This document shows positions 1 to 64,000 of a stretch of 64,000 bases of DNA, piece after piece. This DNA comes from a virus. The first letter of the stretch is position 1. Every line of letters begins with the position of its first letter. Location: positions 27,361 to 91,360 of the IMG/VR virus record IMGVR_UViG_3300017779_004709. One strand, written 5' to 3'. The notes below the pieces were generated by a model. It ran no database searches and was not told the origin of the DNA. It saw nothing but the letters and a program-made list of their open reading frames with translations. The position numbers and the translations under genes are program-made.

Positions 1-1
1 C

Positions 2-625
2 AGAGATTTAGGACATCATTCAAAAGGTGGTGCAGATTCAGATGATGAATACTTGGAATTCATACAAGAGTTTTGTAGTTCACTTGGAGATAAATCACCA
101 ATCGTAATATACGAACCTGATTGTATTCCACACATGGAACAAATGGGTGTGGTTGATGGGTTGGATAGGATGAGGTTGATTAAGGCAAGTATTGAGTTGT
201 TAAGTAGGACAAATGCATCAGTTTATATAGACATAGGACACCCAAAATGGTTAAGTGTTCCTAAGGCAGTAAGTTATTTAGGATTATGTGATATTCACAA
301 GGTAAAAGGATTTGCACTAAACACGAGTAACTATTATGCCACTACAACTTGTTATGAATATGGAAAGAAGATTTCAAAACGACTTAATAATACTCATTTT
401 GTAATAGACACCTCAAGAAATGGTAATGGAGCTAATTCAGAACATTTCAATCCGTTTGGTCGTTCAATTGGTGAATATCCAACCACACAAACTTGTGATG
501 AAATAGTAGATGCTTACTTGTGGGTAAAGGTGCCTGGTGAAAGTGATGGAAGGGTTAATGGAGGTCCTAAGGCTGGGAGATTTAGTCATGGATTGGCATT
601 AGACTTGATACATAATAAGAAATGA
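2..625 (+). CDS. Glycoside hydrolase family 6 (cellulase/endoglucanase-like), 5'-truncated by the window edge
   Basis: The frame is open from nt 2 (RDLGHHSKGGA). GH6 motifs: IYEPD, YIDIGH, GFALNTSNY, FVIDTSRNG, DAYLWVKVPGESDG. Confidence 0.85.
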   Translation, partial: RDLGHHSKGGADSDDEYLEFIQEFCSSLGDKSPIVIYEPDCIPHMEQMGVVDGLDRMRLIKASIELLSRTNASVYIDIGHPKWLSVPKAVSYLGLCDIHKVKGFALNTSNYYATTTCYEYGKKISKRLNNTHFVIDTSRNGNGANSEHFNPFGRSIGEYPTTQTCDEIVDAYLWVKVPGESDGRVNGGPKAGRFSHGLALDLIHNKK

Positions 626-1308
626 AACAAGGTTATGAAATAGTAAATGATTTTCTTACAGAAGAAGAACATAAACATTATTTAAGTGTATCGGAACAAC
701 GATATATAGATTCCCAAAAAAATGATAGTGAATATTACTCTTGGAATGGAAAAAATAATTTAAATAAAATTGAGGGTGCATGTAACTTTGAACCAGAGTT
801 TTTAAAATTAGCATCCCATCCCACATTAGTAAATAAGGCAAGAGAATTATTAAATACAGAGGATAGTATTGATGTTTATATTAGTAAATTCTTTCCGATG
901 ATTCCAAGAGTAGGAAAATCTACATTTATGCATCAAGATAATTATTACTTTAATGGTAATCCAAAAAAGATAGTAAGTTGCGCAGTTTACCTACAAGATA
1001 CCACGAAAGAAAATGGTTGTTTACGAGTAGTTGAAGATTCACACAATCAAGGTATATTTCCACATGATTTAGAAAGTGAAATACCATATGTGAAGTGGAT
1101 TGATAAAAAATTGTTAAAGGATTACAATATAATTGATTTGGAGTTAAAATCACCATATGCAGTATTTTTTAATATCAATATGGTACATGGTTGTTATAAA
1201 AATAAATCAAATGATACACGATTTAGTTTGGCATGGGAGTATATTGAAACATCAAATCGAGATGTTCAAATGTCTGATGAATTGTGGTGTGATAGGAATA
1301 CCATATGA
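622..1308 (+). CDS. PhyH-like 2OG-Fe(II) dioxygenase
   Basis: HQD..H triad (MHQDNYY, NMVHG), ENGCLRV, R in NDTRFSL. Confidence 0.85.
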   Translation: MKQGYEIVNDFLTEEEHKHYLSVSEQRYIDSQKNDSEYYSWNGKNNLNKIEGACNFEPEFLKLASHPTLVNKARELLNTEDSIDVYISKFFPMIPRVGKSTFMHQDNYYFNGNPKKIVSCAVYLQDTTKENGCLRVVEDSHNQGIFPHDLESEIPYVKWIDKKLLKDYNIIDLELKSPYAVFFNINMVHGCYKNKSNDTRFSLAWEYIETSNRDVQMSDELWCDRNTI

Positions 1309-1913
1309 AAAATTTATACACACAGAGATTTAATCCAGATCCTAAATGGTGGATGGATGGATACCACGATTACAATAAATATTTTGTTGGATTTATTCAT
1401 ATGCTAAACGACCTATGGGGAGATTGGAATACCTACGCAGATAAAAAGAAGTGGAATATGATTGAAATCGGTAGTTATATGGGAGAATCAATTCTATTGT
1501 TTAATTCTATTGGTATCTTTAACGAGATACATTCGATAGAACCATTTGAAGGACACGAACAGCACATGGTAGATTATGGATATGATTGGGATTTTGTTAA
1601 AGAAGAATTTAAAACCAATACAAGATTATGTAAGAATATTATCCAATATGAAGATTATAGTTATAATGTTGTTGATAATTTTGAAGATAATTCAATTGAT
1701 TTTATTTATATAGATGGTGACCATTCATATGCGGGTGTGAAACGAGATGTAGAATTATTTATACCAAAGGTTAAAAATGGTGGTTTTATTGGAGGTCATG
1801 ATTATGACCATCAAGAATGGATGGGTGTGTGTGATGGTGTAGATGATGCATTACTTGGTAAACCAACTAAAACCTATCTCGACACGAGTTGGATTAAAAA
1901 AATAGTTAAATAA
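1305..1913 (+). CDS. Class I SAM-dependent methyltransferase (Methyltransf_24-like)
   Basis: IEIGSYMGES, DFIYIDGDHSY, GGFIGGHDY. Confidence 0.85.
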   Translation: MKNLYTQRFNPDPKWWMDGYHDYNKYFVGFIHMLNDLWGDWNTYADKKKWNMIEIGSYMGESILLFNSIGIFNEIHSIEPFEGHEQHMVDYGYDWDFVKEEFKTNTRLCKNIIQYEDYSYNVVDNFEDNSIDFIYIDGDHSYAGVKRDVELFIPKVKNGGFIGGHDYDHQEWMGVCDGVDDALLGKPTKTYLDTSWIKKIVK

Positions 1914-1925
1914 TTAAAAAAACAC

Positions 1926-1960
1926 TTGACTTGTATAGGTTTTTCGTGTTAAGATCAAGT
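1926..1960 (+). promoter_or_regulatory. Sigma70-type early promoter TTGACT-N18-TAAGAT-CAAGT directly before an ATG
   Basis: TTGACT 1926-1931, TAAGAT 1950-1955, ATG 1961. The motif recurs at 2458, 4912, 5085 and 56699. Confidence 0.75.
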
Positions 1961-2461
1961 ATGAAAAAGAAACCACAGCATATTGAATTGATTCCATCTC
2001 GTGGTGTTAAAATAAATAAGAAAAAATATGGTCGAAGAATTCAACAACTCGAACATATACTTAATGATAAGACATATATTACAGAAGATAATTACAACTC
2101 ATATCACGAGTTTATTCGTAGTATGCATGGGGCATTAGTAAAGGGTAGAAAGATTACATATAAAATGGAATCAGCAATTACCAAGATTGTTAAAACTTAC
2201 TCAAAACACATCAAACCAGAATATCAAATAAAACGATTAGAATATATTGAGAAAACTCTAAAGAAGGTACAATCAATTCGTGTTCTTTTAGATAAATGTA
2301 ACTATTTACCTGATTATAGGTATGGAAAGGATATGTTCTTGGATTCCATAGAGAATCAAGTCAAAAGAAGAGCGTATTTAAGTAAAAAACAAAGGGTATA
2401 TCTAAATAAATTTCATCAACAATTTACAAAAAAAGTTAAAAAAAATGAAAAAAAGACTTGA
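1961..2461 (+). CDS. Hypothetical basic protein (start likely 1961 rather than 1931)
   Basis: ORF whose ATG directly follows the repeated promoter motif; Lys-rich. Confidence 0.65.
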   Translation: MKKKPQHIELIPSRGVKINKKKYGRRIQQLEHILNDKTYITEDNYNSYHEFIRSMHGALVKGRKITYKMESAITKIVKTYSKHIKPEYQIKRLEYIEKTLKKVQSIRVLLDKCNYLPDYRYGKDMFLDSIENQVKRRAYLSKKQRVYLNKFHQQFTKKVKKNEKKT

Positions 2462-2491
2462 CTTTAACGCAAATTCTTCGTAAGATCAAGT
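2458..2491 (+). promoter_or_regulatory. Early promoter TTGACT-N17-TAAGAT-CAAGT
   Basis: TTGACT 2458-2463, TAAGAT 2481-2486, ATG 2492. Confidence 0.8.
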
Positions 2492-4705
2492 ATGAATGAG
2501 AGAGAAAATATGAACAAAATCAAACACTTTAATCCAATGGCACTTCGTGAGAAGTATTCTGTTGGTAATCTTAATAAGAAGAACAATTATAGTTCTTTTT
2601 GGTTAGGTAATGATTGGGATACCACATCAACTTTTGATGATGAGGATAATAAACCCAAAGGTCCTGACCTAATTCAATTAGCGTCTTACAGACGAGCAAT
2701 CGCTAACTTTGTTAATATCGTAACGAGTCAAGATGTTCCTGTTACTTTCAACGCGACAGGAGATAGTTATACTGATGGTAAAAAAGTAGTTATCTCATCT
2801 AAGTTAGATGACAAACTATTTGATTCAACCGTAGGTTTAGCACTTCACGAAGGAAGTCATATCAAACTTTCTGATTTTGATTTCTTAAAGAATTTAGAAA
2901 ATAACATCCCACAAGAATACTTTATTCGTAGTAAGAAAAAAGGTTATTCTAAAAATGATGTTATGTCTTATGTTAAAAATTTACTTAACTATGTAGAAGA
3001 TAGGAGAATTGATTTTCATATCTTTTCTAACGCTCCAGGATATAAGGGGTATTATCATTCTATGTATGACAAGTATTTTTACTCAAAAGTAATTGATAAA
3101 GCACTTGGTACTGATGAGTACACCGAAGAAAATATGGATTCTTATATGTTCCGTATTATCAACCTTACTAATAAAAATACTGATTTATCTAAACTTAATG
3201 GTTTAAGAGATGTTTGGAAAGTTCTTGATATTAAGAATGTTTCTCGACTAACCAATACTGAATCAGCTTTCAATACCGCACTTGATATTTACAATGTTAT
3301 TCTTAACAACCTTCCTGATGGTGTTGAGAAAACTGATGACAATGGTAATACATCATATGATAGACAAGATGGAAGTGGTAATTCAGAAGAATCTACTGAG
3401 GGTAGTGGTTCATCACCTAAGAGTGGTGGTCAAGAAGAATCTCGTGAGATTACTGATACAGAATTTGAATCACTTCTTGATTCTATCGAGAAAGGTGAAT
3501 CAGAAGAAAGTCAAAGTGGTGGTTCCGCAGTTGATACAAGTGGTATGGATTTACCTGAGTCTAAGAAGAAAGAAAGTAATTCCAAACCAACTTCTCTAAA
3601 TACTCTATCAGACGCACAGAAGAAAACTCTTGAAAACGCAATCAAGAAACAAAAGAAATTTATGGATGGAGATATCCAAAAGAACAAACTTTCTAAGAAA
3701 GACAAACAAGCTATTGATTCTATTGACCAAAGTGGAATGTCTTATAAGGAAGTTGGTAAAGACCTCAAGAAAGATTCTGAGTATGGTAGAAGTGTAAAGT
3801 CTACCAAGTGTATCTTGGTTAAGAATTTCAATAAAGCATTGGTTGATTCTGATACTATTGGAATGATTAGTACTTCTCGTTGGTATAGAGAAGATACAGA
3901 AGAAGCAGTAAAAGAAGGTTTAAGACTTGGACAAGTTCTTGGTAGAAAACTTTCCGTTAGAACTGAATCAAGAGATACCAAGTATACAAGAAAGAACACA
4001 GGAAGAATCGACAAGAGATTAATTTCTGAGTTAGGTTTTGGAAATACTGATGTATTCCAACAGACTTTTGTTGATACTTTTCCAGACGCTTTCCTTCACA
4101 TCTCAGTAGACGCGAGTGGTTCTATGGGTGGTTCAAAGTGGACTAACACAATGAAGTCTGTAACCGCTATGGTAAAAGCAATTGATATGATTGAAGGTGT
4201 AGATGTGGTTGTGAGTTTCCGTTCCACACAAAATAGTGGTGGTCATACTCGTAGAAGTTCTACTTACAGACCAATTATGTTAATCGCCTATGATTCTCGT
4301 AAGGATAGTTTGGTTAAAGTAAAAACTCTTTTCAAGTATCTACAACCAAGTGGAACTACTCCTGAAGGTTTATGTTACGAAGCAGTTATGGATGAAATGG
4401 TTGAAGGTATGAAAGATAGAGAATCATACTTCCTAAATTTTTCCGATGGGATGCCGATGTTTCAAAATGATGACTTAGATTATTATCACGGAACAGCTAC
4501 CAACCATACCAAGAAAATGGTTAAGGAACTTCGTAATCGTGGAATCAAAGTTTTGAGTTATTTCGTTGGAGATTCAGATTATGACAGAGATAGAAGTATG
4601 AGTGATTTCAAAAAAATGTATGGTAAGGATTCTCAATACATCGATATAACTTCTGTAACAGCAGTTTCAAGAACTATGAACAAGAAATTCTTGGAAAAGA
4701 ATTAA
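2492..4705 (+). CDS. HExxH metallopeptidase-like plus C-terminal vWA (MIDAS) protein, CobT-like partner of a MoxR ATPase
   Basis: ALHEGSH, NYVEDRRID, Ser/Glu/Gly-rich linker, vWA MIDAS VDASGSM, GTTPE, NFSDG. Confidence 0.8.
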   Translation: MNERENMNKIKHFNPMALREKYSVGNLNKKNNYSSFWLGNDWDTTSTFDDEDNKPKGPDLIQLASYRRAIANFVNIVTSQDVPVTFNATGDSYTDGKKVVISSKLDDKLFDSTVGLALHEGSHIKLSDFDFLKNLENNIPQEYFIRSKKKGYSKNDVMSYVKNLLNYVEDRRIDFHIFSNAPGYKGYYHSMYDKYFYSKVIDKALGTDEYTEENMDSYMFRIINLTNKNTDLSKLNGLRDVWKVLDIKNVSRLTNTESAFNTALDIYNVILNNLPDGVEKTDDNGNTSYDRQDGSGNSEESTEGSGSSPKSGGQEESREITDTEFESLLDSIEKGESEESQSGGSAVDTSGMDLPESKKKESNSKPTSLNTLSDAQKKTLENAIKKQKKFMDGDIQKNKLSKKDKQAIDSIDQSGMSYKEVGKDLKKDSEYGRSVKSTKCILVKNFNKALVDSDTIGMISTSRWYREDTEEAVKEGLRLGQVLGRKLSVRTESRDTKYTRKNTGRIDKRLISELGFGNTDVFQQTFVDTFPDAFLHISVDASGSMGGSKWTNTMKSVTAMVKAIDMIEGVDVVVSFRSTQNSGGHTRRSSTYRPIMLIAYDSRKDSLVKVKTLFKYLQPSGTTPEGLCYEAVMDEMVEGMKDRESYFLNFSDGMPMFQNDDLDYYHGTATNHTKKMVKELRNRGIKVLSYFVGDSDYDRDRSMSDFKKMYGKDSQYIDITSVTAVSRTMNKKFLEKN

Positions 4706-4881
4706 TGATTAAATGGTTTCTCTCAAAGTGGTATAAACATAGTCCGACCTGTAATTGTGGTTGGACTATGAAACCCACACAAGTAAGACGAGAGGAATAT
4801 AGTTGGATATGTATATGGAAAAAATGTGGATGGGAAACCTACCAATCGAGTAATGGTAGATTACATTGGTATAGAAGATGA
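4705..4881 (+). CDS. Small Cys/Trp-rich protein (58 aa), possible Zn ribbon
   Basis: TAATG overlap with the upstream stop; CNCG...CIWKKCG; not in the ORF track. Confidence 0.55.
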   Translation: MIKWFLSKWYKHSPTCNCGWTMKPTQVRREEYSWICIWKKCGWETYQSSNGRLHWYRR

Positions 4882-4911
4882 AAAAAAACTTAAAAAAAGT
4901 GAAAAAAACAC

Positions 4912-4945
4912 TTGACTTTTACAAAAATTATTCGTAAGATCAAAT
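4912..4945 (+). promoter_or_regulatory. Early promoter TTGACT-N17-TAAGAT
   Basis: TTGACT 4912-4917, TAAGAT 4935-4940. Confidence 0.75.
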
Positions 4946-4963
4946 ATAATCAAAGGGAATTAA

Positions 4964-5056
4964 ATGAAAAACTTACTTTATACAATAGCAGAATTTTTAA
5001 CAATGGTTTGGATATTCTTTGTATTCGGATTATTAATGGTATTGGGAAATATTTAA
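4964..5056 (+). CDS. 30-aa single-TM peptide
   Basis: MKNLLYTIAEFLTMVWIFFVFGLLMVLGNI, downstream of a promoter and an AAGGGA SD-like site. Confidence 0.5.
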   Translation: MKNLLYTIAEFLTMVWIFFVFGLLMVLGNI

Positions 5057-5084
5057 ATTATTTTGAAAATAATGAAAAAAAGAC

Positions 5085-5119
5085 TTGACTTATATACACT
5101 TTTTGTTGTAAGATCAGGT
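5085..5119 (+). promoter_or_regulatory. Early promoter TTGACT-N18-TAAGAT-CAGGT
   Basis: TTGACT 5085-5090, TAAGAT 5109-5114, ATG 5120. Confidence 0.75.
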
Positions 5120-5165
5120 ATGAGAAATGAGAGATTAACTAACTTAATAAAGGGAAAAAAAAGTT

Positions 5166-6323
5166 ATGAATAATACAATAGTAAAAATAGAGATGTCGGG
5201 TAACCGATATAACGCTTGGGATATTGATGGTAATAAACTTACCTCAGAAATCTCAACTTCCACAAGGAAATCAGCTTATGAAGCTGGTATGTGTTTGGAA
5301 AAACGAAGTGGAAAAAATGATAGGACTTATTGGTGGAAAGTTCCAATGAGTAAATTTGACGAGATGTCAGCTCCTGTCATTGATGTTTCATCAGTTGATG
5401 TTCCATCAGACCACGCTGAAATGTTGAATTTCATTCATAGTTCTTATCAACTTAAACCTAAAGGTTTGGTTATGAAAGAACTGAATTGGAAATATTTGGT
5501 TAGAGGAGCGGTTCGTGGAAAGAATCTTCTGATGACAGGACCCGCTGGTTGTGGTAAAACAATGGCAGCTAAGTCATTGGTAAACGCTTTGGATAGACCT
5601 GACTTCTACTTTAACTTAGGAGCGACTCAAGATCCTCGTTCAACTTTAATTGGTAATACTCACTTTGATAAGAAGAAAGGAACTTACTTTTCTGAATCAT
5701 TGTTTGTTACCGCAATCAAGACACCAAACGCTGTGATTCTACTTGATGAGTTATCAAGAGCTCATCCAGACGCTTGGAATATTCTGATGACCGTTTTAGA
5801 TAGTGGTCAAAGATATTTGAGAATTGATGAATCAGATGGTTCTGAAACCGTACCTGTCGCTGAAGGTGTTACATTCGTCGCGACCGCTAATATCGGTAAC
5901 GAATACACTTCTACTCGTGTTATGGATAAAGCACTTATGGATAGATTCACTATCGTAGAAATGGATGTTCTTTCTGATGAAGAAGAATATGGTCTTTTGA
6001 CTTATATGTTTCCTCATGTCGATCCTGACTTACTAAAGTCTGTTTCAGAAATCGCCCATCAAACTCGTTCCGAGTCTAAGAACGATAGTGGTAGAATCTC
6101 CAATGGAATCTCCACGAGAACTTCTGTGGAAATCGCAGGATTACTCTATGATGGTTTTGGTTTAGATGAAGCCGCTGAAGTTACGGTTTACCCTCAGTTT
6201 TCTGAGGATGGTGGAATGGAGTCCGAGAGAACTTATGTGAAACAGCTCGTTCAGAAGTATGTTTCCGATGGAAGTTCTGATGACTTATTCAATGAAGAAG
6301 AAATCGAAAACGCTAATCTCTAA
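5166..6323 (+). CDS. MoxR/CbbQ/CobS-like AAA+ ATPase
   Basis: Walker A GPAGCGKT, Walker B ILLDE, ATANIG, DKALMDRF, STR sensor. Confidence 0.9.
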   Translation: MNNTIVKIEMSGNRYNAWDIDGNKLTSEISTSTRKSAYEAGMCLEKRSGKNDRTYWWKVPMSKFDEMSAPVIDVSSVDVPSDHAEMLNFIHSSYQLKPKGLVMKELNWKYLVRGAVRGKNLLMTGPAGCGKTMAAKSLVNALDRPDFYFNLGATQDPRSTLIGNTHFDKKKGTYFSESLFVTAIKTPNAVILLDELSRAHPDAWNILMTVLDSGQRYLRIDESDGSETVPVAEGVTFVATANIGNEYTSTRVMDKALMDRFTIVEMDVLSDEEEYGLLTYMFPHVDPDLLKSVSEIAHQTRSESKNDSGRISNGISTRTSVEIAGLLYDGFGLDEAAEVTVYPQFSEDGGMESERTYVKQLVQKYVSDGSSDDLFNEEEIENANL

Positions 6324-6335
6324 GATTAGTATCAA

Positions 6336-6370
6336 AGAAGAAACCGCTTTAAATAGTGGTTTCTTCTATA
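6336..6370 (+). terminator. Hairpin after the AAA ATPase, probable terminator
   Basis: AGAAGAAACCGCT 6336-6348 pairs with AGTGGTTTCTTCT 6355-6367. Confidence 0.6.
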
Positions 6371-6403
6371 TCATTTAACTACTTATTATAAGGATAATAA
6401 ATA

Positions 6404-6613
6404 ATGGATAAAACCCTAAAAAAGAAATTGGACAAACTTACAGATCAAGATTTGTTTATGAACGAAGATGTAAGATTGACTTATATTGAAAATGTTGTAA
6501 GGAAACTAAAACAAGGTGTGTATCCTACATCCAATTTAAAGCGTCTTGACTATTTGATTAAACGACATAATCGAATTAAAGAGATGAAAAAAGATTTGAA
6601 AAAAAGAGGTTAG
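6404..6613 (+). CDS. Hypothetical protein
   Basis: 69-aa ORF preceded by TACTTAT and AAGGA. Confidence 0.6.
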   Translation: MDKTLKKKLDKLTDQDLFMNEDVRLTYIENVVRKLKQGVYPTSNLKRLDYLIKRHNRIKEMKKDLKKRG

Positions 6614-6684
6614 TTCCTCTCTCTCAGAGGTGGTATCATTCCCCTTTATTGGTATCACCTCGCATTTTTAGGAAAGGGAACTAA
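6609..6684 (+). ncRNA. Candidate small structured RNA with a C/U-rich loop
   Basis: Outer stem TTAGTTCC/GGAACTAA; inner stem GAGGTGGTATCA 6627-6638 / TGGTATCACCTC 6650-6661; loop TTCCCCTTTAT. Confidence 0.4.
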
Positions 6685-6692
6685 CACAAACT

Positions 6693-7169
6693 ATGGGAGT
6701 GCATATGAAAAGGATAATAGAAGGTGTGTTAGAAGATTTAGTTGGTAGTGAATTAAATTTTGAATCAAAAACTGCAAGAGATACAATTACAAAATTAGTA
6801 ACATCAGCATTAAGAAGTGAAGGTACTTATATTAAAAATAATGAAATAAAATCAACACCAAATGATTTAAAACTTGGTGGTAAAGTACGAGAACTTAGTA
6901 ATCAAATTTACAGAGAAATGACAGCAGATGGATTACCAATTGGTGGAGATGTAGAGGCAGTATTGGAATCACAGAGGTTAGCAGAAGAAATAGTAAATGG
7001 GAAAAATGACGATTGGATATATGAATCACCAGATGGTGGAGAAACTGTATTCAGAAGAAAATTCGAGGATTATAATCCTGAAAATAAGGAACATATAGAT
7101 TGGGAAACCAAAGAACCAACGGGCAAAACTTTTTTAGAGTATCCGTGGCACAAGAAAGATGAAAGATAA
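6693..7169 (+). CDS. Hypothetical phage protein (start may be 6705)
   Basis: ORF containing a WIYESPDGGETVFRR motif of a type seen in T4-like phage hypothetical proteins. Confidence 0.65.
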   Translation: MGVHMKRIIEGVLEDLVGSELNFESKTARDTITKLVTSALRSEGTYIKNNEIKSTPNDLKLGGKVRELSNQIYREMTADGLPIGGDVEAVLESQRLAEEIVNGKNDDWIYESPDGGETVFRRKFEDYNPENKEHIDWETKEPTGKTFLEYPWHKKDER

Positions 7170-7344
7170 ATGTGTAACTTGTGGAGTTGATAGTATCTTT
7201 GATTTGAAAGAACACATAAAATTTAGAATAGGTTATATTCGAGGAGTAGGTCAATTGTGTTTGGGGTGTTATGATGAAATTTATTTTAAATCAAAAACCG
7301 AAAAGGAAATGAAAAATGAAAATGGAACAATGGTCAGGCTTTGA
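7159..7344 (+). CDS. Small Zn-finger-like protein
   Basis: CVTC...GVGQLCLGC. Confidence 0.6.
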   Translation: MKDKCVTCGVDSIFDLKEHIKFRIGYIRGVGQLCLGCYDEIYFKSKTEKEMKNENGTMVRL

Positions 7345-7624
7345 TAAGTACTGCGTAATGTTAAACGGAGAAGGTTCTACTGCAAAGGGAGCAAGAATGG
7401 GATATCAGGCATACTTAGACTTTAAAAGAGTAAAAGAAGCTTTACATCAGATATCAAAGTCAGATAGTGGTTATTCTTATGATGGTAATATTTATAGTAA
7501 GAGTATTACATCCTCAAGGGCCACACAAATTTTAATGAAATTAGAAGAAGCCAAATGGGATGATGATATAATTATAGTAGCTAAACAAATAGGTGCTGAC
7601 AGCATGTTATCACCGAGACGATAG
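7316..7624 (+). CDS. Hypothetical protein
   Basis: 102-aa ORF with AAGGA upstream. Confidence 0.55.
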   Translation: MKMEQWSGFDKYCVMLNGEGSTAKGARMGYQAYLDFKRVKEALHQISKSDSGYSYDGNIYSKSITSSRATQILMKLEEAKWDDDIIIVAKQIGADSMLSPRR

Positions 7625-7662
7625 GGGAAACTTATTTCTCTTATCGGTATAGGAGAAATAAA

Positions 7663-8148
7663 ATGGCAAAGAAACCAGCGTCGTTTGAGTATAACGGCAC
7701 ACTTGTTAAAGTTTTAGATGGAGATACAATCGATTGTTATATTGATTTGGGTTTCGATTTAAAAATTAAAAAAAGAATTAGATATATGGGTATTGATACT
7801 TGGGAAAGTAGAACTCGTGATTTAGATGAAAAGAAAAAAGGACTAGCAGCCAAAGCTCGTAACAAAGAGTTATTAGAGGCTGGTACTTTCAAGATAGTTT
7901 CACATGGAACTGGTAAGTTCGGTAGAGTATTGGGTGAGATATTTGTTTCACCAGATGCAGTAGGACACGAAGTATCAGAAAATGTTGATAAATCATCTGA
8001 TGGATTGGTTAGTATTAATGATATACTGATCAATGAAGGACACGCTTACGAGTACGATGGTGGTAAGAAAAAGAAATTTGTCGCTGAAATACAAACAGAA
8101 AAGGCAGCTAAGAAAGAAGATTTAGTTGATAAACCAGCAGAGGAATAA
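7663..8148 (+). CDS. Thermonuclease (SNase-like)
   Basis: VLDGDTID, IRYMGIDTWE, GKFGRVLG, LINEGHA; AGGAG SD. Confidence 0.9.
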   Translation: MAKKPASFEYNGTLVKVLDGDTIDCYIDLGFDLKIKKRIRYMGIDTWESRTRDLDEKKKGLAAKARNKELLEAGTFKIVSHGTGKFGRVLGEIFVSPDAVGHEVSENVDKSSDGLVSINDILINEGHAYEYDGGKKKKFVAEIQTEKAAKKEDLVDKPAEE

Positions 8149-8149
8149 A

Positions 8150-8227
8150 ATGACATACGAAATAGTAGTAAGTTACTCTACTGAAAACACTACCCAGCTA
8201 TACAAGTATTATTACTGGGAAGAATAA
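8150..8227 (+). CDS. 25-aa small ORF
   Basis: GAGGA SD; coupled to the upstream gene. Confidence 0.3.
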   Translation: MTYEIVVSYSTENTTQLYKYYYWEE

Positions 8228-8229
8228 AA

Positions 8230-8376
8230 ATGAATAAGTGGGATAGAGTAGAGAAGAAACCAAAAAGAATTAAGTATACCAAACAAGATGAACTTTTTGA
8301 TTATCTAAAAATGGGATTAATTATTTTGGTGGGATATCTATTCTTCCACTTTATAATAATGGGATGGACATTATGA
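8230..8376 (+). CDS. 48-aa C-terminally anchored membrane protein
   Basis: Basic N-terminus followed by MGLIILVGYLFFHFIIMGWTL. Confidence 0.5.
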   Translation: MNKWDRVEKKPKRIKYTKQDELFDYLKMGLIILVGYLFFHFIIMGWTL

Positions 8377-8540
8377 AATATAAGGTTATAAAAGACTATC
8401 CAACAGCAAATGGTATTCTTTATAAAGATGAGTTAGTTAATGAAGCAGGTAACTCTACTTTAAAGGGGCATATCAGAGTTAAGGATAATATGGGCCGAAT
8501 TTGGTTCGTACCGAAACAAACAATAAAAAAAATAAAATAG
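8373..8540 (+). CDS. 55-aa SH3-like small protein
   Basis: ATGA overlap; MKYKVIKDYP...GRIWFVPK resembles the SH3 pattern. Confidence 0.5.
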   Translation: MKYKVIKDYPTANGILYKDELVNEAGNSTLKGHIRVKDNMGRIWFVPKQTIKKIK

Positions 8541-8585
8541 CATAAAAAACCTATCGTTTGGGATTTTTTGTGTATATATATATTA

Positions 8586-9092
8586 TGTCTTTCGGGACAA
8601 AAGTTTTTTGACAAATTGAAAATGGAAAGTAGAGAGACTAATTATCTCTCTATGGGATTGACCGAACAATGAGTGACTTCGAAGCTCATAAGGTAATCCG
8701 CTCTTAGACTCGTGGTGAGTTGGTATTCGGGTAAATGTTCAAAATACCTTGCGACAGCATTAAGAGAATGTACTTTCAGATAAAATTAAGAACGCGATTC
8801 TTAGACCTTGTTATGGGTAAGGGTAAAACCGAAATCCCATCTTGTGACCGAATAAACTAAACTCAGAGAGTTAAGGTAATGGCACAGAGGTTGTACTCAC
8901 TTTGACGATGACTAACCATCATTGAGGAGAACCAAAGTAACTTTTGGGTGTTAGGTACAAGGTAAAAAAAATCTGAGTCTGAAAGTTGTAGGTATTCGCA
9001 AATCCTACATCCCCAAATTTTCATTTTTGGAAGGTATCTTTACAGATTGAAAAGATGAGAAGGGTGTTATTGTATTCCCTAACTTTCCATTT
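8586..9092 (+). ncRNA. Large, highly structured ncRNA candidate (family unassigned)
   Basis: No ORF on the + strand. An 11-bp closing helix (8620-8630/9082-9092) encloses more than 10 nested helices. The region is visibly richer in G/C than other intergenic DNA and a terminator follows. Confidence 0.7.
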
Positions 9093-9096
9093 ATTT

Positions 9097-9163
9097 AGGT
9101 GGTGAGGCTTTCTTACATATACCCGATAATTTTAATTATCTAAAACTCACCACCTTTTTTTTT
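9097..9163 (+). terminator. Intrinsic terminator-like long hairpin with U-tract
   Basis: AGGTGGTGAG 9097-9106 / CTCACCACCT 9146-9155, followed by a T run. Confidence 0.7.
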
Positions 9164-9197
9164 AGCAAAAAATTTGTGTTGTTTTTAAAACAAACCA

Positions 9198-9206
9198 ATA
9201 CTTATA
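9198..9206 (+). promoter_or_regulatory. ATACTTAT(A) motif, candidate phage-specific promoter
   Basis: Recurs intergenically at 6380 (TACTTAT), 15079, 53525, 58364 and 59254. Confidence 0.55.
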
Positions 9207-9272
9207 GTTGTACAGAAAAATATGTACAATTACAAAATAACAAATAAACATAAACAAATAAGGAGATAACAA

Positions 9273-10043
9273 ATGGATATTGAAGCCGTAAGAAAGCGAC
9301 TAAACCAGTTACAAACCTCAACTACAAGAACAACAAACTTGTGGAAACCTCAACCAGGAAAGACACAAATCCGTCTTTTACCTTACAAACTAAATCAAGA
9401 AGTTCCTTTTATCGAACTATTCTTTCATTATGATTTAGGTGGAAAGTCTTATCTTTCACCAATCTCATTTGGTAGACCAGATCCGATTGAAGAATTTGCT
9501 GAAAAACTAAAGTCAAGTGGAAATCGTGAAGATTGGAGACTTGGTAAGAAGTTAGAAGCAAAACTCAGAACTTTTGCACCAGTTTGTGTTCGTGGTGAAG
9601 AAAACCAAGGCTCTAAGTTTTGGGGATTTGGTAAAACCGTATATCAAGAACTACTATCAATTATAGCAGATCCTGATTATGGTGATATTAGTGATCCAGT
9701 TAATGGACGCGATGTAGTGGTTGAATTCCTAACAGCTGAAGAAACAGGAGCGTCGTTTCTTAAGACTAACATCCGTGTTAAACCAAACCAAACACCAGTT
9801 ACAGAAGATAAAGCAGTTTTATCTACATTACTTGATGACCAAAAAGATATCCGTGAGGTATATAATGAGTTAAGTTATGATGAACTTGCAGAAGCTTTAC
9901 AAGATTGGTTAAACCCAAGTGAAGATGGTGAAGATAAAGGCTCAGACAATTCCGTACCAGCATCAACAACAAAGAAATTAGAAAGTGCAGTAACAAACAC
10001 TTCTAATGTTAGTGATGCTTTTGATGACCTGTTTAATAAATAG
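9273..10043 (+). CDS. Single-stranded DNA-binding protein, T4 gp32-like
   Basis: LWKP...IRLLP, WGFGKTVY, GDISDPVNGRD, acidic tail FDDLF; adjacent to recA. Confidence 0.8.
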   Translation: MDIEAVRKRLNQLQTSTTRTTNLWKPQPGKTQIRLLPYKLNQEVPFIELFFHYDLGGKSYLSPISFGRPDPIEEFAEKLKSSGNREDWRLGKKLEAKLRTFAPVCVRGEENQGSKFWGFGKTVYQELLSIIADPDYGDISDPVNGRDVVVEFLTAEETGASFLKTNIRVKPNQTPVTEDKAVLSTLLDDQKDIREVYNELSYDELAEALQDWLNPSEDGEDKGSDNSVPASTTKKLESAVTNTSNVSDAFDDLFNK

Positions 10044-10057
10044 AAAAGGAGACATAT

Positions 10058-11164
10058 ATGTCTATATCAGCAAAAGATGAACTTGCACAAGTTCTTGCCG
10101 ATAACCTTAATAAGCAGTTCAAGGATACGAAAGTAGCCTATTTCTTAGATGGTTCAAATGCTACACCAACAGATGTAAAGGAATTTATATCAACTGGTTC
10201 ATCAATTTTAGATCTAGCAATCTCCAATCGTCCTAATGGTGGAATAGCCGTAGGACGAATTACGGAGATAAATGGTTTAGAATCAAGTGGTAAATCTCTA
10301 ATAGGAACTCACATTCTTTCAGAAACTCAGAAGAAAGGTGGTATAGCAGTTTATATCGATACCGAAACTTCTGTTAGTAGAGAATGGTTAGAAACTATTG
10401 GTGTTAATGTTCAAGACTTGTTATATCTTCATGTCGAAACCGTAGAAGATATATTTCAATGTATTGAAAACATTGTTACCAAGATTAGGGAATCAGATAG
10501 AGATAGGTTAGTTACAATCCTCGTGGATAGTTTAGCAGGGGCATCGACCAAAGTAGAGATGGAAGCCGATTTCGAGAAAGATGGATGGGCAACAAGTAAA
10601 GCAATTATCGTTTCTAAAGCGATGAGGAAGGTTACACAAATGATTGGTAGAGAAAGAATAGCTCTTGTCTTTACTAATCAACTCAGACAGAAACTCGGAG
10701 TAATGTTCGGTGATCCTTGGACAACAAGTGGTGGTAAGGCATTACCATTTCACTCATCAACTCGTATTCGTTTAAAGAATATGGGACAAATCAAAGATAC
10801 AGCAAAAAATGTATTGGGTATGAAAACTCGATGTCAGATTATCAAGAATCGTTTAGGCCCACCATTACGACATGCCGATTTCAATTTATACTTCGATAGT
10901 GGTATAGATGATATGGGAAGTTGGTTAACGGTCCTGAAAGAACACAAACTCTTGAAAGTTGCTGGAGCTTGGTACACTTTAGAATATAAAGGTAAGGATA
11001 TCAAATTTCAATCTAAAGACTTTGATAAGAAGTTGAAAGAAACTGATGGACTACAAGAACACCTTTATGATTTAATCTGTGAAGCATCCATACTGAAATA
11101 CCAATCAAAAGATTTAGGTATTGATGATGTGGTTTACACAGATGAAGTGATTGGTGATGAATAA
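10058..11164 (+). CDS. uvsX: RecA/UvsX recombinase
   Basis: ISTGS, GLESSGKS, VDSLA, FTNQLR, TTSGGKALPFHS, GAWY. Confidence 0.92.
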   Translation: MSISAKDELAQVLADNLNKQFKDTKVAYFLDGSNATPTDVKEFISTGSSILDLAISNRPNGGIAVGRITEINGLESSGKSLIGTHILSETQKKGGIAVYIDTETSVSREWLETIGVNVQDLLYLHVETVEDIFQCIENIVTKIRESDRDRLVTILVDSLAGASTKVEMEADFEKDGWATSKAIIVSKAMRKVTQMIGRERIALVFTNQLRQKLGVMFGDPWTTSGGKALPFHSSTRIRLKNMGQIKDTAKNVLGMKTRCQIIKNRLGPPLRHADFNLYFDSGIDDMGSWLTVLKEHKLLKVAGAWYTLEYKGKDIKFQSKDFDKKLKETDGLQEHLYDLICEASILKYQSKDLGIDDVVYTDEVIGDE

Positions 11165-12215
11165 TGGCAAATACCTTTCTATTCTTGACGAAATAAAGAA
11201 GCACGGCGGTGAAACTAACACATCAAATCCCAATGAAAAAGTACTGATAATAGATGGCTTAAATACCTTTATTAGAGTATTCTCAGTTATACCAACTACT
11301 AATGATGATGGAATTCACATTGGTGGAATAGTTGGTTTTCTTAAATCAGTTGGTTACGCAATTAAGATGTTAGCTCCTACCCGCACTATCATTACTTTTG
11401 ATGGTAAAGGTGGGAGTAACCGCCGCCGTAAACTTTATCCTGAATATAAAGCGAAACGAAGAACAGGCAAAATTAGACTCAATCGTGTAAACGATTTTGA
11501 AAATATCGAAGATGAACGACACTCAATGATGATGCAATTATCTCGTTGTGTGGAATACTTAGAGAAGTTACCTGTAAGTATAATGTCTATTGATGGTATT
11601 GAGGCAGATGACGCTATAGGATATGTATCAAAGCAAATATTACCAAATAGTAATGTTGTTATCATGTCCACCGATAAAGATTTCTTACAATTAGTAAATG
11701 ACAGAATTTCAGTTTGGTCACCTACTAAGAAGAAGTTGTATAATCCTGAAATGGTATTAGAGGAATATAATGTAACATCAGAAAATCTATTATTGAGTAG
11801 AGTTTTTGAAGGTGATACTTCCGATAATATAAAAGGGGTAAAAGGTATTGGTGCTAAAACCTTACTAAAACACTTTCCTGATTTAGGCACAGAAGGAAAG
11901 GTTATGTCGTATGATGATGTAATCAAAGAGGCACAGAAACATCAAGGAGAGAGATTTTACAATCTAATACTTGATAACCAAGACACCATAGATATTAATC
12001 ACAGATTGATGCAATTATCAGATGTGGATATTAGTGGTGGTGCTAAATTAAAGATTAACCGAATAGTAAATGGTAAGATACCTGAACTGAATAAAGTAAT
12101 CTTTCAGAAGATGTTTATTGAGGATAGAATGTTTGGTGCCTTACCAAATATGGATAGTTGGATAATGCAAACTTGGACTCAACTCAATAGGTTTGCTAAA
12201 ATAAACAATGGGTAG
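11151..12215 (+). CDS. 5'-3' exonuclease / RNase H (FEN/PolI-N-like)
   Basis: IIDGLN, YPEYKAKR, EADDAI, STDKDFLQ, GDTSDNIKGVKGIG. Confidence 0.9.
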   Translation: MVMNNGKYLSILDEIKKHGGETNTSNPNEKVLIIDGLNTFIRVFSVIPTTNDDGIHIGGIVGFLKSVGYAIKMLAPTRTIITFDGKGGSNRRRKLYPEYKAKRRTGKIRLNRVNDFENIEDERHSMMMQLSRCVEYLEKLPVSIMSIDGIEADDAIGYVSKQILPNSNVVIMSTDKDFLQLVNDRISVWSPTKKKLYNPEMVLEEYNVTSENLLLSRVFEGDTSDNIKGVKGIGAKTLLKHFPDLGTEGKVMSYDDVIKEAQKHQGERFYNLILDNQDTIDINHRLMQLSDVDISGGAKLKINRIVNGKIPELNKVIFQKMFIEDRMFGALPNMDSWIMQTWTQLNRFAKINNG

Positions 12216-12390
12216 AAAAAAGAAATATTATACCGAAAAGGAAAAACTCGAAGCCCAACGAAAGTGGCAGATGGATCACTATGAGCGCAATAAAGAGAGG
12301 ATTCTAAAAAAGGCTAAAGAAAGGTATAGATTGAAAAAACTCGAAGAACGAAGAAGGGAAAAAAGGAGAAAAATGTATGGCGACCAGTAA
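12208..12390 (+). CDS. Small basic helical protein
   Basis: Overlaps both neighbours; YERNKERILKKAKERY. Confidence 0.55.
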   Translation: MGRKKKYYTEKEKLEAQRKWQMDHYERNKERILKKAKERYRLKKLEERRREKRRKMYGDQ

Positions 12391-13693
12391 AACAATCAAT
12401 GGGGATTGTTTAGAGGAACTAAAGAAACTCGATGATAATTCAATAGATTTACTTTGTACAGATCCACCATACGGATATGGATTTATGGGGAAACATTGGG
12501 ATACATTTCAAGAAAAACAATCTACCAAATCCCAAACCGTAGGTTGGATGAGTCCTGGTATGAAGAAATCCACATATGGGATGAAAGAGTTTTTTGTTCC
12601 TATTTGGGAAGAAGCATTACGAGTACTAAAACCTGGTTCATTTTCATTCGTGATGAGTGCACCAAGAAGTGATGTTCAGATGGTTATGTTACAGACATTA
12701 CAAGAGGCAGGATTTGATGTTAGTTTCACACCAATCTATTGGACATATGCTACAGGTTTTCCAAAGGCTATGAATGTTGGTAAGAAAACCGAAAAGGAAA
12801 ATCTTGAAGGAAGTTACGCTGGATACCAACCAAAACCCGCTGTAGAAATCGTCATAGTCGCAATGAAACCATTAGACCAAAAAACTTATGTAGGTCAGGC
12901 ACTTAATAATCAAAAAGGTGTAACTTGGTTAGATGATTGTAGAATACCATTCGGTGATATGAACGATAAAGAACAATTTGATAAAGACAATGTGGCTGGA
13001 CAAGTGAACTTCGATGGTAGATACGAAAAGGATAGTGGTAAAATGTATGAAGGTGGTTGGGATAAACCTATGAGAAAAACCACCAAGAGAAAACCAAGAG
13101 AAGAAAATACGGTATTCAAGACAAGTGGATTTAAGAGTGAAGATAATGATACAGCGGAAGCATCACCATTTGGTAGATTTGCAGCAAACCTATTAATAAG
13201 TGATGATATATTAGAAAAAGATTTTAGTAGATTTTATAGTTTAGATTCGTGGTGGGAAGATAGATTGACTAAATTACCAGATGAAATTAAAAGAACATTT
13301 CCATTTTTAGCAGTTCCAAAACCAAGTAAATCAGAAAAGAATAATGGGTTGGGTAGATTTGAAAAACAAGAAAAAATATTTAATGGTCAAAGTGATAAAC
13401 CGAGTAAAGATATGAAAGGTGTGGAACAGAAATTCACAACACAACCATCAGCAAATAATCATCCAACCGTAAAACCAACAACCTTAATGAGCTACTTAAT
13501 TACACTTGGTAGTCGTAAAGGTGATGTCGTATTAGATCCATTCGCAGGTAGTGGAACAACAGCAATTAGTTGTGTGTTTTCAGAGCGAAATTACCTACTT
13601 ATTGAAAGAGAAAAAGAGTATTATAAAATACTAAAAGCTCGAATTAAGAAGGCAGAAAATCCTGCAGGAATCGTACAACATGAGTGGTTTTAA
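12377..13693 (+). CDS. DNA amino-methyltransferase (N6A/N4C, beta class)
   Basis: TDPPY near the N-terminus; HPTVKP and VLDPFAGSGTT near the C-terminus. Confidence 0.9.
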   Translation: MATSKTINGDCLEELKKLDDNSIDLLCTDPPYGYGFMGKHWDTFQEKQSTKSQTVGWMSPGMKKSTYGMKEFFVPIWEEALRVLKPGSFSFVMSAPRSDVQMVMLQTLQEAGFDVSFTPIYWTYATGFPKAMNVGKKTEKENLEGSYAGYQPKPAVEIVIVAMKPLDQKTYVGQALNNQKGVTWLDDCRIPFGDMNDKEQFDKDNVAGQVNFDGRYEKDSGKMYEGGWDKPMRKTTKRKPREENTVFKTSGFKSEDNDTAEASPFGRFAANLLISDDILEKDFSRFYSLDSWWEDRLTKLPDEIKRTFPFLAVPKPSKSEKNNGLGRFEKQEKIFNGQSDKPSKDMKGVEQKFTTQPSANNHPTVKPTTLMSYLITLGSRKGDVVLDPFAGSGTTAISCVFSERNYLLIEREKEYYKILKARIKKAENPAGIVQHEWF

Positions 13694-13695
13694 AA

Positions 13696-15063
13696 ATGAG
13701 TGATAAATCAACTTTATCCCAATTCGGTCATGTCTTTCAATCAAAGACAATATCATCTTTATTATCAGATAAGAAATTTATACAAACTATATCAGACATA
13801 CTTGAACCAGAGTATTTTGATAGTGATGCCAACAAATGGATATGTAAGGAAATAAGAGATTATTTCTTTGAGTATAAAACTCCACCAACACTTGAAGTGA
13901 TGAAAGTTAAGATTGATGATATGGAGAATGAGGTTTTACAAGTTTCAGTAGTGGAGAATCTCAAGGAAGCTTGGAGAAATGTAAAATCAACTGATTTAAA
14001 ATTTGTTCAAGAACAAACATTAGAGTTTTGTAAAAATCAAGTTATGAAACAGGCTATTATGAATAGTGTGGATTTGATTGAGGTTGGTCAATATGACCAA
14101 ATCAAAAAACTCGTGGATAATGCTATGAAGGCTGGTTCTGATAGAGATTTAGGACATGATTATATTATTGGAATAGAAGAAAGATTAACTCAATCATCAA
14201 GGGTTACGGTAAAAACAGGTTGGGATCCGATAGATGAGGTTATGGATGGTGGATTGGGTGCAGGAGAACTTGGAGTTGTAGTGGCACCAGCTGGTATTGG
14301 TAAGTCTTGGTGTTTACAAACAATTGGTTCTGCAGCAGTTAAAGAAGGATTGAATGTAGTTCATTATACTTTGGAGTTGAATGAGAATTATGTTGGACTT
14401 CGTTATGATACGGTTTTTAGTGGAGTTACCACATCAGATATACAATTTTATCAAGAGGATGTCAAGAAAAAAATAGACTCACTCAAGGGAACATTACTGA
14501 TTAAGTATTTCCCCACAAAAAGTGCTTCAGTTCAAACCTTAACTTCACATCTAAGTCAGATAGAAATTCAGAATCAAAAACCTGATTTAATATTAGTTGA
14601 TTATGCAGATATTCTTAAAGGTGTGGGTAGTGAGAAACGGCATGTATTAGAAAATATCTACGAGGATTTAAGAGGATTAGCAGGTGAATTAGATTGTCCA
14701 ATATGGACAGCCTCACAGGCAAATCGTAGTTCATTGGAAGAAGAAGTGATTGACGCTACAAAGGTCGCAGAAGCTTATAGTAAAGTAATGATAGCAGATT
14801 TTGTAGTATCGGTTAGTAGAAAAGTAGAGGATAAAATAGCAAACACAGGTAGGTTTCATGTAATAAAAAATAGATTCGGTCCTGATGGAATTACGTTTCC
14901 ATCAAGTATTAATACTAATATTGGTAAGATAGATGTTTATGAAGCCAATACACAAGATGGTCAAAGTACTCAAGGAAAAATGGATAACAGCCAAGAGTAT
15001 TTGAGAAAAACTTTAGCAAACAAATATAACAATTCTCAGAAAGATACCGATGGCTTCGAATAA
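13696..15063 (+). CDS. Replicative helicase, T4 gp41/DnaB-like
   Basis: APAGIGKS, YTLEL, ILVDYAD, WTASQANR, KNRFG; start likely ATG 13696. Confidence 0.9.
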   Translation: MSDKSTLSQFGHVFQSKTISSLLSDKKFIQTISDILEPEYFDSDANKWICKEIRDYFFEYKTPPTLEVMKVKIDDMENEVLQVSVVENLKEAWRNVKSTDLKFVQEQTLEFCKNQVMKQAIMNSVDLIEVGQYDQIKKLVDNAMKAGSDRDLGHDYIIGIEERLTQSSRVTVKTGWDPIDEVMDGGLGAGELGVVVAPAGIGKSWCLQTIGSAAVKEGLNVVHYTLELNENYVGLRYDTVFSGVTTSDIQFYQEDVKKKIDSLKGTLLIKYFPTKSASVQTLTSHLSQIEIQNQKPDLILVDYADILKGVGSEKRHVLENIYEDLRGLAGELDCPIWTASQANRSSLEEEVIDATKVAEAYSKVMIADFVVSVSRKVEDKIANTGRFHVIKNRFGPDGITFPSSINTNIGKIDVYEANTQDGQSTQGKMDNSQEYLRKTLANKYNNSQKDTDGFE

Positions 15064-15118
15064 AAATCTATATATATCATACTTATATGAGGTAAAGTTA
15101 TGGAAAGCAAATTAAAAA

Positions 15119-17152
15119 ATGGGAGAAATCGTGAAGATGGAAAAGTTTAAGTTATCAGAAAATTTTATTAATAAGTACAAAAGAAGAAAAGCTCCCTTTG
15201 GTTTTAACGGATTAGGTGAGTTAGTTTATATGAGAACCTATTCTCGAATCAAAGAGGATGGTAAAAATGAGAGATGGTGGGAAACCGTTCAACGAGTTGT
15301 TGAAGGTACTTACACTATGCAAAAAAATTGGATTGATTCACATCAATTAGGGTGGAATCCGTGGCAAGCTCAAGCGTCCGCACAGGATATGTATGAGCGA
15401 ATATTCACTATGAAATTCTTGCCACCCGGCCGAGGTCTTTGGGCAATGGGAACAGCCGTTACCGAAGAAAAAGGTTTGTACGCCGCCCTAAACAATTGTG
15501 CATTTGTATCAACTAAAACACTAAAAGAAGATTACTCGAAACCATTTTGTTTCCTTATGGATGCAAGTATGTTAGGAGTGGGTGTTGGATTTGATACAAA
15601 GGGTGCTGGAGAAATAGTAGTTAAAGGAGTGGACAAGGATAGAGATGTACAGACATTTGAAATACCTGATACTCGTGAGGGTTGGGTAGAATCTTTAAAA
15701 CTACTATTAGAAGCTTACTTTCATGGTCAAGCGCCAATCGAGTTTGACTATTCAAAAGTCAGACCAGCTGGAGTACCAATCAAAGGTTTTGGTGGAGTTA
15801 GTTCAGGTCCTGAACCATTAGAAGAAGTTCATGTGGATATCAAAGGGGTATTAGAAAAGAATAGTGGAGAACCAATTACCGTAACAACGATTGTAGACAT
15901 AATGAACCTTATTGGTAAATGTGTCGTGGCAGGTAATGTAAGACGAACAGCAGAGATTGTATTTGGTGATCCTTATGATGAGGAATACTTAGATTTAAAG
16001 AATTATAAAGTAAATCCACATCGTGACCAATATGGTTGGACTTCTAATAATTCAATATTCGCAGAACTTGGTATGGATTATACGGAAGCATCTGAAAGAA
16101 TTAATGACAACGGAGAACCAGGATTTGCATGGTTAGAAAACATGAGAAAATATTCTCGTATGAAAAATGGTGGAGATGATAAAGACCATAGAGTTATGGG
16201 TGGTAATCCTTGTTTGGAACAATCATTAGAAAGTTATGAATTATGTTGTTTAGTAGAGACATTTCCAAATAACCACGATTCATTAGAGGACTATCAAAGA
16301 ACACTTAAATATGCTTATCTGTATGCCAAATCAGTAACATTAGGTAAGACACATTGGAGTGATACCAATCGAGTTATGTTGAGAAACAGAAGAATTGGAT
16401 GTAGTGTGAGTGGAGTTGCTCAGTTTATTACTCAACGAGGATTACACGAATTAAAAAATTGGTTAGAGGAAGGATACGACACAATACAAGAATGGGATAA
16501 GATGTATTCTGATTGGTTCGCAATTCCAAAGTCAATTAAAACCACAAGTGTAAAACCAAGTGGAACGGTTTCGTTATTAGCAGGAGCAACACCAGGATTA
16601 CACTATCCTGAATCAAGATTCTATATCAGAAGAATTAGGGTTTCAAAACATTCAGAATTATTAGAACCTATGAAAAAGGCTGGATATAAAGTTGAACCAG
16701 CTTTCGGTTCAGAGGACACAACAATGGTTGTTGAAGTTCCTGTTGATGTGGGAGAAGGAATTAGAACCGTGGGTGAGTTATCCATATGGGAACAATTCAG
16801 TTTAGCTGCATTTATGCAAAGACATTGGGCTGATAATCAAGTTAGTTGTACCGTAACATTCAATCCTGAAACAGAGGGTGAAATGATACCACAAGTATTA
16901 AACTATTTCCAATATCATCTAAAAGGTATAAGTTTATTACCACGACATGAATTGGGTGCATATAAACAAATGCCATATGAGTCGATTGACGAAAAGGAAT
17001 ATAAGAAGCAAGTTAAAAAACTTGGTAAGTTATCTTTTGGGGTTATACATAAAGAAGAAGCCAATATAGAAAAGTTTTGTGATGGTGATTTTTGTGATGT
17101 AGAAATAATACCCACAACAGGAGATAATGACGACCAAGAATATGCAAATTAA
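15119..17152 (+). CDS. nrdJ: Class II (adenosylcobalamin-dependent) ribonucleotide reductase, monomeric RTPR-type
   Basis: PPGRGLW, LNNC, GNVRRTAE, NPCLE, VKPSGT, C-terminal CDGDFC. Confidence 0.92.
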   Translation: MGEIVKMEKFKLSENFINKYKRRKAPFGFNGLGELVYMRTYSRIKEDGKNERWWETVQRVVEGTYTMQKNWIDSHQLGWNPWQAQASAQDMYERIFTMKFLPPGRGLWAMGTAVTEEKGLYAALNNCAFVSTKTLKEDYSKPFCFLMDASMLGVGVGFDTKGAGEIVVKGVDKDRDVQTFEIPDTREGWVESLKLLLEAYFHGQAPIEFDYSKVRPAGVPIKGFGGVSSGPEPLEEVHVDIKGVLEKNSGEPITVTTIVDIMNLIGKCVVAGNVRRTAEIVFGDPYDEEYLDLKNYKVNPHRDQYGWTSNNSIFAELGMDYTEASERINDNGEPGFAWLENMRKYSRMKNGGDDKDHRVMGGNPCLEQSLESYELCCLVETFPNNHDSLEDYQRTLKYAYLYAKSVTLGKTHWSDTNRVMLRNRRIGCSVSGVAQFITQRGLHELKNWLEEGYDTIQEWDKMYSDWFAIPKSIKTTSVKPSGTVSLLAGATPGLHYPESRFYIRRIRVSKHSELLEPMKKAGYKVEPAFGSEDTTMVVEVPVDVGEGIRTVGELSIWEQFSLAAFMQRHWADNQVSCTVTFNPETEGEMIPQVLNYFQYHLKGISLLPRHELGAYKQMPYESIDEKEYKKQVKKLGKLSFGVIHKEEANIEKFCDGDFCDVEIIPTTGDNDDQEYAN

Positions 17153-17163
17153 GGAGTAAGGTT

Positions 17164-18150
17164 ATGTATAAATTGGAATATCTATGGTTGGATGGATGTA
17201 CACCAACTCAAATTAGGTATAAAACAAAAGTTGTAAAAGAACCATTAAAAGTACCTGAATGGGGATTCGATCCTATTTGGGGATTTGATGGTAGTTCTAC
17301 TGAACAGGCAGATGGTGGTAGTTCTGATTGTCAATTAAAACCAGTAAGGGTTTATCCAAATCCATTAGAAGAAGATAGTTCTATCGTATTGTGTGAAGTC
17401 TATAATGTAGACGATACACCACACAAATCTAATACGAGAAGATTATTAGAAGAAACTATACCTGATGGTATTGATGAATGGGTTGGCTTTGAACAAGAAT
17501 ACACATTATTTAAAAATGATAGACCATTAGGTTGGCCAGGACATGGTGAACCAGCTCCACAAGGAGATTATTATTGTGGTAGAAATATCGGTGAAAATAT
17601 TTCAAGAGAACATTTAAATGCTTGTATCAAAGCTGGTATTAGTATTTGTGGAACAAACGCAGAGGTAATGTTAGGACAATGGGAATATCAGATTGGTGCA
17701 GGTGGTTCAATCAATATGAGTGATGACTTATGGGTTGCTCGTTGGTTATTAGAAAGAATCTGTGAGAAGAATGGAGTTTCAGTATCACTACATCCAAAAC
17801 CAATTGAAGGTGATTGGAATGGTGCAGGATGTCATACCAATTTTTCTACGAAATATATGAGAGATGAAGGTGGATATATAGAAATTATAAATGCCTGTGA
17901 AAAGTTATCAAAAAATCCACAAGAACATATTGATGTGTATGGTCAAGATAATGACAAAAGACTTACAGGAGAACATGAAACTTGTTCTATTGAAGAATTT
18001 CGTTATGGTGTTTCAGATAGAGGAGCATCTATCCGTATTCCGTGGCAGGTGGAAAGGGACGGTAAAGGTTATTTAGAAGATAGACGACCATCTTCAAATT
18101 GTGATCCATATGTGGTTTCACAAAAACTAATTCAAACAATTTGTAGCTAA
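17164..18150 (+). CDS. glnII: Glutamine synthetase type II
   Basis: LEYLWLDG, WGFDGSST, GFEQEY, NAEVMLGQWEYQIG, WNGAGCHTN, GYLEDRRP. Confidence 0.93.
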   Translation: MYKLEYLWLDGCTPTQIRYKTKVVKEPLKVPEWGFDPIWGFDGSSTEQADGGSSDCQLKPVRVYPNPLEEDSSIVLCEVYNVDDTPHKSNTRRLLEETIPDGIDEWVGFEQEYTLFKNDRPLGWPGHGEPAPQGDYYCGRNIGENISREHLNACIKAGISICGTNAEVMLGQWEYQIGAGGSINMSDDLWVARWLLERICEKNGVSVSLHPKPIEGDWNGAGCHTNFSTKYMRDEGGYIEIINACEKLSKNPQEHIDVYGQDNDKRLTGEHETCSIEEFRYGVSDRGASIRIPWQVERDGKGYLEDRRPSSNCDPYVVSQKLIQTICS

Positions 18151-18180
18151 AAAGTATTAGGAATTATCAAATATTATTAG

Positions 18181-18193
18181 TAAGATCAAGTAT
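18181..18193 (+). promoter_or_regulatory. TAAGATCAAGTAT -10 element upstream of DNA polymerase
   Basis: Identical to the -10/+1 part of the early promoter; the -35 is degenerate. Confidence 0.5.
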
Positions 18194-18209
18194 AAATTAA
18201 GAGGTTATA

Positions 18210-20717
18210 TTGTACCAAAACATATATTACGAAAGTCGTAAGAATAAAGTACATATATGGGATGACAAGAGTGGTCATGTAATCGTGCCTTACAAAAGGT
18301 ATGCTTATATAAAAGACGGATACGGAACTCATGTTTCCCTATATGGTGATAGGTTAAAAAAGACATATAAGTGGGATAAATCCGTAGAAGGATTACACGA
18401 AAGTGATATTAATCCTGAAACGAGAACTCTCATTGATATGTATACTAATAGTGATGAACCATCAGTAGGTCATCGTATTATGATAATCGATATAGAGGTA
18501 GAAGTAACCGAAGGTTTCCCAAGTCCACAAAAGGCAGAAAACAAGATTACTTCCATCGCGATTCACGATAGTGAAACCGACCATTATTGGTGTTTTGTTC
18601 TTGATGAACAAGAAAAACTGATACCAGATGAATGGGGTAAAAATGTAACCGTAGAAACTTTCAAAAAAGAGTACGAGTTACTACAAAGGTTTTACGCTAA
18701 ATATTTAGAAATGCGACCAACCATTATAACAGGTTGGAACATAGATGGTTTTGATATTCCCTACCTTTACAATCGTTCAGCTCAGATAGTCGGTAAGAAT
18801 GTTGCAGATTGTCTTTCTCCAATATCCAATGTCTATTGGAATAAATACAGAGAACGATTTATGATAGCAGGTGTGAGTTGCTTAGATTACTTAGCCCTAT
18901 ATAAAAACTTTACATTTAGTTCAAAACCATCATATCGATTGGACGATATCGGTGCCTCAGAGGTTGGAACAAATAAAATTTCATACGAAGGAACACTAAA
19001 TGACCTATACGAGAATCACTTAAATGACTTTGTGAAATATAACATTCACGATGTTAGGATTGTTAAGAAGTTAGATGATAAGTTAGACTTTATTGATGTC
19101 GCTCGAGGGATTTGTCATGTAGGTCATGTTCCATATGAAGATATACAATATGACTCTCGATTTTTGGAAGGGGCTATATTGGTGTACCTGAAAAAACTCG
19201 GAGTTGTAGCTCCAAACAAGACACCACGAGATGATGTGAAGAAAGATGGTAAATTCACAGGAGCTTATGTACAGGACCCACAAAAAGGAAAACACGATTG
19301 GGTTTATGATTTGGATATTACGAGTATGTATCCGTCAATCATTATGAGTTTAAATATATCACCTGAAACTAAGATTGGTAAAATCGAAGGGTGGAGTCCA
19401 AAGGAGTTTATTGCTGGTAGAAATAAAACCTACTCTATTATTATGAATGGTAAGAAAAAAGGACAATTTACCGAAACAGAATTAAAAGATTTCTTTGATA
19501 AGAATCAAGTATCTGTATCTAACAATGGTATCATATACAGAACAGATAAACAAGGATTAATTCCAACTCTATTATCAGAGTGGTTTGATAAACGAAAAGA
19601 GTTTAGAAAACTAGCAAAGAAGTTCGGTGATGCTGGAGATGACGACCAATATGGATACTTCAATAGACGACAACACATTCAGAAGATTGTGTTGAACTCC
19701 ATGTATGGTGTTTTGGGTTTACCTGTATTTAGGTTTTACGATTTGGATAACGCTGAAGCCACCACAAAGACAGGCCAAGAGTTAATTAAATTCACAAAGA
19801 AAATTGGTAATCATTTCTACAATAAAGAGTTGGGAACAGAAAAGGACTATTGTATCTATATTGATACAGATTCAGTTTTCTATTCAGCAGTTCCTTTAAT
19901 TGAACATAGATTTCCAAATCAAGAGTTAAGTGATGTTATGAAAACTCAACGGATTAATGAGATAGCTACAGAAGTACAGAAATATCTAAACGATAGTTAT
20001 CATTACTTCGCCAAGAAGTTCTGTAATCTTGATGTTCATAGATTTGAGATTAAACAAGAAATTGTAGCTAAGGCTGGTTTGTTCATTGTGAAGAAAAGAT
20101 ATGGTATGAAGATTATATCGGATAATGGTGTTCAAGTTAATAAAACTATGGTAAAGGGTTTGGATACGGTTCGTAGTAACTTCGCCCCATTGTTCAGAAA
20201 ACTATTGTCTGATGTGTTGGATGATATTCTGGCAAGTGTTCCAAAGGATAAAATAGATCATAGGATAACAAGATTTAAGAAGAATATGAAATACAACGAA
20301 CTCGATGATATCTCATCACCAACAGGTGTCAAGGGAATATGGAAGTATATGGAAAAGAAGGACAAGGAAAATAGTTCAGTATTTACCACATTCAAAAAAG
20401 GGTGTCCTGTTCATGTAAAAGCAGCAATAGCATATAATGATTTGGTTAGGTATTTTAAACAAGATAAGAAATATCAATTCATCAATAATGGTGATAAGAT
20501 TCGTTGGGTGTATTTGAAGAACAATACATTAGGATTAAATGCAGTTGCTTACAAAGGACACGAGGACCCACCTGAAATAATGGAATTTATAAATAAAAAT
20601 ATTAACCATGATAAGATATATGGACAGGCACTAACCAAAAAGTTACAAATGTTCTATGATTGTTTGGATTGGGGAAAGCCAGTAGATGAAGAACAGAGTA
20701 TCGAAAGGTTTTTTTAG
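18210..20717 (+). CDS. Family B DNA polymerase (gp43-like)
   Basis: Exonuclease DIEV and GWNIDGFDIPY; polymerase DITSMYPS, KIVLNSMYG, YIDTDS, KKRY. Confidence 0.95.
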   Translation: MYQNIYYESRKNKVHIWDDKSGHVIVPYKRYAYIKDGYGTHVSLYGDRLKKTYKWDKSVEGLHESDINPETRTLIDMYTNSDEPSVGHRIMIIDIEVEVTEGFPSPQKAENKITSIAIHDSETDHYWCFVLDEQEKLIPDEWGKNVTVETFKKEYELLQRFYAKYLEMRPTIITGWNIDGFDIPYLYNRSAQIVGKNVADCLSPISNVYWNKYRERFMIAGVSCLDYLALYKNFTFSSKPSYRLDDIGASEVGTNKISYEGTLNDLYENHLNDFVKYNIHDVRIVKKLDDKLDFIDVARGICHVGHVPYEDIQYDSRFLEGAILVYLKKLGVVAPNKTPRDDVKKDGKFTGAYVQDPQKGKHDWVYDLDITSMYPSIIMSLNISPETKIGKIEGWSPKEFIAGRNKTYSIIMNGKKKGQFTETELKDFFDKNQVSVSNNGIIYRTDKQGLIPTLLSEWFDKRKEFRKLAKKFGDAGDDDQYGYFNRRQHIQKIVLNSMYGVLGLPVFRFYDLDNAEATTKTGQELIKFTKKIGNHFYNKELGTEKDYCIYIDTDSVFYSAVPLIEHRFPNQELSDVMKTQRINEIATEVQKYLNDSYHYFAKKFCNLDVHRFEIKQEIVAKAGLFIVKKRYGMKIISDNGVQVNKTMVKGLDTVRSNFAPLFRKLLSDVLDDILASVPKDKIDHRITRFKKNMKYNELDDISSPTGVKGIWKYMEKKDKENSSVFTTFKKGCPVHVKAAIAYNDLVRYFKQDKKYQFINNGDKIRWVYLKNNTLGLNAVAYKGHEDPPEIMEFINKNINHDKIYGQALTKKLQMFYDCLDWGKPVDEEQSIERFF

Positions 20718-21427
20718 TGAACACGGAAGAAATAAAAAAATTAGTAAAAACTCATGTGGATATTACTGATAAAGAATTAGATGATTTAGATAGGGAAACT
20801 AATTTCGAGGGGGTTTTAACTAAAAGAAAACCTAAGACAATTATTACCAAATACAATACCACAGATAATATTAATGAATACGGATATAGGTCAGATTCAT
20901 TTGATGATGATACAGATGGTTTTATGTTTTTGGGATGTTCGCTAACAGCAGGAGTTGGATTAGAGGAACACGAAACATGGCCTTGGATGGTGGGAAAACA
21001 TTTTGATGTGAGGGTTTGGAATCTATCCCAAAATGGTAGGGGAGATGATTTATGTTTTATGAATGCTGTTAGGTGGATTCCAAAATTAAAACCTAAAGTT
21101 GTTAGTGTTCTACTTCCAACAGCAGGTAGATTTCAATTCTTCGACTATGATAACGATAAATTATCTAACGAATTTTATATATACAATTTACCCAAGAAAC
21201 CTAAGTTCCCTTGGCTGTATAATTCTAAGCATTTATATCTATCAGTATTAAAAAATGTCATGGGAATTAAATTGATTTGTGATGAATATAATATACCTTT
21301 TATAGTAGAATCTTCTACTGAAATTTTGGATTGGCCAGATAAAGCAAGAGATGACTCACATCCAGGCCCTAAGTGGCAAAAAATAGTATCTAATTTATAT
21401 ATAGAAAGTATAGAAAGGTTCTTCTAA
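20717..21427 (+). CDS. SGNH-like protein
   Basis: NEYGYRS, FLGCSLTAGVG, C-terminal DDSHPG. Confidence 0.65.
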   Translation: MNTEEIKKLVKTHVDITDKELDDLDRETNFEGVLTKRKPKTIITKYNTTDNINEYGYRSDSFDDDTDGFMFLGCSLTAGVGLEEHETWPWMVGKHFDVRVWNLSQNGRGDDLCFMNAVRWIPKLKPKVVSVLLPTAGRFQFFDYDNDKLSNEFYIYNLPKKPKFPWLYNSKHLYLSVLKNVMGIKLICDEYNIPFIVESSTEILDWPDKARDDSHPGPKWQKIVSNLYIESIERFF

Positions 21428-21428
21428 A

Positions 21429-22223
21429 ATGTTTAAACTTGCCTATTTAAATGGTTGTAGTTTTGTGGATGGATTTAAAGGACTTGATGATTCAATTGTT
21501 AAAACAGAACTTGATATTAAAAAAATTATTAATAATGCTTCACATGGATGTGGTAATGATAAAATCAGAAGGACAACGATAGATTTTCTTTTAAAGAATA
21601 AAAATTTGTGGGAAGATTTATTGGTTGTGATTGGTTGGACTCAATTTACACGATTTGAATTGTGGGATGAGTTTAAAAACAAGAATGGGAAAGAATCATC
21701 AAGTTTTATACAGTTGAATTCTAAATTAGTACACAATAAAAAAAAGAGTACTGATTTTTTAGAACGAATGGATTCATCTCAAGCTTTTCCTTCTCCAGAA
21801 AAGTCACTAATTAGATTTGGTCTGAAAAAAGATATTCATGGTAATGATATGTCAGATAAGTTTTGGAAGTGGTTTATGGTAAGACATTACAATGTTAGAG
21901 ACAGATATGATAAATATTTAGATAACATTTTGTATTTACAGATGTTTTTAAAGACTAATAATATTAAGTATGTGATGTTTGATAGTTTATGGAGTATAAA
22001 CGAAACTAAGTTATCAGATAAGTACAAATTTAAATATAATGAAATAGATTTTGATAGATGGGTGTGGGGTGATGATAAAACGAGTTGGTCAGAATACCTA
22101 ACTGATATAGATCCATCTCATACCGAAACAAGAATCAGTAATACTGATGACCATCCAAACGAAAATGGTCAAAAAATATGGCTTAAAATTATATCTAATA
22201 AGGTAAAAGAATTATATGAATAA
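21429..22223 (+). CDS. SGNH-like protein (DUF6071-like)
   Basis: NGCSF, GCGN, IGWT, DDHPN. Confidence 0.65.
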   Translation: MFKLAYLNGCSFVDGFKGLDDSIVKTELDIKKIINNASHGCGNDKIRRTTIDFLLKNKNLWEDLLVVIGWTQFTRFELWDEFKNKNGKESSSFIQLNSKLVHNKKKSTDFLERMDSSQAFPSPEKSLIRFGLKKDIHGNDMSDKFWKWFMVRHYNVRDRYDKYLDNILYLQMFLKTNNIKYVMFDSLWSINETKLSDKYKFKYNEIDFDRWVWGDDKTSWSEYLTDIDPSHTETRISNTDDHPNENGQKIWLKIISNKVKELYE

Positions 22224-22304
22224 TAATGTCAAAGATTTTTTTGATTTTGAGAAATAAGTTTGATATATATGTATATATCATATTAACATAAGGAGAAATG
22301 ATAA

Positions 22305-23024
22305 ATGAATAAATACAAATTAACTCGATTCATTGACAAGTACCATTTAGGTGGTAATGTTAATGCAGTAGTTATCAACAGCAAGAGTGATAAATTATCT
22401 ACTCGATTCATTACTGGTGATAAAGCACTACTCGGAGAATTGAAGATGAATAATTGGACATTCGAGGATTCCGAATTGGGAGTTTATGATACAGAACAAC
22501 TTAGTAGATTACTTGGTGTTTTGGATGATGATGTAACCCTTAATTTGACTCAGGCGGGTGATAAGGCAATCGCCGTTGAGATTTCTGATGCACTATCCAA
22601 AGTCAACTTTATGTTGTCGGATAAATCAGTTATCAATCAACCACCGCCACTAAAACAACTTCCTGAATTTCAGGTAGAGATTAAAGTGGATTCCAATTTC
22701 ATTAATAGATTCATTAGTGGTAAATCTGCATTACCAGATACAGATACCTTTACGGTAATAGCTGATGATGATGGAGTGAAACTTGTAATAGGTTATTCTT
22801 CAATCAACACAAACAGAGTTACAATTCCTGTTGAGACTACAGCAACATCTAAAATAGAAAATGTATCTTTTAACGCAAATCTATTTAAGGATGTTCTTAC
22901 AGCAAATAAAGAATGTGAAAGTGCAACACTATATGTTAGTGAACAAGGGTTATCAAAAATCAACTTCAAGGTTGATGATTATGATGCTACTTACTTTCTT
23001 GTAGCCGTTCAAGACGTTGATTGA
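22305..23024 (+). CDS. DNA sliding clamp (gp45/PCNA-like)
   Basis: About 240 aa with a two-domain beta-rich pattern, GVYD...L motif and C-terminal GLSKINF...ATYFLVA; lies next to the polymerase. Confidence 0.7.
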   Translation: MNKYKLTRFIDKYHLGGNVNAVVINSKSDKLSTRFITGDKALLGELKMNNWTFEDSELGVYDTEQLSRLLGVLDDDVTLNLTQAGDKAIAVEISDALSKVNFMLSDKSVINQPPPLKQLPEFQVEIKVDSNFINRFISGKSALPDTDTFTVIADDDGVKLVIGYSSINTNRVTIPVETTATSKIENVSFNANLFKDVLTANKECESATLYVSEQGLSKINFKVDDYDATYFLVAVQDVD

Positions 23025-23991
23025 TTTTGACAACTTCCCAACTTTTAGTGAAGAACATTTTAATACTTGGATAAACGAATTAACACCAATAGAGGAACAT
23101 AATGGTTACTTGGTTAAACGAGACGACCTTTTCAATCTTGGTGGTGTTAGTGGTGGAAAAGTTAGACAATGTTCTAAACTTGTCTATGATAATTTAGACC
23201 ATATACTCAACGAGTGTAATGGTGGAATACTTACAGCTGCTGGAATACCATCTCCACAGAGTTGTATAACTTCGGCAGTTGCAAAGTATTTTGGGTTGAA
23301 ATGTTTGGTTACAATACCACATTATCCCGACCATATCAAAGATAGTTATAGAGTAAATGCTTCACTATCTCAAAAGTTTGGTGCCAAAATGTATGGGGTG
23401 GGAAACCCTAATATATCGGGTCCCGAACTTGATGCCAAAAAACTCGTTGGTGAAACAGGTTATTTCCAAATAAAATTTGGAATGAATGGAAAACAAGTGA
23501 TGGAAACCATTGCCCAACAAGTGAAAAATATTCCTGACTGTGTAGAGACTGTCGTGGGAATAGCTGGGAGTGGATTATCTATGCTAGGTGTAGCATTAGG
23601 GTGTAAGTTGTATAACAAAAATGTTAAAGTTATACATCCTGTAGCATTAAGTGGATATGTGTATAAAAATAAGAAAACTTGGTATGATCGTCTCCTTCCC
23701 AAAGACCAATTTGACGGAGAATTTCATGTGGTACAATCTGATTATCCATATCAACACAAACTTAAATTAGATGAATCATTACCGCTTGACCAAACATACG
23801 AAGCTAAGGCTTGGGATTGGATGACCAAAAATCTAAAACCATCTGAAAAGGTGTTGTTTTGGGATGTTGGTATTAAAGAATATGACTTGGATTACATTGA
23901 ACCTATCAAGTGGCACAAATCAGAATATGAAATGATTATCGATAGAGAACTGAGAAGGAAACATGAGCAAGTCAAACACGACTTTTTCTAA
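23017..23991 (+). CDS. PLP-dependent fold-II enzyme (ACC deaminase/D-Cys desulfhydrase-like)
   Basis: TPIE, VKRDD, GGKVR (PLP Lys), AGSGLS, LDQTYEAKAW. Confidence 0.8.
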   Translation: MIDFDNFPTFSEEHFNTWINELTPIEEHNGYLVKRDDLFNLGGVSGGKVRQCSKLVYDNLDHILNECNGGILTAAGIPSPQSCITSAVAKYFGLKCLVTIPHYPDHIKDSYRVNASLSQKFGAKMYGVGNPNISGPELDAKKLVGETGYFQIKFGMNGKQVMETIAQQVKNIPDCVETVVGIAGSGLSMLGVALGCKLYNKNVKVIHPVALSGYVYKNKKTWYDRLLPKDQFDGEFHVVQSDYPYQHKLKLDESLPLDQTYEAKAWDWMTKNLKPSEKVLFWDVGIKEYDLDYIEPIKWHKSEYEMIIDRELRRKHEQVKHDFF

Positions 23992-24511
23992 GGCCTGGTT
24001 AGAAAAGAAAATAATGTGTGGGTTATGTAACTTTGGTTGCTGTAACCACAATTCTTTTCATGTAGAGATTACTGAGGAAGAACAAGAAAAATACAAAAAA
24101 CAATTTGGACTTGATTTAGAATTGGAATGGCCACAAGATGGTTGTTGTGATTTACTAAGTAAGGATGGAACGGGTTGTAGTTTGGGTGATGAACGACCTG
24201 TATTCTGTAAAACATATCCATTAGTGGAGAACAAAACAGGTCGTGTGGTGATTAATAATTGGGCATATTTACATTGTCCAAAGCCTGAGAATTACGAGTT
24301 AGATAGAGAAGTGGATGGTAAGTATCATTACAAGTTGAAAAAGAAACATAAGAACAAACGAGATGAATTGATATTAGATGATAAGATAGAAAATGTAGTT
24401 AAACAAATATGGTTACAATCCAAAGAGGCACTTGTCGAAACATACGGACAAGAGTTTTACGAAAAGATAAAAATAGAAATGAAACAAACAATTAAACACG
24501 GATTCTTTTAA
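23963..24511 (+). CDS. YkgJ/CxxCxxCC family Cys-cluster (Fe-S/Zn) protein
   Basis: CGLCNFGCC, CCDLL...GCSL...RPVFCKTYP. Confidence 0.75.
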   Translation: MSKSNTTFSKAWLEKKIMCGLCNFGCCNHNSFHVEITEEEQEKYKKQFGLDLELEWPQDGCCDLLSKDGTGCSLGDERPVFCKTYPLVENKTGRVVINNWAYLHCPKPENYELDREVDGKYHYKLKKKHKNKRDELILDDKIENVVKQIWLQSKEALVETYGQEFYEKIKIEMKQTIKHGFF

Positions 24512-25731
24512 TGTATATAGATTACTTTGATAAATTTTACAATATGAAACCCTATCTCGAAATTGATGAAAAGGATTGGGAGTACATTAAAGAAACATTT
24601 GATAAAGATGATGTTAAGGAAAGTCTTGCAAAAGTAGCAATGACATACCCACTTCCATATCCTGATTTAACCGAAAAGAGAGCATACAAGGATTTCCAAA
24701 AACTCAAGGGTATGAAATGGAATGAAATTATGGTAGAGGGTGAGTGGTATGCTAGAGAAGGAACAGAATATACCTATAATTTAAATTATGATAAAAAACA
24801 ATTATATTTTAGAAGATTAAATGCTGGTAATGAGGCAAGTAACTACTTTCAGATAGAAAATCGTTGGTCAGTTGATGGTTCGGTTTCACCAGGTCCTAAA
24901 CGAACTTGGGGAAGTCATAAGTTTATGACCACACTTATGGGAAGTGCTTACTCGTTGAAGATGCCCAAGATAAACAAGAACATATTGAGAACTATGATTG
25001 GGTTGAGAAAATATATTTGTTCTCAGTTCAAACCAAATGTGGCAAAGATAATTTACGATATGTTTAAGTCAGAAAACATATTAGACTTTTCGATGGGGTG
25101 GGGTGATAGGTTGGCTGGATTTTACGCAAGTGAATATGGTAAACACTATGTTGGTTTAGATCCAAGAGGAGAGAATCACCCTATCTACAAGGAACAATCT
25201 GAATTCTATGAAAAACATTTGGGATTCTTTGAACACGATAGAAAGTCTGAGTTTCATTGTAGTCCAGCAGAAGATTTTGACTTCGCCCCGTACAACGAAC
25301 ATTTTGACATGGTATTTACAAGTCCACCATACTTTAGCGTGGAGCGTTATAGTTACGATGATACACAAAGTTGGGTTAGATACAAAGATATAAACGATTG
25401 GAATAAGGATTTTCTACAATCGACCTTGGGTAACTTATGGGGAAGTATAAAAAAAGGTGGATATTTATTAGTGAATATATCAGATGTCTATACAAATTCA
25501 AAATGGTCAACCGAAAGAGGTTGGTTGGAGATTTGTAATCCTATGAATGACTACTTATCCAAGATGGGAGAGTATCAAGGTTGTATTGGAATGGAGATGG
25601 CCAAACGACCTAATAGTGGTGGAGCTGGAACGGCTAAAAGTTACGAGGGTTCTGTGTGGACGGAGAAATCATTAGAGAACAAACAGGATAAGAAGTTTGG
25701 AGAACCAATATGGGTATGGAAAAAGTTGTAA
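24511..25731 (+). CDS. DNA amino-methyltransferase-like (SPPY)
   Basis: QFKP, LDFSMGWGDRL, FTSPPYF. Confidence 0.8.
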   Translation: MYIDYFDKFYNMKPYLEIDEKDWEYIKETFDKDDVKESLAKVAMTYPLPYPDLTEKRAYKDFQKLKGMKWNEIMVEGEWYAREGTEYTYNLNYDKKQLYFRRLNAGNEASNYFQIENRWSVDGSVSPGPKRTWGSHKFMTTLMGSAYSLKMPKINKNILRTMIGLRKYICSQFKPNVAKIIYDMFKSENILDFSMGWGDRLAGFYASEYGKHYVGLDPRGENHPIYKEQSEFYEKHLGFFEHDRKSEFHCSPAEDFDFAPYNEHFDMVFTSPPYFSVERYSYDDTQSWVRYKDINDWNKDFLQSTLGNLWGSIKKGGYLLVNISDVYTNSKWSTERGWLEICNPMNDYLSKMGEYQGCIGMEMAKRPNSGGAGTAKSYEGSVWTEKSLENKQDKKFGEPIWVWKKL

Positions 25732-26738
25732 GTAGTAATAATGAATGGGATACCTTAAAAGAAGTTTATGTTGGTATTATAGATAATCCAAATAATCCTG
25801 ACCACGATGTAGACTTACATTGTATAAATTATGCCGATAGGGATGAGATGTTAGGTGTGGAGGAAGGATTATATCCCAAACAAGTAATTGAAGAAACTCA
25901 AGAAGATTTAGAAGGATTGGTTTCTATTCTTAAATCACTTGGTGTAAAGGTAAAACGACCTCAACCACAGGATAACCAATCACATTTTGCAACACTTGAT
26001 TGGTGTACAAATGGATATTACAATTATTGTCCACGAGATAGTGTGGTGGTTGTAGGAGATACAATTATAGAATCACCTATGACTTTAAGGTCAAGGTACT
26101 TTGAAACATTTTCATTTCGTGATGATTTCATTGATTATATGAAAAAGGGTGCAAGGTGGGTTTCAGCACCAAAACCAAGATTAAGAGATGATTGTTATCA
26201 AAGAGACGATTTAGATAAATTAACATTAACAGAAGTAGAACCCATATTTGATGCAGCAAATATTCTTAGATGTAACGATGATATATTATATTTGGTTTCA
26301 AACACGGGCAACAAGTTAGGTGCACAATGGTTACAGAATTTTCTTGGAAGTAAATATAAGGTACATACTTTAGAAAATATGTATAGTTATGTTCATTTAG
26401 ATTCGACTATATCCCTATTAAGAGAAGGATTGTGTTTGTTAAATCCTGAAAGGGTGAATGAAGATAATATACCCGAACCATTAAAATCTTGGGATAAGAT
26501 TTGGTGTCCTGATATGGTGGATATAGGACATTATCCTAATTACAATCACGCTTCAGTTTGGATTGGTATTAATTTATTGTCTCTGAATGAAAATTTGGTT
26601 ATATGTGATGAAAATCAAACAGAGTTACATAAGGAACTATATAAAAATAATATAGAAGTCATTCCTATGAAATTAAGACATGCAAGAACACTTGGTGGTA
26701 GTTTTCATTGCACTACTTTGGATATTTGTCGTGGATAA
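25710..26738 (+). CDS. Amidinotransferase (glycine/inosamine-phosphate amidinotransferase family)
   Basis: NEWDTLKEV, CPRD, FDAAN, HLDS, GGSFHCTT. Confidence 0.9.
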   Translation: MGMEKVVSSNNEWDTLKEVYVGIIDNPNNPDHDVDLHCINYADRDEMLGVEEGLYPKQVIEETQEDLEGLVSILKSLGVKVKRPQPQDNQSHFATLDWCTNGYYNYCPRDSVVVVGDTIIESPMTLRSRYFETFSFRDDFIDYMKKGARWVSAPKPRLRDDCYQRDDLDKLTLTEVEPIFDAANILRCNDDILYLVSNTGNKLGAQWLQNFLGSKYKVHTLENMYSYVHLDSTISLLREGLCLLNPERVNEDNIPEPLKSWDKIWCPDMVDIGHYPNYNHASVWIGINLLSLNENLVICDENQTELHKELYKNNIEVIPMKLRHARTLGGSFHCTTLDICRG

Positions 26739-27522
26739 ATCATATGTAAAGTTTGTAAATTTTAAAAAAAATGCAGGACTTTGGCATCACACATATAATC
26801 TAAAAGTAATTTTAAAATATGCATATCACAATAATAAAATACCAATAATCCCTATGTTTGAATTTGGAGAACCAGAGGGATTAGGATCAGAAAGAATATT
26901 TGATACAAATTTAAGTCAGTACTATGATTATTCTAAATTAAAAATCGATGGAAAACCATATGAAGTTGTATTAGATAATGAGTTCGAAAATAGTAGGACA
27001 GAAGTTTTTGATTTCTATAAAACACATTTAGGAAAACAAGGTAAATATGTTGGTTATTTTCCTGATATTGAAGAATTAATGGTTGATGGAAATGTTGATA
27101 TTGAATTACCATTTCATCAACATTTAGTAGACATTTCTTCTAATGTAATAAATCATTTGGGTAAATATGTATGTGTTCATGTGAGACGAGGAGATGTTTT
27201 AAGTCAATATTCAGATACAGATGAGGCCACTCAATCAGAAAATATTTTGAAGGTTTTGGACGAGTTAGTTGATGATTCTTATAAGGTTTATATTATGACG
27301 AATGAGGAAGATTTAACCTTATTTGATAAGATAACTCAAAAATATGATACTTATTTTTGGATAGACTTTGATGTATTGACGGAGTGGTATAATAAAGACA
27401 ATTATTTATTATTTTGTATAGAGTTATTAATAATGAAAAGTGCAAATAAAAAAGTTTCAACTTTTGAAAGAAATTATATACACAATATTAACCAATGTGA
27501 TAGGTGGTTATATGAAAGTTAA
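26680..27522 (+). CDS. Fucosyltransferase-like GT-B glycosyltransferase (start may be GTG 26731)
   Basis: VCVHVRRGD, VYIMTNE. Confidence 0.6.
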   Translation: MQEHLVVVFIALLWIFVVDKSYVKFVNFKKNAGLWHHTYNLKVILKYAYHNNKIPIIPMFEFGEPEGLGSERIFDTNLSQYYDYSKLKIDGKPYEVVLDNEFENSRTEVFDFYKTHLGKQGKYVGYFPDIEELMVDGNVDIELPFHQHLVDISSNVINHLGKYVCVHVRRGDVLSQYSDTDEATQSENILKVLDELVDDSYKVYIMTNEEDLTLFDKITQKYDTYFWIDFDVLTEWYNKDNYLLFCIELLIMKSANKKVSTFERNYIHNINQCDRWLYES

Positions 27523-28132
27523 TGGATTTTGGATTGGTGAGTTGGGTGAGATACAATATGAATGTATCAATTCTTGGGAAAAGAATGGTTATGAATTTAA
27601 GTTATGGAATGAAAAAGATTATCACGAGATAGTTGACTCTGATGAATATTTTACATATCAACACGGACATTCAAAAGGTACACCGATTGCATTTTCAAAT
27701 CTGTTTAGATCAGAATTGTTATATCAACGAGGTGGGTTGTATGTTGATTTGGATATGTTATGTTTGAAACCATATGAGTTCAATAGACGATTTGTATTTT
27801 CAGAGCAGATAGATAGTGGTTGGGATTATCATGTTGCAACTTGTATTATATATAGTGAGAGTAGTGGGGAACAAATTTTTAAAGATTGGGCAAATCGTAT
27901 ACGAAAGATTGGTGAGAATTCTACACACGGAGATTTAGGACCTAATTTAATCACACCATTGGTTGAGCAATATGGTTATGAAGATTATGTATTACCTAAA
28001 AAGTATTTTTGTTCAGTAGATTGGCAATCATATGAAGATGTTTTTACATATGATGGTGATTCGTATGGAATACATTTGTTTACGAGTCTATGGAATGAAG
28101 AAGATTATAAAAATATAAATAAATTAAAATGA
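27512..28132 (+). CDS. Glycosyltransferase family 32-like (DxD)
   Basis: FWIG, CINSW, SNLFR..LLY..GGLYVDLD, GP. Confidence 0.8.
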   Translation: MKVNGFWIGELGEIQYECINSWEKNGYEFKLWNEKDYHEIVDSDEYFTYQHGHSKGTPIAFSNLFRSELLYQRGGLYVDLDMLCLKPYEFNRRFVFSEQIDSGWDYHVATCIIYSESSGEQIFKDWANRIRKIGENSTHGDLGPNLITPLVEQYGYEDYVLPKKYFCSVDWQSYEDVFTYDGDSYGIHLFTSLWNEEDYKNINKLK

Positions 28133-28932
28133 GAATAGAACAGGCATATATTTCACCATCGTTATCACATTTCAAAAATGAATTTTTGGAATGTTGGAAT
28201 TTAAAAGATTATGATAATTCAGAAGAACCTGCACTATTTTGGGGATTATATCCTGATTGGGATGGAGAGTTAGAATGTGAGAAAAATTCTTCATCAGATG
28301 TAGATGTCTATAACAATCACATCGGTTTTAAAGTTTTAATTCCTGGTGGGGTTGAATGGACACGAGGTATGTTTGATCTAATAGATACTGAAAATATTAA
28401 TTTGGTAGCTGTTGATGAGATTGAAATCGATTTAAATAAAAAGTATAATCTTCCACATAAATTTTTAAAAATCCCATACTTTGATTTTGAGAAATACGAA
28501 CCTACGATTTTGGGTGATAAGATATATTCTCATATACCACTAAGAGAAAATAGTGGAGATTGGGGAAAAAATTTTGAAAAAATGTTTCATTATGATAAAT
28601 TGATGAATTTATTTGGAGAGGATAGGTTTTGTTTTCCCAAAGAATGGGTAACGCCACAAGAATGTATTAAATATTTTAATCAGAGTTTTGTTAACATAAA
28701 ACCACATCTAATTAGAGGATTTAATACATCTTGGAAGTTGGGAAGTATGGGTAGAAATACAATTACTACCAATATAACGAGTGCACCAAATTATTTACAT
28801 TATGATTCTGATGATGAATTAAAAAGATTAGTAGATGAAGAATCAAAAAAGATTGGAACTATACAAGAGAATAAATTGTGGGATTACTTTCATCAATCCG
28901 ATGATTGGTTAAACGAGGAGTATTGGAAATGA
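28129..28932 (+). CDS. Hypothetical protein, possibly GT-B-like
   Basis: Coupled 267-aa ORF inside the glyco island. Confidence 0.5.
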   Translation: MRIEQAYISPSLSHFKNEFLECWNLKDYDNSEEPALFWGLYPDWDGELECEKNSSSDVDVYNNHIGFKVLIPGGVEWTRGMFDLIDTENINLVAVDEIEIDLNKKYNLPHKFLKIPYFDFEKYEPTILGDKIYSHIPLRENSGDWGKNFEKMFHYDKLMNLFGEDRFCFPKEWVTPQECIKYFNQSFVNIKPHLIRGFNTSWKLGSMGRNTITTNITSAPNYLHYDSDDELKRLVDEESKKIGTIQENKLWDYFHQSDDWLNEEYWK

Positions 28933-29657
28933 AATTATACACTAATGGATGTAGTTTTGTTTGGGGAGACGAATTAAAGGATAGAGAAAACGAAGCTTTT
29001 CCATTTTTATTACAAAAGAGGTTAGGATGTGAATTGTTACAAGAATCATCTTGTGGTTCAAACAACCAACGAATACTTAGGAGTACAATAGGATTACCAG
29101 ATCATAGGGCACGTGAAGAAAGTGATAGAGATTATAAACTTCACGAGAAATTTACAAAGGATGATTTTGTGATAATCGGTTGGAGTTCAATATATAGATA
29201 TGAATATTATTCAGATGAGTTATGGAATGAAGTTATACCATTTAATGGTGAGAAATTTAAAGTTATAAAGTATTTTAAGGAAGAATGGTTTATTGTAAAT
29301 TTTCTCAATCAAGTTTTAGCATTACAGAATTATTTAAAATATCATAATATTCCATTCTTCTTTTTTCTATCTTTTGCAGGTGCACCTGTTTATGGTGTAA
29401 AAGATTATGGGTATGATGAAAGAAATGCAGTTTTTCCTGATAAACCAATAGTGGATTGGGTGGATTATTATAGTGAGTTTTTTGAATTGGTAGACAGAGA
29501 AACATTTCCAAGTCTATTTAATAATGATTTGGTTTTTAGGGATTATTGTTTTGGACACGGAGAAGAAATGGTATCTGGACTCGATGGACACCCTACAAAA
29601 GAATCACATAAATTATGGGCAGATTATTTATATGAAAATAGCGGCATCGCAAAGTAA
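28929..29657 (+). CDS. SGNH-like protein (DUF6071-like)
   Basis: YTNGCSF, GSNN, IGWS, DGHPT. Confidence 0.65.
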   Translation: MKLYTNGCSFVWGDELKDRENEAFPFLLQKRLGCELLQESSCGSNNQRILRSTIGLPDHRAREESDRDYKLHEKFTKDDFVIIGWSSIYRYEYYSDELWNEVIPFNGEKFKVIKYFKEEWFIVNFLNQVLALQNYLKYHNIPFFFFLSFAGAPVYGVKDYGYDERNAVFPDKPIVDWVDYYSEFFELVDRETFPSLFNNDLVFRDYCFGHGEEMVSGLDGHPTKESHKLWADYLYENSGIAK

Positions 29658-30258
29658 TTATTTACCTTGGACAGGAATGTTCGAGCTAATCAACTCAGTT
29701 GATAAGTTTGTATTTTTTGATACATTACAATTTACAAAGAAGGATTGGAGAACAAGAAATCTAATAAAGTCTACTCATGGCGAAATGTGGTTGAATGTAC
29801 CAGTTCATAAAGAAAATATAAATACTAATATTATAGACATAAAAATAGATAATGGACAGAAATGGCGTGAAAAACATTATAAGAGTTTTTACAATTTTTA
29901 TTCTCGGTCTAAGTATTTTAGTGAGTATAAGTATTTATTAGATTATTTAAAAATGGATTGGAAATTTTTATATGACTTAAATAGATATACTATGGAATCA
30001 ATTTGTGATGCACTTGAAATAAAAACAGAGATATATTATTCAGAGAAAATTAATTTAAAATCCAATGATAAAAATGGTAGAATATTGGAAGTGGTAAAGG
30101 AACTTGATGGGGATCATTATATAACAGGACCAAAGGCAAAAAATTATATTGATGAGGGATTATTTGGTAATGTTGAATTAGAATATATGAAATATAAAAC
30201 AAAAAACAATTTTACAGTATTAGATAATATTTTTAATAATGGAGTAAATATATTATGA
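29632..30258 (+). CDS. WbqC-like protein
   Basis: QSNYLPW, FVFFDTLQF...WRTRN, WLNVPV, YITGP. Confidence 0.85.
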   Translation: MKIAASQSNYLPWTGMFELINSVDKFVFFDTLQFTKKDWRTRNLIKSTHGEMWLNVPVHKENINTNIIDIKIDNGQKWREKHYKSFYNFYSRSKYFSEYKYLLDYLKMDWKFLYDLNRYTMESICDALEIKTEIYYSEKINLKSNDKNGRILEVVKELDGDHYITGPKAKNYIDEGLFGNVELEYMKYKTKNNFTVLDNIFNNGVNIL

Positions 30259-30848
30259 ATCCGTATGAAGCAGTAAGAGAGTTCGAATCTCAATTAAGTG
30301 ATTACACAGGTGCACCTTATGTGGTTTGTGTGGATAGTTCAACTGATGCATTATTTCTATGTTGTTACAGATTGAAAGTTGATGTTGTTACAATTCCTAA
30401 ACACACATATTTATCTGTTCCTATGTCAGTTATTCATTCGGGTGGTCAAGTAGAGTTTGAGGATTTAGAGTGGAGTGGTATTTACCAACTTAAACCATAT
30501 CCAATATGGGATTCTGCCAAAAGAATGAAAAGGAATATGTATGTTAAAGGTAGTTATATGACATTATCTTTTCATATACAAAAACATATTCCTATTGGAA
30601 AGGGTGGGGCGATTCTATGTGATAATAAGGATGATTATGAATGGTTTAAGAAGGCACGATATGAAGGTAGAAGTGAAGTCTCATATCACGAAGATGATAT
30701 AGAATTTTGTGGTTGGAATATGTACATGACACCACAAGAGGCAGTTCGTGGTATGGAATTACTTCGAGGTCTGCCCGATGATAGTGACGATTTGGTAGAA
30801 AATCCACCATATAGGGATTTGACCACATTCAAGGTTTTTAAAAAATGA
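30255..30848 (+). CDS. Short DegT/DnrJ-like sugar aminotransferase
   Basis: FE..L..Y.G, SSTDAL, SFHIQKHIPIGKGG, GWNMYM. Confidence 0.75.
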   Translation: MNPYEAVREFESQLSDYTGAPYVVCVDSSTDALFLCCYRLKVDVVTIPKHTYLSVPMSVIHSGGQVEFEDLEWSGIYQLKPYPIWDSAKRMKRNMYVKGSYMTLSFHIQKHIPIGKGGAILCDNKDDYEWFKKARYEGRSEVSYHEDDIEFCGWNMYMTPQEAVRGMELLRGLPDDSDDLVENPPYRDLTTFKVFKK

Positions 30849-31831
30849 TAATACTACATAGAGACAATAATATTTATGATGTACCGAAAGGGTGGTTGGT
30901 AGACAATCGATACAATTGGGATTTATGTGGATTTTATCACGAAAAATTTGAAGCATATTTTGCAAACGCTAACATTGATTATAGATTATCTTATTACGAA
31001 GATTATCCAAATGTAGATGGTTCACATTTTATTGGTAGGTTTGCACATGAACGAGGTGATAAAGAATTACATCAAAAATATTATTATGAATTGGAAAAGA
31101 GATTTGATAACATCTGGCCCAATTTCATGACATATAGATTGTATGATGATAAACCAAGAGAAATGGAATATTTGGATTCTATCGGATACTCAAAGTATAC
31201 TGATTATAAAGTTGTAAATAATATAGATGAGTTGTGTGATGTTGTTCAAGTTGGAGATATCGTAAAATCACATACAGGTGCAAGTAGTGATAATGTATTT
31301 TGTGTTACAGAAAAGAAATATTGTGAGTATGGTGAGTTGGTAAATATATTAAACGATACATACTCTAAAGTTGATAATTTTTTTCCAGCCATTATTCAAC
31401 CTTATTTTGAAGGCCTAATGTATAAAATTCATTTGACTAATTATGGGATACATTCGAAAGTATTTGATTATGAACAAGATTTATCACATCCATTAAATTT
31501 TGGTGTTGGTAATCCAAAAGTAGATTGGAAATCACGATATAATTATAGTTCTGAAAGATGTTATTGTATATCTGAAAGTAGATTAAAAAATATGGATATT
31601 ATTTTTGATTTACTCGAAATAAAAAAAATTATGAATACACCTAATATAACATTCGATGTTATTGATAATAAAATATTAGAATTCACTTATCTGTGGTCAC
31701 CAAGTTTACCACATAAAAATGAGTATGGTTTTTATAATCTCGATACTCGTAAGTTTGAAACAATAGAAGAAGAACAATATTTTCTCGGTCATGAACAAGT
31801 TAATTCTGTAATCAAGGAGTTTAATTTATGA
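30845..31831 (+). CDS. ATP-grasp-like protein
   Basis: YDDK, IVKSHTGASSDNVF, IIQPY, FDVI...ILEF. Confidence 0.5.
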   Translation: MIILHRDNNIYDVPKGWLVDNRYNWDLCGFYHEKFEAYFANANIDYRLSYYEDYPNVDGSHFIGRFAHERGDKELHQKYYYELEKRFDNIWPNFMTYRLYDDKPREMEYLDSIGYSKYTDYKVVNNIDELCDVVQVGDIVKSHTGASSDNVFCVTEKKYCEYGELVNILNDTYSKVDNFFPAIIQPYFEGLMYKIHLTNYGIHSKVFDYEQDLSHPLNFGVGNPKVDWKSRYNYSSERCYCISESRLKNMDIIFDLLEIKKIMNTPNITFDVIDNKILEFTYLWSPSLPHKNEYGFYNLDTRKFETIEEEQYFLGHEQVNSVIKEFNL

Positions 31832-32988
31832 TAGGTCAAAGATACTACATTGCTGAAATATCATATTCAAAAATAAAAGAACAACAAGAGAAATATAATA
31901 TAACAGAATTAAATATATTTTGGGAAAAGGGTAATCCAACAAATATGAGATTTTTTGAAATATATGACAAGGGTGAGTTGGTTTCGTTCTTTAGACTCAG
32001 AAATAAACATGGTATTACTATGGTTGGAAATGTGTTTACCTTTCCACAACATAGAAGAAAGGGTTATTCAAAAATACTGCATTATATTATTATAAAAATT
32101 GTTAAAGATTTGTACCCTAAGACCGAAATCTTAGCCACACAAACAGAAACGGATAATATTAATAATATAACAGCAACGAGAATTTGGGGTGAAGAAAATC
32201 GTAGAGAGGAAACCAACGAACCTAACAGATTTGGTATTATTGATTGGGCATATGAACCACCGAAAGGATTTGTGGATTACATTTACTATGATGATTTATC
32301 AAACATATATAATCGTAATGTAGACGATATAACAGAGTTATGGGATGAATTACCATTAGATAACTTGGTTAAACTGGCTTTAAATCCAATTCCGAGGTTA
32401 CAACACGAAAATGCACCAAAAGATGTAGAACAAGAATTAATAAAAAAATATGGTATTCAACAATATGGATATGGAACTGTCCCTGCAAAAGTTTTAGATA
32501 TTTTCTTTTTGAAACTCCTTATTACTAAAGATGATGTTTTTTACGATTTGGGTTCTGGATCTGGACTCGTATTAATTCATTTTTCACAAAATACACAGGC
32601 CAAAGGAATTGGAATTGAGATAGTACCTGATAGAGTTGTAGAATCCAATAAACATAAGGATAGGTTAAAATTAGAAAATATTTATTTTAAACAAGGAAAT
32701 GTTTTGGATTATGATATTTCTGATGGTAATATTTTTTTTATGTTTAATCCATTTACAATTGAAATTCTAAAAAAGGTAAATGAAAAGTTAAAGAAAATTT
32801 CAAAACAAAAATTTATTAAACTTGCGGTTTTTGGAACTCCTTGTGTAGATTTTTTTAAAAGTCAAGATTGGTTAGAAACAACTTTTCGTACAGAAACTAA
32901 TTGTGTTGGAAATACAGAACCTATATTTATATTTGAATCTCTTACATATTTTACAAAATCAGAATATAAAAAAAAGTACAGAAAATGA
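31828..32988 (+). CDS. GNAT acetyltransferase fused to a DOT1-like class I methyltransferase
   Basis: VFTFPQHRRKGYS (acetyl-CoA motif); YG...DDVFYDLGSGSG, GIEI, FMFNPF. Confidence 0.7.
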   Translation: MIGQRYYIAEISYSKIKEQQEKYNITELNIFWEKGNPTNMRFFEIYDKGELVSFFRLRNKHGITMVGNVFTFPQHRRKGYSKILHYIIIKIVKDLYPKTEILATQTETDNINNITATRIWGEENRREETNEPNRFGIIDWAYEPPKGFVDYIYYDDLSNIYNRNVDDITELWDELPLDNLVKLALNPIPRLQHENAPKDVEQELIKKYGIQQYGYGTVPAKVLDIFFLKLLITKDDVFYDLGSGSGLVLIHFSQNTQAKGIGIEIVPDRVVESNKHKDRLKLENIYFKQGNVLDYDISDGNIFFMFNPFTIEILKKVNEKLKKISKQKFIKLAVFGTPCVDFFKSQDWLETTFRTETNCVGNTEPIFIFESLTYFTKSEYKKKYRK

Positions 32989-33617
32989 AATATTTATTCG
33001 TAATTTATACTGATTTAGAGTATAATAAACATTTAGACAATTTTAAAACCCAAGAGTTTTATAAACAAATTTGTGATGATCCGAATATAGAGGTTATGGA
33101 GTGGGGTTCAGATTTTCATACAGATTATAAAGATTTACCATCCAAAACTCAAAAAATGATGAAGTGGTGTAGTGAAAATAAGGAATATGATTATTTGATA
33201 AAATGTGATGATACCATTTTTGAAGATAAGTGGAATTTCTATGAACCTAAACTTACATATGAGAATATTTTTGTTAATGGTAGGGATGGTAATTCTTATT
33301 CATGTCCCTCATATGGACATGATGGTGGAGAGTGGATAGTTGTTGGTAAAGATACTAATAAAGATTATTGGGGTATTAATTGTTTACAATTAGGAGAGAA
33401 AGATTGGAAAAACTATGTAAAATCTCATGATGATATTGAAAAATTAGATTTTGGTTTTATTAAAAATGACATTCCATTTTTTGAGGGAAAATTTTATGTA
33501 GTTTCAAAAGATTTTAGTATATTTATAGGTGGACAGGAAAGTTTCGCGAAAGAATATCAAAAGAACATGCCCGGTATTGAGGATTTTATGGTGGGTTATT
33601 TAGCAGAGTTATTTTAA
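32985..33617 (+). CDS. GT31/Fringe-like glycosyltransferase
   Basis: YKDLPSKT, YDYLIKCDD, G.FYVVS, EDFMVG. Confidence 0.7.
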   Translation: MKYLFVIYTDLEYNKHLDNFKTQEFYKQICDDPNIEVMEWGSDFHTDYKDLPSKTQKMMKWCSENKEYDYLIKCDDTIFEDKWNFYEPKLTYENIFVNGRDGNSYSCPSYGHDGGEWIVVGKDTNKDYWGINCLQLGEKDWKNYVKSHDDIEKLDFGFIKNDIPFFEGKFYVVSKDFSIFIGGQESFAKEYQKNMPGIEDFMVGYLAELF

Positions 33618-34411
33618 TGAAAAAGGTTTTTGTAGCATTAGCAGATAAAAAATTTATAGAACACACTAAGAGTTTGTTTCATAGTGCCAAAGTAGATGGT
33701 GAGTGGGATGGTGATTTTGTGCTGATTGTTCCTGAAGAAGATAGAGGTACATTTGATGAAAAAGAATTTACGGACAAGGGAGTAGAAATTTTTTTTGGTA
33801 AAAACTTACCTGGTAATCCAAGTGCACATTATTACAAATATTATTTGTGGACAGAGTATTTTAAAAAATGGGATTGGATTTTCTATTGTGATGTAGATGT
33901 ATTATTTTTTAATAAGATAAATTTTGATTTAACTAATAGAAAAAAAGATATTTTATATACCAACGATTGTAATGGAACTAAACTTAATGAACAATTTAAA
34001 AAAGATGAGATGACCGATAAGTGGTCAGATTTACCATCCTTTCAGAGTTGTTTTATGTTATTTCATAAGAATCTAATACAAGATAATATATTTGATAACT
34101 TATTAAAATTACATTATGAATATTATGTTTATTATGATTTAATATTGGATGGGTTGACCGAAGAACAATCTATTTTAAATGTAGGATTTTTAGATAAATG
34201 GGAAGAGCTTGGGGGTGAGTTTTTAAATGCTTATCCAAGAGCACAAGAAGTGAAATGGGAAACAGAGAAAATGAAAACTCCCTATCAAGACACGAGAGAT
34301 TATAAATCTGAAGGTGTTACTGCATTACATTTTTATCAATTTTTTCAACCTTGGTCGGAACATAATTTAAGATTTAATCCGATATGGAAAAAGTATAATG
34401 AACAATTTTGA
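33617..34411 (+). CDS. GT8-like glycosyltransferase
   Basis: FYCDVDVL, FQSCFML, EQSILN, LHF. Confidence 0.75.
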   Translation: MKKVFVALADKKFIEHTKSLFHSAKVDGEWDGDFVLIVPEEDRGTFDEKEFTDKGVEIFFGKNLPGNPSAHYYKYYLWTEYFKKWDWIFYCDVDVLFFNKINFDLTNRKKDILYTNDCNGTKLNEQFKKDEMTDKWSDLPSFQSCFMLFHKNLIQDNIFDNLLKLHYEYYVYYDLILDGLTEEQSILNVGFLDKWEELGGEFLNAYPRAQEVKWETEKMKTPYQDTRDYKSEGVTALHFYQFFQPWSEHNLRFNPIWKKYNEQF

Positions 34412-36101
34412 TAATCATATCATAAGTTTAGAGAGTCGTGATCACGAGTATTATCATCCAAATGGTGAAGTGTGGCAAAAATATTCAGTTATAAATGGTG
34501 TTTTAGAAGGAGAATATTCAGAATTCCATGCTAATGGTAATATAATGAAAAATGGTATTTATGAGAATGGTAAAAAACAAAGAAGATGGACTTGTTGGCA
34601 CGACAACGGAAAGATTTGGTATATAAATTCGTATTTAGATGGTATATTACATGGAGAGTGTAGTTCATATAGAGGTGATGGTGGGATAGAGTTTAAAGGT
34701 GAATACAATAACGGAATAAAATGTGGAGAATGGGAAATAAATCACGATAATGGTAATAGAGATGAACATGGAAGTTTTAAAGACGGATTAAAAGATGGGG
34801 TATGGCATAGATATCACTATGAAACAGGTAACAAATACTACGAATCAGAATTTGTAAAGGATAAAGAAATAGGACTGAAAACAGAGTATTACTTGGGTGG
34901 AGAATTAAGAAGGAAGTTTTATATAGAAGATTCTATAAAAAATGGGGAATACATTGAGTATGATAAAACAAGTGGTAAGGTTTGTCAAGAGGGATTTTAC
35001 AAAAACGATAAAATAAGCGGTGAATGGAAAGTTTATTATTCACACAATAATATTTGTTCCATACAAAATTATACTGAAGGTATTTTGAATGGAGACTCAA
35101 CTGAATTTTATGAAACAGGTGAAAAGAGACTTGAATCATTTTATGTGTTTGGAAAGTTAACTAATGATTGGATTCACTTTTATGAAAGTGGTGCAATTAG
35201 AGAAAAGACTACTTATAAAAATAATAAGATTCACGGAGATTATATATCTTTCCACGAAAATCGTGCTGAATGGCAAAAAACGAAATATGAAAATGGAAAA
35301 ATTGTAGGTCAGTATTTGGAGTTTTTTCCAAATGGGGTTTTAAATGCAGAGGGAAATTATCATAATGGGCGGAAAACAGGTGAATGGACTTTTCATTATG
35401 ACGATGGTGATGTTCAAAGTATAAGTAATTATGAAGATAACAAAAGGAATGGATTGACAACAAATTATCATCGAGACTCAAAGAAATCATCTGAGGGTGA
35501 GTATAAAAATGGTAAAAAGGTAGGAGAGTGGGAATACATATCTTGGGATGATGAGGTTGATACTAAAAATTATGTTAATGGAATACAGGTAGGTAAATGG
35601 AGAAGTTTAGATAGTGATGGAAAATTATTGTTTTCAGGTTTGTTAGATTCGGATGGGGTAGAGTTAGAGAAAACCACATATCATTTACACAACCAACAAG
35701 TTCACATACAAGAAAAGAAAAAACGAATTAACAAGTCAGGAAAAAGTAAGTTGGTAATGAGAGAAGAATATAATTCAACTGGAGTTAGAACAGAATTATT
35801 AAAGGTTGATTTGAAAACCGATACATCAAATCATAAATCTTGGTTTAATCACGGAGTACTAAAAAAAGAACACAAAATAAAAAACGGTAAATATATAGGT
35901 AACTATTTAGAAAAATTTGCTAACGATACTACCAGAGGAAAGGGTGTTATGAAAGATGGAGAAATGGATGGTAAATGGACATTTTGGCACCACAATGGAC
36001 AAAAAGAGTGTGAGGTTATCTGTAAAAATGGAGAACTTATTAAGGGCACAGTTTGGGACGATGATGGGAATGTGAAAGAAGGCACAAGGTTTAATTTCTA
36101 A
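34398..36101 (+). CDS. MORN-variant repeat (YwqK-like) protein
   Basis: Many ~24-aa repeats of the form Y/H.NG...G.Y.NG...G.W. Confidence 0.85.
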   Translation: MNNFDNHIISLESRDHEYYHPNGEVWQKYSVINGVLEGEYSEFHANGNIMKNGIYENGKKQRRWTCWHDNGKIWYINSYLDGILHGECSSYRGDGGIEFKGEYNNGIKCGEWEINHDNGNRDEHGSFKDGLKDGVWHRYHYETGNKYYESEFVKDKEIGLKTEYYLGGELRRKFYIEDSIKNGEYIEYDKTSGKVCQEGFYKNDKISGEWKVYYSHNNICSIQNYTEGILNGDSTEFYETGEKRLESFYVFGKLTNDWIHFYESGAIREKTTYKNNKIHGDYISFHENRAEWQKTKYENGKIVGQYLEFFPNGVLNAEGNYHNGRKTGEWTFHYDDGDVQSISNYEDNKRNGLTTNYHRDSKKSSEGEYKNGKKVGEWEYISWDDEVDTKNYVNGIQVGKWRSLDSDGKLLFSGLLDSDGVELEKTTYHLHNQQVHIQEKKKRINKSGKSKLVMREEYNSTGVRTELLKVDLKTDTSNHKSWFNHGVLKKEHKIKNGKYIGNYLEKFANDTTRGKGVMKDGEMDGKWTFWHHNGQKECEVICKNGELIKGTVWDDDGNVKEGTRFNF

Positions 36102-36102
36102 A

Positions 36103-37353
36103 ATGAATTATAAAAAAATTCCTGATAACGATAATGCTATAATGATAGATGGAAAAGTCGTGATGTCATTTGATCCACGATACAAAGAATATCTGAAATG
36201 GAAAAATGATAATCCAGAACTTGAAGAGCAATTAGTTGATGAATTAGATTTAAAGATAGGTATAGCTAAACGATATAATAATGGTGCACCACATAAAGAG
36301 GATTCACCATTACAAAAGTTATTTTCTCATAGTGTTCAAGTTTGGACTTGGTATGACAAGGGTGGTAATTTAATTTTAAAGTCTGAAATGCAAAGGGATG
36401 TAAATCATGGAAAGCAATATGCATATTTCTCCAATGGTAATCTTAAATCTGAAATAGAATACATCGAAGGTAAGAAGAATGGTAAGTTTATCGAATGGAA
36501 TTCTGAAAAAGTAAAAATTATGGAAGGGGAATATAAAAATGAAAAACGAGTGGGTGAGTGGTTGTTTAATTATGACTCTGGTAAGCCAAAATGGATAGGT
36601 CAGTATAAAAATGATGTTATAGTTGAGGAATTGATACAATATGAAGAAAGTGGTAATATCCTATCGGTAGAAAATTTTAAAGATGGTAAACTTAATGGAC
36701 CTTTTGAATATTTTCAGAACGGAAAACTCCGTGAGGTAGGTCATATGGTGGATAACAAAAAAAATGGAGAAGTTAAAGCATATTGGGTAAATCAAAATTT
36801 AAAAAGAATTGAAAATTTTAAAATGGGTATAGCAGAAGGGGAATTTAAAGAGTTCTTTATTGGTGGAACTTTGATGAGTTCTGGTAAAACTAAGTTAGGA
36901 TTACCGAGAGGAACTTGGCAGTGGTATTATGAAAATGAAAAACTAAAAAGAGAAATGGTTTATACAGATGGAGTTCGTACAAAAAGCAGTGAATGGGATA
37001 AGAAGGGTAATATGTTATACGAACAAGAATGGAAAGGTAACATTCAACATGGTTCGTGTAAATATTGGAATATTCACGGATTGTTAGTTAAAAATTATAA
37101 TTATAGAAATGGTAAACTACATGGTAAGTTTACTGATTATTATCAAACAGGAGTTAATAGGTCAAGTGGTAATATGAAATATGATATGATGCAAGGAGAT
37201 TGGACTTTTTGGTTTCATAACGGAAAAAAGGAAGTAAGTTGTACCTTTAATCTTGGTACACCAACTGGAACTGCTAAAATATGGCACGATAATGGTACTC
37301 TTAAAAAAGTAATTAATGAAGAATGGTCACAATGGGATTCACACAAGTTATGA
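36103..37353 (+). CDS. MORN-variant repeat (YwqK-like) protein with a distinct N-terminal domain
   Basis: Same repeat type; N-terminal DPRYKEYLKW. Confidence 0.85.
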   Translation: MNYKKIPDNDNAIMIDGKVVMSFDPRYKEYLKWKNDNPELEEQLVDELDLKIGIAKRYNNGAPHKEDSPLQKLFSHSVQVWTWYDKGGNLILKSEMQRDVNHGKQYAYFSNGNLKSEIEYIEGKKNGKFIEWNSEKVKIMEGEYKNEKRVGEWLFNYDSGKPKWIGQYKNDVIVEELIQYEESGNILSVENFKDGKLNGPFEYFQNGKLREVGHMVDNKKNGEVKAYWVNQNLKRIENFKMGIAEGEFKEFFIGGTLMSSGKTKLGLPRGTWQWYYENEKLKREMVYTDGVRTKSSEWDKKGNMLYEQEWKGNIQHGSCKYWNIHGLLVKNYNYRNGKLHGKFTDYYQTGVNRSSGNMKYDMMQGDWTFWFHNGKKEVSCTFNLGTPTGTAKIWHDNGTLKKVINEEWSQWDSHKL

Positions 37354-38090
37354 AATCATATGTAATATATTTACCTAAGTTGAAATTGAGTAAAGATTCT
37401 GCACTAAATGTAATTAAAGTTGCAAAAGAAGTTGGTGGAATTGATGTAAATTTATGGGAAGGGGTAGATAAATTTAACTCTGAGGATTTACTTGATAAAT
37501 ATGATTATAATCCTGATATGAATAGATTTGTATCGTTTAGTAATTTTGAATCAGCTCTTGGATGTTTCTTTTCACACCACTCGTTATGGGAAGAATCGGT
37601 TAGGACTAATGAGAGAATAATGATATTAGAACACGACGCGATATTTTACAAAAAATTTGTTGATTGTGAATTTGAGGGTGTTTTAAATATTGGAAGTCCG
37701 TTATGGGGAAAGAGAGATTGGAAACAAACTTCTGATGGACTACACGAGAGAAATTGTAAAAATGAACACGACTTGTTTCATTCTGGTCATCCAGATTTCT
37801 GTCAATGTGATACACAATTTCTACATGGTGCACATGCATATATAGTTACACCTAAAGTATCTAAAATGTTATTAGAAAAGGCAAATATGGAAATAGTACC
37901 AGCAGATTGTTTTATAGAATCACATAAAGATGCAAATATCAGTATACCTGTGGCAGATTATTTACCACATTGTGTAAAACAAGTTCAAGAGTTTTCATTG
38001 ATACAAAATGAAATGGAAATACATTGGTGGTGGAAGATTAGAGATAAATTTTTACACGGAGAAAAAGCTTGGAGAAATTATGAAAGATAA
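37350..38090 (+). CDS. GT25-like glycosyltransferase
   Basis: YVIYL, GCFFSHHSLW, MILEHDA, GAHAYIVTP. Confidence 0.85.
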   Translation: MKSYVIYLPKLKLSKDSALNVIKVAKEVGGIDVNLWEGVDKFNSEDLLDKYDYNPDMNRFVSFSNFESALGCFFSHHSLWEESVRTNERIMILEHDAIFYKKFVDCEFEGVLNIGSPLWGKRDWKQTSDGLHERNCKNEHDLFHSGHPDFCQCDTQFLHGAHAYIVTPKVSKMLLEKANMEIVPADCFIESHKDANISIPVADYLPHCVKQVQEFSLIQNEMEIHWWWKIRDKFLHGEKAWRNYER

Positions 38091-39006
38091 AATGATAAGT
38101 TTTATTGTACCTTTTTTTACGATAGAAAAAGATAAACATTTAAACTTAAACGAAAAAGAAGATATGTGGCCAGAAAATAATTCATCAAATATTATTTTTT
38201 CTACCATTAAAACTATTAAGAATATAAACACACTAAAGTGTAAAAAAGAAATTATAATAGTTGATAATAGTCATACATTTCCTGATTTAAAGTTACCTAA
38301 TGTCAGAGTAATAAAAGGATGGCAGGCACTACAACTTAAAGAACTTGAAAAAATACCTGAGTTCATGAATCATAGAGATATACAATTGAGTTTGGATAAT
38401 TTTGGTTGTCAAACTATGTGGGCGTCAATGGCATTTCATTTAGGTATACATGAGTCGAAGGGAGATTATATTGTACTACAACATAACGATACATTTTATC
38501 ATAGGGATTGTATTGATGAAATGATTGCACAACTCGATGAAGAAGAACTTGAATATATAGCAGTTGATAATAAGAAGATATGGTTGTCTACTTATTTATT
38601 AAATAAAGAATTTTTAAATAAATATATTCAAGAATATGAAGATCAAAAAATGGTTATAAAGCCCGAAAGTGGTGGATATGTGAGAACAGAGAAAATAGGT
38701 TTTGCAGATGCGTATTTTTTCCTATGTAAGAGAAAGTTCTTTGATAATTATAATGTAGATTGGTATTACGGTGATACAAATCATGGTGCTACTATCTATT
38801 GTCTTTATAACAATTTAAAGTATCTACACTTAGGACCATTTTATGATAATCCTAATTTCAAAACATTGGATACCTTACACACATATGATTACAAAGACAA
38901 ACCATTTTTAACTCACCTAAAAGGTGGATTTTCAGAGAATAAAATGTCATCTAAGGATTTTGAAGATGAATTTAATAGTTACTTAAAGGAATTAAAAAAT
39001 GCATAA
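38080..39006 (+). CDS. GT2/GT-A-like glycosyltransferase
   Basis: ISFIVP, EIIIVDN, GDYIVLQHND. Confidence 0.7.
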   Translation: MKDKMISFIVPFFTIEKDKHLNLNEKEDMWPENNSSNIIFSTIKTIKNINTLKCKKEIIIVDNSHTFPDLKLPNVRVIKGWQALQLKELEKIPEFMNHRDIQLSLDNFGCQTMWASMAFHLGIHESKGDYIVLQHNDTFYHRDCIDEMIAQLDEEELEYIAVDNKKIWLSTYLLNKEFLNKYIQEYEDQKMVIKPESGGYVRTEKIGFADAYFFLCKRKFFDNYNVDWYYGDTNHGATIYCLYNNLKYLHLGPFYDNPNFKTLDTLHTYDYKDKPFLTHLKGGFSENKMSSKDFEDEFNSYLKELKNA

Positions 39007-39919
39007 TGAACATACCCTATGGGTAGAAAAGTATCGGCCTTCAACACTCGACACTTATATTGGTAATGACCAATTAAAAAGTAAAGTCGCAGTGTATTTG
39101 GAGAGTGGAGACTTACCACATCTTTTACTATATGGAAAGGCTGGTACAGGTAAGACCACTCTCGCAAAACTACTCGTTAATAATATAGATTGTGATTATC
39201 TTTATATTAACGCGTCAGATGAGAACAATGTAGAAACCGTAAGAACAAAGGTTAAGAGTTTCGCCTCCACTATGGGATTCAAGGATTACAAGGTTATAAT
39301 CTTGGATGAGTGTGATTACATCACACCAAACGCCCAAGCCGCACTTCGTAACCTAATGGAAACATTTAGTAAACATTGTAGATTCATCTTGACTTGTAAT
39401 TTTGTCGAGAGAATTATTGATCCGATTCAATCTCGGTGTCAGGCATTTCAAGTAATTCCACCAAACAAACAAGATGTAGCGAAACATCTACATAATATTT
39501 TGACACAAGAGAACATAAATTATGAAAGAGAAGATTTAGGTTTATTAGTCAATAGTGGTTATCCCGATATAAGACGAGTTATCAATGGTGCCCAAAGACA
39601 ATCAGTTGAAGGTATACTAACGATTGATAAACAGAGTATTGTGGAGAACGATTATAAATTAAAATTATTAAAGATTTTAGAAACCCAAGATAAAAAGAGT
39701 GCATTCAACAACATTCGTCAGTTGGTTGCCGACTCAAAGGTTACGGATTTTGCTGATTTATTTCGACTTCTATATGATGAAGTTGATACTTATGGTAAAG
39801 GACATATTGCCGCCTGTATCTTGGTTATTGCAAAATATGAATTAAGTGATGCACAAGTGGTTGATAAGGAAATCAACGCGATGGCAATGTTAATAGAGTT
39901 ATTAGGAATCATAAAATAA
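38999..39919 (+). CDS. Clamp loader ATPase subunit (gp44/RFC small subunit)
   Basis: WVEKYRP, GKAGTGKTT, NASDE, ILDECD, SRC. Confidence 0.93.
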   Translation: MHNEHTLWVEKYRPSTLDTYIGNDQLKSKVAVYLESGDLPHLLLYGKAGTGKTTLAKLLVNNIDCDYLYINASDENNVETVRTKVKSFASTMGFKDYKVIILDECDYITPNAQAALRNLMETFSKHCRFILTCNFVERIIDPIQSRCQAFQVIPPNKQDVAKHLHNILTQENINYEREDLGLLVNSGYPDIRRVINGAQRQSVEGILTIDKQSIVENDYKLKLLKILETQDKKSAFNNIRQLVADSKVTDFADLFRLLYDEVDTYGKGHIAACILVIAKYELSDAQVVDKEINAMAMLIELLGIIK

Positions 39920-39930
39920 AAGGAGTCGTA

Positions 39931-40143
39931 ATGTATTACGAAGCACAAGTTGTATTTACTGAAGAAATAGACACTAAAAATGGAGTTAAGGAAAAGAAAG
40001 TCCGACGCAACTATTTAGTAGAATGTGATTCAGTATCAGTAGCAGAAGCAAGAGTAACTGAATTTTTAAAAGATTCAGCATTTTTCTTCGAGGTAAAGGT
40101 AGCGAAAGAATCTAAGATAGTAGACGTAGTGGAAGCATCATGA
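39931..40143 (+). CDS. DUF4494-like small protein
   Basis: KKVRRNYLVECDSVSVAEARV...ESKIVDV. Confidence 0.6.
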   Translation: MYYEAQVVFTEEIDTKNGVKEKKVRRNYLVECDSVSVAEARVTEFLKDSAFFFEVKVAKESKIVDVVEAS

Positions 40144-40742
40144 ACGGAAAATATTGGGGTGAAAAGAAAACGCCAGTCCGTACGGCAACACAAAATGGTA
40201 ATACCGACAAGCACATTTCGGTTCAAGAAAATAAAATCTATTACTACTCAAGTGTAAACAGAGATAGTGCAGTAGAACTAAACAAGAAGATTGCAGAATT
40301 AGAATCTAAGAGTTTATCCTTATCAAATAGTTTAGATATTGATGCTCCTCCTGTAAAAATAATGATAAATTCAGGTGGTGGTTCTATTGTGGCAGGTATA
40401 TCATCTATGGACACCATAATAAGAAGTAAAGTTCCAATTCATACTTATGTGGATGGATTTGCAGCAAGTGCAGCAACATTCTTATCGGTAGTTGGAACTC
40501 ACAGACTTATGAGTAGAAATTCTTATATGTTAATCCACCAACTCTCAAGTAGTTTTTGGGGAACATATGCTAACTTTGAAGATGAAAAACAAAATCTCGA
40601 CTTGATGATGAAAACCATAAAGGATGTGTATAAGAAGTATACTAAAGTTCCTATGAAAGAACTAAATAGTATACTGAAACACGATTTACTATGGGACGCT
40701 CAAAAATGTTTAGATATGGGAATGATTGATCAGATAATATAA
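40140..40742 (+). CDS. clpP: ClpP-like serine protease
   Basis: INSGGG, AASAA (Ser), LIHQ (His), HDLLW (Asp). Confidence 0.85.
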   Translation: MNGKYWGEKKTPVRTATQNGNTDKHISVQENKIYYYSSVNRDSAVELNKKIAELESKSLSLSNSLDIDAPPVKIMINSGGGSIVAGISSMDTIIRSKVPIHTYVDGFAASAATFLSVVGTHRLMSRNSYMLIHQLSSSFWGTYANFEDEKQNLDLMMKTIKDVYKKYTKVPMKELNSILKHDLLWDAQKCLDMGMIDQII

Positions 40743-41815
40743 TGAAACCACTTTTATCACAATGTTTGATTGGTTATAAGTTTGGTAGAGTGAATGTAGA
40801 TAAAGATTATTTTCTTTGTTGTAGAATTCCACCGATAGGCAATTTTAATGAAGATGGTACTTATAAAGAATTTTGGAATTCTAAAAAATATAATGATTTA
40901 CGGAAAAAATTAAAATATAATTTAGAGAAACAGTCTGCTGAGTGGGATAACCTTTGTTATGAGTGTCCACATTATGTGGAAAATAAAATGTTATCTGAGA
41001 GTGGAGAAATTGTAGATGATTTACCAAAAACAGGACCAAAGACGTTTGATATTGAGGTAGGAAATCCTTGTAATCATAGATGTAATTTTTGTTGGTTTTG
41101 GTCTTATGATATGTTAGAAAATGATGGTCAATGGGATGGTTGGAAAGATTGGGCAAAAAAACAACTTGATTTAGAAACTTATATTTCGATAGTTGATGAT
41201 CTAAAAGAACTCGGTGGGTGTGAAGAAATTTCCATAAGTGGTGGTGGAGAACCATTTATTGTAAAAGATATTATGAAAATGATTGAACACACAAAGAAGT
41301 TAGGGTTTAAAGTTAAAATATTTACTAATTTCTCACGAGTCAATCATGACGATATTGATAATTTTATAAAATGGGGAGTAGATAGATTTGAAGTTAATAT
41401 TTCCGCTGGTACTGAAGAAACTTATTGTAAAACAAGAAAATTAAAATCTAAGGATTGGAATTTACTTATTGATAATCTTACTTATTTAAATGAAAAGAGA
41501 AAAGAATTAAATTTCACATCACCCATTAAATATGTGGTTATCGTAACTAAAGAAAATATAGAAGAAATAGATGAAATTTTTGAATTGGCAATTAAACTTG
41601 GATGTTATTTTATTGATTTTAGAGATTTAGTTTCTAACGGAGTTCATAACGGACAAGAGTTATTACCAAGTGAAAAGCAGGTGGAAGTTTTTAATAAAAA
41701 GTTTTTAATAAATGTAAAAAAGTATAATTTAAAGGAAGTTACTGATGAATATTATTATTATTCAAAGGAAAGAGATTTAGGAGTGTTCAATGAAAGTATT
41801 AGTTATAGGAGATAG
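40742..41815 (+). CDS. Radical SAM enzyme with an N-terminal SPASM/Twitch-like Cys domain
   Basis: CNHRCNFC, SGGGEP; N-terminal C...CC...CYEC. Confidence 0.85.
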   Translation: MKPLLSQCLIGYKFGRVNVDKDYFLCCRIPPIGNFNEDGTYKEFWNSKKYNDLRKKLKYNLEKQSAEWDNLCYECPHYVENKMLSESGEIVDDLPKTGPKTFDIEVGNPCNHRCNFCWFWSYDMLENDGQWDGWKDWAKKQLDLETYISIVDDLKELGGCEEISISGGGEPFIVKDIMKMIEHTKKLGFKVKIFTNFSRVNHDDIDNFIKWGVDRFEVNISAGTEETYCKTRKLKSKDWNLLIDNLTYLNEKRKELNFTSPIKYVVIVTKENIEEIDEIFELAIKLGCYFIDFRDLVSNGVHNGQELLPSEKQVEVFNKKFLINVKKYNLKEVTDEYYYYSKERDLGVFNESISYRR

Positions 41816-42578
41816 TTGTAAAGATGTATTTGTGTATGGTGATATTACACGAATAAGTCCAGAGGCACCAGTACCCGTATTTGTTCCAACAGATACAGAA
41901 AAAAATGATGGTATGGCTCGTAATGTTTCACATAATGTAGAGGCATTAGAAATGCACATTTCTACCATTACAAATAAAAATGGTATTGTCAAAAAACGAT
42001 ATGTGGATAATCGTAGTGGTCAAATGGTATTGAGAGTTGATGAACATGATTATTGTGATAGAATAGATAGAAAAGTTTTAGAAGGTATACGAGATAATAA
42101 ATGTACACCACACTTTGGTTCTGAGACAAATGTTGATGCGATTATCATATCAGATTATTGTAAGGGATTTTTAGAAGAAGAAGATATTCAATTTATTTGT
42201 AATAATAATAAAAATGTTTTTGTTGATACTAAGAAACAACTCGGTGATTTTATTTTAAATGCAGATTTTATTAAAATAAATGAGTTAGAGTATCAAAAAA
42301 ATCACGATGTGTTATCCGATGAAGAATTCAAAGATAAACTAATAGTTACTTTAGGTAGTAAGGGATGTAGATATAGAAATACAGTATATTCTGTTCCCGA
42401 AGTACCAGTTAGGGATGTAAGTGGTGCAGGTGATACATTTCTTGCTGGTTTGGTTCGTGGGTATTTAGATACGGGTAGCATAGTTGAGGGAATAAGATTT
42501 GCACAAAAATGTACTACAATAGTGGTACAGAAACACGGAGTTGCAACCGTAGAATTAAAGGAGTTACAAAATGGCTAA
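41790..42578 (+). CDS. PfkB kinase, HldE/RfaE kinase-domain-like
   Basis: RISPEAPVP, SDYCKG, DVSGAGDTF. Confidence 0.85.
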   Translation: MKVLVIGDSCKDVFVYGDITRISPEAPVPVFVPTDTEKNDGMARNVSHNVEALEMHISTITNKNGIVKKRYVDNRSGQMVLRVDEHDYCDRIDRKVLEGIRDNKCTPHFGSETNVDAIIISDYCKGFLEEEDIQFICNNNKNVFVDTKKQLGDFILNADFIKINELEYQKNHDVLSDEEFKDKLIVTLGSKGCRYRNTVYSVPEVPVRDVSGAGDTFLAGLVRGYLDTGSIVEGIRFAQKCTTIVVQKHGVATVELKELQNG

Positions 42579-42870
42579 AAGAAAATTACCACCACAAGGT
42601 TCACAACCACAACATCAAGTTGATTTATCAAAGGCAGAAACTTTAAAGTGTGAGGCCTGTGGAAATTATCTTTTCATCACATCAAACGTGATTAAGAGAA
42701 TTTCTGCAATAATGTCACCAACAGGACAAGAGGCAATGGTTCCTGTTCAAGTATATAGTTGTGGAAATTGTGGAAAAGTTCCAAAGATTTTTATGCAAGG
42801 TGCTGGTCTTGATACGATAGAAGAACAACCCAAAGAGGATTCGCTATCTCGACCTGACCTTATGGGATAA
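42571..42870 (+). CDS. Zn-ribbon protein
   Basis: CEACG...CGNCG. Confidence 0.7.
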   Translation: MAKRKLPPQGSQPQHQVDLSKAETLKCEACGNYLFITSNVIKRISAIMSPTGQEAMVPVQVYSCGNCGKVPKIFMQGAGLDTIEEQPKEDSLSRPDLMG

Positions 42871-43103
42871 TGTCTTTAAATTTACTTGGACATTATATTT
42901 GGAAAAGAATCCAAAAAGATAATACAGATAACAGAAACATTAAACATAAACCGAGAGAAAGTATGACAGGACTTTATATAGGACCATCTGATATTCAAAG
43001 GTATGTAAATGATTACCTCAACTATGGTATTGATTATACAGGAGATGATAATATATCTGCTGAAGATAGAATAGAAAAGTATTGGGATGATTCCGATGGT
43101 TAA
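42870..43103 (+). CDS. Hypothetical protein
   Basis: TAATG-coupled ORF. Confidence 0.5.
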   Translation: MSLNLLGHYIWKRIQKDNTDNRNIKHKPRESMTGLYIGPSDIQRYVNDYLNYGIDYTGDDNISAEDRIEKYWDDSDG

Positions 43104-43677
43104 AATAGAGGATTTATCATTAGAGATTGCAAATTATTGGACATCATCTAAGATGTTTCAAGAAAACAATACTAATTGTGGGGCTCTGATAGCCTTTGAC
43201 TGGCATGGTGATTGTTTATCTGAAATAAATACTAATATTGATTTACATGATTTAGAAATTGATAATTTTAAATTTCATTCTTTGATATATTTTATTGCTG
43301 AAAATAATTTCAATTATATATTGGGGTTGAGAAATGTTAGATATAAGAATAATCCATCAGAGTCTTGGACTAATAAATTAAAAGAACATTTAAATACAAA
43401 TAGTTTAGATTACGATGAGTATGTGGTTCAACCATGGCCTACATCTATTCCTGAGTTCGATGTTCCTGATAATATTTTTATTTTAAGGTATTCATTTAAT
43501 CCAGATAATAAAATTGATGATTTAGCTGCAAATAATACATTATTCAAAAATTGGATTTTAAAGAGTGATTGGGAAGATAAGTTTATTGAAGAAAGTCCAG
43601 AACTTGAAAAAAAACGAGTTATAGTTTTAGTTAGTGATATTGAAAATTTAGTATTACATAGTGGATATGTCAAATGA
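43096..43677 (+). CDS. Hypothetical protein
   Basis: Coupled ORF of about 193 aa. Confidence 0.55.
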   Translation: MVKIEDLSLEIANYWTSSKMFQENNTNCGALIAFDWHGDCLSEINTNIDLHDLEIDNFKFHSLIYFIAENNFNYILGLRNVRYKNNPSESWTNKLKEHLNTNSLDYDEYVVQPWPTSIPEFDVPDNIFILRYSFNPDNKIDDLAANNTLFKNWILKSDWEDKFIEESPELEKKRVIVLVSDIENLVLHSGYVK

Positions 43678-44354
43678 TACTTTATACCATAGGAGATAGT
43701 TGGACATATGGATATGATTTAGAAAATCCAAAAACAGAATGTTATCCATACCTTTTATCACAAAAATTAGGATGTGATTTAATAAACGAGGGTTTACCTG
43801 CAGCATCAAATGATTGGATGTTTAGAAAATCAATCGAGTGGATATTGAAGAATGATATTTCGAAATTAGAATTATTTATAGTTGGATGGTCTTTTCCTTG
43901 GCGACGAGAGGAGAATTTTAGTTTTTATCATGGTGGTGATCCTAAATCTGAAAGGAAAAATTATGGAAATGGACCTGACGGTGAACCTATTTCCAAGTGG
44001 ATTAGTGAGAATTTATTTGATATGAGATTATCATACATAAAAACCTTTACTTATATCTATACATTACAGGAAATATTAAAAAGTAAAAAAATTAATTATT
44101 TGTTCTATTACCCATTAGATAATTTTTTTATTCAAGATGATATGTACGAAAAAACCATCAAATCTGATGTTCATGATATTTATTTACAGATAGATATGGA
44201 TAGATGTGTGGGTCCTGATTTTGATGGTAATCATGTTATTCCATATGAAGAATTGGCTTGGGGTGGAGGTCCACGTAGACATCCAAATAAAAAAGAAACT
44301 GAGTGGTTGGCAGACCAACTATATAAGTTTATAAAGGAAAATTATGGAATTTAA
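43674..44354 (+). CDS. SGNH-like protein (DUF6071-like)
   Basis: IGDSWTYG, ASND, VGWS, RHPN. Confidence 0.65.
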   Translation: MILYTIGDSWTYGYDLENPKTECYPYLLSQKLGCDLINEGLPAASNDWMFRKSIEWILKNDISKLELFIVGWSFPWRREENFSFYHGGDPKSERKNYGNGPDGEPISKWISENLFDMRLSYIKTFTYIYTLQEILKSKKINYLFYYPLDNFFIQDDMYEKTIKSDVHDIYLQIDMDRCVGPDFDGNHVIPYEELAWGGGPRRHPNKKETEWLADQLYKFIKENYGI

Positions 44355-44757
44355 AATTTATGATACTACAAGATTCGACACGAGTGGTTCACTTGATGAT
44401 GTGGTGTTTTTTGTTAGATATGGGTTTGAAGAAAGTGGTTCATCTACAAAAAGTGGAATGTTCAATGAAAACCAACAATTATATTTTAAAGAATTAGATC
44501 CTGTTGATTCAGATAATTTTGTAAACCATAGTAGTGTACACGAATCAGTAGTAAAAGGGTGGATTCAGAATTCTTATGGTAGTAATTGGGGTTCGCTTAC
44601 TTCAAGTATTCAGACCACGATGACGAATGATTTAAATTCAAGGTCATCTTTAAAGCCAACAACCGTTATCTGGTTTTCCACAGGTTCACAGAATTTAAAT
44701 ACTGAATTATTAGAAAGTGGGAGTACGATTCATACATATAATGATCCTTCAATTTAG
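44344..44757 (+). CDS. Hypothetical phage protein resembling small tail-fibre-associated proteins
   Basis: DDVVFFVRY...NFVNHSSVHESVVKGW pattern; Ser/Thr-rich. Confidence 0.4.
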   Translation: MEFKIYDTTRFDTSGSLDDVVFFVRYGFEESGSSTKSGMFNENQQLYFKELDPVDSDNFVNHSSVHESVVKGWIQNSYGSNWGSLTSSIQTTMTNDLNSRSSLKPTTVIWFSTGSQNLNTELLESGSTIHTYNDPSI

Positions 44758-44771
44758 AGGCTTTAAATAAT

Positions 44772-45938
44772 ATGGTTAAATTTTACTTTGACTTGAATGG
44801 TTATAGTAAACATAGGGTTTCAGACAAGATAAACAAAATAAAGGTTATTGACCGAAAGAAATTACAAGACGGAATAGATACATTTCAGAAAGAATTAGAT
44901 TGGCCACATATGTGGTCAGTTGATGATGCACAAAAACGATTAGATGATGGTTGGTGGTTTTATGTAATAGAGATAAATGATAAATATGTCGGATGGTCTT
45001 GGTTTGATATTAATACAAAAAAATTTTGTAATTTGTATGTTCATAAAGATTTAAGAGATGGTGGTTTAGGTAAAGATTTAGTTTATGTAAGATTAAACGA
45101 ATGTAAGAATCAAGGTGTTGAAAAAGTTTGGATGGAAGTCGATGAATGGAATGTACCTATTCAAAAAATTGGACAAGAACTTGGTTGGACACCAAAGATA
45201 CATTACACTTTTTGGACAGGTGGTTTTGATTCAACCTATTTAATATGCAAATTATTAATAGATAACAAAATTGTTCAACCTATTTATATTGATGATGGAG
45301 TAAATCATGGTGGATACCATTCAAATCCATTATCGGTACAACGAGGTGATAATTCTTATCCAAGACAATCAACCGATATAGAAAAGGATAGGATAGATTG
45401 GTTAGAAAACAAGATACATGAAATCATACCAAATTCTAAAGATTTGTTATTACCATTGATGATTGTAGATAATCCTATAAAAGAGGATAACCACATAAGT
45501 GATGTTATAAAAAAATACAATGAATGGATACCTGAACCATTATTTAAGGATAAAAATGGTAATCCACATTGGTTAGAAGTTCAGGCAGACATACTAACGA
45601 GATTCCAAAAGGAATTTGGTATGGAAGTTTATTACTCTAACGACCACATTGATGGAGAGGTTTGGGAAGCTTTAGATGACGCCATAGAGGATGGAAAGTT
45701 AGATGTGGATAAGTTATCGGATGAGTATAAAGAATTTGAAATATTTAGTGGATTCAATCAACCATTGAGAACCACCAATAAAGAAGAAATGTTAGAGGAT
45801 TCAAAACTACATGGATTTGATGAGTTGTTGTATTACACTTGGACTTGTTGGTATCCAAAAGATGATGAACCTTGTAATGAATGTAAAATGTGTAAGGAGA
45901 GAATAATAGAATGTCGGAACATTGGGGATACCATTTAG
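44772..45938 (+). CDS. GNAT acetyltransferase fused to a QueC-like PP-loop ATPase
   Basis: LYVHKDLRDGGLG; WTGGFDST; TWTCWYP...CNECKMC. Confidence 0.75.
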   Translation: MVKFYFDLNGYSKHRVSDKINKIKVIDRKKLQDGIDTFQKELDWPHMWSVDDAQKRLDDGWWFYVIEINDKYVGWSWFDINTKKFCNLYVHKDLRDGGLGKDLVYVRLNECKNQGVEKVWMEVDEWNVPIQKIGQELGWTPKIHYTFWTGGFDSTYLICKLLIDNKIVQPIYIDDGVNHGGYHSNPLSVQRGDNSYPRQSTDIEKDRIDWLENKIHEIIPNSKDLLLPLMIVDNPIKEDNHISDVIKKYNEWIPEPLFKDKNGNPHWLEVQADILTRFQKEFGMEVYYSNDHIDGEVWEALDDAIEDGKLDVDKLSDEYKEFEIFSGFNQPLRTTNKEEMLEDSKLHGFDELLYYTWTCWYPKDDEPCNECKMCKERIIECRNIGDTI

Positions 45939-46276
45939 TACTTGATTGTAAAAATGGAAGAAAATTAAACGAAGATTCTGAAGAAGATATAAGAGTTTTC
46001 ATTAAAGAACTTGTGGATAAAATTGATATGGTGGCTTATGGTGAACCAAATATAGCTTATCTACCAACACCAAGTAGACCTGAGTGTTCAGGATGGTCGG
46101 TGGTTCAGTTAATCTATACGAGTAGTATTACCTGTCATTTCGCCGATGATAGTGGAGATTTTTATTTAGATGTTTTTTCGTGTAAAAAATTTGAAAAAGA
46201 CATAGTTATAGAATATGTGAAGCAATATTTTTCACCTTTTAGGGTGAAAGAGAAATACTTATTAAGACAATCGTAA
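45911..46276 (+). CDS. speD: Pyruvoyl-dependent S-adenosylmethionine decarboxylase family proenzyme
   Basis: WGYHLVLD, GWSVVQLIYTSSITCH, YLDVFSCK. Confidence 0.8.
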   Translation: MSEHWGYHLVLDCKNGRKLNEDSEEDIRVFIKELVDKIDMVAYGEPNIAYLPTPSRPECSGWSVVQLIYTSSITCHFADDSGDFYLDVFSCKKFEKDIVIEYVKQYFSPFRVKEKYLLRQS

Positions 46277-46297
46277 AGAAACAAAGGAGATACGAAA

Positions 46298-47170
46298 ATG
46301 AAAAGGTTATTATTGATATTAGGAATGGTTTCAGTTCTAACAGCTCAAACGGCAACAATCAAAAATAGTATAATTGGATATACCACTATTAATGAGAAAT
46401 ATGATCCAGAAGGTAGTGATGATAGAAATGGTGATGAATATGACACTGCTATTTCTTTTGACAAACCATATCTTTGGTCATTCATTAAAAGTGATGATTC
46501 AAAATGGATGGCATCCATCTTCGTAGACGCACCTTGGGCAAGAGGTAGTGTTTATGTTGAGGAGTTATTCTATAAACCATATAGTGATAAGTTCACAGTT
46601 GGTTTAGGACGACAAGCAATTCCATTTGGTTCTAATGTTCCATACTTGGATTTAACAAGGGGTGATAAATTTACCTATCAAACACCAACACCTAACGATG
46701 TTGGTTTGTTATATTTCGGAGATGGTATTAGTGTTTATGGTGGAGTTGGTAATTGGTTTATCGAAACCTATCACGGAAACGATATAGAAAATGGATTCGA
46801 GGAATACACAGCAGGTCGTGTGAGTTACGAGTTTGGTGACCACTTTGTTGGTGTATCAGCCGATAACGAAAACAGACAGGCACTTGATATAAGTGGATAT
46901 AGTGAGTTCGTGGATTATGTTACAGAATTTAGAGAAGATTACCAATGGGGAAGAGCCGTTGTTAGACTACCTAATATGTGGCATCTAAAAGGTTTAGGAC
47001 TAATTGGTGGTTTGGAAAGAACCGAAGATGAAACACAGGCACTTTATGGTGTTGTGTATCAGTATGGAGAACCCAATCAATTTGTTTCCGCTGAATTAAG
47101 TGGAGAAGGTGATTTGAGGGTTAAGTTGTATTATGGTTTTAACTTAAAGATAGGAAATAAAAATGACTAA
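46298..47170 (+). CDS. Secreted outer-membrane beta-barrel (porin-like) protein
   Basis: Signal peptide MKRLLLILGMVSVLTA, amphipathic strands, GRQAIPFG, near-terminal YYGF. Confidence 0.6.
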   Translation: MKRLLLILGMVSVLTAQTATIKNSIIGYTTINEKYDPEGSDDRNGDEYDTAISFDKPYLWSFIKSDDSKWMASIFVDAPWARGSVYVEELFYKPYSDKFTVGLGRQAIPFGSNVPYLDLTRGDKFTYQTPTPNDVGLLYFGDGISVYGGVGNWFIETYHGNDIENGFEEYTAGRVSYEFGDHFVGVSADNENRQALDISGYSEFVDYVTEFREDYQWGRAVVRLPNMWHLKGLGLIGGLERTEDETQALYGVVYQYGEPNQFVSAELSGEGDLRVKLYYGFNLKIGNKND

Positions 47171-48071
47171 ATTTTTAAAAGGATTTTTAGCAATAACAGC
47201 TGCAGTATTCGCTTGGTCAACCCTTGAGGTTACTGGTAGTTTTATATTCGCTGAAGGAGCAGGACCCGTATCGGTATTGTCGGTTAGATTTCTAATTGCC
47301 ACATTATTGTTTGCTGGGGTAATGTTATGGAAAAAACAAACAACAGGTGAAAATCTATTCGCCGTGGAAAAGGAAGATAGGAAGAAATTTCTATTAAATG
47401 GTGTAATATTGGCAGCACACTTGTTAGTGTATTGGTTCGCTTGGGAACTACTCGACCCGAACCTACCTGTAATTTACGCACTATTCTATATATATCCATT
47501 TATATTGTGTTTGATTTCCATATTTTACTATGGAGAGAAGTTCAGTAAAAATAGAAAACTCGCATTAGGATTGGGAACTCTTGGTTGTGCGTTCGCTATT
47601 GAACTGATACCAGCATTCTCACTTGAAGCCCTAAACACCAAAGGTGTATTATTGGGTGTGGCAGCTGGATTATCTTGGGTAGCATACTTGTTAGTAGGAC
47701 AGGATATAATGAGAAAATATAAACCACTTACGATTGTATTTTATGACTTTCTACAAGTGTTTGTTTATGTTTCATTATTCCAATCACCCATGACAACACT
47801 TTCAGAGGTAACATTTAACGGATTACTGGCAATCGCTTACATTTCAGTAGTGGCAAGTTTTATTGCTTATCTATGTTATTGGATAGCAGTTAAGAATATT
47901 GGAGCAACCAATACAGGAATTGCTGAATTGGGAACACCGATATTTGGAGTAACACTCGGTTATTTTTTCTTAGCTATGTCACCATCATTGTGGCAGATAG
48001 CTGGACTTGTGATGATTTCAAGTGGATTGTACCTAATCTACAATGAAAAACAAGTCGTATATGATCAATGA
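47163..48071 (+). CDS. DMT/EamA family transporter
   Basis: About 10 TM segments, RFLIA, YGEK, AYLCYW.AVKNIGA, two-repeat EamA pattern. Confidence 0.9.
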   Translation: MTKFLKGFLAITAAVFAWSTLEVTGSFIFAEGAGPVSVLSVRFLIATLLFAGVMLWKKQTTGENLFAVEKEDRKKFLLNGVILAAHLLVYWFAWELLDPNLPVIYALFYIYPFILCLISIFYYGEKFSKNRKLALGLGTLGCAFAIELIPAFSLEALNTKGVLLGVAAGLSWVAYLLVGQDIMRKYKPLTIVFYDFLQVFVYVSLFQSPMTTLSEVTFNGLLAIAYISVVASFIAYLCYWIAVKNIGATNTGIAELGTPIFGVTLGYFFLAMSPSLWQIAGLVMISSGLYLIYNEKQVVYDQ

Positions 48072-48777
48072 TGATCTTCTAATTGATTTAGATGATTATT
48101 TAGACTTATCTAACTTTAGTTTATGTACTAAAGATTTTAAAGATAAGTTTCATTTAATACCTGATGAATCTAAAAGTGTTGGTTATTTTACACCAGATTC
48201 ATCTATTGAAGATCCTGTTGATTCCAAAACTATAATGTTAAGGGTTTTAAAGGATAAAGATGATTGGAAAGATTGGGGGCTAATTGATAAAGAAGAAAAG
48301 TGGAAAGATGGCCCCCTCTATGAGTTATTCCCAAATATCAAAAAATTTATTTCCACACTACCATTTAAATCTATTGGTAGGGTGTTCATCAGTTTTACCC
48401 AAAATAAAACTAATATAGCACCACACGCTGGATTCATACCAAATCATCCAAAAACACCACCTTGGAGACAAGAATATCTTTGGTTTAGTCTTATTGGTGG
48501 AAAAAGGATGTGGGTGACAGATTGGGAAAGTACTTTAGAATTTTATAAAAATGGTTTTGTGGTAGAAGATAGATTTCCTATGATTTATTCTAAAGAAATA
48601 TCTTGTAGATTTAATCCAGTTATGTTACATGGTGTAGAGTGTGGAGAAGATTTTTCTGCAAGTCTTAGAGTGGATGGGGAATATACTGAAGATTTTAGAG
48701 AAATTGTTCTTGGAGATAGAGAATGGAAAACTACATTTGAGTTTGTAGATGAGGTAGGATATTTTGATGGATTCTGA
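48043..48777 (+). CDS. AspH-like 2OG-Fe(II) oxygenase with an HxG variant motif (start may be 48061)
   Basis: Paralog of 51689 (LIDLDDYLDL, LPF..IGR, WRQE, HG, S.RVDG). Confidence 0.55.
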   Translation: MKNKSYMINDDLLIDLDDYLDLSNFSLCTKDFKDKFHLIPDESKSVGYFTPDSSIEDPVDSKTIMLRVLKDKDDWKDWGLIDKEEKWKDGPLYELFPNIKKFISTLPFKSIGRVFISFTQNKTNIAPHAGFIPNHPKTPPWRQEYLWFSLIGGKRMWVTDWESTLEFYKNGFVVEDRFPMIYSKEISCRFNPVMLHGVECGEDFSASLRVDGEYTEDFREIVLGDREWKTTFEFVDEVGYFDGF

Positions 48778-49267
48778 TGTAAAATATATCTTAGATTGGT
48801 ATAAAAATAAGATATGGTCAAAACCATCCTTATCTAAAATATGTGATGGAATTGGAATGGTTGCCATTCGTGATATACCAAAAGGAACAAGTATATTCGA
48901 TTTGGCAGACAGAAGTGTTTATGGTTGGATACCTTGGAGTGAGGCAAAATCAATTCCAAGAGAGGTCTTGGAATGGGTATTGGAATGTCAACCACAAGTT
49001 GGTGACCAAGTTATTGATGTTCCAAAATTACACGAAGAATTTTTCAACGACAAACACGAATCTATGTTTGGATATACACAACAAGGAATGAATTGGCAAA
49101 CAACTTGGTATTATGTCAATCATTCATCAGATAAACCTAATGTAGCAGCACATTCTACTGGTCATCCAAGAGTTCAAAAGTATATTACCCTTAGAGATAT
49201 TTATAAAGGGGAAGAAATATTAGAGGATTATAATGGATACACAAAAGAATGGAAATTAGATATTTAG
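48764..49267 (+). CDS. SET domain methyltransferase
   Basis: GIGMVAIRDIPKG, YVNHS..PN, RDIYKGEEILEDY. Confidence 0.88.
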   Translation: MMDSDVKYILDWYKNKIWSKPSLSKICDGIGMVAIRDIPKGTSIFDLADRSVYGWIPWSEAKSIPREVLEWVLECQPQVGDQVIDVPKLHEEFFNDKHESMFGYTQQGMNWQTTWYYVNHSSDKPNVAAHSTGHPRVQKYITLRDIYKGEEILEDYNGYTKEWKLDI

Positions 49268-50088
49268 ATTTAGGTTCAGTTTCACCTGAAATATACACAT
49301 CTCTTTGGGAATACGATAATGTCGTTGAGATCAAAGAACCCACCTTAATAAAATTTTCAACAAATAGAACCTTAATTCAATTTTGGCAAGGCCCTTATTG
49401 GGATGAAGTTGCTCAGACTTGGAAAAACGACCATACGGATTTGAGTAACTTTTATAATGCCAAGATATTAGAAGGAATTCCAAAGTGTAGGTGTTACATA
49501 CCTATCGAAATCAATTATAGTGCTGAGATAGCATATTATATAGCAAGTAAACACGGAACTGATTTTATCTTATATCTACCCGATATGGATGTACTTTCTG
49601 AAAAACATAAACGACAGGAAATAGATGCTATATTTCAAAATATTATGGTTGAGGTTTTATCAGATAGAAGTATTGATTCTAAAATTGATGGTAATGATGT
49701 ATTGTATAAACACAACAATAAGTACAAAAAGTTTTCAGGTTCATTATATAGACCTGCTCTAAATGGGTTTGGTTATATTGATAATGGTATAACCTACAAG
49801 TTTGATTCTGAACTGGCTAACAAGTTAAGGGGTATTACTAATGATGTGGATATTAAGAAATTTGATGTCAAGGATGTTTCTGATGTTGTAGGTGGATTGT
49901 GGGAAATTGATTCTACCATAGATAAGAATGATTTGGATTTTGAAGTAATTGATAGGTTGTGTTATAAATTGGGATATACTTTACGACATGACAATTTTGA
50001 TGAAGAAGATTTATTATTTGAGAGAGGACATAAGAGAATGACAGATAAAGACTGGTATTTGTATGGAAATAATGATGGATTTACCTAA
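49249..50088 (+). CDS. Lipoate/biotin protein ligase (BPL/LplA)-like
   Basis: IRYLDLG, GNDVL...KKFSGS. Confidence 0.6.
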   Translation: MEIRYLDLGSVSPEIYTSLWEYDNVVEIKEPTLIKFSTNRTLIQFWQGPYWDEVAQTWKNDHTDLSNFYNAKILEGIPKCRCYIPIEINYSAEIAYYIASKHGTDFILYLPDMDVLSEKHKRQEIDAIFQNIMVEVLSDRSIDSKIDGNDVLYKHNNKYKKFSGSLYRPALNGFGYIDNGITYKFDSELANKLRGITNDVDIKKFDVKDVSDVVGGLWEIDSTIDKNDLDFEVIDRLCYKLGYTLRHDNFDEEDLLFERGHKRMTDKDWYLYGNNDGFT

Positions 50089-51130
50089 GAGTTGTAATTT
50101 TGGTCGTGTTTATGGTAGACTAACTACTGATGGTGAGTATAAAATTTGCTGTGGTAATGTGCCATCATCTGGTAATTATCACACGGATGGTAAATTTGTA
50201 GATTATTGGAAATCAGACAAATTAAATAATTTACTTATTCGATTACGAGATAATCTTGACGAGATGAATGAGACTTGGGCAGGGAGTAGTTGTAATCATT
50301 GTCCTCATTCTGTAATTAATGAAAAACTTCATAATGGTGAAATGACCATTCCAAACTCACCAATTACTTTCAACATAGATGTTATTAATATGTGTGACCA
50401 TAGATGTAACTTTTGTTGGCATTGGTCATACGATATGATAGACGATAAGGCACAATTCGATGGGTGGAAAGATTGGGCTAAAGAGAAAATAGATTTTCAA
50501 ATATTCAGGGATACCGTAGATGGTTTAGTAGAACTTGGTAATTGTGAGGAGATTCAAATTGGTGGTGGTGGAGAACCATTACTACATCCGAATATACACG
50601 AGATGATTGGATATGTCAAGGAAAATAATCTCTCCTGTAAATTAATCACCAATTTTTGTCAGATAACAGAAGAACAACTTGATAATTTAATTGAAGTAGG
50701 ACTTGATGATATCTTAATTAATATATCGGCTGGAACACGAGAGACCTACTGTGAGACAAGACGTGTACAGTCAAAAGTATGGGATAAATTGATGTCTAAC
50801 ATAGAGCATATAATTAAAAATAGAACAACAGATGTTCCAAGAGTTACTTTAAAGAGTGTAATTAATAGCGAAAATATTCACGAAGTCAGTCACATGATAG
50901 ATTTGGGAGTGACACTTGAAGTTGATGTCGTGGCTCTGAGATTCTTTCAAGAAGATGGTGTATATAAATCCAATAATAAAATTGTTAGTGGGGAGCAACA
51001 AATACAATTTAATAGAGTACTTAAAGAAAAGATATCTGAATATGGATATGAAGAATTCAACGATGATACTGCATTCAAATATAATTACAAATCACCGAAT
51101 GTCAAAACACTATTACTTGGGGATGTTTGA
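50063..51130 (+). CDS. Radical SAM enzyme with an N-terminal SPASM/Twitch-like domain (paralog of 40742)
   Basis: CDHRCNFC, GGGGEPLLHP; N-terminal C...CC...CNHC. Confidence 0.85.
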   Translation: MEIMMDLPKSCNFGRVYGRLTTDGEYKICCGNVPSSGNYHTDGKFVDYWKSDKLNNLLIRLRDNLDEMNETWAGSSCNHCPHSVINEKLHNGEMTIPNSPITFNIDVINMCDHRCNFCWHWSYDMIDDKAQFDGWKDWAKEKIDFQIFRDTVDGLVELGNCEEIQIGGGGEPLLHPNIHEMIGYVKENNLSCKLITNFCQITEEQLDNLIEVGLDDILINISAGTRETYCETRRVQSKVWDKLMSNIEHIIKNRTTDVPRVTLKSVINSENIHEVSHMIDLGVTLEVDVVALRFFQEDGVYKSNNKIVSGEQQIQFNRVLKEKISEYGYEEFNDDTAFKYNYKSPNVKTLLLGDV

Positions 51131-51720
51131 TGAAAATATTTGAAATAGGTGTTGCTAAAACAGGAACAACTTCACTTGGTAGGGCATATGAGATTTTAGG
51201 ATTTAAACACAAGGATGAGGATCCAGATTTATATTTAAAATTTATTGAGAATTATGATTATGAAGTATTGTTTGAGGAGATTGACAAGTATGATGCATTC
51301 CAAGATGGTCCTTGGCACAACAAGGATGTGGATTATAGAGTACTTGATGAAAAATATCCTAATAGTAAATTTATAATTTTAGAAAGAGATGATGAGAGTT
51401 GGATAGGGAGTAACGAAAGATTCTATTCACCAAAATATCATAAGGATTGGACACCAGATCCAATAAGGGAATATTCATTTTTAATAGATGAAAGATGGAT
51501 ACACGATAGGGAGAATATTATCAATGAAAAATTAGACTATAAGCACTCTAAATATCACGAAATAAATACCTATTTTAAAAACAGACCAAATGATTTATTG
51601 GTAATGAATATATGTGAAGGAGATGGATGGGAAGTGTTGTGTCCGTTTTTAGGTAAAGGTATACCTGATGTTCCGTTTCCAAAATTAAATGTATATGGAG
51701 AGAATGATGAGTCTAATTGA
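51127..51720 (+). CDS. Sulfotransferase (P-loop) family protein
   Basis: IGVAKTGTTSL, YPNSKFIILER, DGWEVLCPFLG...PFP. Confidence 0.85.
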   Translation: MMKIFEIGVAKTGTTSLGRAYEILGFKHKDEDPDLYLKFIENYDYEVLFEEIDKYDAFQDGPWHNKDVDYRVLDEKYPNSKFIILERDDESWIGSNERFYSPKYHKDWTPDPIREYSFLIDERWIHDRENIINEKLDYKHSKYHEINTYFKNRPNDLLVMNICEGDGWEVLCPFLGKGIPDVPFPKLNVYGENDESN

Positions 51721-52315
51721 ATTAGATGAATATTTAGATTTAGATATAGAACCACTTCATGAAGAATTTATGAAGGTGGTTGATACCATACCTAAAAAAT
51801 ATTGGAATATGTTTTATTCGAACGCGGATAAATTTGGTAATTTTGAAGAAGATTCACCTGAAGTTAAAACAATATATTTAACTGATTTAATTGAGGGAGT
51901 GGATATGAGTACTGATTATTTTTTGATAGACAAGGGTGAGTATTGGGTTGATTTACCAATATATGATGAGTTTCCCAAGATAAAAAAGATGGTTAATGAG
52001 TTACCATTCGAACATACAGGTAGAATAATGTTTATTTTTAGTAAAAATGGTGAGGAGATAGTAACACATTTCGACCACGATTGGGAAGAATGGCGTCAAG
52101 AAATGATTTGGATTAGATTCAACAATAATAAAAGAATTTTTGTAGACAATATTTATATAGAAGGAAACACTTGTTGGTTTGATAGTAAAAAACCACACGG
52201 AACTGAATCTGATGGGTATTCAATTAGTATGAGAGTTGATGGGAAGTTTAAATCAGATTTTAGAAATAAATTATTTGGGAATAATTCAAAATGGAAAACA
52301 GCACACATACCTTAG
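51689..52315 (+). CDS. AspH-like 2OG-Fe(II) oxygenase
   Basis: THFD...KPHG triad, SMRVDG. Confidence 0.6.
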   Translation: MYMERMMSLIELDEYLDLDIEPLHEEFMKVVDTIPKKYWNMFYSNADKFGNFEEDSPEVKTIYLTDLIEGVDMSTDYFLIDKGEYWVDLPIYDEFPKIKKMVNELPFEHTGRIMFIFSKNGEEIVTHFDHDWEEWRQEMIWIRFNNNKRIFVDNIYIEGNTCWFDSKKPHGTESDGYSISMRVDGKFKSDFRNKLFGNNSKWKTAHIP

Positions 52316-53493
52316 TAGATCCTGCAAAAATACGAAATAAATGGGTAAAGGTAGATGGTGTGCCTATGTCTATGTATGAAGAAAATACTCAAATGACAGA
52401 ACAGGTATATTGGGCATACAAAAGAGAATATTCGTTTAAACTTATGAATGTGGGAACACCTTGTAATACCAAGTGTTTTTATTGTTCACAATATTGGAAT
52501 CCGCCTGATTTGATAATAGCATATCCAAAATGGTTAACATTTGATGAGATTAAGCACTTTCTCACTTTTGTACCAGAAAAGACTATAACGGCTATTGGAT
52601 ATGGTCATCATGTTAGTAATGGTGAATTTTTTGCACATCCAAACGCTAAAGAAATATTACAACATCTTATTGACGAGAAATACACCGTAAGAGGAATTGA
52701 TACCAATGGTCATTTTGTAAACGAAGAACACATCAAGTTACTGAGTCTTTTAATGAAACATCGTTGGGGACGAAGTAGTCAAATTGATTACTTATGGAGT
52801 GGGATATATTTACACCTAACTAATTATGAAAAAACAGCACATACTTTTGAATTATTAGAGAAGTACGGACTTCCATATGCGGTAGTAATAGTACCATCAT
52901 TAACTGATTTAAATAATGGAACTACCGAAAGATGGATTAGATTACTGAATGAAAATCACAATCCAATCGAAATAGAAATCTCCCATCCAGCATATACTAA
53001 GTATGCTCCACCAAATGTTACAAAACATCTTGATTTTACTTGGGATGAGGGGTGGAAGCACATCAGAGAGTGGCGAAAATTATATCCAAGAATTAAAATA
53101 GATTCCGAAAATCAAGTCAATGCAAGTGCACTTGACCAATCGTTAAGTGATTTAATTGAATGGGACAATTATGAGCCTAATTCAAAAGTGTTATTCTTGG
53201 TATCGGAGTCGGTAGAGAAAGTATTCGAAAGTCATGTTAAAAAAATAACTCCATTCAATAATTACAAAATTCAAATGGTAAAGAATACAACATTCGGTGG
53301 TAACATAATCGTTGCTGGTTTATTGTTAGTTCAAGATTATATACCTGTAATTGAGAAAGTTTTATCTGAAGGTTATAAACCAGATGTAATTATTTTGCCT
53401 AAAGCTGGTTTTTTCTTTGATGAATTAGATTTAACAGGTGTTTCTGTTCATACCATTGAAGATAAATTTGGTATTGAAGTATGCTGGTGTTAG
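52291..53493 (+). CDS. Radical SAM protein with a DUF512-like C-terminus
   Basis: CNTKCFYC, NGEFF.HP, NTTFGGNIIVAGLL, DLTG. Confidence 0.75.
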   Translation: MENSTHTLVDPAKIRNKWVKVDGVPMSMYEENTQMTEQVYWAYKREYSFKLMNVGTPCNTKCFYCSQYWNPPDLIIAYPKWLTFDEIKHFLTFVPEKTITAIGYGHHVSNGEFFAHPNAKEILQHLIDEKYTVRGIDTNGHFVNEEHIKLLSLLMKHRWGRSSQIDYLWSGIYLHLTNYEKTAHTFELLEKYGLPYAVVIVPSLTDLNNGTTERWIRLLNENHNPIEIEISHPAYTKYAPPNVTKHLDFTWDEGWKHIREWRKLYPRIKIDSENQVNASALDQSLSDLIEWDNYEPNSKVLFLVSESVEKVFESHVKKITPFNNYKIQMVKNTTFGGNIIVAGLLLVQDYIPVIEKVLSEGYKPDVIILPKAGFFFDELDLTGVSVHTIEDKFGIEVCWC

Positions 53494-53536
53494 CTAAAAT
53501 AATTGTATTTGAACATTTAATTAAATACTTATAGAT

Positions 53537-53998
53537 ATGAAAAAGAAAAAGGTTATTAAGAACAAAGGTCTATTCGACCACATCACGCACATCACACAAA
53601 AACAAACTAAAGGGTATTGGGATTCTCTAAATGAAACGGAGAAGAAGCAGTGGTCTAATTATATGATACACAGATTCATATCTATGAAGATGGAGTATGT
53701 TGAGGTAGCTAATGAATTTCAAAAATATAAATTAAAACCTAAAGAACTATACAAGTTATATAGTAATGTACTGCCCAAGAAAAGGGAATGGTTAAAATAT
53801 ACAAAAGGAAAAAAAGATATGAAATATGAAAAATGGGTAATTGAGATAGTGGCAAAACATTATGAATCAAGTCTATCAGAAGCAAAAGAATATTTAGAAG
53901 TATTCTATTCAACTGAACAAAACAAGGCAAATCTAAAAACCATATTACAAAAATATGGAGTTGAACCAAAAGAAATAAAGAAACTAAATCTGCCCTAA
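53537..53998 (+). CDS. Clamp loader small subunit (gp62-like)
   Basis: LFDHI, NYMIHRFISM, LPKK..WLKY, S.SEAKEY. Confidence 0.7.
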   Translation: MKKKKVIKNKGLFDHITHITQKQTKGYWDSLNETEKKQWSNYMIHRFISMKMEYVEVANEFQKYKLKPKELYKLYSNVLPKKREWLKYTKGKKDMKYEKWVIEIVAKHYESSLSEAKEYLEVFYSTEQNKANLKTILQKYGVEPKEIKKLNLP

Positions 53999-55011
53999 TG
54001 TATTTGAAAATTGGAGATGTTGGTTGGAGTATAGAAGATACAGGATTTGGAAATAGATTTCAACTTTGGGCAGCTGCTTATGAATTAAATAAATTTAATA
54101 ATTTCAAATTTACAATCCTTGTTGAAGATGAGATGTGGGGAGAGTTGAAATTTTTAGATTTCCCCTATACAGAAACTTCAACTGATAGATTTCACAATTT
54201 AGATTATTCCTCAACCATAGATTTAAGAACTAATTGGTTAAAGACTTTAGATGAAAATAAAAATTATTATCTTCTTTCACCTGATTTATTTGAAAAATGG
54301 CCACCTTATGAGATAGAAACAAGTTTTTGGGATAAGCTTGCAGATAAAATAGTTCTAAAAGATAAAAAATTAGATAGTAAAATAAAAGGATTGGTCAAAG
54401 ATAGAATTGGTATTCATATTAGACATTGGCCTATGCCTGACCAACCTAATAACTTCTACTTCCCAACAGAAGATGAGATAGAAAGATTTGATTATAAGAC
54501 CAAAATGAAACGAGTGAAATCTGAATTGAAAAAATTTGAAAAAGAAGGACCTCATAAATTTTATATAAGTTCAGATTGTACTTATGATGAGCCAGGTAAA
54601 GGTCCTTTACTTCCAAACTTTTCATTAAAACACCAATGGTTATCTGAAATTTATGATGAGTTTGATGTGATTGATTATAGAGATATTTTGGAATCTGATA
54701 ATGAAATGCAAAAATTTGTCGGTCATTATGAAGTAAGGGATAACAATAATTCGAATTGGATTAAGGATTTAAATATTGATGGAGAGGGTAGAATAAAGGT
54801 ATCGAGAGTTTATCCAGATAAAAATTCCAATGTAAATATTTTTTATGATGATTTAAATGGTGATTTATATAAATTAAAACTTAAAAGGGATGTAGTAGAC
54901 CTTTTTTCGTTAATTTATAGTAAAGAACTGATAGAATCTTTTAAAACTGGCCCCTTTTCAAGTTGGACAGATTATGTATTAAGTTATAGAGACAATATAT
55001 GTCAAGAGTAA
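53998..55011 (+). CDS. Fucosyltransferase-like (GT11/GT23-type) protein
   Basis: GFGNRFQ, IGIHIR, FYISSD, DLFSL...SSW. Confidence 0.6.
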   Translation: MYLKIGDVGWSIEDTGFGNRFQLWAAAYELNKFNNFKFTILVEDEMWGELKFLDFPYTETSTDRFHNLDYSSTIDLRTNWLKTLDENKNYYLLSPDLFEKWPPYEIETSFWDKLADKIVLKDKKLDSKIKGLVKDRIGIHIRHWPMPDQPNNFYFPTEDEIERFDYKTKMKRVKSELKKFEKEGPHKFYISSDCTYDEPGKGPLLPNFSLKHQWLSEIYDEFDVIDYRDILESDNEMQKFVGHYEVRDNNNSNWIKDLNIDGEGRIKVSRVYPDKNSNVNIFYDDLNGDLYKLKLKRDVVDLFSLIYSKELIESFKTGPFSSWTDYVLSYRDNICQE

Positions 55012-56093
55012 ATTATGAAACTCTCGGTAAGCTCATCGATGTTGATGAGAGAGACTTGGAGTTTGAAAGGGTTACAAATTCAATAGATGTGGTAGATATC
55101 GAATATGGTGTAGAAGTCATATTTGATTATTACAGACGACATGGATTTCCCCATTACACAATTCGTGAAGATGAAAAACACGACCACCTAAGAAAACTGA
55201 GAAAGTTTGATGTCGATACGATATTCAAGGATAATCAGATAGTCCAAACCATGCACGGATTAAGATTGTGTTGGACTTTCTTTCCACACTTTTGGGAAAT
55301 AGTTTGTGGTAGTGCTAAGAAATCACCTATGGATATATTTCACGATGATAAGATGTTTAAATCAACAATCCGTAAATGTTGGAAGTGGGAACAAAAACAT
55401 TACAAGGGTGAGGATCCAGATGGGGAGAGAAATGTATTTCACGAAAACAGACTACGACAATCCATTAAGATTTATAGTGGAACTCAATCCGTTAGTAATT
55501 TCAGACCGACAGCAGCAAAACTAATATATGAAAAGTTTGGTGGAGATGGAGTCATTCGAGATATGAGTTGTGGTTGGGGTGGTAGATTACTTGGATTTTT
55601 ATCTGCATCAAATACCAAACATTACATAGGTACAGAACCATCCACGAGGACTTATGAAGGTTTGTTGCAGATGAGCAAAGAATTTGATTATATTAACAAA
55701 AAAGTTGATATATATAAACAAGGAAGTGAGGACTTCGTTCCTGAAAAAGAATCAATCGATTTATGTTTTACTTCCCCACCCTATTTTGATACAGAGAAAT
55801 ACTCAGATGAGGAAACTCAAAGTTATATTAAATTCCCATCCAATGATGAATGGGTAAATGGATTTTTAAAAAAGACCATAGAGAATTGTTACTATGGTTT
55901 AAAAAATAATGGTTATATGTTAATGAATATTGCAAACACACCAAAGTACAAATTTATAGAAGAAGAAACCGTAAGGATTTCCAAAGAGTTGGGTTTTATC
56001 CAAGAGGAAACCTTACAATTAACATTATCAAGCGTGATGGGAGCAGGTTATAAATACGAACCCGTTTTTGTCTTTAAGAAAAAGGAAATGTAA
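54999..56093 (+). CDS. DNA amino-methyltransferase-like (paralog of 24511)
   Basis: NFRPTAA, DMSCGWGGRL, FTSPPYF. Confidence 0.8.
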   Translation: MSRVNYETLGKLIDVDERDLEFERVTNSIDVVDIEYGVEVIFDYYRRHGFPHYTIREDEKHDHLRKLRKFDVDTIFKDNQIVQTMHGLRLCWTFFPHFWEIVCGSAKKSPMDIFHDDKMFKSTIRKCWKWEQKHYKGEDPDGERNVFHENRLRQSIKIYSGTQSVSNFRPTAAKLIYEKFGGDGVIRDMSCGWGGRLLGFLSASNTKHYIGTEPSTRTYEGLLQMSKEFDYINKKVDIYKQGSEDFVPEKESIDLCFTSPPYFDTEKYSDEETQSYIKFPSNDEWVNGFLKKTIENCYYGLKNNGYMLMNIANTPKYKFIEEETVRISKELGFIQEETLQLTLSSVMGAGYKYEPVFVFKKKEM

Positions 56094-56690
56094 GTGACAG
56101 ATTCAGCAGTTTTAAAAGTTAATTATGGAGATATGCCAGGTATGAACAGGAAAACACAATTACTATTTAAGAATTTAGAATGGGGTATAAATATAAAGTC
56201 TAACACTATGTATTTAACCTATGAGATAGAACAGGATACATTGTATGCAATCATGACGAGATTTGATAATTTTGTTCAACACAATGAAGGTGTGGATATA
56301 AATCTTAATATTGCCTCCTATGGTGGAGATGTGTATTCTATGTTGGGAATAATTGATTATTTCAAGACATTACCTGTTAAGGTAAACACACAATGTGTAG
56401 GAGCTTGTATGTCAGCAGCCGCAGTAATACTTGCGTGTGGAACTGGTAAAAGAACAATGACACAAAATTCTACGGTTATGGTTCACGAGGGTTCAGCATT
56501 TGAAGCAGGTAAAACATCAGATGTCCTCAAAGGAGCTGACCATCTAAAAAAATTACAAAATAATATAAATAGAATACTCGGAGAAGTTACAAGTAAAGAT
56601 CAAGAATTTTGGGAAAAGGTTTCACAACACGATACATATTTGACAGCAGAAGAATGTTTAGATTATGGTATCATAGATGAAATTATTTAA
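56094..56690 (+). CDS. clpP: Second ClpP-like protease
   Basis: SYGGDV, CMSAA, MVHE, HDTYLTAEECLDYGIID. Confidence 0.85.
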   Translation: MTDSAVLKVNYGDMPGMNRKTQLLFKNLEWGINIKSNTMYLTYEIEQDTLYAIMTRFDNFVQHNEGVDINLNIASYGGDVYSMLGIIDYFKTLPVKVNTQCVGACMSAAAVILACGTGKRTMTQNSTVMVHEGSAFEAGKTSDVLKGADHLKKLQNNINRILGEVTSKDQEFWEKVSQHDTYLTAEECLDYGIIDEII

Positions 56691-56698
56691 AAAAATAG

Positions 56699-56732
56699 TT
56701 GACTTTTATGTTAATTATGTGTAAATTCCAGT
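56699..56732 (+). promoter_or_regulatory. Early-type promoter TTGACT-N17-TAAATT-CCAGT before an ATG
   Basis: Variant of the motif at 2458; ATG at 56733. Confidence 0.6.
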
Positions 56733-57143
56733 ATGGAAAGAGGAAATAATATGGCAGAAATGATAAGGGAATCTAAGAATAAAAAAGAAGTAAATTCTAA
56801 ATCAGCATCCATTATAAAACAGATGGAAAAAGAATGGCCAGAAATGACCAAAGAATTTAAAAGATTACAAAGGGAACAATACGAATTGTTCTTACACAAA
56901 CAACACGATTACGGTCCAGGTAACATAAGTGTTGGAACACAATTACAAACAGAAGAAGAAATACATTTATCACTTACAGGTTTGTGGTTTAGAATGAATG
57001 ATAAGATACAAAGGTTAAAAACTTTACTGATGACCAAAAGAGATAATGCAGTAGAAGGTGAACCTATGGAAGATGCTTATCTTGATGTTTCAAACTATGG
57101 AATAATGGCGACAATCGTTAAAAACGGAAAGTGGGGTAAATAA
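56733..57143 (+). CDS. Nucleotide-modification-associated domain 1 (DUF1599/Nmad1, MazG-like)
   Basis: KQHDYG, RMNDKIQRL, EDAYLDVSNYG. Confidence 0.75.
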   Translation: MERGNNMAEMIRESKNKKEVNSKSASIIKQMEKEWPEMTKEFKRLQREQYELFLHKQHDYGPGNISVGTQLQTEEEIHLSLTGLWFRMNDKIQRLKTLLMTKRDNAVEGEPMEDAYLDVSNYGIMATIVKNGKWGK

Positions 57144-57262
57144 TGTATAGATATGATTGCAAAGTAGGATTCTACGAATCAGAATCATATGTCGGATTGA
57201 TGTGGGAAATATTAAAACATCGAACCTGGCATTTATTTACACACGGAAAATGGATGGATTAG
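57143..57262 (+). CDS. 39-aa hypothetical protein
   Basis: TAATG overlap; fills the gap before thioredoxin. Confidence 0.45.
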   Translation: MYRYDCKVGFYESESYVGLMWEILKHRTWHLFTHGKWMD

Positions 57263-57271
57263 GAGATTAAA

Positions 57272-57520
57272 ATGAGAACAGCAAAATACTTTACAGCCAC
57301 TTGGTGTGGTCCTTGTAAAGCTTTCAAACCAGTTATGAATGAAGTATTGAATGAAGGTTATTCAGTTCAGATTCTTGATATAGACGCGAACGAGGCAATG
57401 GCAAGACAATATAATGTTAGGTCAGTTCCAACCACAATAATAGAACAAAATGGAGTAGAAGTAGATAGATTCGTAGGTGCATTACCTAAACAATCTGTTA
57501 TTCAAAAATTAAATGGCTAG
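57272..57520 (+). CDS. trxA: Thioredoxin
   Basis: WCGPC, VRSVPT. Confidence 0.92.
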   Translation: MRTAKYFTATWCGPCKAFKPVMNEVLNEGYSVQILDIDANEAMARQYNVRSVPTTIIEQNGVEVDRFVGALPKQSVIQKLNG

Positions 57521-58364
57521 AAAAAAATCAATATCATATAGTCAGTTTTCACTATGGGAACAATGTCCCTATTCTTGGAAATTGACCTATGTAGATAAGG
57601 CAATACCATTCACAGATAATATCTATACAATGTTTGGTACGGCTATGCACGAGGTATTACAAGAATACCTAAGAGTTATGTATTCCGAAAGTATTGTAGA
57701 GGCTGATAAGTTACTTCTTAATGAAGAACTCGAAGATAGAATGAAGAAAATTTTTATGGAAATCAGACAGAAAAATGGTGGAGAAGAATTCTGTACTAAA
57801 AATGATATGTTAGAATTTTACAATGATGGGTTAAAGATAATTGATTACTTCAAGAAGAAACGAAATCAGTATTTCAGTAAAAGAGGTTATGAATTAGCAG
57901 GTATAGAAACACCACTTAGTTATGATTTACCTAACAATCTAAGATTTCGTGGGTTTATTGACTTGGTTATCAAGGATACGGTTAGAAATCGAATCAAGAT
58001 TATTGATATTAAAACATCAACATGGGGTTGGAATAAATACCAAAAAGCCGACAAGAATAAAACAGACCAATTATTATTGTATAAACAATTCTATTCGAAA
58101 GAATTTGATGTTCCAATGGATAGAATTGATGTAGAGTATTTTATAGTAAAGAGAAAGTTGTATGAGAATACAGACTTTCCTCAAAAGAGAATACAGACTT
58201 TTATACCAGCAAATGGAAAACCATCTATTAATAAAGTTAATAGAAGATTGGAAGCATTTATGAAAGAGTGTTATGATCCTGATGGAAACATAATTGAACA
58301 CAATTACGAGAAATGTTCACCTCAAAAGAAATGTAGATCATTTACTAAATGTAAGGATTTATAA
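57513..58364 (+). CDS. PD-(D/E)XK nuclease (RecB/Cas4-like)
   Basis: ISYSQ, CP, FGTAMH, GFIDLV, IIDIKT, QLLLY, C-terminal Cys. Confidence 0.85.
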   Translation: MARKKSISYSQFSLWEQCPYSWKLTYVDKAIPFTDNIYTMFGTAMHEVLQEYLRVMYSESIVEADKLLLNEELEDRMKKIFMEIRQKNGGEEFCTKNDMLEFYNDGLKIIDYFKKKRNQYFSKRGYELAGIETPLSYDLPNNLRFRGFIDLVIKDTVRNRIKIIDIKTSTWGWNKYQKADKNKTDQLLLYKQFYSKEFDVPMDRIDVEYFIVKRKLYENTDFPQKRIQTFIPANGKPSINKVNRRLEAFMKECYDPDGNIIEHNYEKCSPQKKCRSFTKCKDL

Positions 58365-58391
58365 TACTTATTATGAAGATGGAGAAATAAA

Positions 58392-58844
58392 ATGGCAACC
58401 ACAGGACAAATATATGCACTAAGACTTAAATTATCTGATTTTATTAATACAGAATTTGAGTCGTTAGTAATTGATAAAATTAATGAGGCAAACAAAACTC
58501 ATACATTTAAACTTCAGTTGTGGTATGATGAGGGAGAAGTAACTTCTAAAGACTTGAAATCATTTATGGAAAAGTATGAAAGTTTACTTCATTACAAAAC
58601 AACAATAAGACCAAACAGAGCTGTCGACCGCTCTCAGTTCACTTGGTACGATGTTAGTCATCGTGATGATATACAAGGTGATTTTCCGTATAGGTTTAGG
58701 TTTATTGGAAGTGAAGATAGGTTGACTTGTGTTTTTCAAGGGTTACAAAATTTTATAGAGTGCCTAACATTTATTACCTCTGATAAACCATCAAGACAAG
58801 AAAGACCAAAGAGAAAGCAAAAAAGAAACGATTACGAGGATTAG
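58392..58844 (+). CDS. Hypothetical protein
   Basis: ORF with GGAG SD and an upstream ATACTTAT. Confidence 0.6.
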   Translation: MATTGQIYALRLKLSDFINTEFESLVIDKINEANKTHTFKLQLWYDEGEVTSKDLKSFMEKYESLLHYKTTIRPNRAVDRSQFTWYDVSHRDDIQGDFPYRFRFIGSEDRLTCVFQGLQNFIECLTFITSDKPSRQERPKRKQKRNDYED

Positions 58845-59249
58845 ATGAAACGAATTGGTATAGTAGGGGCAAGAACTTATACTAATAAGAGAAAAGTAAA
58901 AGAATTTGTATTTAAATTAAAACAGAAATTTGGTGATGGTGTAGAAATAATAAGTGGTGGACAACCAAAAGGTGCAGATGGGTATGCTAAGAAATTTGCA
59001 TTAGAGTTTGATATGAAATATGTAGAATTTCCACCAAGACATTATCAATATAATCAACATTGTATTTTAGAACAAAATGATTATGGAAAAAAATATCACA
59101 TTACTAATTTTTTTGATAGAAACAAACAAATAGCAGAATATAGTGATTATATAGTTGCATTTATTCCAAGTGATTACAATTCAAATGGTACAATAGACAC
59201 GATAAGTCATGCACAAAAATTGAAAAAAAAAGTAGTTATTTTGGATTAA
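58845..59249 (+). CDS. SLOG family (YspA/DUF2493-like) protein
   Basis: IGIVGAR, ISGG..KGAD, RN..I, GT..TI. Confidence 0.8.
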   Translation: MKRIGIVGARTYTNKRKVKEFVFKLKQKFGDGVEIISGGQPKGADGYAKKFALEFDMKYVEFPPRHYQYNQHCILEQNDYGKKYHITNFFDRNKQIAEYSDYIVAFIPSDYNSNGTIDTISHAQKLKKKVVILD

Positions 59250-59273
59250 TTTGATACTTATATATATGTATAT

Positions 59274-59483
59274 ATGGAGATTAATATGAAAAGTGAAACA
59301 AAGCTAACTTCGGTTAAAATAATAACTTCTTTATATAAGAAGTTTAAAGGAGTCGCTTTAAGTGAAGAATTCACATTGCAGAAGTTAGTAAATAGGTCTA
59401 TGGATAGGTATTTAAAAGAAGAAGAATATAAAAAATCTATCGTAGAATATGATAATTTACAGATTAGTGGTAGTAATTTTTAA
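59274..59483 (+). CDS. Small ribbon-helix-helix-like DNA-binding protein
   Basis: LTSVKI strand followed by two helices (LYKKFK, LQKLVNRSMDRY). Confidence 0.5.
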   Translation: MEINMKSETKLTSVKIITSLYKKFKGVALSEEFTLQKLVNRSMDRYLKEEEYKKSIVEYDNLQISGSNF

Positions 59484-59497
59484 GATAAGGGAAGGTT

Positions 59498-60895
59498 ATG
59501 TCAAAGAAAAAAATAATGTTACTTTCAGACGATTTACGGATGTCAAGTGGTGTAGGTACGGTTTCTAAGAATTTCGTACTTGGAACACTCGACAAGTATG
59601 ATTGGGTTCAAGTTGCAGGAGCAATTAAACATCCTGAAAATGGAAAAGTGGTGGATATGAATGACTCGATACGAGAAGAAACTGGTATTGAGGATGCAAA
59701 ATTAACTATATATCCAACTAATGGGTATGGAAATCAAGAGTTAATTCGTAGTTTAATTAATATTGAAAAGCCTGATGCCATAATGCATTATACTGATCCA
59801 AGATTTTGGGTATGGTTGTATCAAATGGAACATGAAATCAGACAACACATTCCGATTTTCTATTATAACATTTGGGATGATTTACCTTATCCAAGGTACA
59901 ACGAGTTCTTTTATGAATCATCCGATTTAATTATGAACATATCAAAACAGACTGTAAACATTGTAAAAAATGTTGCAGTAAATAAACCAAGAACAGATTG
60001 GGATTGTACATATATTCCACACGGAATACCAGATGATAAATACTATCCAATTACGGAATTAGATGTTAAGAAGTGGGATAACCTAAAATCTTTTAGGGGT
60101 GAACTATTACATAATAAAGATAAAGATTTTATTATATTTTGGTGTAATAGAAACATTCGAAGAAAAGCTCCTGGTGATGTAATATTGGCTTATAAAACAT
60201 TCTGTGATGGATTATCAAAAGAACAGGCAGATAAATGTGTATTAGTAATGCACACTCAACCAGTAGACCAAAATGGAACTGATTTACCAGAAGTTGTCAA
60301 TAATATATGTCCTGATTATGAAGTTATTTTTTCAAATCAGAGACTTGATGATAAACAGATGAATTTTTTGTATAATATAGCAGATGTTCAAATCAATATG
60401 GCCTCTAACGAAGGATTTGGATTGGGAACTGCAGAAGCAGTAATGGCAGGAACACCAAGTATTGTAAATGTTACGGGTGGATTACAGGATCAATGTGGAT
60501 TTAAATTAAAAGGTAAGCATGTTACACATGAAGATTATTCAGAAATTCATTCATTCCACGATAGAGATAAGTGGGAAAACAATCCTGATTTAACTCACGG
60601 AGAATGGATAAAACCAGTTTGGCCAGCAAGTCGTTCATTGCAAGGTTCAGTTCCAACACCATATATTTTCGATGATAGATGCAGATGGGAAGATGTTGCA
60701 GTTAAAATTCGTGAATGGTATGATACACCAAAAGAAGAACGAAAAGAGGCAGGTTCAAAAGGTAGAGAATGGATGTTAAAAGAAGAAATTGGAATGTCCG
60801 CAAAACATATGTGTGATAGGTTCGTACACGATATGGAACGGGCATGGAAAAAATGGACACCAAGAAAACGATTTACTTTACACAAAGTAGTATAA
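59498..60895 (+). CDS. GT4-like (GT-B) glycosyltransferase
   Basis: SGVG, IPHGI, NRNIRRK, NEGFGL..AEA...GTP. Confidence 0.85.
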   Translation: MSKKKIMLLSDDLRMSSGVGTVSKNFVLGTLDKYDWVQVAGAIKHPENGKVVDMNDSIREETGIEDAKLTIYPTNGYGNQELIRSLINIEKPDAIMHYTDPRFWVWLYQMEHEIRQHIPIFYYNIWDDLPYPRYNEFFYESSDLIMNISKQTVNIVKNVAVNKPRTDWDCTYIPHGIPDDKYYPITELDVKKWDNLKSFRGELLHNKDKDFIIFWCNRNIRRKAPGDVILAYKTFCDGLSKEQADKCVLVMHTQPVDQNGTDLPEVVNNICPDYEVIFSNQRLDDKQMNFLYNIADVQINMASNEGFGLGTAEAVMAGTPSIVNVTGGLQDQCGFKLKGKHVTHEDYSEIHSFHDRDKWENNPDLTHGEWIKPVWPASRSLQGSVPTPYIFDDRCRWEDVAVKIREWYDTPKEERKEAGSKGREWMLKEEIGMSAKHMCDRFVHDMERAWKKWTPRKRFTLHKVV

Positions 60896-60906
60896 GGAGA
60901 AATTAA

Positions 60907-61047
60907 ATGATAGGTTTAGAAAAATTTCTAAAGACCATAGATGATGTTACCAAGTTCATCTTGGGTGATAAGAGAGATGGTAAAGAAAGACGAGTAAAGA
61001 AAACAAAGAAAAAAGTTACTCGTAGAAAAACAATTCGTAGGAAATAA
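60907..61047 (+). CDS. 46-aa protein with a very basic C-terminus
   Basis: AGGAG SD; ...KERRVKKTKKKVTRRKTIRRK. Confidence 0.55.
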   Translation: MIGLEKFLKTIDDVTKFILGDKRDGKERRVKKTKKKVTRRKTIRRK

Positions 61048-61056
61048 GGATAAAAA

Positions 61057-62406
61057 ATGAGTTATAAACCATTAGTATTAGTTACGGCGCCTGTGGGTAC
61101 AAGAAGTGGATATGGAGCACATAGTAGGGATATATGTAGATCATTAATTGCAATGGATAAGTTTGATATTAAAATCTGGCCTGTTCGTTGGGGTTCTACA
61201 CCACAAGATGCCCTTAGTGAGGATAATGAACACGACAAACCTATAATAAAAAGGTTACTTTCAGATCCTAAAATGACAAAACAGCCAGATGTACATTTTC
61301 ATATCGTAGTACCGAATGAATTTAATCCTCTTGCTAAGTATAACATTGGTATTACTGCAGGATTAGAAACTACACTCACTCCACCTGAATGGATAGATGG
61401 GTTAAATCGTATGGACATGAACATAGTACCTGCTAATTTTGTAAAAACATCAATCGAAGAAACGGTTTGGGATAAACATGACCAACAAACTCAACAAAAA
61501 ATTGGAGTGGTTAAAGTTACAAAACCAACAGAAGTTCTATTTGAAGGTGCAGATACAAGAATATTCAAAACTACAAAGGAATTTTCAAAAGATTTGGTCG
61601 ATGAGTTTAAGGGTATTAATGAGGACTTTTGTTTTCTATTTGTAGGTCATTGGTTACAAGGTAAGCTTGGTCAAGACAGAAAAGATTTGGGTATGTTAGT
61701 TAAAACATTCTTAGAAACATTTAAGAATCAGAAAAAGAGTCCAGCATTAATATTAAAGACTTCAGGAGCTTCTCCATCTATTTTGGATAGAGAAGATATC
61801 TTAACAAAAGTAAAACAGATTAGGGCCACCGTAGATGGTGAACTACCAAACGTTTATGTATTACACGGCGATTTGAGAGATGAAGAAGTAAATGAATTAT
61901 ATAACCATCCAAAAGTAAAGGCTCATGTTTCATTTACTCACGGAGAAGGATTTGGTCGTCCACTACTTGAAGCCAGTTTATCAGAAAAACCTGTAATTGC
62001 TCCAAATTGGAGTGGTCATACAGATTTCTTATCAGATAAAGATGCAGTAATGTTACCTGGTAGTCTTAATGATGTCAAGAAAGAATCTCTTATGAAAGGT
62101 ATGGTAGTTGAAGGAACACAATGGTTTACGGTAAATTATGTATATGCATCTAAAGTATTAAAGGATGTGTTTGAGAATTATAGTAAATATGTAGTTAAGT
62201 CTAAGAAACTTTCAATAGTAAATAGCACTAAATTTTCACTTGATGCTATGACAAAGAGGTTTGAAGAAATACTTGATAAGTATCTTCCTAAATTTGAAGA
62301 TACATCGATGCAAGAAGTTAAGTTAAAATTACCAAAGTTAAAGAAAGTTGGTGGACTTAGTGAGGCTCCAAAAATTGAATTACCAAAATTAAAAAAGGTT
62401 AAATAG
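61057..62406 (+). CDS. GT4-like (GT-B) glycosyltransferase
   Basis: SGYG, RKD, GEGFGRPLLEA, WSGHTDF. Confidence 0.85.
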   Translation: MSYKPLVLVTAPVGTRSGYGAHSRDICRSLIAMDKFDIKIWPVRWGSTPQDALSEDNEHDKPIIKRLLSDPKMTKQPDVHFHIVVPNEFNPLAKYNIGITAGLETTLTPPEWIDGLNRMDMNIVPANFVKTSIEETVWDKHDQQTQQKIGVVKVTKPTEVLFEGADTRIFKTTKEFSKDLVDEFKGINEDFCFLFVGHWLQGKLGQDRKDLGMLVKTFLETFKNQKKSPALILKTSGASPSILDREDILTKVKQIRATVDGELPNVYVLHGDLRDEEVNELYNHPKVKAHVSFTHGEGFGRPLLEASLSEKPVIAPNWSGHTDFLSDKDAVMLPGSLNDVKKESLMKGMVVEGTQWFTVNYVYASKVLKDVFENYSKYVVKSKKLSIVNSTKFSLDAMTKRFEEILDKYLPKFEDTSMQEVKLKLPKLKKVGGLSEAPKIELPKLKKVK

Positions 62407-62407
62407 T

Positions 62408-62875
62408 ATGGAAAGAGTAATAGATTGTCCAATATGCTATGATAAAGATTCTTGTTTTGAAGATACACAAAAAGAGTTTAAATCTTATATGTGTTTCAAT
62501 TGTGGATTTATGAGTAGTACATATTACACAGAAGATAATACCGATAGAATAAAAGGTAGTGCAAAACTTGTTAAGGAATTAGAGTTTTATGATGAGGTAC
62601 GAAAAATATATTGGTATCCCTCAGTTGTTAATATGGGAGAGTTGGGTATAATATATCCATTCGGTGATAAACTGAATTGGTCTTGGAAGTTTGCAAGTGT
62701 CGTGAAGATAGATGAATCAGAAAAAGAAAAGTATCCAGTACTTGGAAAGGAAGGAGAATTCTATTCAGAAAGACTTGATGTAGACAACGCTATGGATTTT
62801 GGTCAATATGATTTTCTTTCGGCCTGTAAGTGTATGGGTATCGTGGGAAACAATCTAACTAACATGAAAAAATAA
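62408..62875 (+). CDS. Zn-ribbon-containing hypothetical protein
   Basis: CPIC...CFNCG. Confidence 0.65.
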   Translation: MERVIDCPICYDKDSCFEDTQKEFKSYMCFNCGFMSSTYYTEDNTDRIKGSAKLVKELEFYDEVRKIYWYPSVVNMGELGIIYPFGDKLNWSWKFASVVKIDESEKEKYPVLGKEGEFYSERLDVDNAMDFGQYDFLSACKCMGIVGNNLTNMKK

Positions 62876-63354
62876 TGTACTTCGAACAACATCTTAATAA
62901 TATCATAAGAAGGGCTCCAACAACACCTCGACAGATTGAATCTGGTCCTATTTATGATATAAGGTATAATAGTGAAACAGCAACCAAGAAAAGATATTTG
63001 GTTATGGCACTTAACATATATCCATATACAGGTGGGGAAAGGGACAAAAAACTACATTGTCTTGATATGGATAATTTACCACCAAGAGATATGAAAATTA
63101 TTTTAAAAGAGGCAGGTGGTATACAGGATATGAAAGTTGGTAATCAGATATTTAAAGAACTTAAAATACCTGATGGTAGGGAGAATATTCAGTTTTATGA
63201 AAAGAGAATAGGAGCAATTACTCGACAGATTAAAGGTGTGTATAAAACACTTAGTTTAATTAAAATAAAACGAGTAGAGGTGTGTGAGTATAATTTTCTT
63301 AGGGTTGTTGATCCTACAACTGCAAGGAAATATGGGTTATTAAATGAAAATTAG
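62875..63354 (+). CDS. Hypothetical protein
   Basis: Coupled 159-aa ORF. Confidence 0.55.
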   Translation: MYFEQHLNNIIRRAPTTPRQIESGPIYDIRYNSETATKKRYLVMALNIYPYTGGERDKKLHCLDMDNLPPRDMKIILKEAGGIQDMKVGNQIFKELKIPDGRENIQFYEKRIGAITRQIKGVYKTLSLIKIKRVEVCEYNFLRVVDPTTARKYGLLNEN

Positions 63355-64000
63355 TTATGGTATTACAGTTCATAATGAAGCCGAAGAACTTTTCAGACTT
63401 ACAGATTTATTAATAAACAATATAGACAAGGAAGATGAGATAGTAATTTGTGTTGATGGTGATGATGAAAAGGTAAACCTTGTTTTACAAAATCTACAAA
63501 AAACTTATCAATGGAATAATAATATTATAATTTATAATAGAAAACTTGATGGTAATTTTGCAGACCATAAAAATTCAGTTATAGAAAAGTCTACTGGTGA
63601 TTATGTATTTCATATAGATGCTGATGAGTATCCTAATGAAATATTATTACAACAATTAAAACAAATATTAGAAATAAATAATGTTGATTTGGTTTGGATA
63701 CCAAGAGTCAACACTATCGATGGTATGAAGGAAGAACATATCAGAAAGTGGGGTTGGAGAGTTACAGAAAATCGTTGGGTAAATTATCCTGATTATCAAG
63801 CTCGTGTGTTTCGTAATGATGAAAAGATAAGGTGGACTCGACCATTACACGAATATATAGCAGGTTGTAAAACATACGCACATCTTCCACCACACGAAGA
63901 ACTATCTTTATACCATCCCAAAACAATAGAAAAACAAGAAAAACAAAATACTTTTTACAATGAAAATTTTAGTAAAGAATTAAATGTGAGGAAATCATGA
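63344..64000 (+). CDS. GT2 glycosyltransferase
   Basis: ISYGITVHNE, FADHKN, IDADE, YPDYQAR, LHE. Confidence 0.85.
   Translation: MKISYGITVHNEAEELFRLTDLLINNIDKEDEIVICVDGDDEKVNLVLQNLQKTYQWNNNIIIYNRKLDGNFADHKNSVIEKSTGDYVFHIDADEYPNEILLQQLKQILEINNVDLVWIPRVNTIDGMKEEHIRKWGWRVTENRWVNYPDYQARVFRNDEKIRWTRPLHEYIAGCKTYAHLPPHEELSLYHPKTIEKQEKQNTFYNENFSKELNVRKS

What the first reader, a model, noticed from the sequence alone, without database searches (positions are those of the whole stretch)
8586..9163. Large ornate non-coding RNA candidate (~480-570 nt) with its own terminator, upstream of the replication operon
Seen: this is the largest stretch of the window with no + strand gene, and it folds hierarchically. 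A UUCG hairpin lies at 8586-8599. The closing helix is AAATGGAAAGT 8620-8630 / ACTTTCCATTT 9082-9092. 5' domain helices: TAGAGAGA 8630-8637 / TCTCTCTA 8645-8652; GGATTGACC 8655-8663 / GGTAATCC 8692-8699 enclosing ATGAG/CTCAT; CTCTTAG 8701-8707 / TTAAGAG 8760-8766 enclosing GACTC/GAGTT and GGTATT/AATACC. A long-range helix ACTTTCAGA 8772-8780 / TCTGAAAGT 8978-8986 encloses TAAGAA/TTCTTA, ATGGG/CCCAT and ACTCAGA 8861-8867 / TCTGAGT 8972-8978. TGTAGG/CCTACA spans 8987-9009. ACCTTGT 8805-8811 can pair with ACAAGGT 8957-8963, crossing the ACTCAGA helix and competing with TTGTAC/GTACAA, so a pseudoknot or switch is possible. A 10-bp hairpin with a U-tract follows. I did not recognise tmRNA, RNase P or group I/II intron signatures. 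Knowledge: phages carry large ornate RNAs of unknown function such as ROOL and GOLLD. Inference: this is a divergent member of such a class or a new class.
Basis: partly seen in the sequence, partly recalled or inferred. Interest (0 to 1): 0.88.

Follow-up and report, generated by a model that had tools for sequence, protein, structure and literature searches.

The report
Two-core manA-type phage RNA gene
The gene-free stretch upstream of the phage's single-strand DNA-binding protein gene is a real, strongly conserved folded RNA of about 425 bases. It is an enlarged relative of the known "manA" RNA, with one manA-like core nested inside another, and not a new class; its role in infection is still unknown.

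Summary
Window 8603-9027 (+) is a conserved, non-coding, highly structured RNA. More than 100 full-length copies were found in marine viral contigs. Of 114 modelled base pairs, 80 show compensatory changes; 93% of cells are paired, against 35-46% when partners are slid.

It is not a new class. Rfam's manA model (RF01745) hits 8812-9013 above its gathering score. The 5' domain is a second manA-like core. Topologically, an outer complete manA (P1-P9) carries an inner P1'/P3'/P4'-P7' module inserted into P8. Two tertiary pairings covary: the L3' loop with the 3' strand of P8, and L8 with L9.

Its 3' arm belongs to an accessory stem-loop cassette (9027-9091) found in a minority of relatives.

Conserved flanks suggest a stand-alone gene rather than a switch for the SSB gene: an upstream terminator-like hairpin, an AT-rich box, a 5' hairpin and a downstream terminator. 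In addition, 17 of 40 related loci lack the RNA yet keep the SSB leader.

Function is untested. Most likely it is a self-assembling structural RNA, like the short manA RNAs in a 2026 cryo-EM preprint.

This scan has already reported the same two-core RNA on other genomes.

The parts
8544..8569 (+). Terminator-like hairpin (A-tract, short GC stem, T-tract) that closes the upstream gene block (stop codon at 8538-8540)
   Evidence: Conserved at this place in relatives, with covarying stems: AAAACCC/GGGTTTT in L115, AAATCTCA/TGAGATTT in L183, ATCCCAAAA/TTTTGGGAT in L120. Its function is inferred.
8573..8586 (+). AT-rich box TATATATATATTAT, the putative promoter of the RNA
   Evidence: A TATATATA(A/T)(A/T)AT-type box lies at a fixed distance before the 5' hairpin in nearly all relatives. 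The consensus scan reads TTGGGA-17-TATTAT here. The box is not enriched in the window as a whole (16 matches against 15 expected). Promoter function is inferred.
8586..8599 (+). 5' hairpin with a UUCG loop, probably at or near the 5' end of the transcript
   Evidence: Relatives have a hairpin at the same place with unrelated sequences. L013, L015, L017 and L135 carry a longer one.
8603..9027 (+). Conserved two-core manA-family RNA, about 425 nt
   Evidence: A profile search finds 109 full-length copies with the same ends. The structure of 114 pairs is 93.3% paired, and 80 pairs show compensatory changes. The core folds at z = -3.0.
8603..8611 (+). Nearly invariant GUUUUUUGA at the start of the conserved RNA; role unknown
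   Evidence: Invariant columns in alignments A1 and A2. No partner that covaries with it was found.
8612..8625 (+). 5' strand of the terminal AU-rich helix; partner 9013-9029
   Evidence: Each sequence's own 5'/3' duplex averages -9.46 kcal/mol against -8.16 for cross-pairings; 0 of 2000 permutations reach the observed mean.
8630..8652 (+). Outer P1 hairpin
   Evidence: 99.5% paired; 5 of 7 pairs show compensatory changes. Aligned to manA P1.
8654..8658 (+). Outer P2, 5' arm GGGAU; pairs with AUCCC at 9009-9013 and closes the whole manA body
   Evidence: 100% paired; 2 pairs show double changes. Corresponds to the enclosing helix GGGaG/CuCCC of the Rfam model.
8659..8699 (+). Outer P3 element UGACCGAAcAA-hairpin-UAAGGUAAU
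   Evidence: Helices 8661-63/8692-94 and 8669-74/8684-89 are 94.5% and 100% paired and covary. Aligned to the manA consensus and to the inner-core model R1 (E 0.009 within 8590-8812).
8701..8766 (+). Outer four-way junction: P4 8701-06/8761-66; P5 8707-11/8717-21 with loop GUGGU; P6 8722-27/8743-48; P7 8750-52/8757-59 with loop GACA
   Evidence: All 6 P4 pairs and all 3 P7 pairs are compensatory. P6 is variable and poorly aligned. The GUGGUG loop equals the Rfam consensus L5.
8772..8780 (+). P8 outer stem, 5' strand; partner 8978-8986
   Evidence: 47-54 of 55 sequences paired once the register is corrected, with CG/UA/AU/GC swaps.
8787..8803 (+). P8 apical hairpin, with L8 loop at 8793-8797
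   Evidence: The stem is 79% paired. Loop positions 8794-8797 pair with L9 positions 8996-8999: 95.9% paired, all 4 pairs compensatory, six complementary variants.
8805..8811 (+). Stalk carrying the inner core, 5' strand; partner 8957-8963
   Evidence: 94.5% paired; 5 of 7 pairs compensatory.
8812..8956 (+). Inner manA-like core: P1' 8813-17/8836-40; P3' 8847-49/8875-77 and 8855-58/8869-72; P4' 8880-85/8948-53; P5' 8887-89/8896-98 (loop GUUGUA); P6' 8900-03/8926-29 and 8906-11/8919-24 (loop CUAACCA); P7' 8932-37/8942-47 (loop GUAAC)
   Evidence: Part of the Rfam manA hit 8812-9013, 67.7 bits. Helices are 93-100% paired with many compensatory pairs.
8862..8867 (+). Pseudoknot PK1: L3' loop CUCAGA pairs with UCUGAG at 8972-8977, in the A-rich 3' strand of P8
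   Evidence: 100% paired. Pair 8865/8974 occurs as AU 26, GC 18, UA 10; pair 8864/8975 as CG 26, UA 26.
8964..8977 (+). Conserved A-rich single strand AAAAAAAAUCUGAG; its 3' half is the PK1 partner
   Evidence: Invariant AAAUC...AG columns; PK1 counts.
8987..9009 (+). P9 hairpin (8988-92/9004-08) with 11-nt loop UAUUCGCAAAU (L9)
   Evidence: 100% paired; 3 pairs compensatory. The central loop bases covary with L8.
9027..9091 (+). Accessory stem-loop cassette between the RNA and the terminator; not part of the conserved RNA
   Evidence: Present in 7 of 55 representatives. Its own arms, 9028-36 and 9082-90, pair with each other. Partial copies lie elsewhere in relatives.
9097..9163 (+). Intrinsic-terminator-like hairpin (AGGTGGTGAG / CTCACCACCT, long interior) followed by a T-run at 9155-9163
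   Evidence: A hairpin plus T-tract follows the RNA in nearly all relatives, about 20 nt after CAUCCCC, and the outer stems covary. It is kept in L002 and L003, which lack the RNA.
9273..10043 (+). Downstream gene: gp32-like single-strand DNA-binding protein, followed by a UvsX-like recombinase (10058-11164)
   Evidence: PHROG matches to single-strand DNA-binding protein and to UvsX-like recombinase.

Best explanation
Window 8603-9027 (+) is a gene for a stand-alone non-coding RNA of the manA family (Rfam RF01745) in an enlarged two-core form.

Architecture. An outer, complete manA fold has P1, the closing helix P2, P3, a four-way junction P4-P7, P8 and P9. Into the 3' side of its P8 internal loop is inserted a stalk that bears a second, partial manA core (P1', P3', P4'-P7'). 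A terminal AU-rich helix clamps the 5' and 3' ends. Two tertiary pairings hold the fold together or link copies: L3' with the A-rich 3' strand of P8, and L8 with L9.

Transcription (inferred). The RNA is probably made from its own AT-rich promoter box (8573-8586). It probably starts with a protective 5' hairpin (8586-8599) and ends at the terminator 9097-9163. In this genome the 3' part also contains a 65-nt accessory stem-loop cassette.

Mode of action (inferred, untested). It most likely acts in trans as a structural RNA that binds copies of itself through its conserved apical loops. The L8-L9 complementarity is kept here, and short manA RNAs use it between subunits to build pentamer-based decamers and 60-mer cages in vitro.

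My odds: manA-family two-core RNA 0.95; stand-alone gene rather than cis-regulator 0.75; homo-oligomeric assembly as the mode of action 0.4. The biological role in infection is not known.
For: Family. Rfam manA hits 8812-9013 at 67.7 bits against a gathering score of 55.2. The 5' domain searched alone aligns to manA positions 1-160 through P1, GGGAU, UGACCGAA...UAAGGU and the GUGGUG loop; E is 0.23 over 4227 families. In relative L144 the Rfam model gives two adjacent hits, 73.4 bits and 28.4 bits (E 5.4e-7), so the outer core is manA-like as well.

Structure. On 55 sequences below 95% identity, 114 pairs are 93.3% paired against 35-46% for slid partners. 80 pairs have compensatory changes. 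The covariation score is 0.494 against at most 0.142, and 0 of 500 shuffles reach it. The terminal helix is tested.

Non-coding: ORFs are kept in 3 of 55 relatives.

Stand-alone unit:
- Conserved upstream terminator-like hairpin, AT box and 5' hairpin.
- A terminator-like hairpin about 20 nt after the RNA in most relatives.
- 17 of 40 related SSB loci lack the RNA but keep a 90-125 nt SSB leader.
- L003 is an empty site with the AT box abutting the terminator, and L002 holds a different 90-nt insert.

Expression (weak). 13 RNA-library runs hold the stretch, among holders drawn from 8 studies in all. Contigs from four of those studies cover about 8608-9150, and none covers 8272-8523.

Assembly. 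A cryo-EM preprint reports decamers and 60-mers of short manA RNAs built through L5-L7' and L8-L9' or L3-L8' kissing loops (10.64898/2026.07.01.735769).
Against: - No experiment bears on this RNA. Transcript ends are inferred from sequence motifs and contig-level RNA data, which cannot show ends, strand or level.
- Covariation of L8 with L9 cannot distinguish pairing within one molecule from pairing between copies.
- The two cores are only weakly alike. A model of the inner core finds the outer one at 8.3 bits: E 2.6 window-wide and 0.009 in the a priori region.
- The L5/L7-type loop complementarity (UGGU/ACCA) cannot be tested because the loops are nearly invariant. It is absent in the L019/L020 subgroup.
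- The RNA sits before the SSB gene, on the same strand, in nearly all carriers. A link to that gene is therefore not excluded.
- The AT box is not enriched in the window.
- The assembly data come from a preprint on RNAs under 200 nt, studied in vitro.
Confidence: 0.6

Rival explanations
1. Cis-regulatory leader (riboswitch or attenuator). The RNA would sense a ligand or protein and control read-through of the terminator at 9097-9163 into the SSB-UvsX replication and recombination genes. This is how manA was first proposed to act.
For: manA was classed as a probable cis-regulatory riboswitch candidate in 5' UTRs, including those of nucleotide-synthesis genes (PMC2864571). The RNA lies on the same strand upstream of the SSB gene in nearly all carriers, with a terminator-like hairpin between them.
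Against: - 17 of 40 related loci lack the RNA yet keep the SSB leader. L002 and L003 (SSB 93-94% identical) keep the terminator without the RNA.
- The terminator does not overlap the RNA, and I saw no covarying antiterminator pairing.
- The 3' end of the RNA is held in the terminal helix with its own 5' end.
- The distance to the terminator varies by 65-95 nt through cassette insertions.
- A promoter-like sequence and a covarying hairpin lie in the SSB leader downstream of the terminator.
Confidence: 0.12
2. Trans-acting RNA that works as a monomer by binding a protein. It could be a scaffold, decoy or sponge for a phage replication protein such as SSB, or for a host RNA-binding or defence factor. 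Oligomerisation would then be an in vitro property of the family.
For: - Large invariant single-stranded elements that no helix explains: GUUUUUUGA, the 18-nt P1' loop UAAGGGUAAAACYGAAAU, AAAAAAUC, and the GACA and GUAAC loops.
- Stand-alone gene features.
- Accessory, present-or-absent distribution typical of counter-defence or fitness cargo.
Against: No candidate partner was identified or tested. The conserved loops and the L8-L9 pairing are equally explained by RNA-RNA contacts.
Confidence: 0.23
3. A selfish or decaying cassette with no present function. On this view it persists between a promoter box and a terminator only because that site tolerates insertions.
For: The site is a hot spot. 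It can be empty, hold a 90-nt insert, hold the RNA, or hold the RNA plus one of two different 3' cassettes.
Against: Selection acts on the fold. 80 compensatory pairs are kept across sequences that are only about 69% identical (mean column identity), with identical ends in 109 copies. The stretch is present in RNA libraries of several studies.
Confidence: 0.03

Closest known systems
manA RNA motif (Rfam RF01745; Weinberg et al. 2010, PMC2864571; cryo-EM preprint 10.64898/2026.07.01.735769)
   Same: - The Rfam model matches above its gathering score.
- Same order of elements: P1 hairpin, closing helix GGGAN/NUCCC, P3 with UGAC-GAAUAA...UAAGG, and a four-way junction whose first loop is GUGGUG.
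- A P8 hairpin and a P9 hairpin whose 11-nt loop carries four central bases complementary to L8. In the Rfam consensus these are CUGU/ACAG; here they are GCGA/UCGC and five other variants.
- Marine phage origin.
   Different: - About 425 nt instead of about 190.
- A second partial core (P1', P3', P4'-P7') on a stalk is inserted into P8, turning it into a three-way junction.
- The loop of the inner P3' forms a pseudoknot with the 3' strand of P8.
- An extra terminal helix and an invariant GUUUUUUGA leader.
- Outer L7 is GACA, not ACCA; an ACCA loop is found in the inner P6'.
- It looks like a gene of its own with promoter box and terminator, not a 5' UTR.
- It is carried by a phage lineage whose closest cultured relative in the phage collection is Microcystis phage Mel-JY01 (UvsX 55%, PolB 46%), not by T4-like cyanophages. 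Mel-JY01 itself has no manA match.
- Divergent members fall below Rfam's gathering score (40.5 bits).
ROOL and GOLLD (large ornate phage- and bacteria-associated RNAs that form RNA-only multimeric cages; 10.1101/2024.12.08.627333)
   Same: Large, ornate, phage-associated, apparently stand-alone non-coding RNAs of unknown biological role. Members of the family to which this RNA belongs also form closed RNA-only multimers through kissing loops.
   Different: No sequence or structure match to the ROOL or GOLLD models, even at E <= 10. This RNA is smaller (425 nt, against roughly 580 for ROOL and 800 for GOLLD from my own knowledge). It has a different fold. No assembly data exist for it.
wcaG RNA motif (RF01761), the other marine cyanophage riboswitch candidate, often found near manA
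   Same: Marine phage structured RNA of unknown function, described in the same 2010 survey. It lies a few hundred bases from manA in cyanophage S-CREM1 (PMC9964418).
   Different: No wcaG match anywhere in the window or in 8400-9300. The 5' domain here is manA-like, not wcaG-like.

Membership tests
manA RNA (Rfam RF01745) | Covariance-model score at or above the curated gathering score (55.2 bits) | tested here: met
   67.7 bits, E 4.6e-15, model positions 1-192, window 8812-9013. Relatives score 73 bits; the divergent ones score 40.5.
manA RNA (Rfam RF01745) | P1 hairpin followed by a closing helix (GGGaG...CuCCC) that encloses the rest of the RNA | tested here: met
   P1 is 8630-8652. GGGAU 8654-58 pairs with AUCCC 9009-13: 100% paired, two pairs with double changes. 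In the Rfam alignment of the inner core both arms are deleted; they belong to the outer core.
manA RNA (Rfam RF01745) | P3 element UGaCUGAAUAA-hairpin-UAAgGu | tested here: met
   Present twice, at 8659-8699 and 8845-8879. Both are aligned to the consensus and both helices covary.
manA RNA (Rfam RF01745) | Four-way junction (P4 with P5, P6, P7) whose L5 and L7 loops are complementary (GUGGUG / ACCA) | tested here: inconclusive
   Two four-way junctions are supported by covariation. Outer L5 is GUGGU, but outer L7 is GACA; an ACCA loop is in the inner P6'. The loops are nearly invariant, so pairing cannot be tested, and it is absent in the L019/L020 subgroup.
manA RNA (Rfam RF01745) | P8 and P9 hairpins with complementary loops (L8-L9) | tested here: met
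   8794-97 with 8996-99: 95.9% paired, all four pairs compensatory, six complementary variants. P8 is interrupted by the inserted core.
manA RNA (Rfam RF01745) | Position in the 5' UTR of a gene (proposed cis-regulatory role) | tested here: not met
   A terminator-like hairpin separates it from the SSB gene. The RNA is absent from 17 of 40 related loci that keep the SSB leader. This is a proposed property of the family, not a structural criterion.
manA RNA (Rfam RF01745) | Formation of pentamer-based closed oligomers in vitro | not testable with these tools
   Known only for five RNAs under 200 nt in a preprint.
ROOL / GOLLD | Match to the Rfam covariance models of these families | tested here: not met
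   At gathering score the only match in the window is manA. No ROOL or GOLLD match at E <= 10 in 8400-9300.
tRNA / tmRNA | Detection by ARAGORN | tested here: not met
   No tRNA or tmRNA gene in the whole window.

The most novel reading that the evidence does not exclude
The two-core RNA would be a natural higher-valency manA building block. Each molecule would present two sets of kissing loops (outer L5, L7, L8, L9 and inner L5', L6', L7'). In infected cells it would assemble into an RNA-only shell or lattice different from the decamers and 60-mers of short manA RNAs. Many uncultured marine phages would make it early in infection, as an accessory compartment or decoy next to their replication genes.
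Probability: 0.2. Interest if true: 0.8.

Novelty: new variant of a known kind. Interest (0 to 1): 0.55.

Why it matters
manA has been an orphan RNA since 2010. A 2026 preprint reports that short manA RNAs build RNA-only cages in vitro, but no biological role is known.

This locus gives a natural 425-nt version with two nested cores. It comes with a detailed model resting on 80 compensatory pairs and two covarying tertiary contacts, and with more than 100 homologs.

Genomic evidence suggests that, at least here, the RNA is a dispensable gene of its own and not a leader of the neighbouring gene. That moves the family away from the riboswitch hypothesis and towards a trans-acting or structural role. 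It also offers a concrete construct for cryo-EM, and present/absent sister genomes for fitness comparisons.

Rfam's model misses the outer core and the divergent members, so the family is under-annotated in marine viromes.

Tried and rejected
- DNA search of 8540-9270 against cultured and GenBank phages: no match.
- A covariance model of the inner core (R1) against the whole window: the outer core ranked only 14th (8.3 bits, E 2.6). On this test alone the internal duplication is not significant window-wide.
- A regex for the duplicated P3 motif found only one copy because I wrote it too strictly.
- RNAalifold on the MAFFT alignment missed P8, P6 and both pseudoknots. I recovered them by hand and with a pair-covariation scan.
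- A single covarying column pair, 8677/8779, has no neighbouring pairs; I treated it as chance.
- GUUUUUUGA pairing with the A-rich strand: inspection of the variants showed no correlated changes.
- L5'-L7' (GUUG/UAAC) and L5-L6' (UGGU/ACCA) loop pairings: complementary in most sequences, but invariant or broken in subgroups, so not claimed.
- AT box as a general phage promoter: not enriched, 16 matches against 15.1 expected.
- Scan of bacterial and archaeal genomes with the 19-nt motif: 112 stretches, of which only one (L230) is a real copy and the rest are chance.
- Weak Rfam matches (DUF2693 E 0.7, fstAT, snoR64, Entero_OriR): far below gathering scores, taken as chance.
- RNA-library contigs cannot give ends, strand or level. 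The uncovered upstream part (8272-8523) and the higher depth over the RNA in run X8 are hints only.
- Mel-JY01, the closest cultured phage, has no manA match and only about 117 nt before its SSB-like gene.
Full report
**What is there.** Window 8541-9272 is the gap between a block of small genes (last stop codon 8538-8540) and a gp32-like single-strand DNA-binding protein gene (9273-10043). That gene is followed by a UvsX-like recombinase and an exonuclease. The stretch 8586-9163 folds better than any of 100 dinucleotide shuffles (z = -3.5). So does the conserved core 8603-9029 (z = -3.0). The minus strand scores about the same (z = -3.4), so energy does not give the strand. Invariant G-U pairs, which would be A-C on the other strand, do. 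No tRNA or tmRNA is present.

**Known family.** Rfam's manA model (RF01745) matches 8812-9013 at 67.7 bits against a gathering score of 55.2, E 4.6e-15. It is the only family that reaches its gathering score in the 64-kb window. Nothing resembling ROOL or GOLLD appears even at E <= 10. manA was described in 2010 as a riboswitch candidate from marine metagenomes, T4-like cyanophages and two gamma-proteobacteria (PMC2864571). A 2026 preprint reports that five manA RNAs under 200 nt form pentamer-based decamers or a 60-mer cage. They do so through L5-L7' and L8-L9' or L3-L8' kissing loops (10.64898/2026.07.01.735769).

**Homologs.**
- Using the SSB protein as an anchor I fetched 80 related viral loci.
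- A 19-nt motif of the RNA then brought in further viral loci (L082-L196).
- BLAST and a profile search show that homology does not stop at the Rfam hit. It runs from about 8600 to 9025 in every carrier.
- 109 copies are full length with the same ends.
- The candidate ORFs inside are kept in only 3 of 55 representatives.

**Structure.** I aligned 55 representatives below 95% identity (A2). The final model has 114 pairs in 22 helices:
- 93.3% of cells are paired, against 35-46% when the 3' partners are slid by 1-3 columns.
- 80 pairs have compensatory double changes.
- The covariation score is 0.494, against at most 0.142 for slid partners.
- No shuffle out of 500 reaches the observed values.

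P8's outer stem was misaligned by MAFFT. In the corrected register 47-54 of 55 sequences pair, with CG, UA, AU and GC swaps. The AU-rich terminal helix (about 8612-8625 with 9013-9029) cannot be aligned column by column. However, each sequence's own 5' and 3' segments pair better than mismatched partners (-9.46 against -8.16 kcal/mol; 0 of 2000 permutations).

**Architecture.**
- The closing helix GGGAU (8654-58) / AUCCC (9009-13) corresponds to the enclosing helix of the Rfam model. It is deleted in the Rfam alignment of 8812-9013.
- Downstream of GGGAU lie a P3 element (UGACCGAAcAA-hairpin-UAAGGUAAU) and a four-way junction whose first loop is GUGGUG, exactly as in the manA consensus.
- Searched alone, 8625-8812 aligns to manA positions 1-160. 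E is 0.23 over 4227 families, which is about 5e-5 for this one family.
- In relative L144 the Rfam model gives two adjacent hits, 73.4 and 28.4 bits (E 5.4e-7).
- A model built from the inner core alone recognises only the P3 element of the outer core (8.3 bits; E 0.009 in the a priori region, 2.6 window-wide). The two cores are therefore old, diverged copies.

Topologically the outer manA is complete (P1, P2, P3, P4-P7, P8 with its L8 hairpin 8787-8803, and P9). A stalk (8805-11/8957-63) bearing P1', P3' and P4'-P7' is inserted on the 3' side of the P8 internal loop.

**Tertiary contacts.** A scan for covarying column pairs found two pairings outside the nested structure.
- PK1: the L3' loop 8862-8867 pairs with 8972-8977 in the conserved A-rich strand. 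It is 100% paired, and pair 8865/8974 occurs as AU, GC and UA.
- PK2: L8 positions 8794-8797 pair with L9 positions 8996-8999. It is 95.9% paired and all four pairs are compensatory. Six complementary variants occur: GCGA/UCGC, ACGA/UCGU, AUGA/UCAU, GCA/UGC, GAGA/UCUC and GCC/GGC.

The Rfam consensus shows the same L8/L9 complementarity (CUGU/ACAG). In the preprint this contact joins neighbouring subunits. Covariation cannot say whether it acts within or between molecules here.

The proposed closing helix 8620-8630/9082-9092 is not conserved. The segment 9027-9091 is an accessory cassette present in 7 of 55 representatives. Its 3' arm ACUUUCCAA pairs with the cassette's own 5' arm UUGGAAAGU (9028-36). 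It stays complementary to that arm in L017 and L164, whose RNA leader reads GAGAAG. L001 and L006 lack the cassette altogether.

**Is it a leader or a gene?**

Upstream, relatives share three features in order:
- An A-tract/GC-stem/T-tract hairpin with covarying stems (window 8544-8569).
- An AT-rich box (8573-8586).
- A hairpin at a fixed place whose sequence differs completely between lineages (window 8586-8599).

Downstream, a long hairpin with covarying outer stem and a T-tract starts about 20 nt after CAUCCCC in most relatives. In the window it lies at 9097-9163, after the cassette.

Presence and absence:
- Of 40 SSB-anchored loci with at least 700 nt upstream, 23 carry the RNA.
- The other 17 do not, and keep a 90-125 nt SSB leader.
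- L003 (SSB 93% identical) is an empty site in which the AT box abuts the terminator.
- L002 (94%) has an unrelated insert of about 90 nt.

I saw no antiterminator pairing. These facts favour a dispensable, separately transcribed RNA gene over a switch for the SSB gene. Promoter, start and stop are still inferred.

Expression evidence is weak. 13 RNA-library runs hold the stretch, among holders drawn from 8 studies in all. Contigs from four of those studies cover about 8608-9150, while none covers 8272-8523. Contigs cannot give ends, strand or level.

**Carrier.** The record is a 91-kb fragment, about 48% complete, of an uncultured marine phage. The closest cultured relative in the collection is Microcystis phage Mel-JY01 (UvsX 55%, PolB 46%). 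Mel-JY01 has no manA match and no long gap before its SSB-like gene. Among 112 motif matches in bacterial and archaeal genomes only one is real. It is a syntenic phage contig binned into a Candidatus Pelagibacter MAG, which is a weak hint at most about the host.

**Novelty.** The family is known. The nested two-core form is not mentioned in the 2010 paper or the 2026 preprint. The full-text searches I ran also turned up no description of it. Rfam's 192-position model covers less than half of it and misses divergent members (40.5 bits). This scan has already reported the same kind of RNA on other genomes, including relatives where it also lies before ssb. My analysis was done independently and agrees. 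It adds the two covarying tertiary contacts, the present/absent polymorphism with an empty site, and the rejection of the 9082-9092 closing helix.

**Verdict.** It is a real structured RNA gene and a new variant of a known kind. The mechanism is inferred and the function is unknown.

Noticed in passing
window 9027-9091; L068:3792-3827; L079:3794-3828; L005:771-915: The 65-nt stem-loop cassette between the RNA and its terminator looks like a small repeated or mobile element. A 36-nt part (9049-9084) recurs downstream of the SSB gene in L068 and L079. In L005, 9026-9172 lies far from the SSB gene and without the RNA. Its 5' end (UUGGAAAGUAU) resembles the RNA's own leader (AUGGAAAGUAG).
   Followed up: partly
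L003:1975-2075 and L002:1215-1400: Close relatives show other states of the same site. L003 is empty, with the AT box directly followed by the terminator. L002 keeps the AT box and 5' hairpin but carries an unrelated insert of about 90 nt, which resembles the 3' extension seen after the RNA in L158.
   Followed up: partly
L002:1423-1635; also L003 and L164: A small ORF of about 70 aa (M.IYWNKYYGYDE...) is inserted between the terminator and the SSB leader in some relatives. It is absent from the window.
   Followed up: no
window 9208-9229: There is an inverted repeat TTGTACA/TGTACAA in the SSB leader, about 45 nt before the start codon. It covaries in relatives (TTGTATAT/ATATACAA in L002). It may be an operator or mRNA hairpin for SSB autoregulation, by analogy with T4 gene 32.
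   Followed up: no
relatives, e.g. L178, about 20-80 nt after the RNA; window 9097-9163: In most relatives the terminator-like hairpin has a long interior that is conserved in sequence (GAUUUUUAGUUUCCAC...AAACUUAAAAAC), while its outer stem covaries freely. The interior may carry a signal of its own. The window has a different interior.
   Followed up: no
L230:4290-4721 (NHJA01000041.1): A full copy of the RNA, with syntenic SSB, UvsX, exonuclease and methyltransferase genes, lies on a 16-kb contig binned into a 'Candidatus Pelagibacter sp. TMED203' MAG. This is probably a phage contig binned by composition. At most it is a weak hint at a SAR11 host.
   Followed up: partly
window 8603-8611: The nearly invariant GUUUUUUGA at the start of the conserved RNA has no covarying partner and no explanation. 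The embedded TTGACA has no usable -10 box at the right distance.
   Followed up: partly
window 15069-15080 and 22272-22283: Boxes similar to the AT-rich box before the RNA lie just upstream of the ribonucleotide reductase gene (15119) and of the gene at 22305. The motif is not enriched in the window overall.
   Followed up: no
window 8818-8835: The 18-nt loop of the inner P1' (UAAGGGUAAAACCGAAAU) is almost invariant. It contains a small apical stem that covaries (GGG..CC against CCC..GG in the L019 group). It is far larger than the P1 loop of the Rfam consensus.
   Followed up: partly
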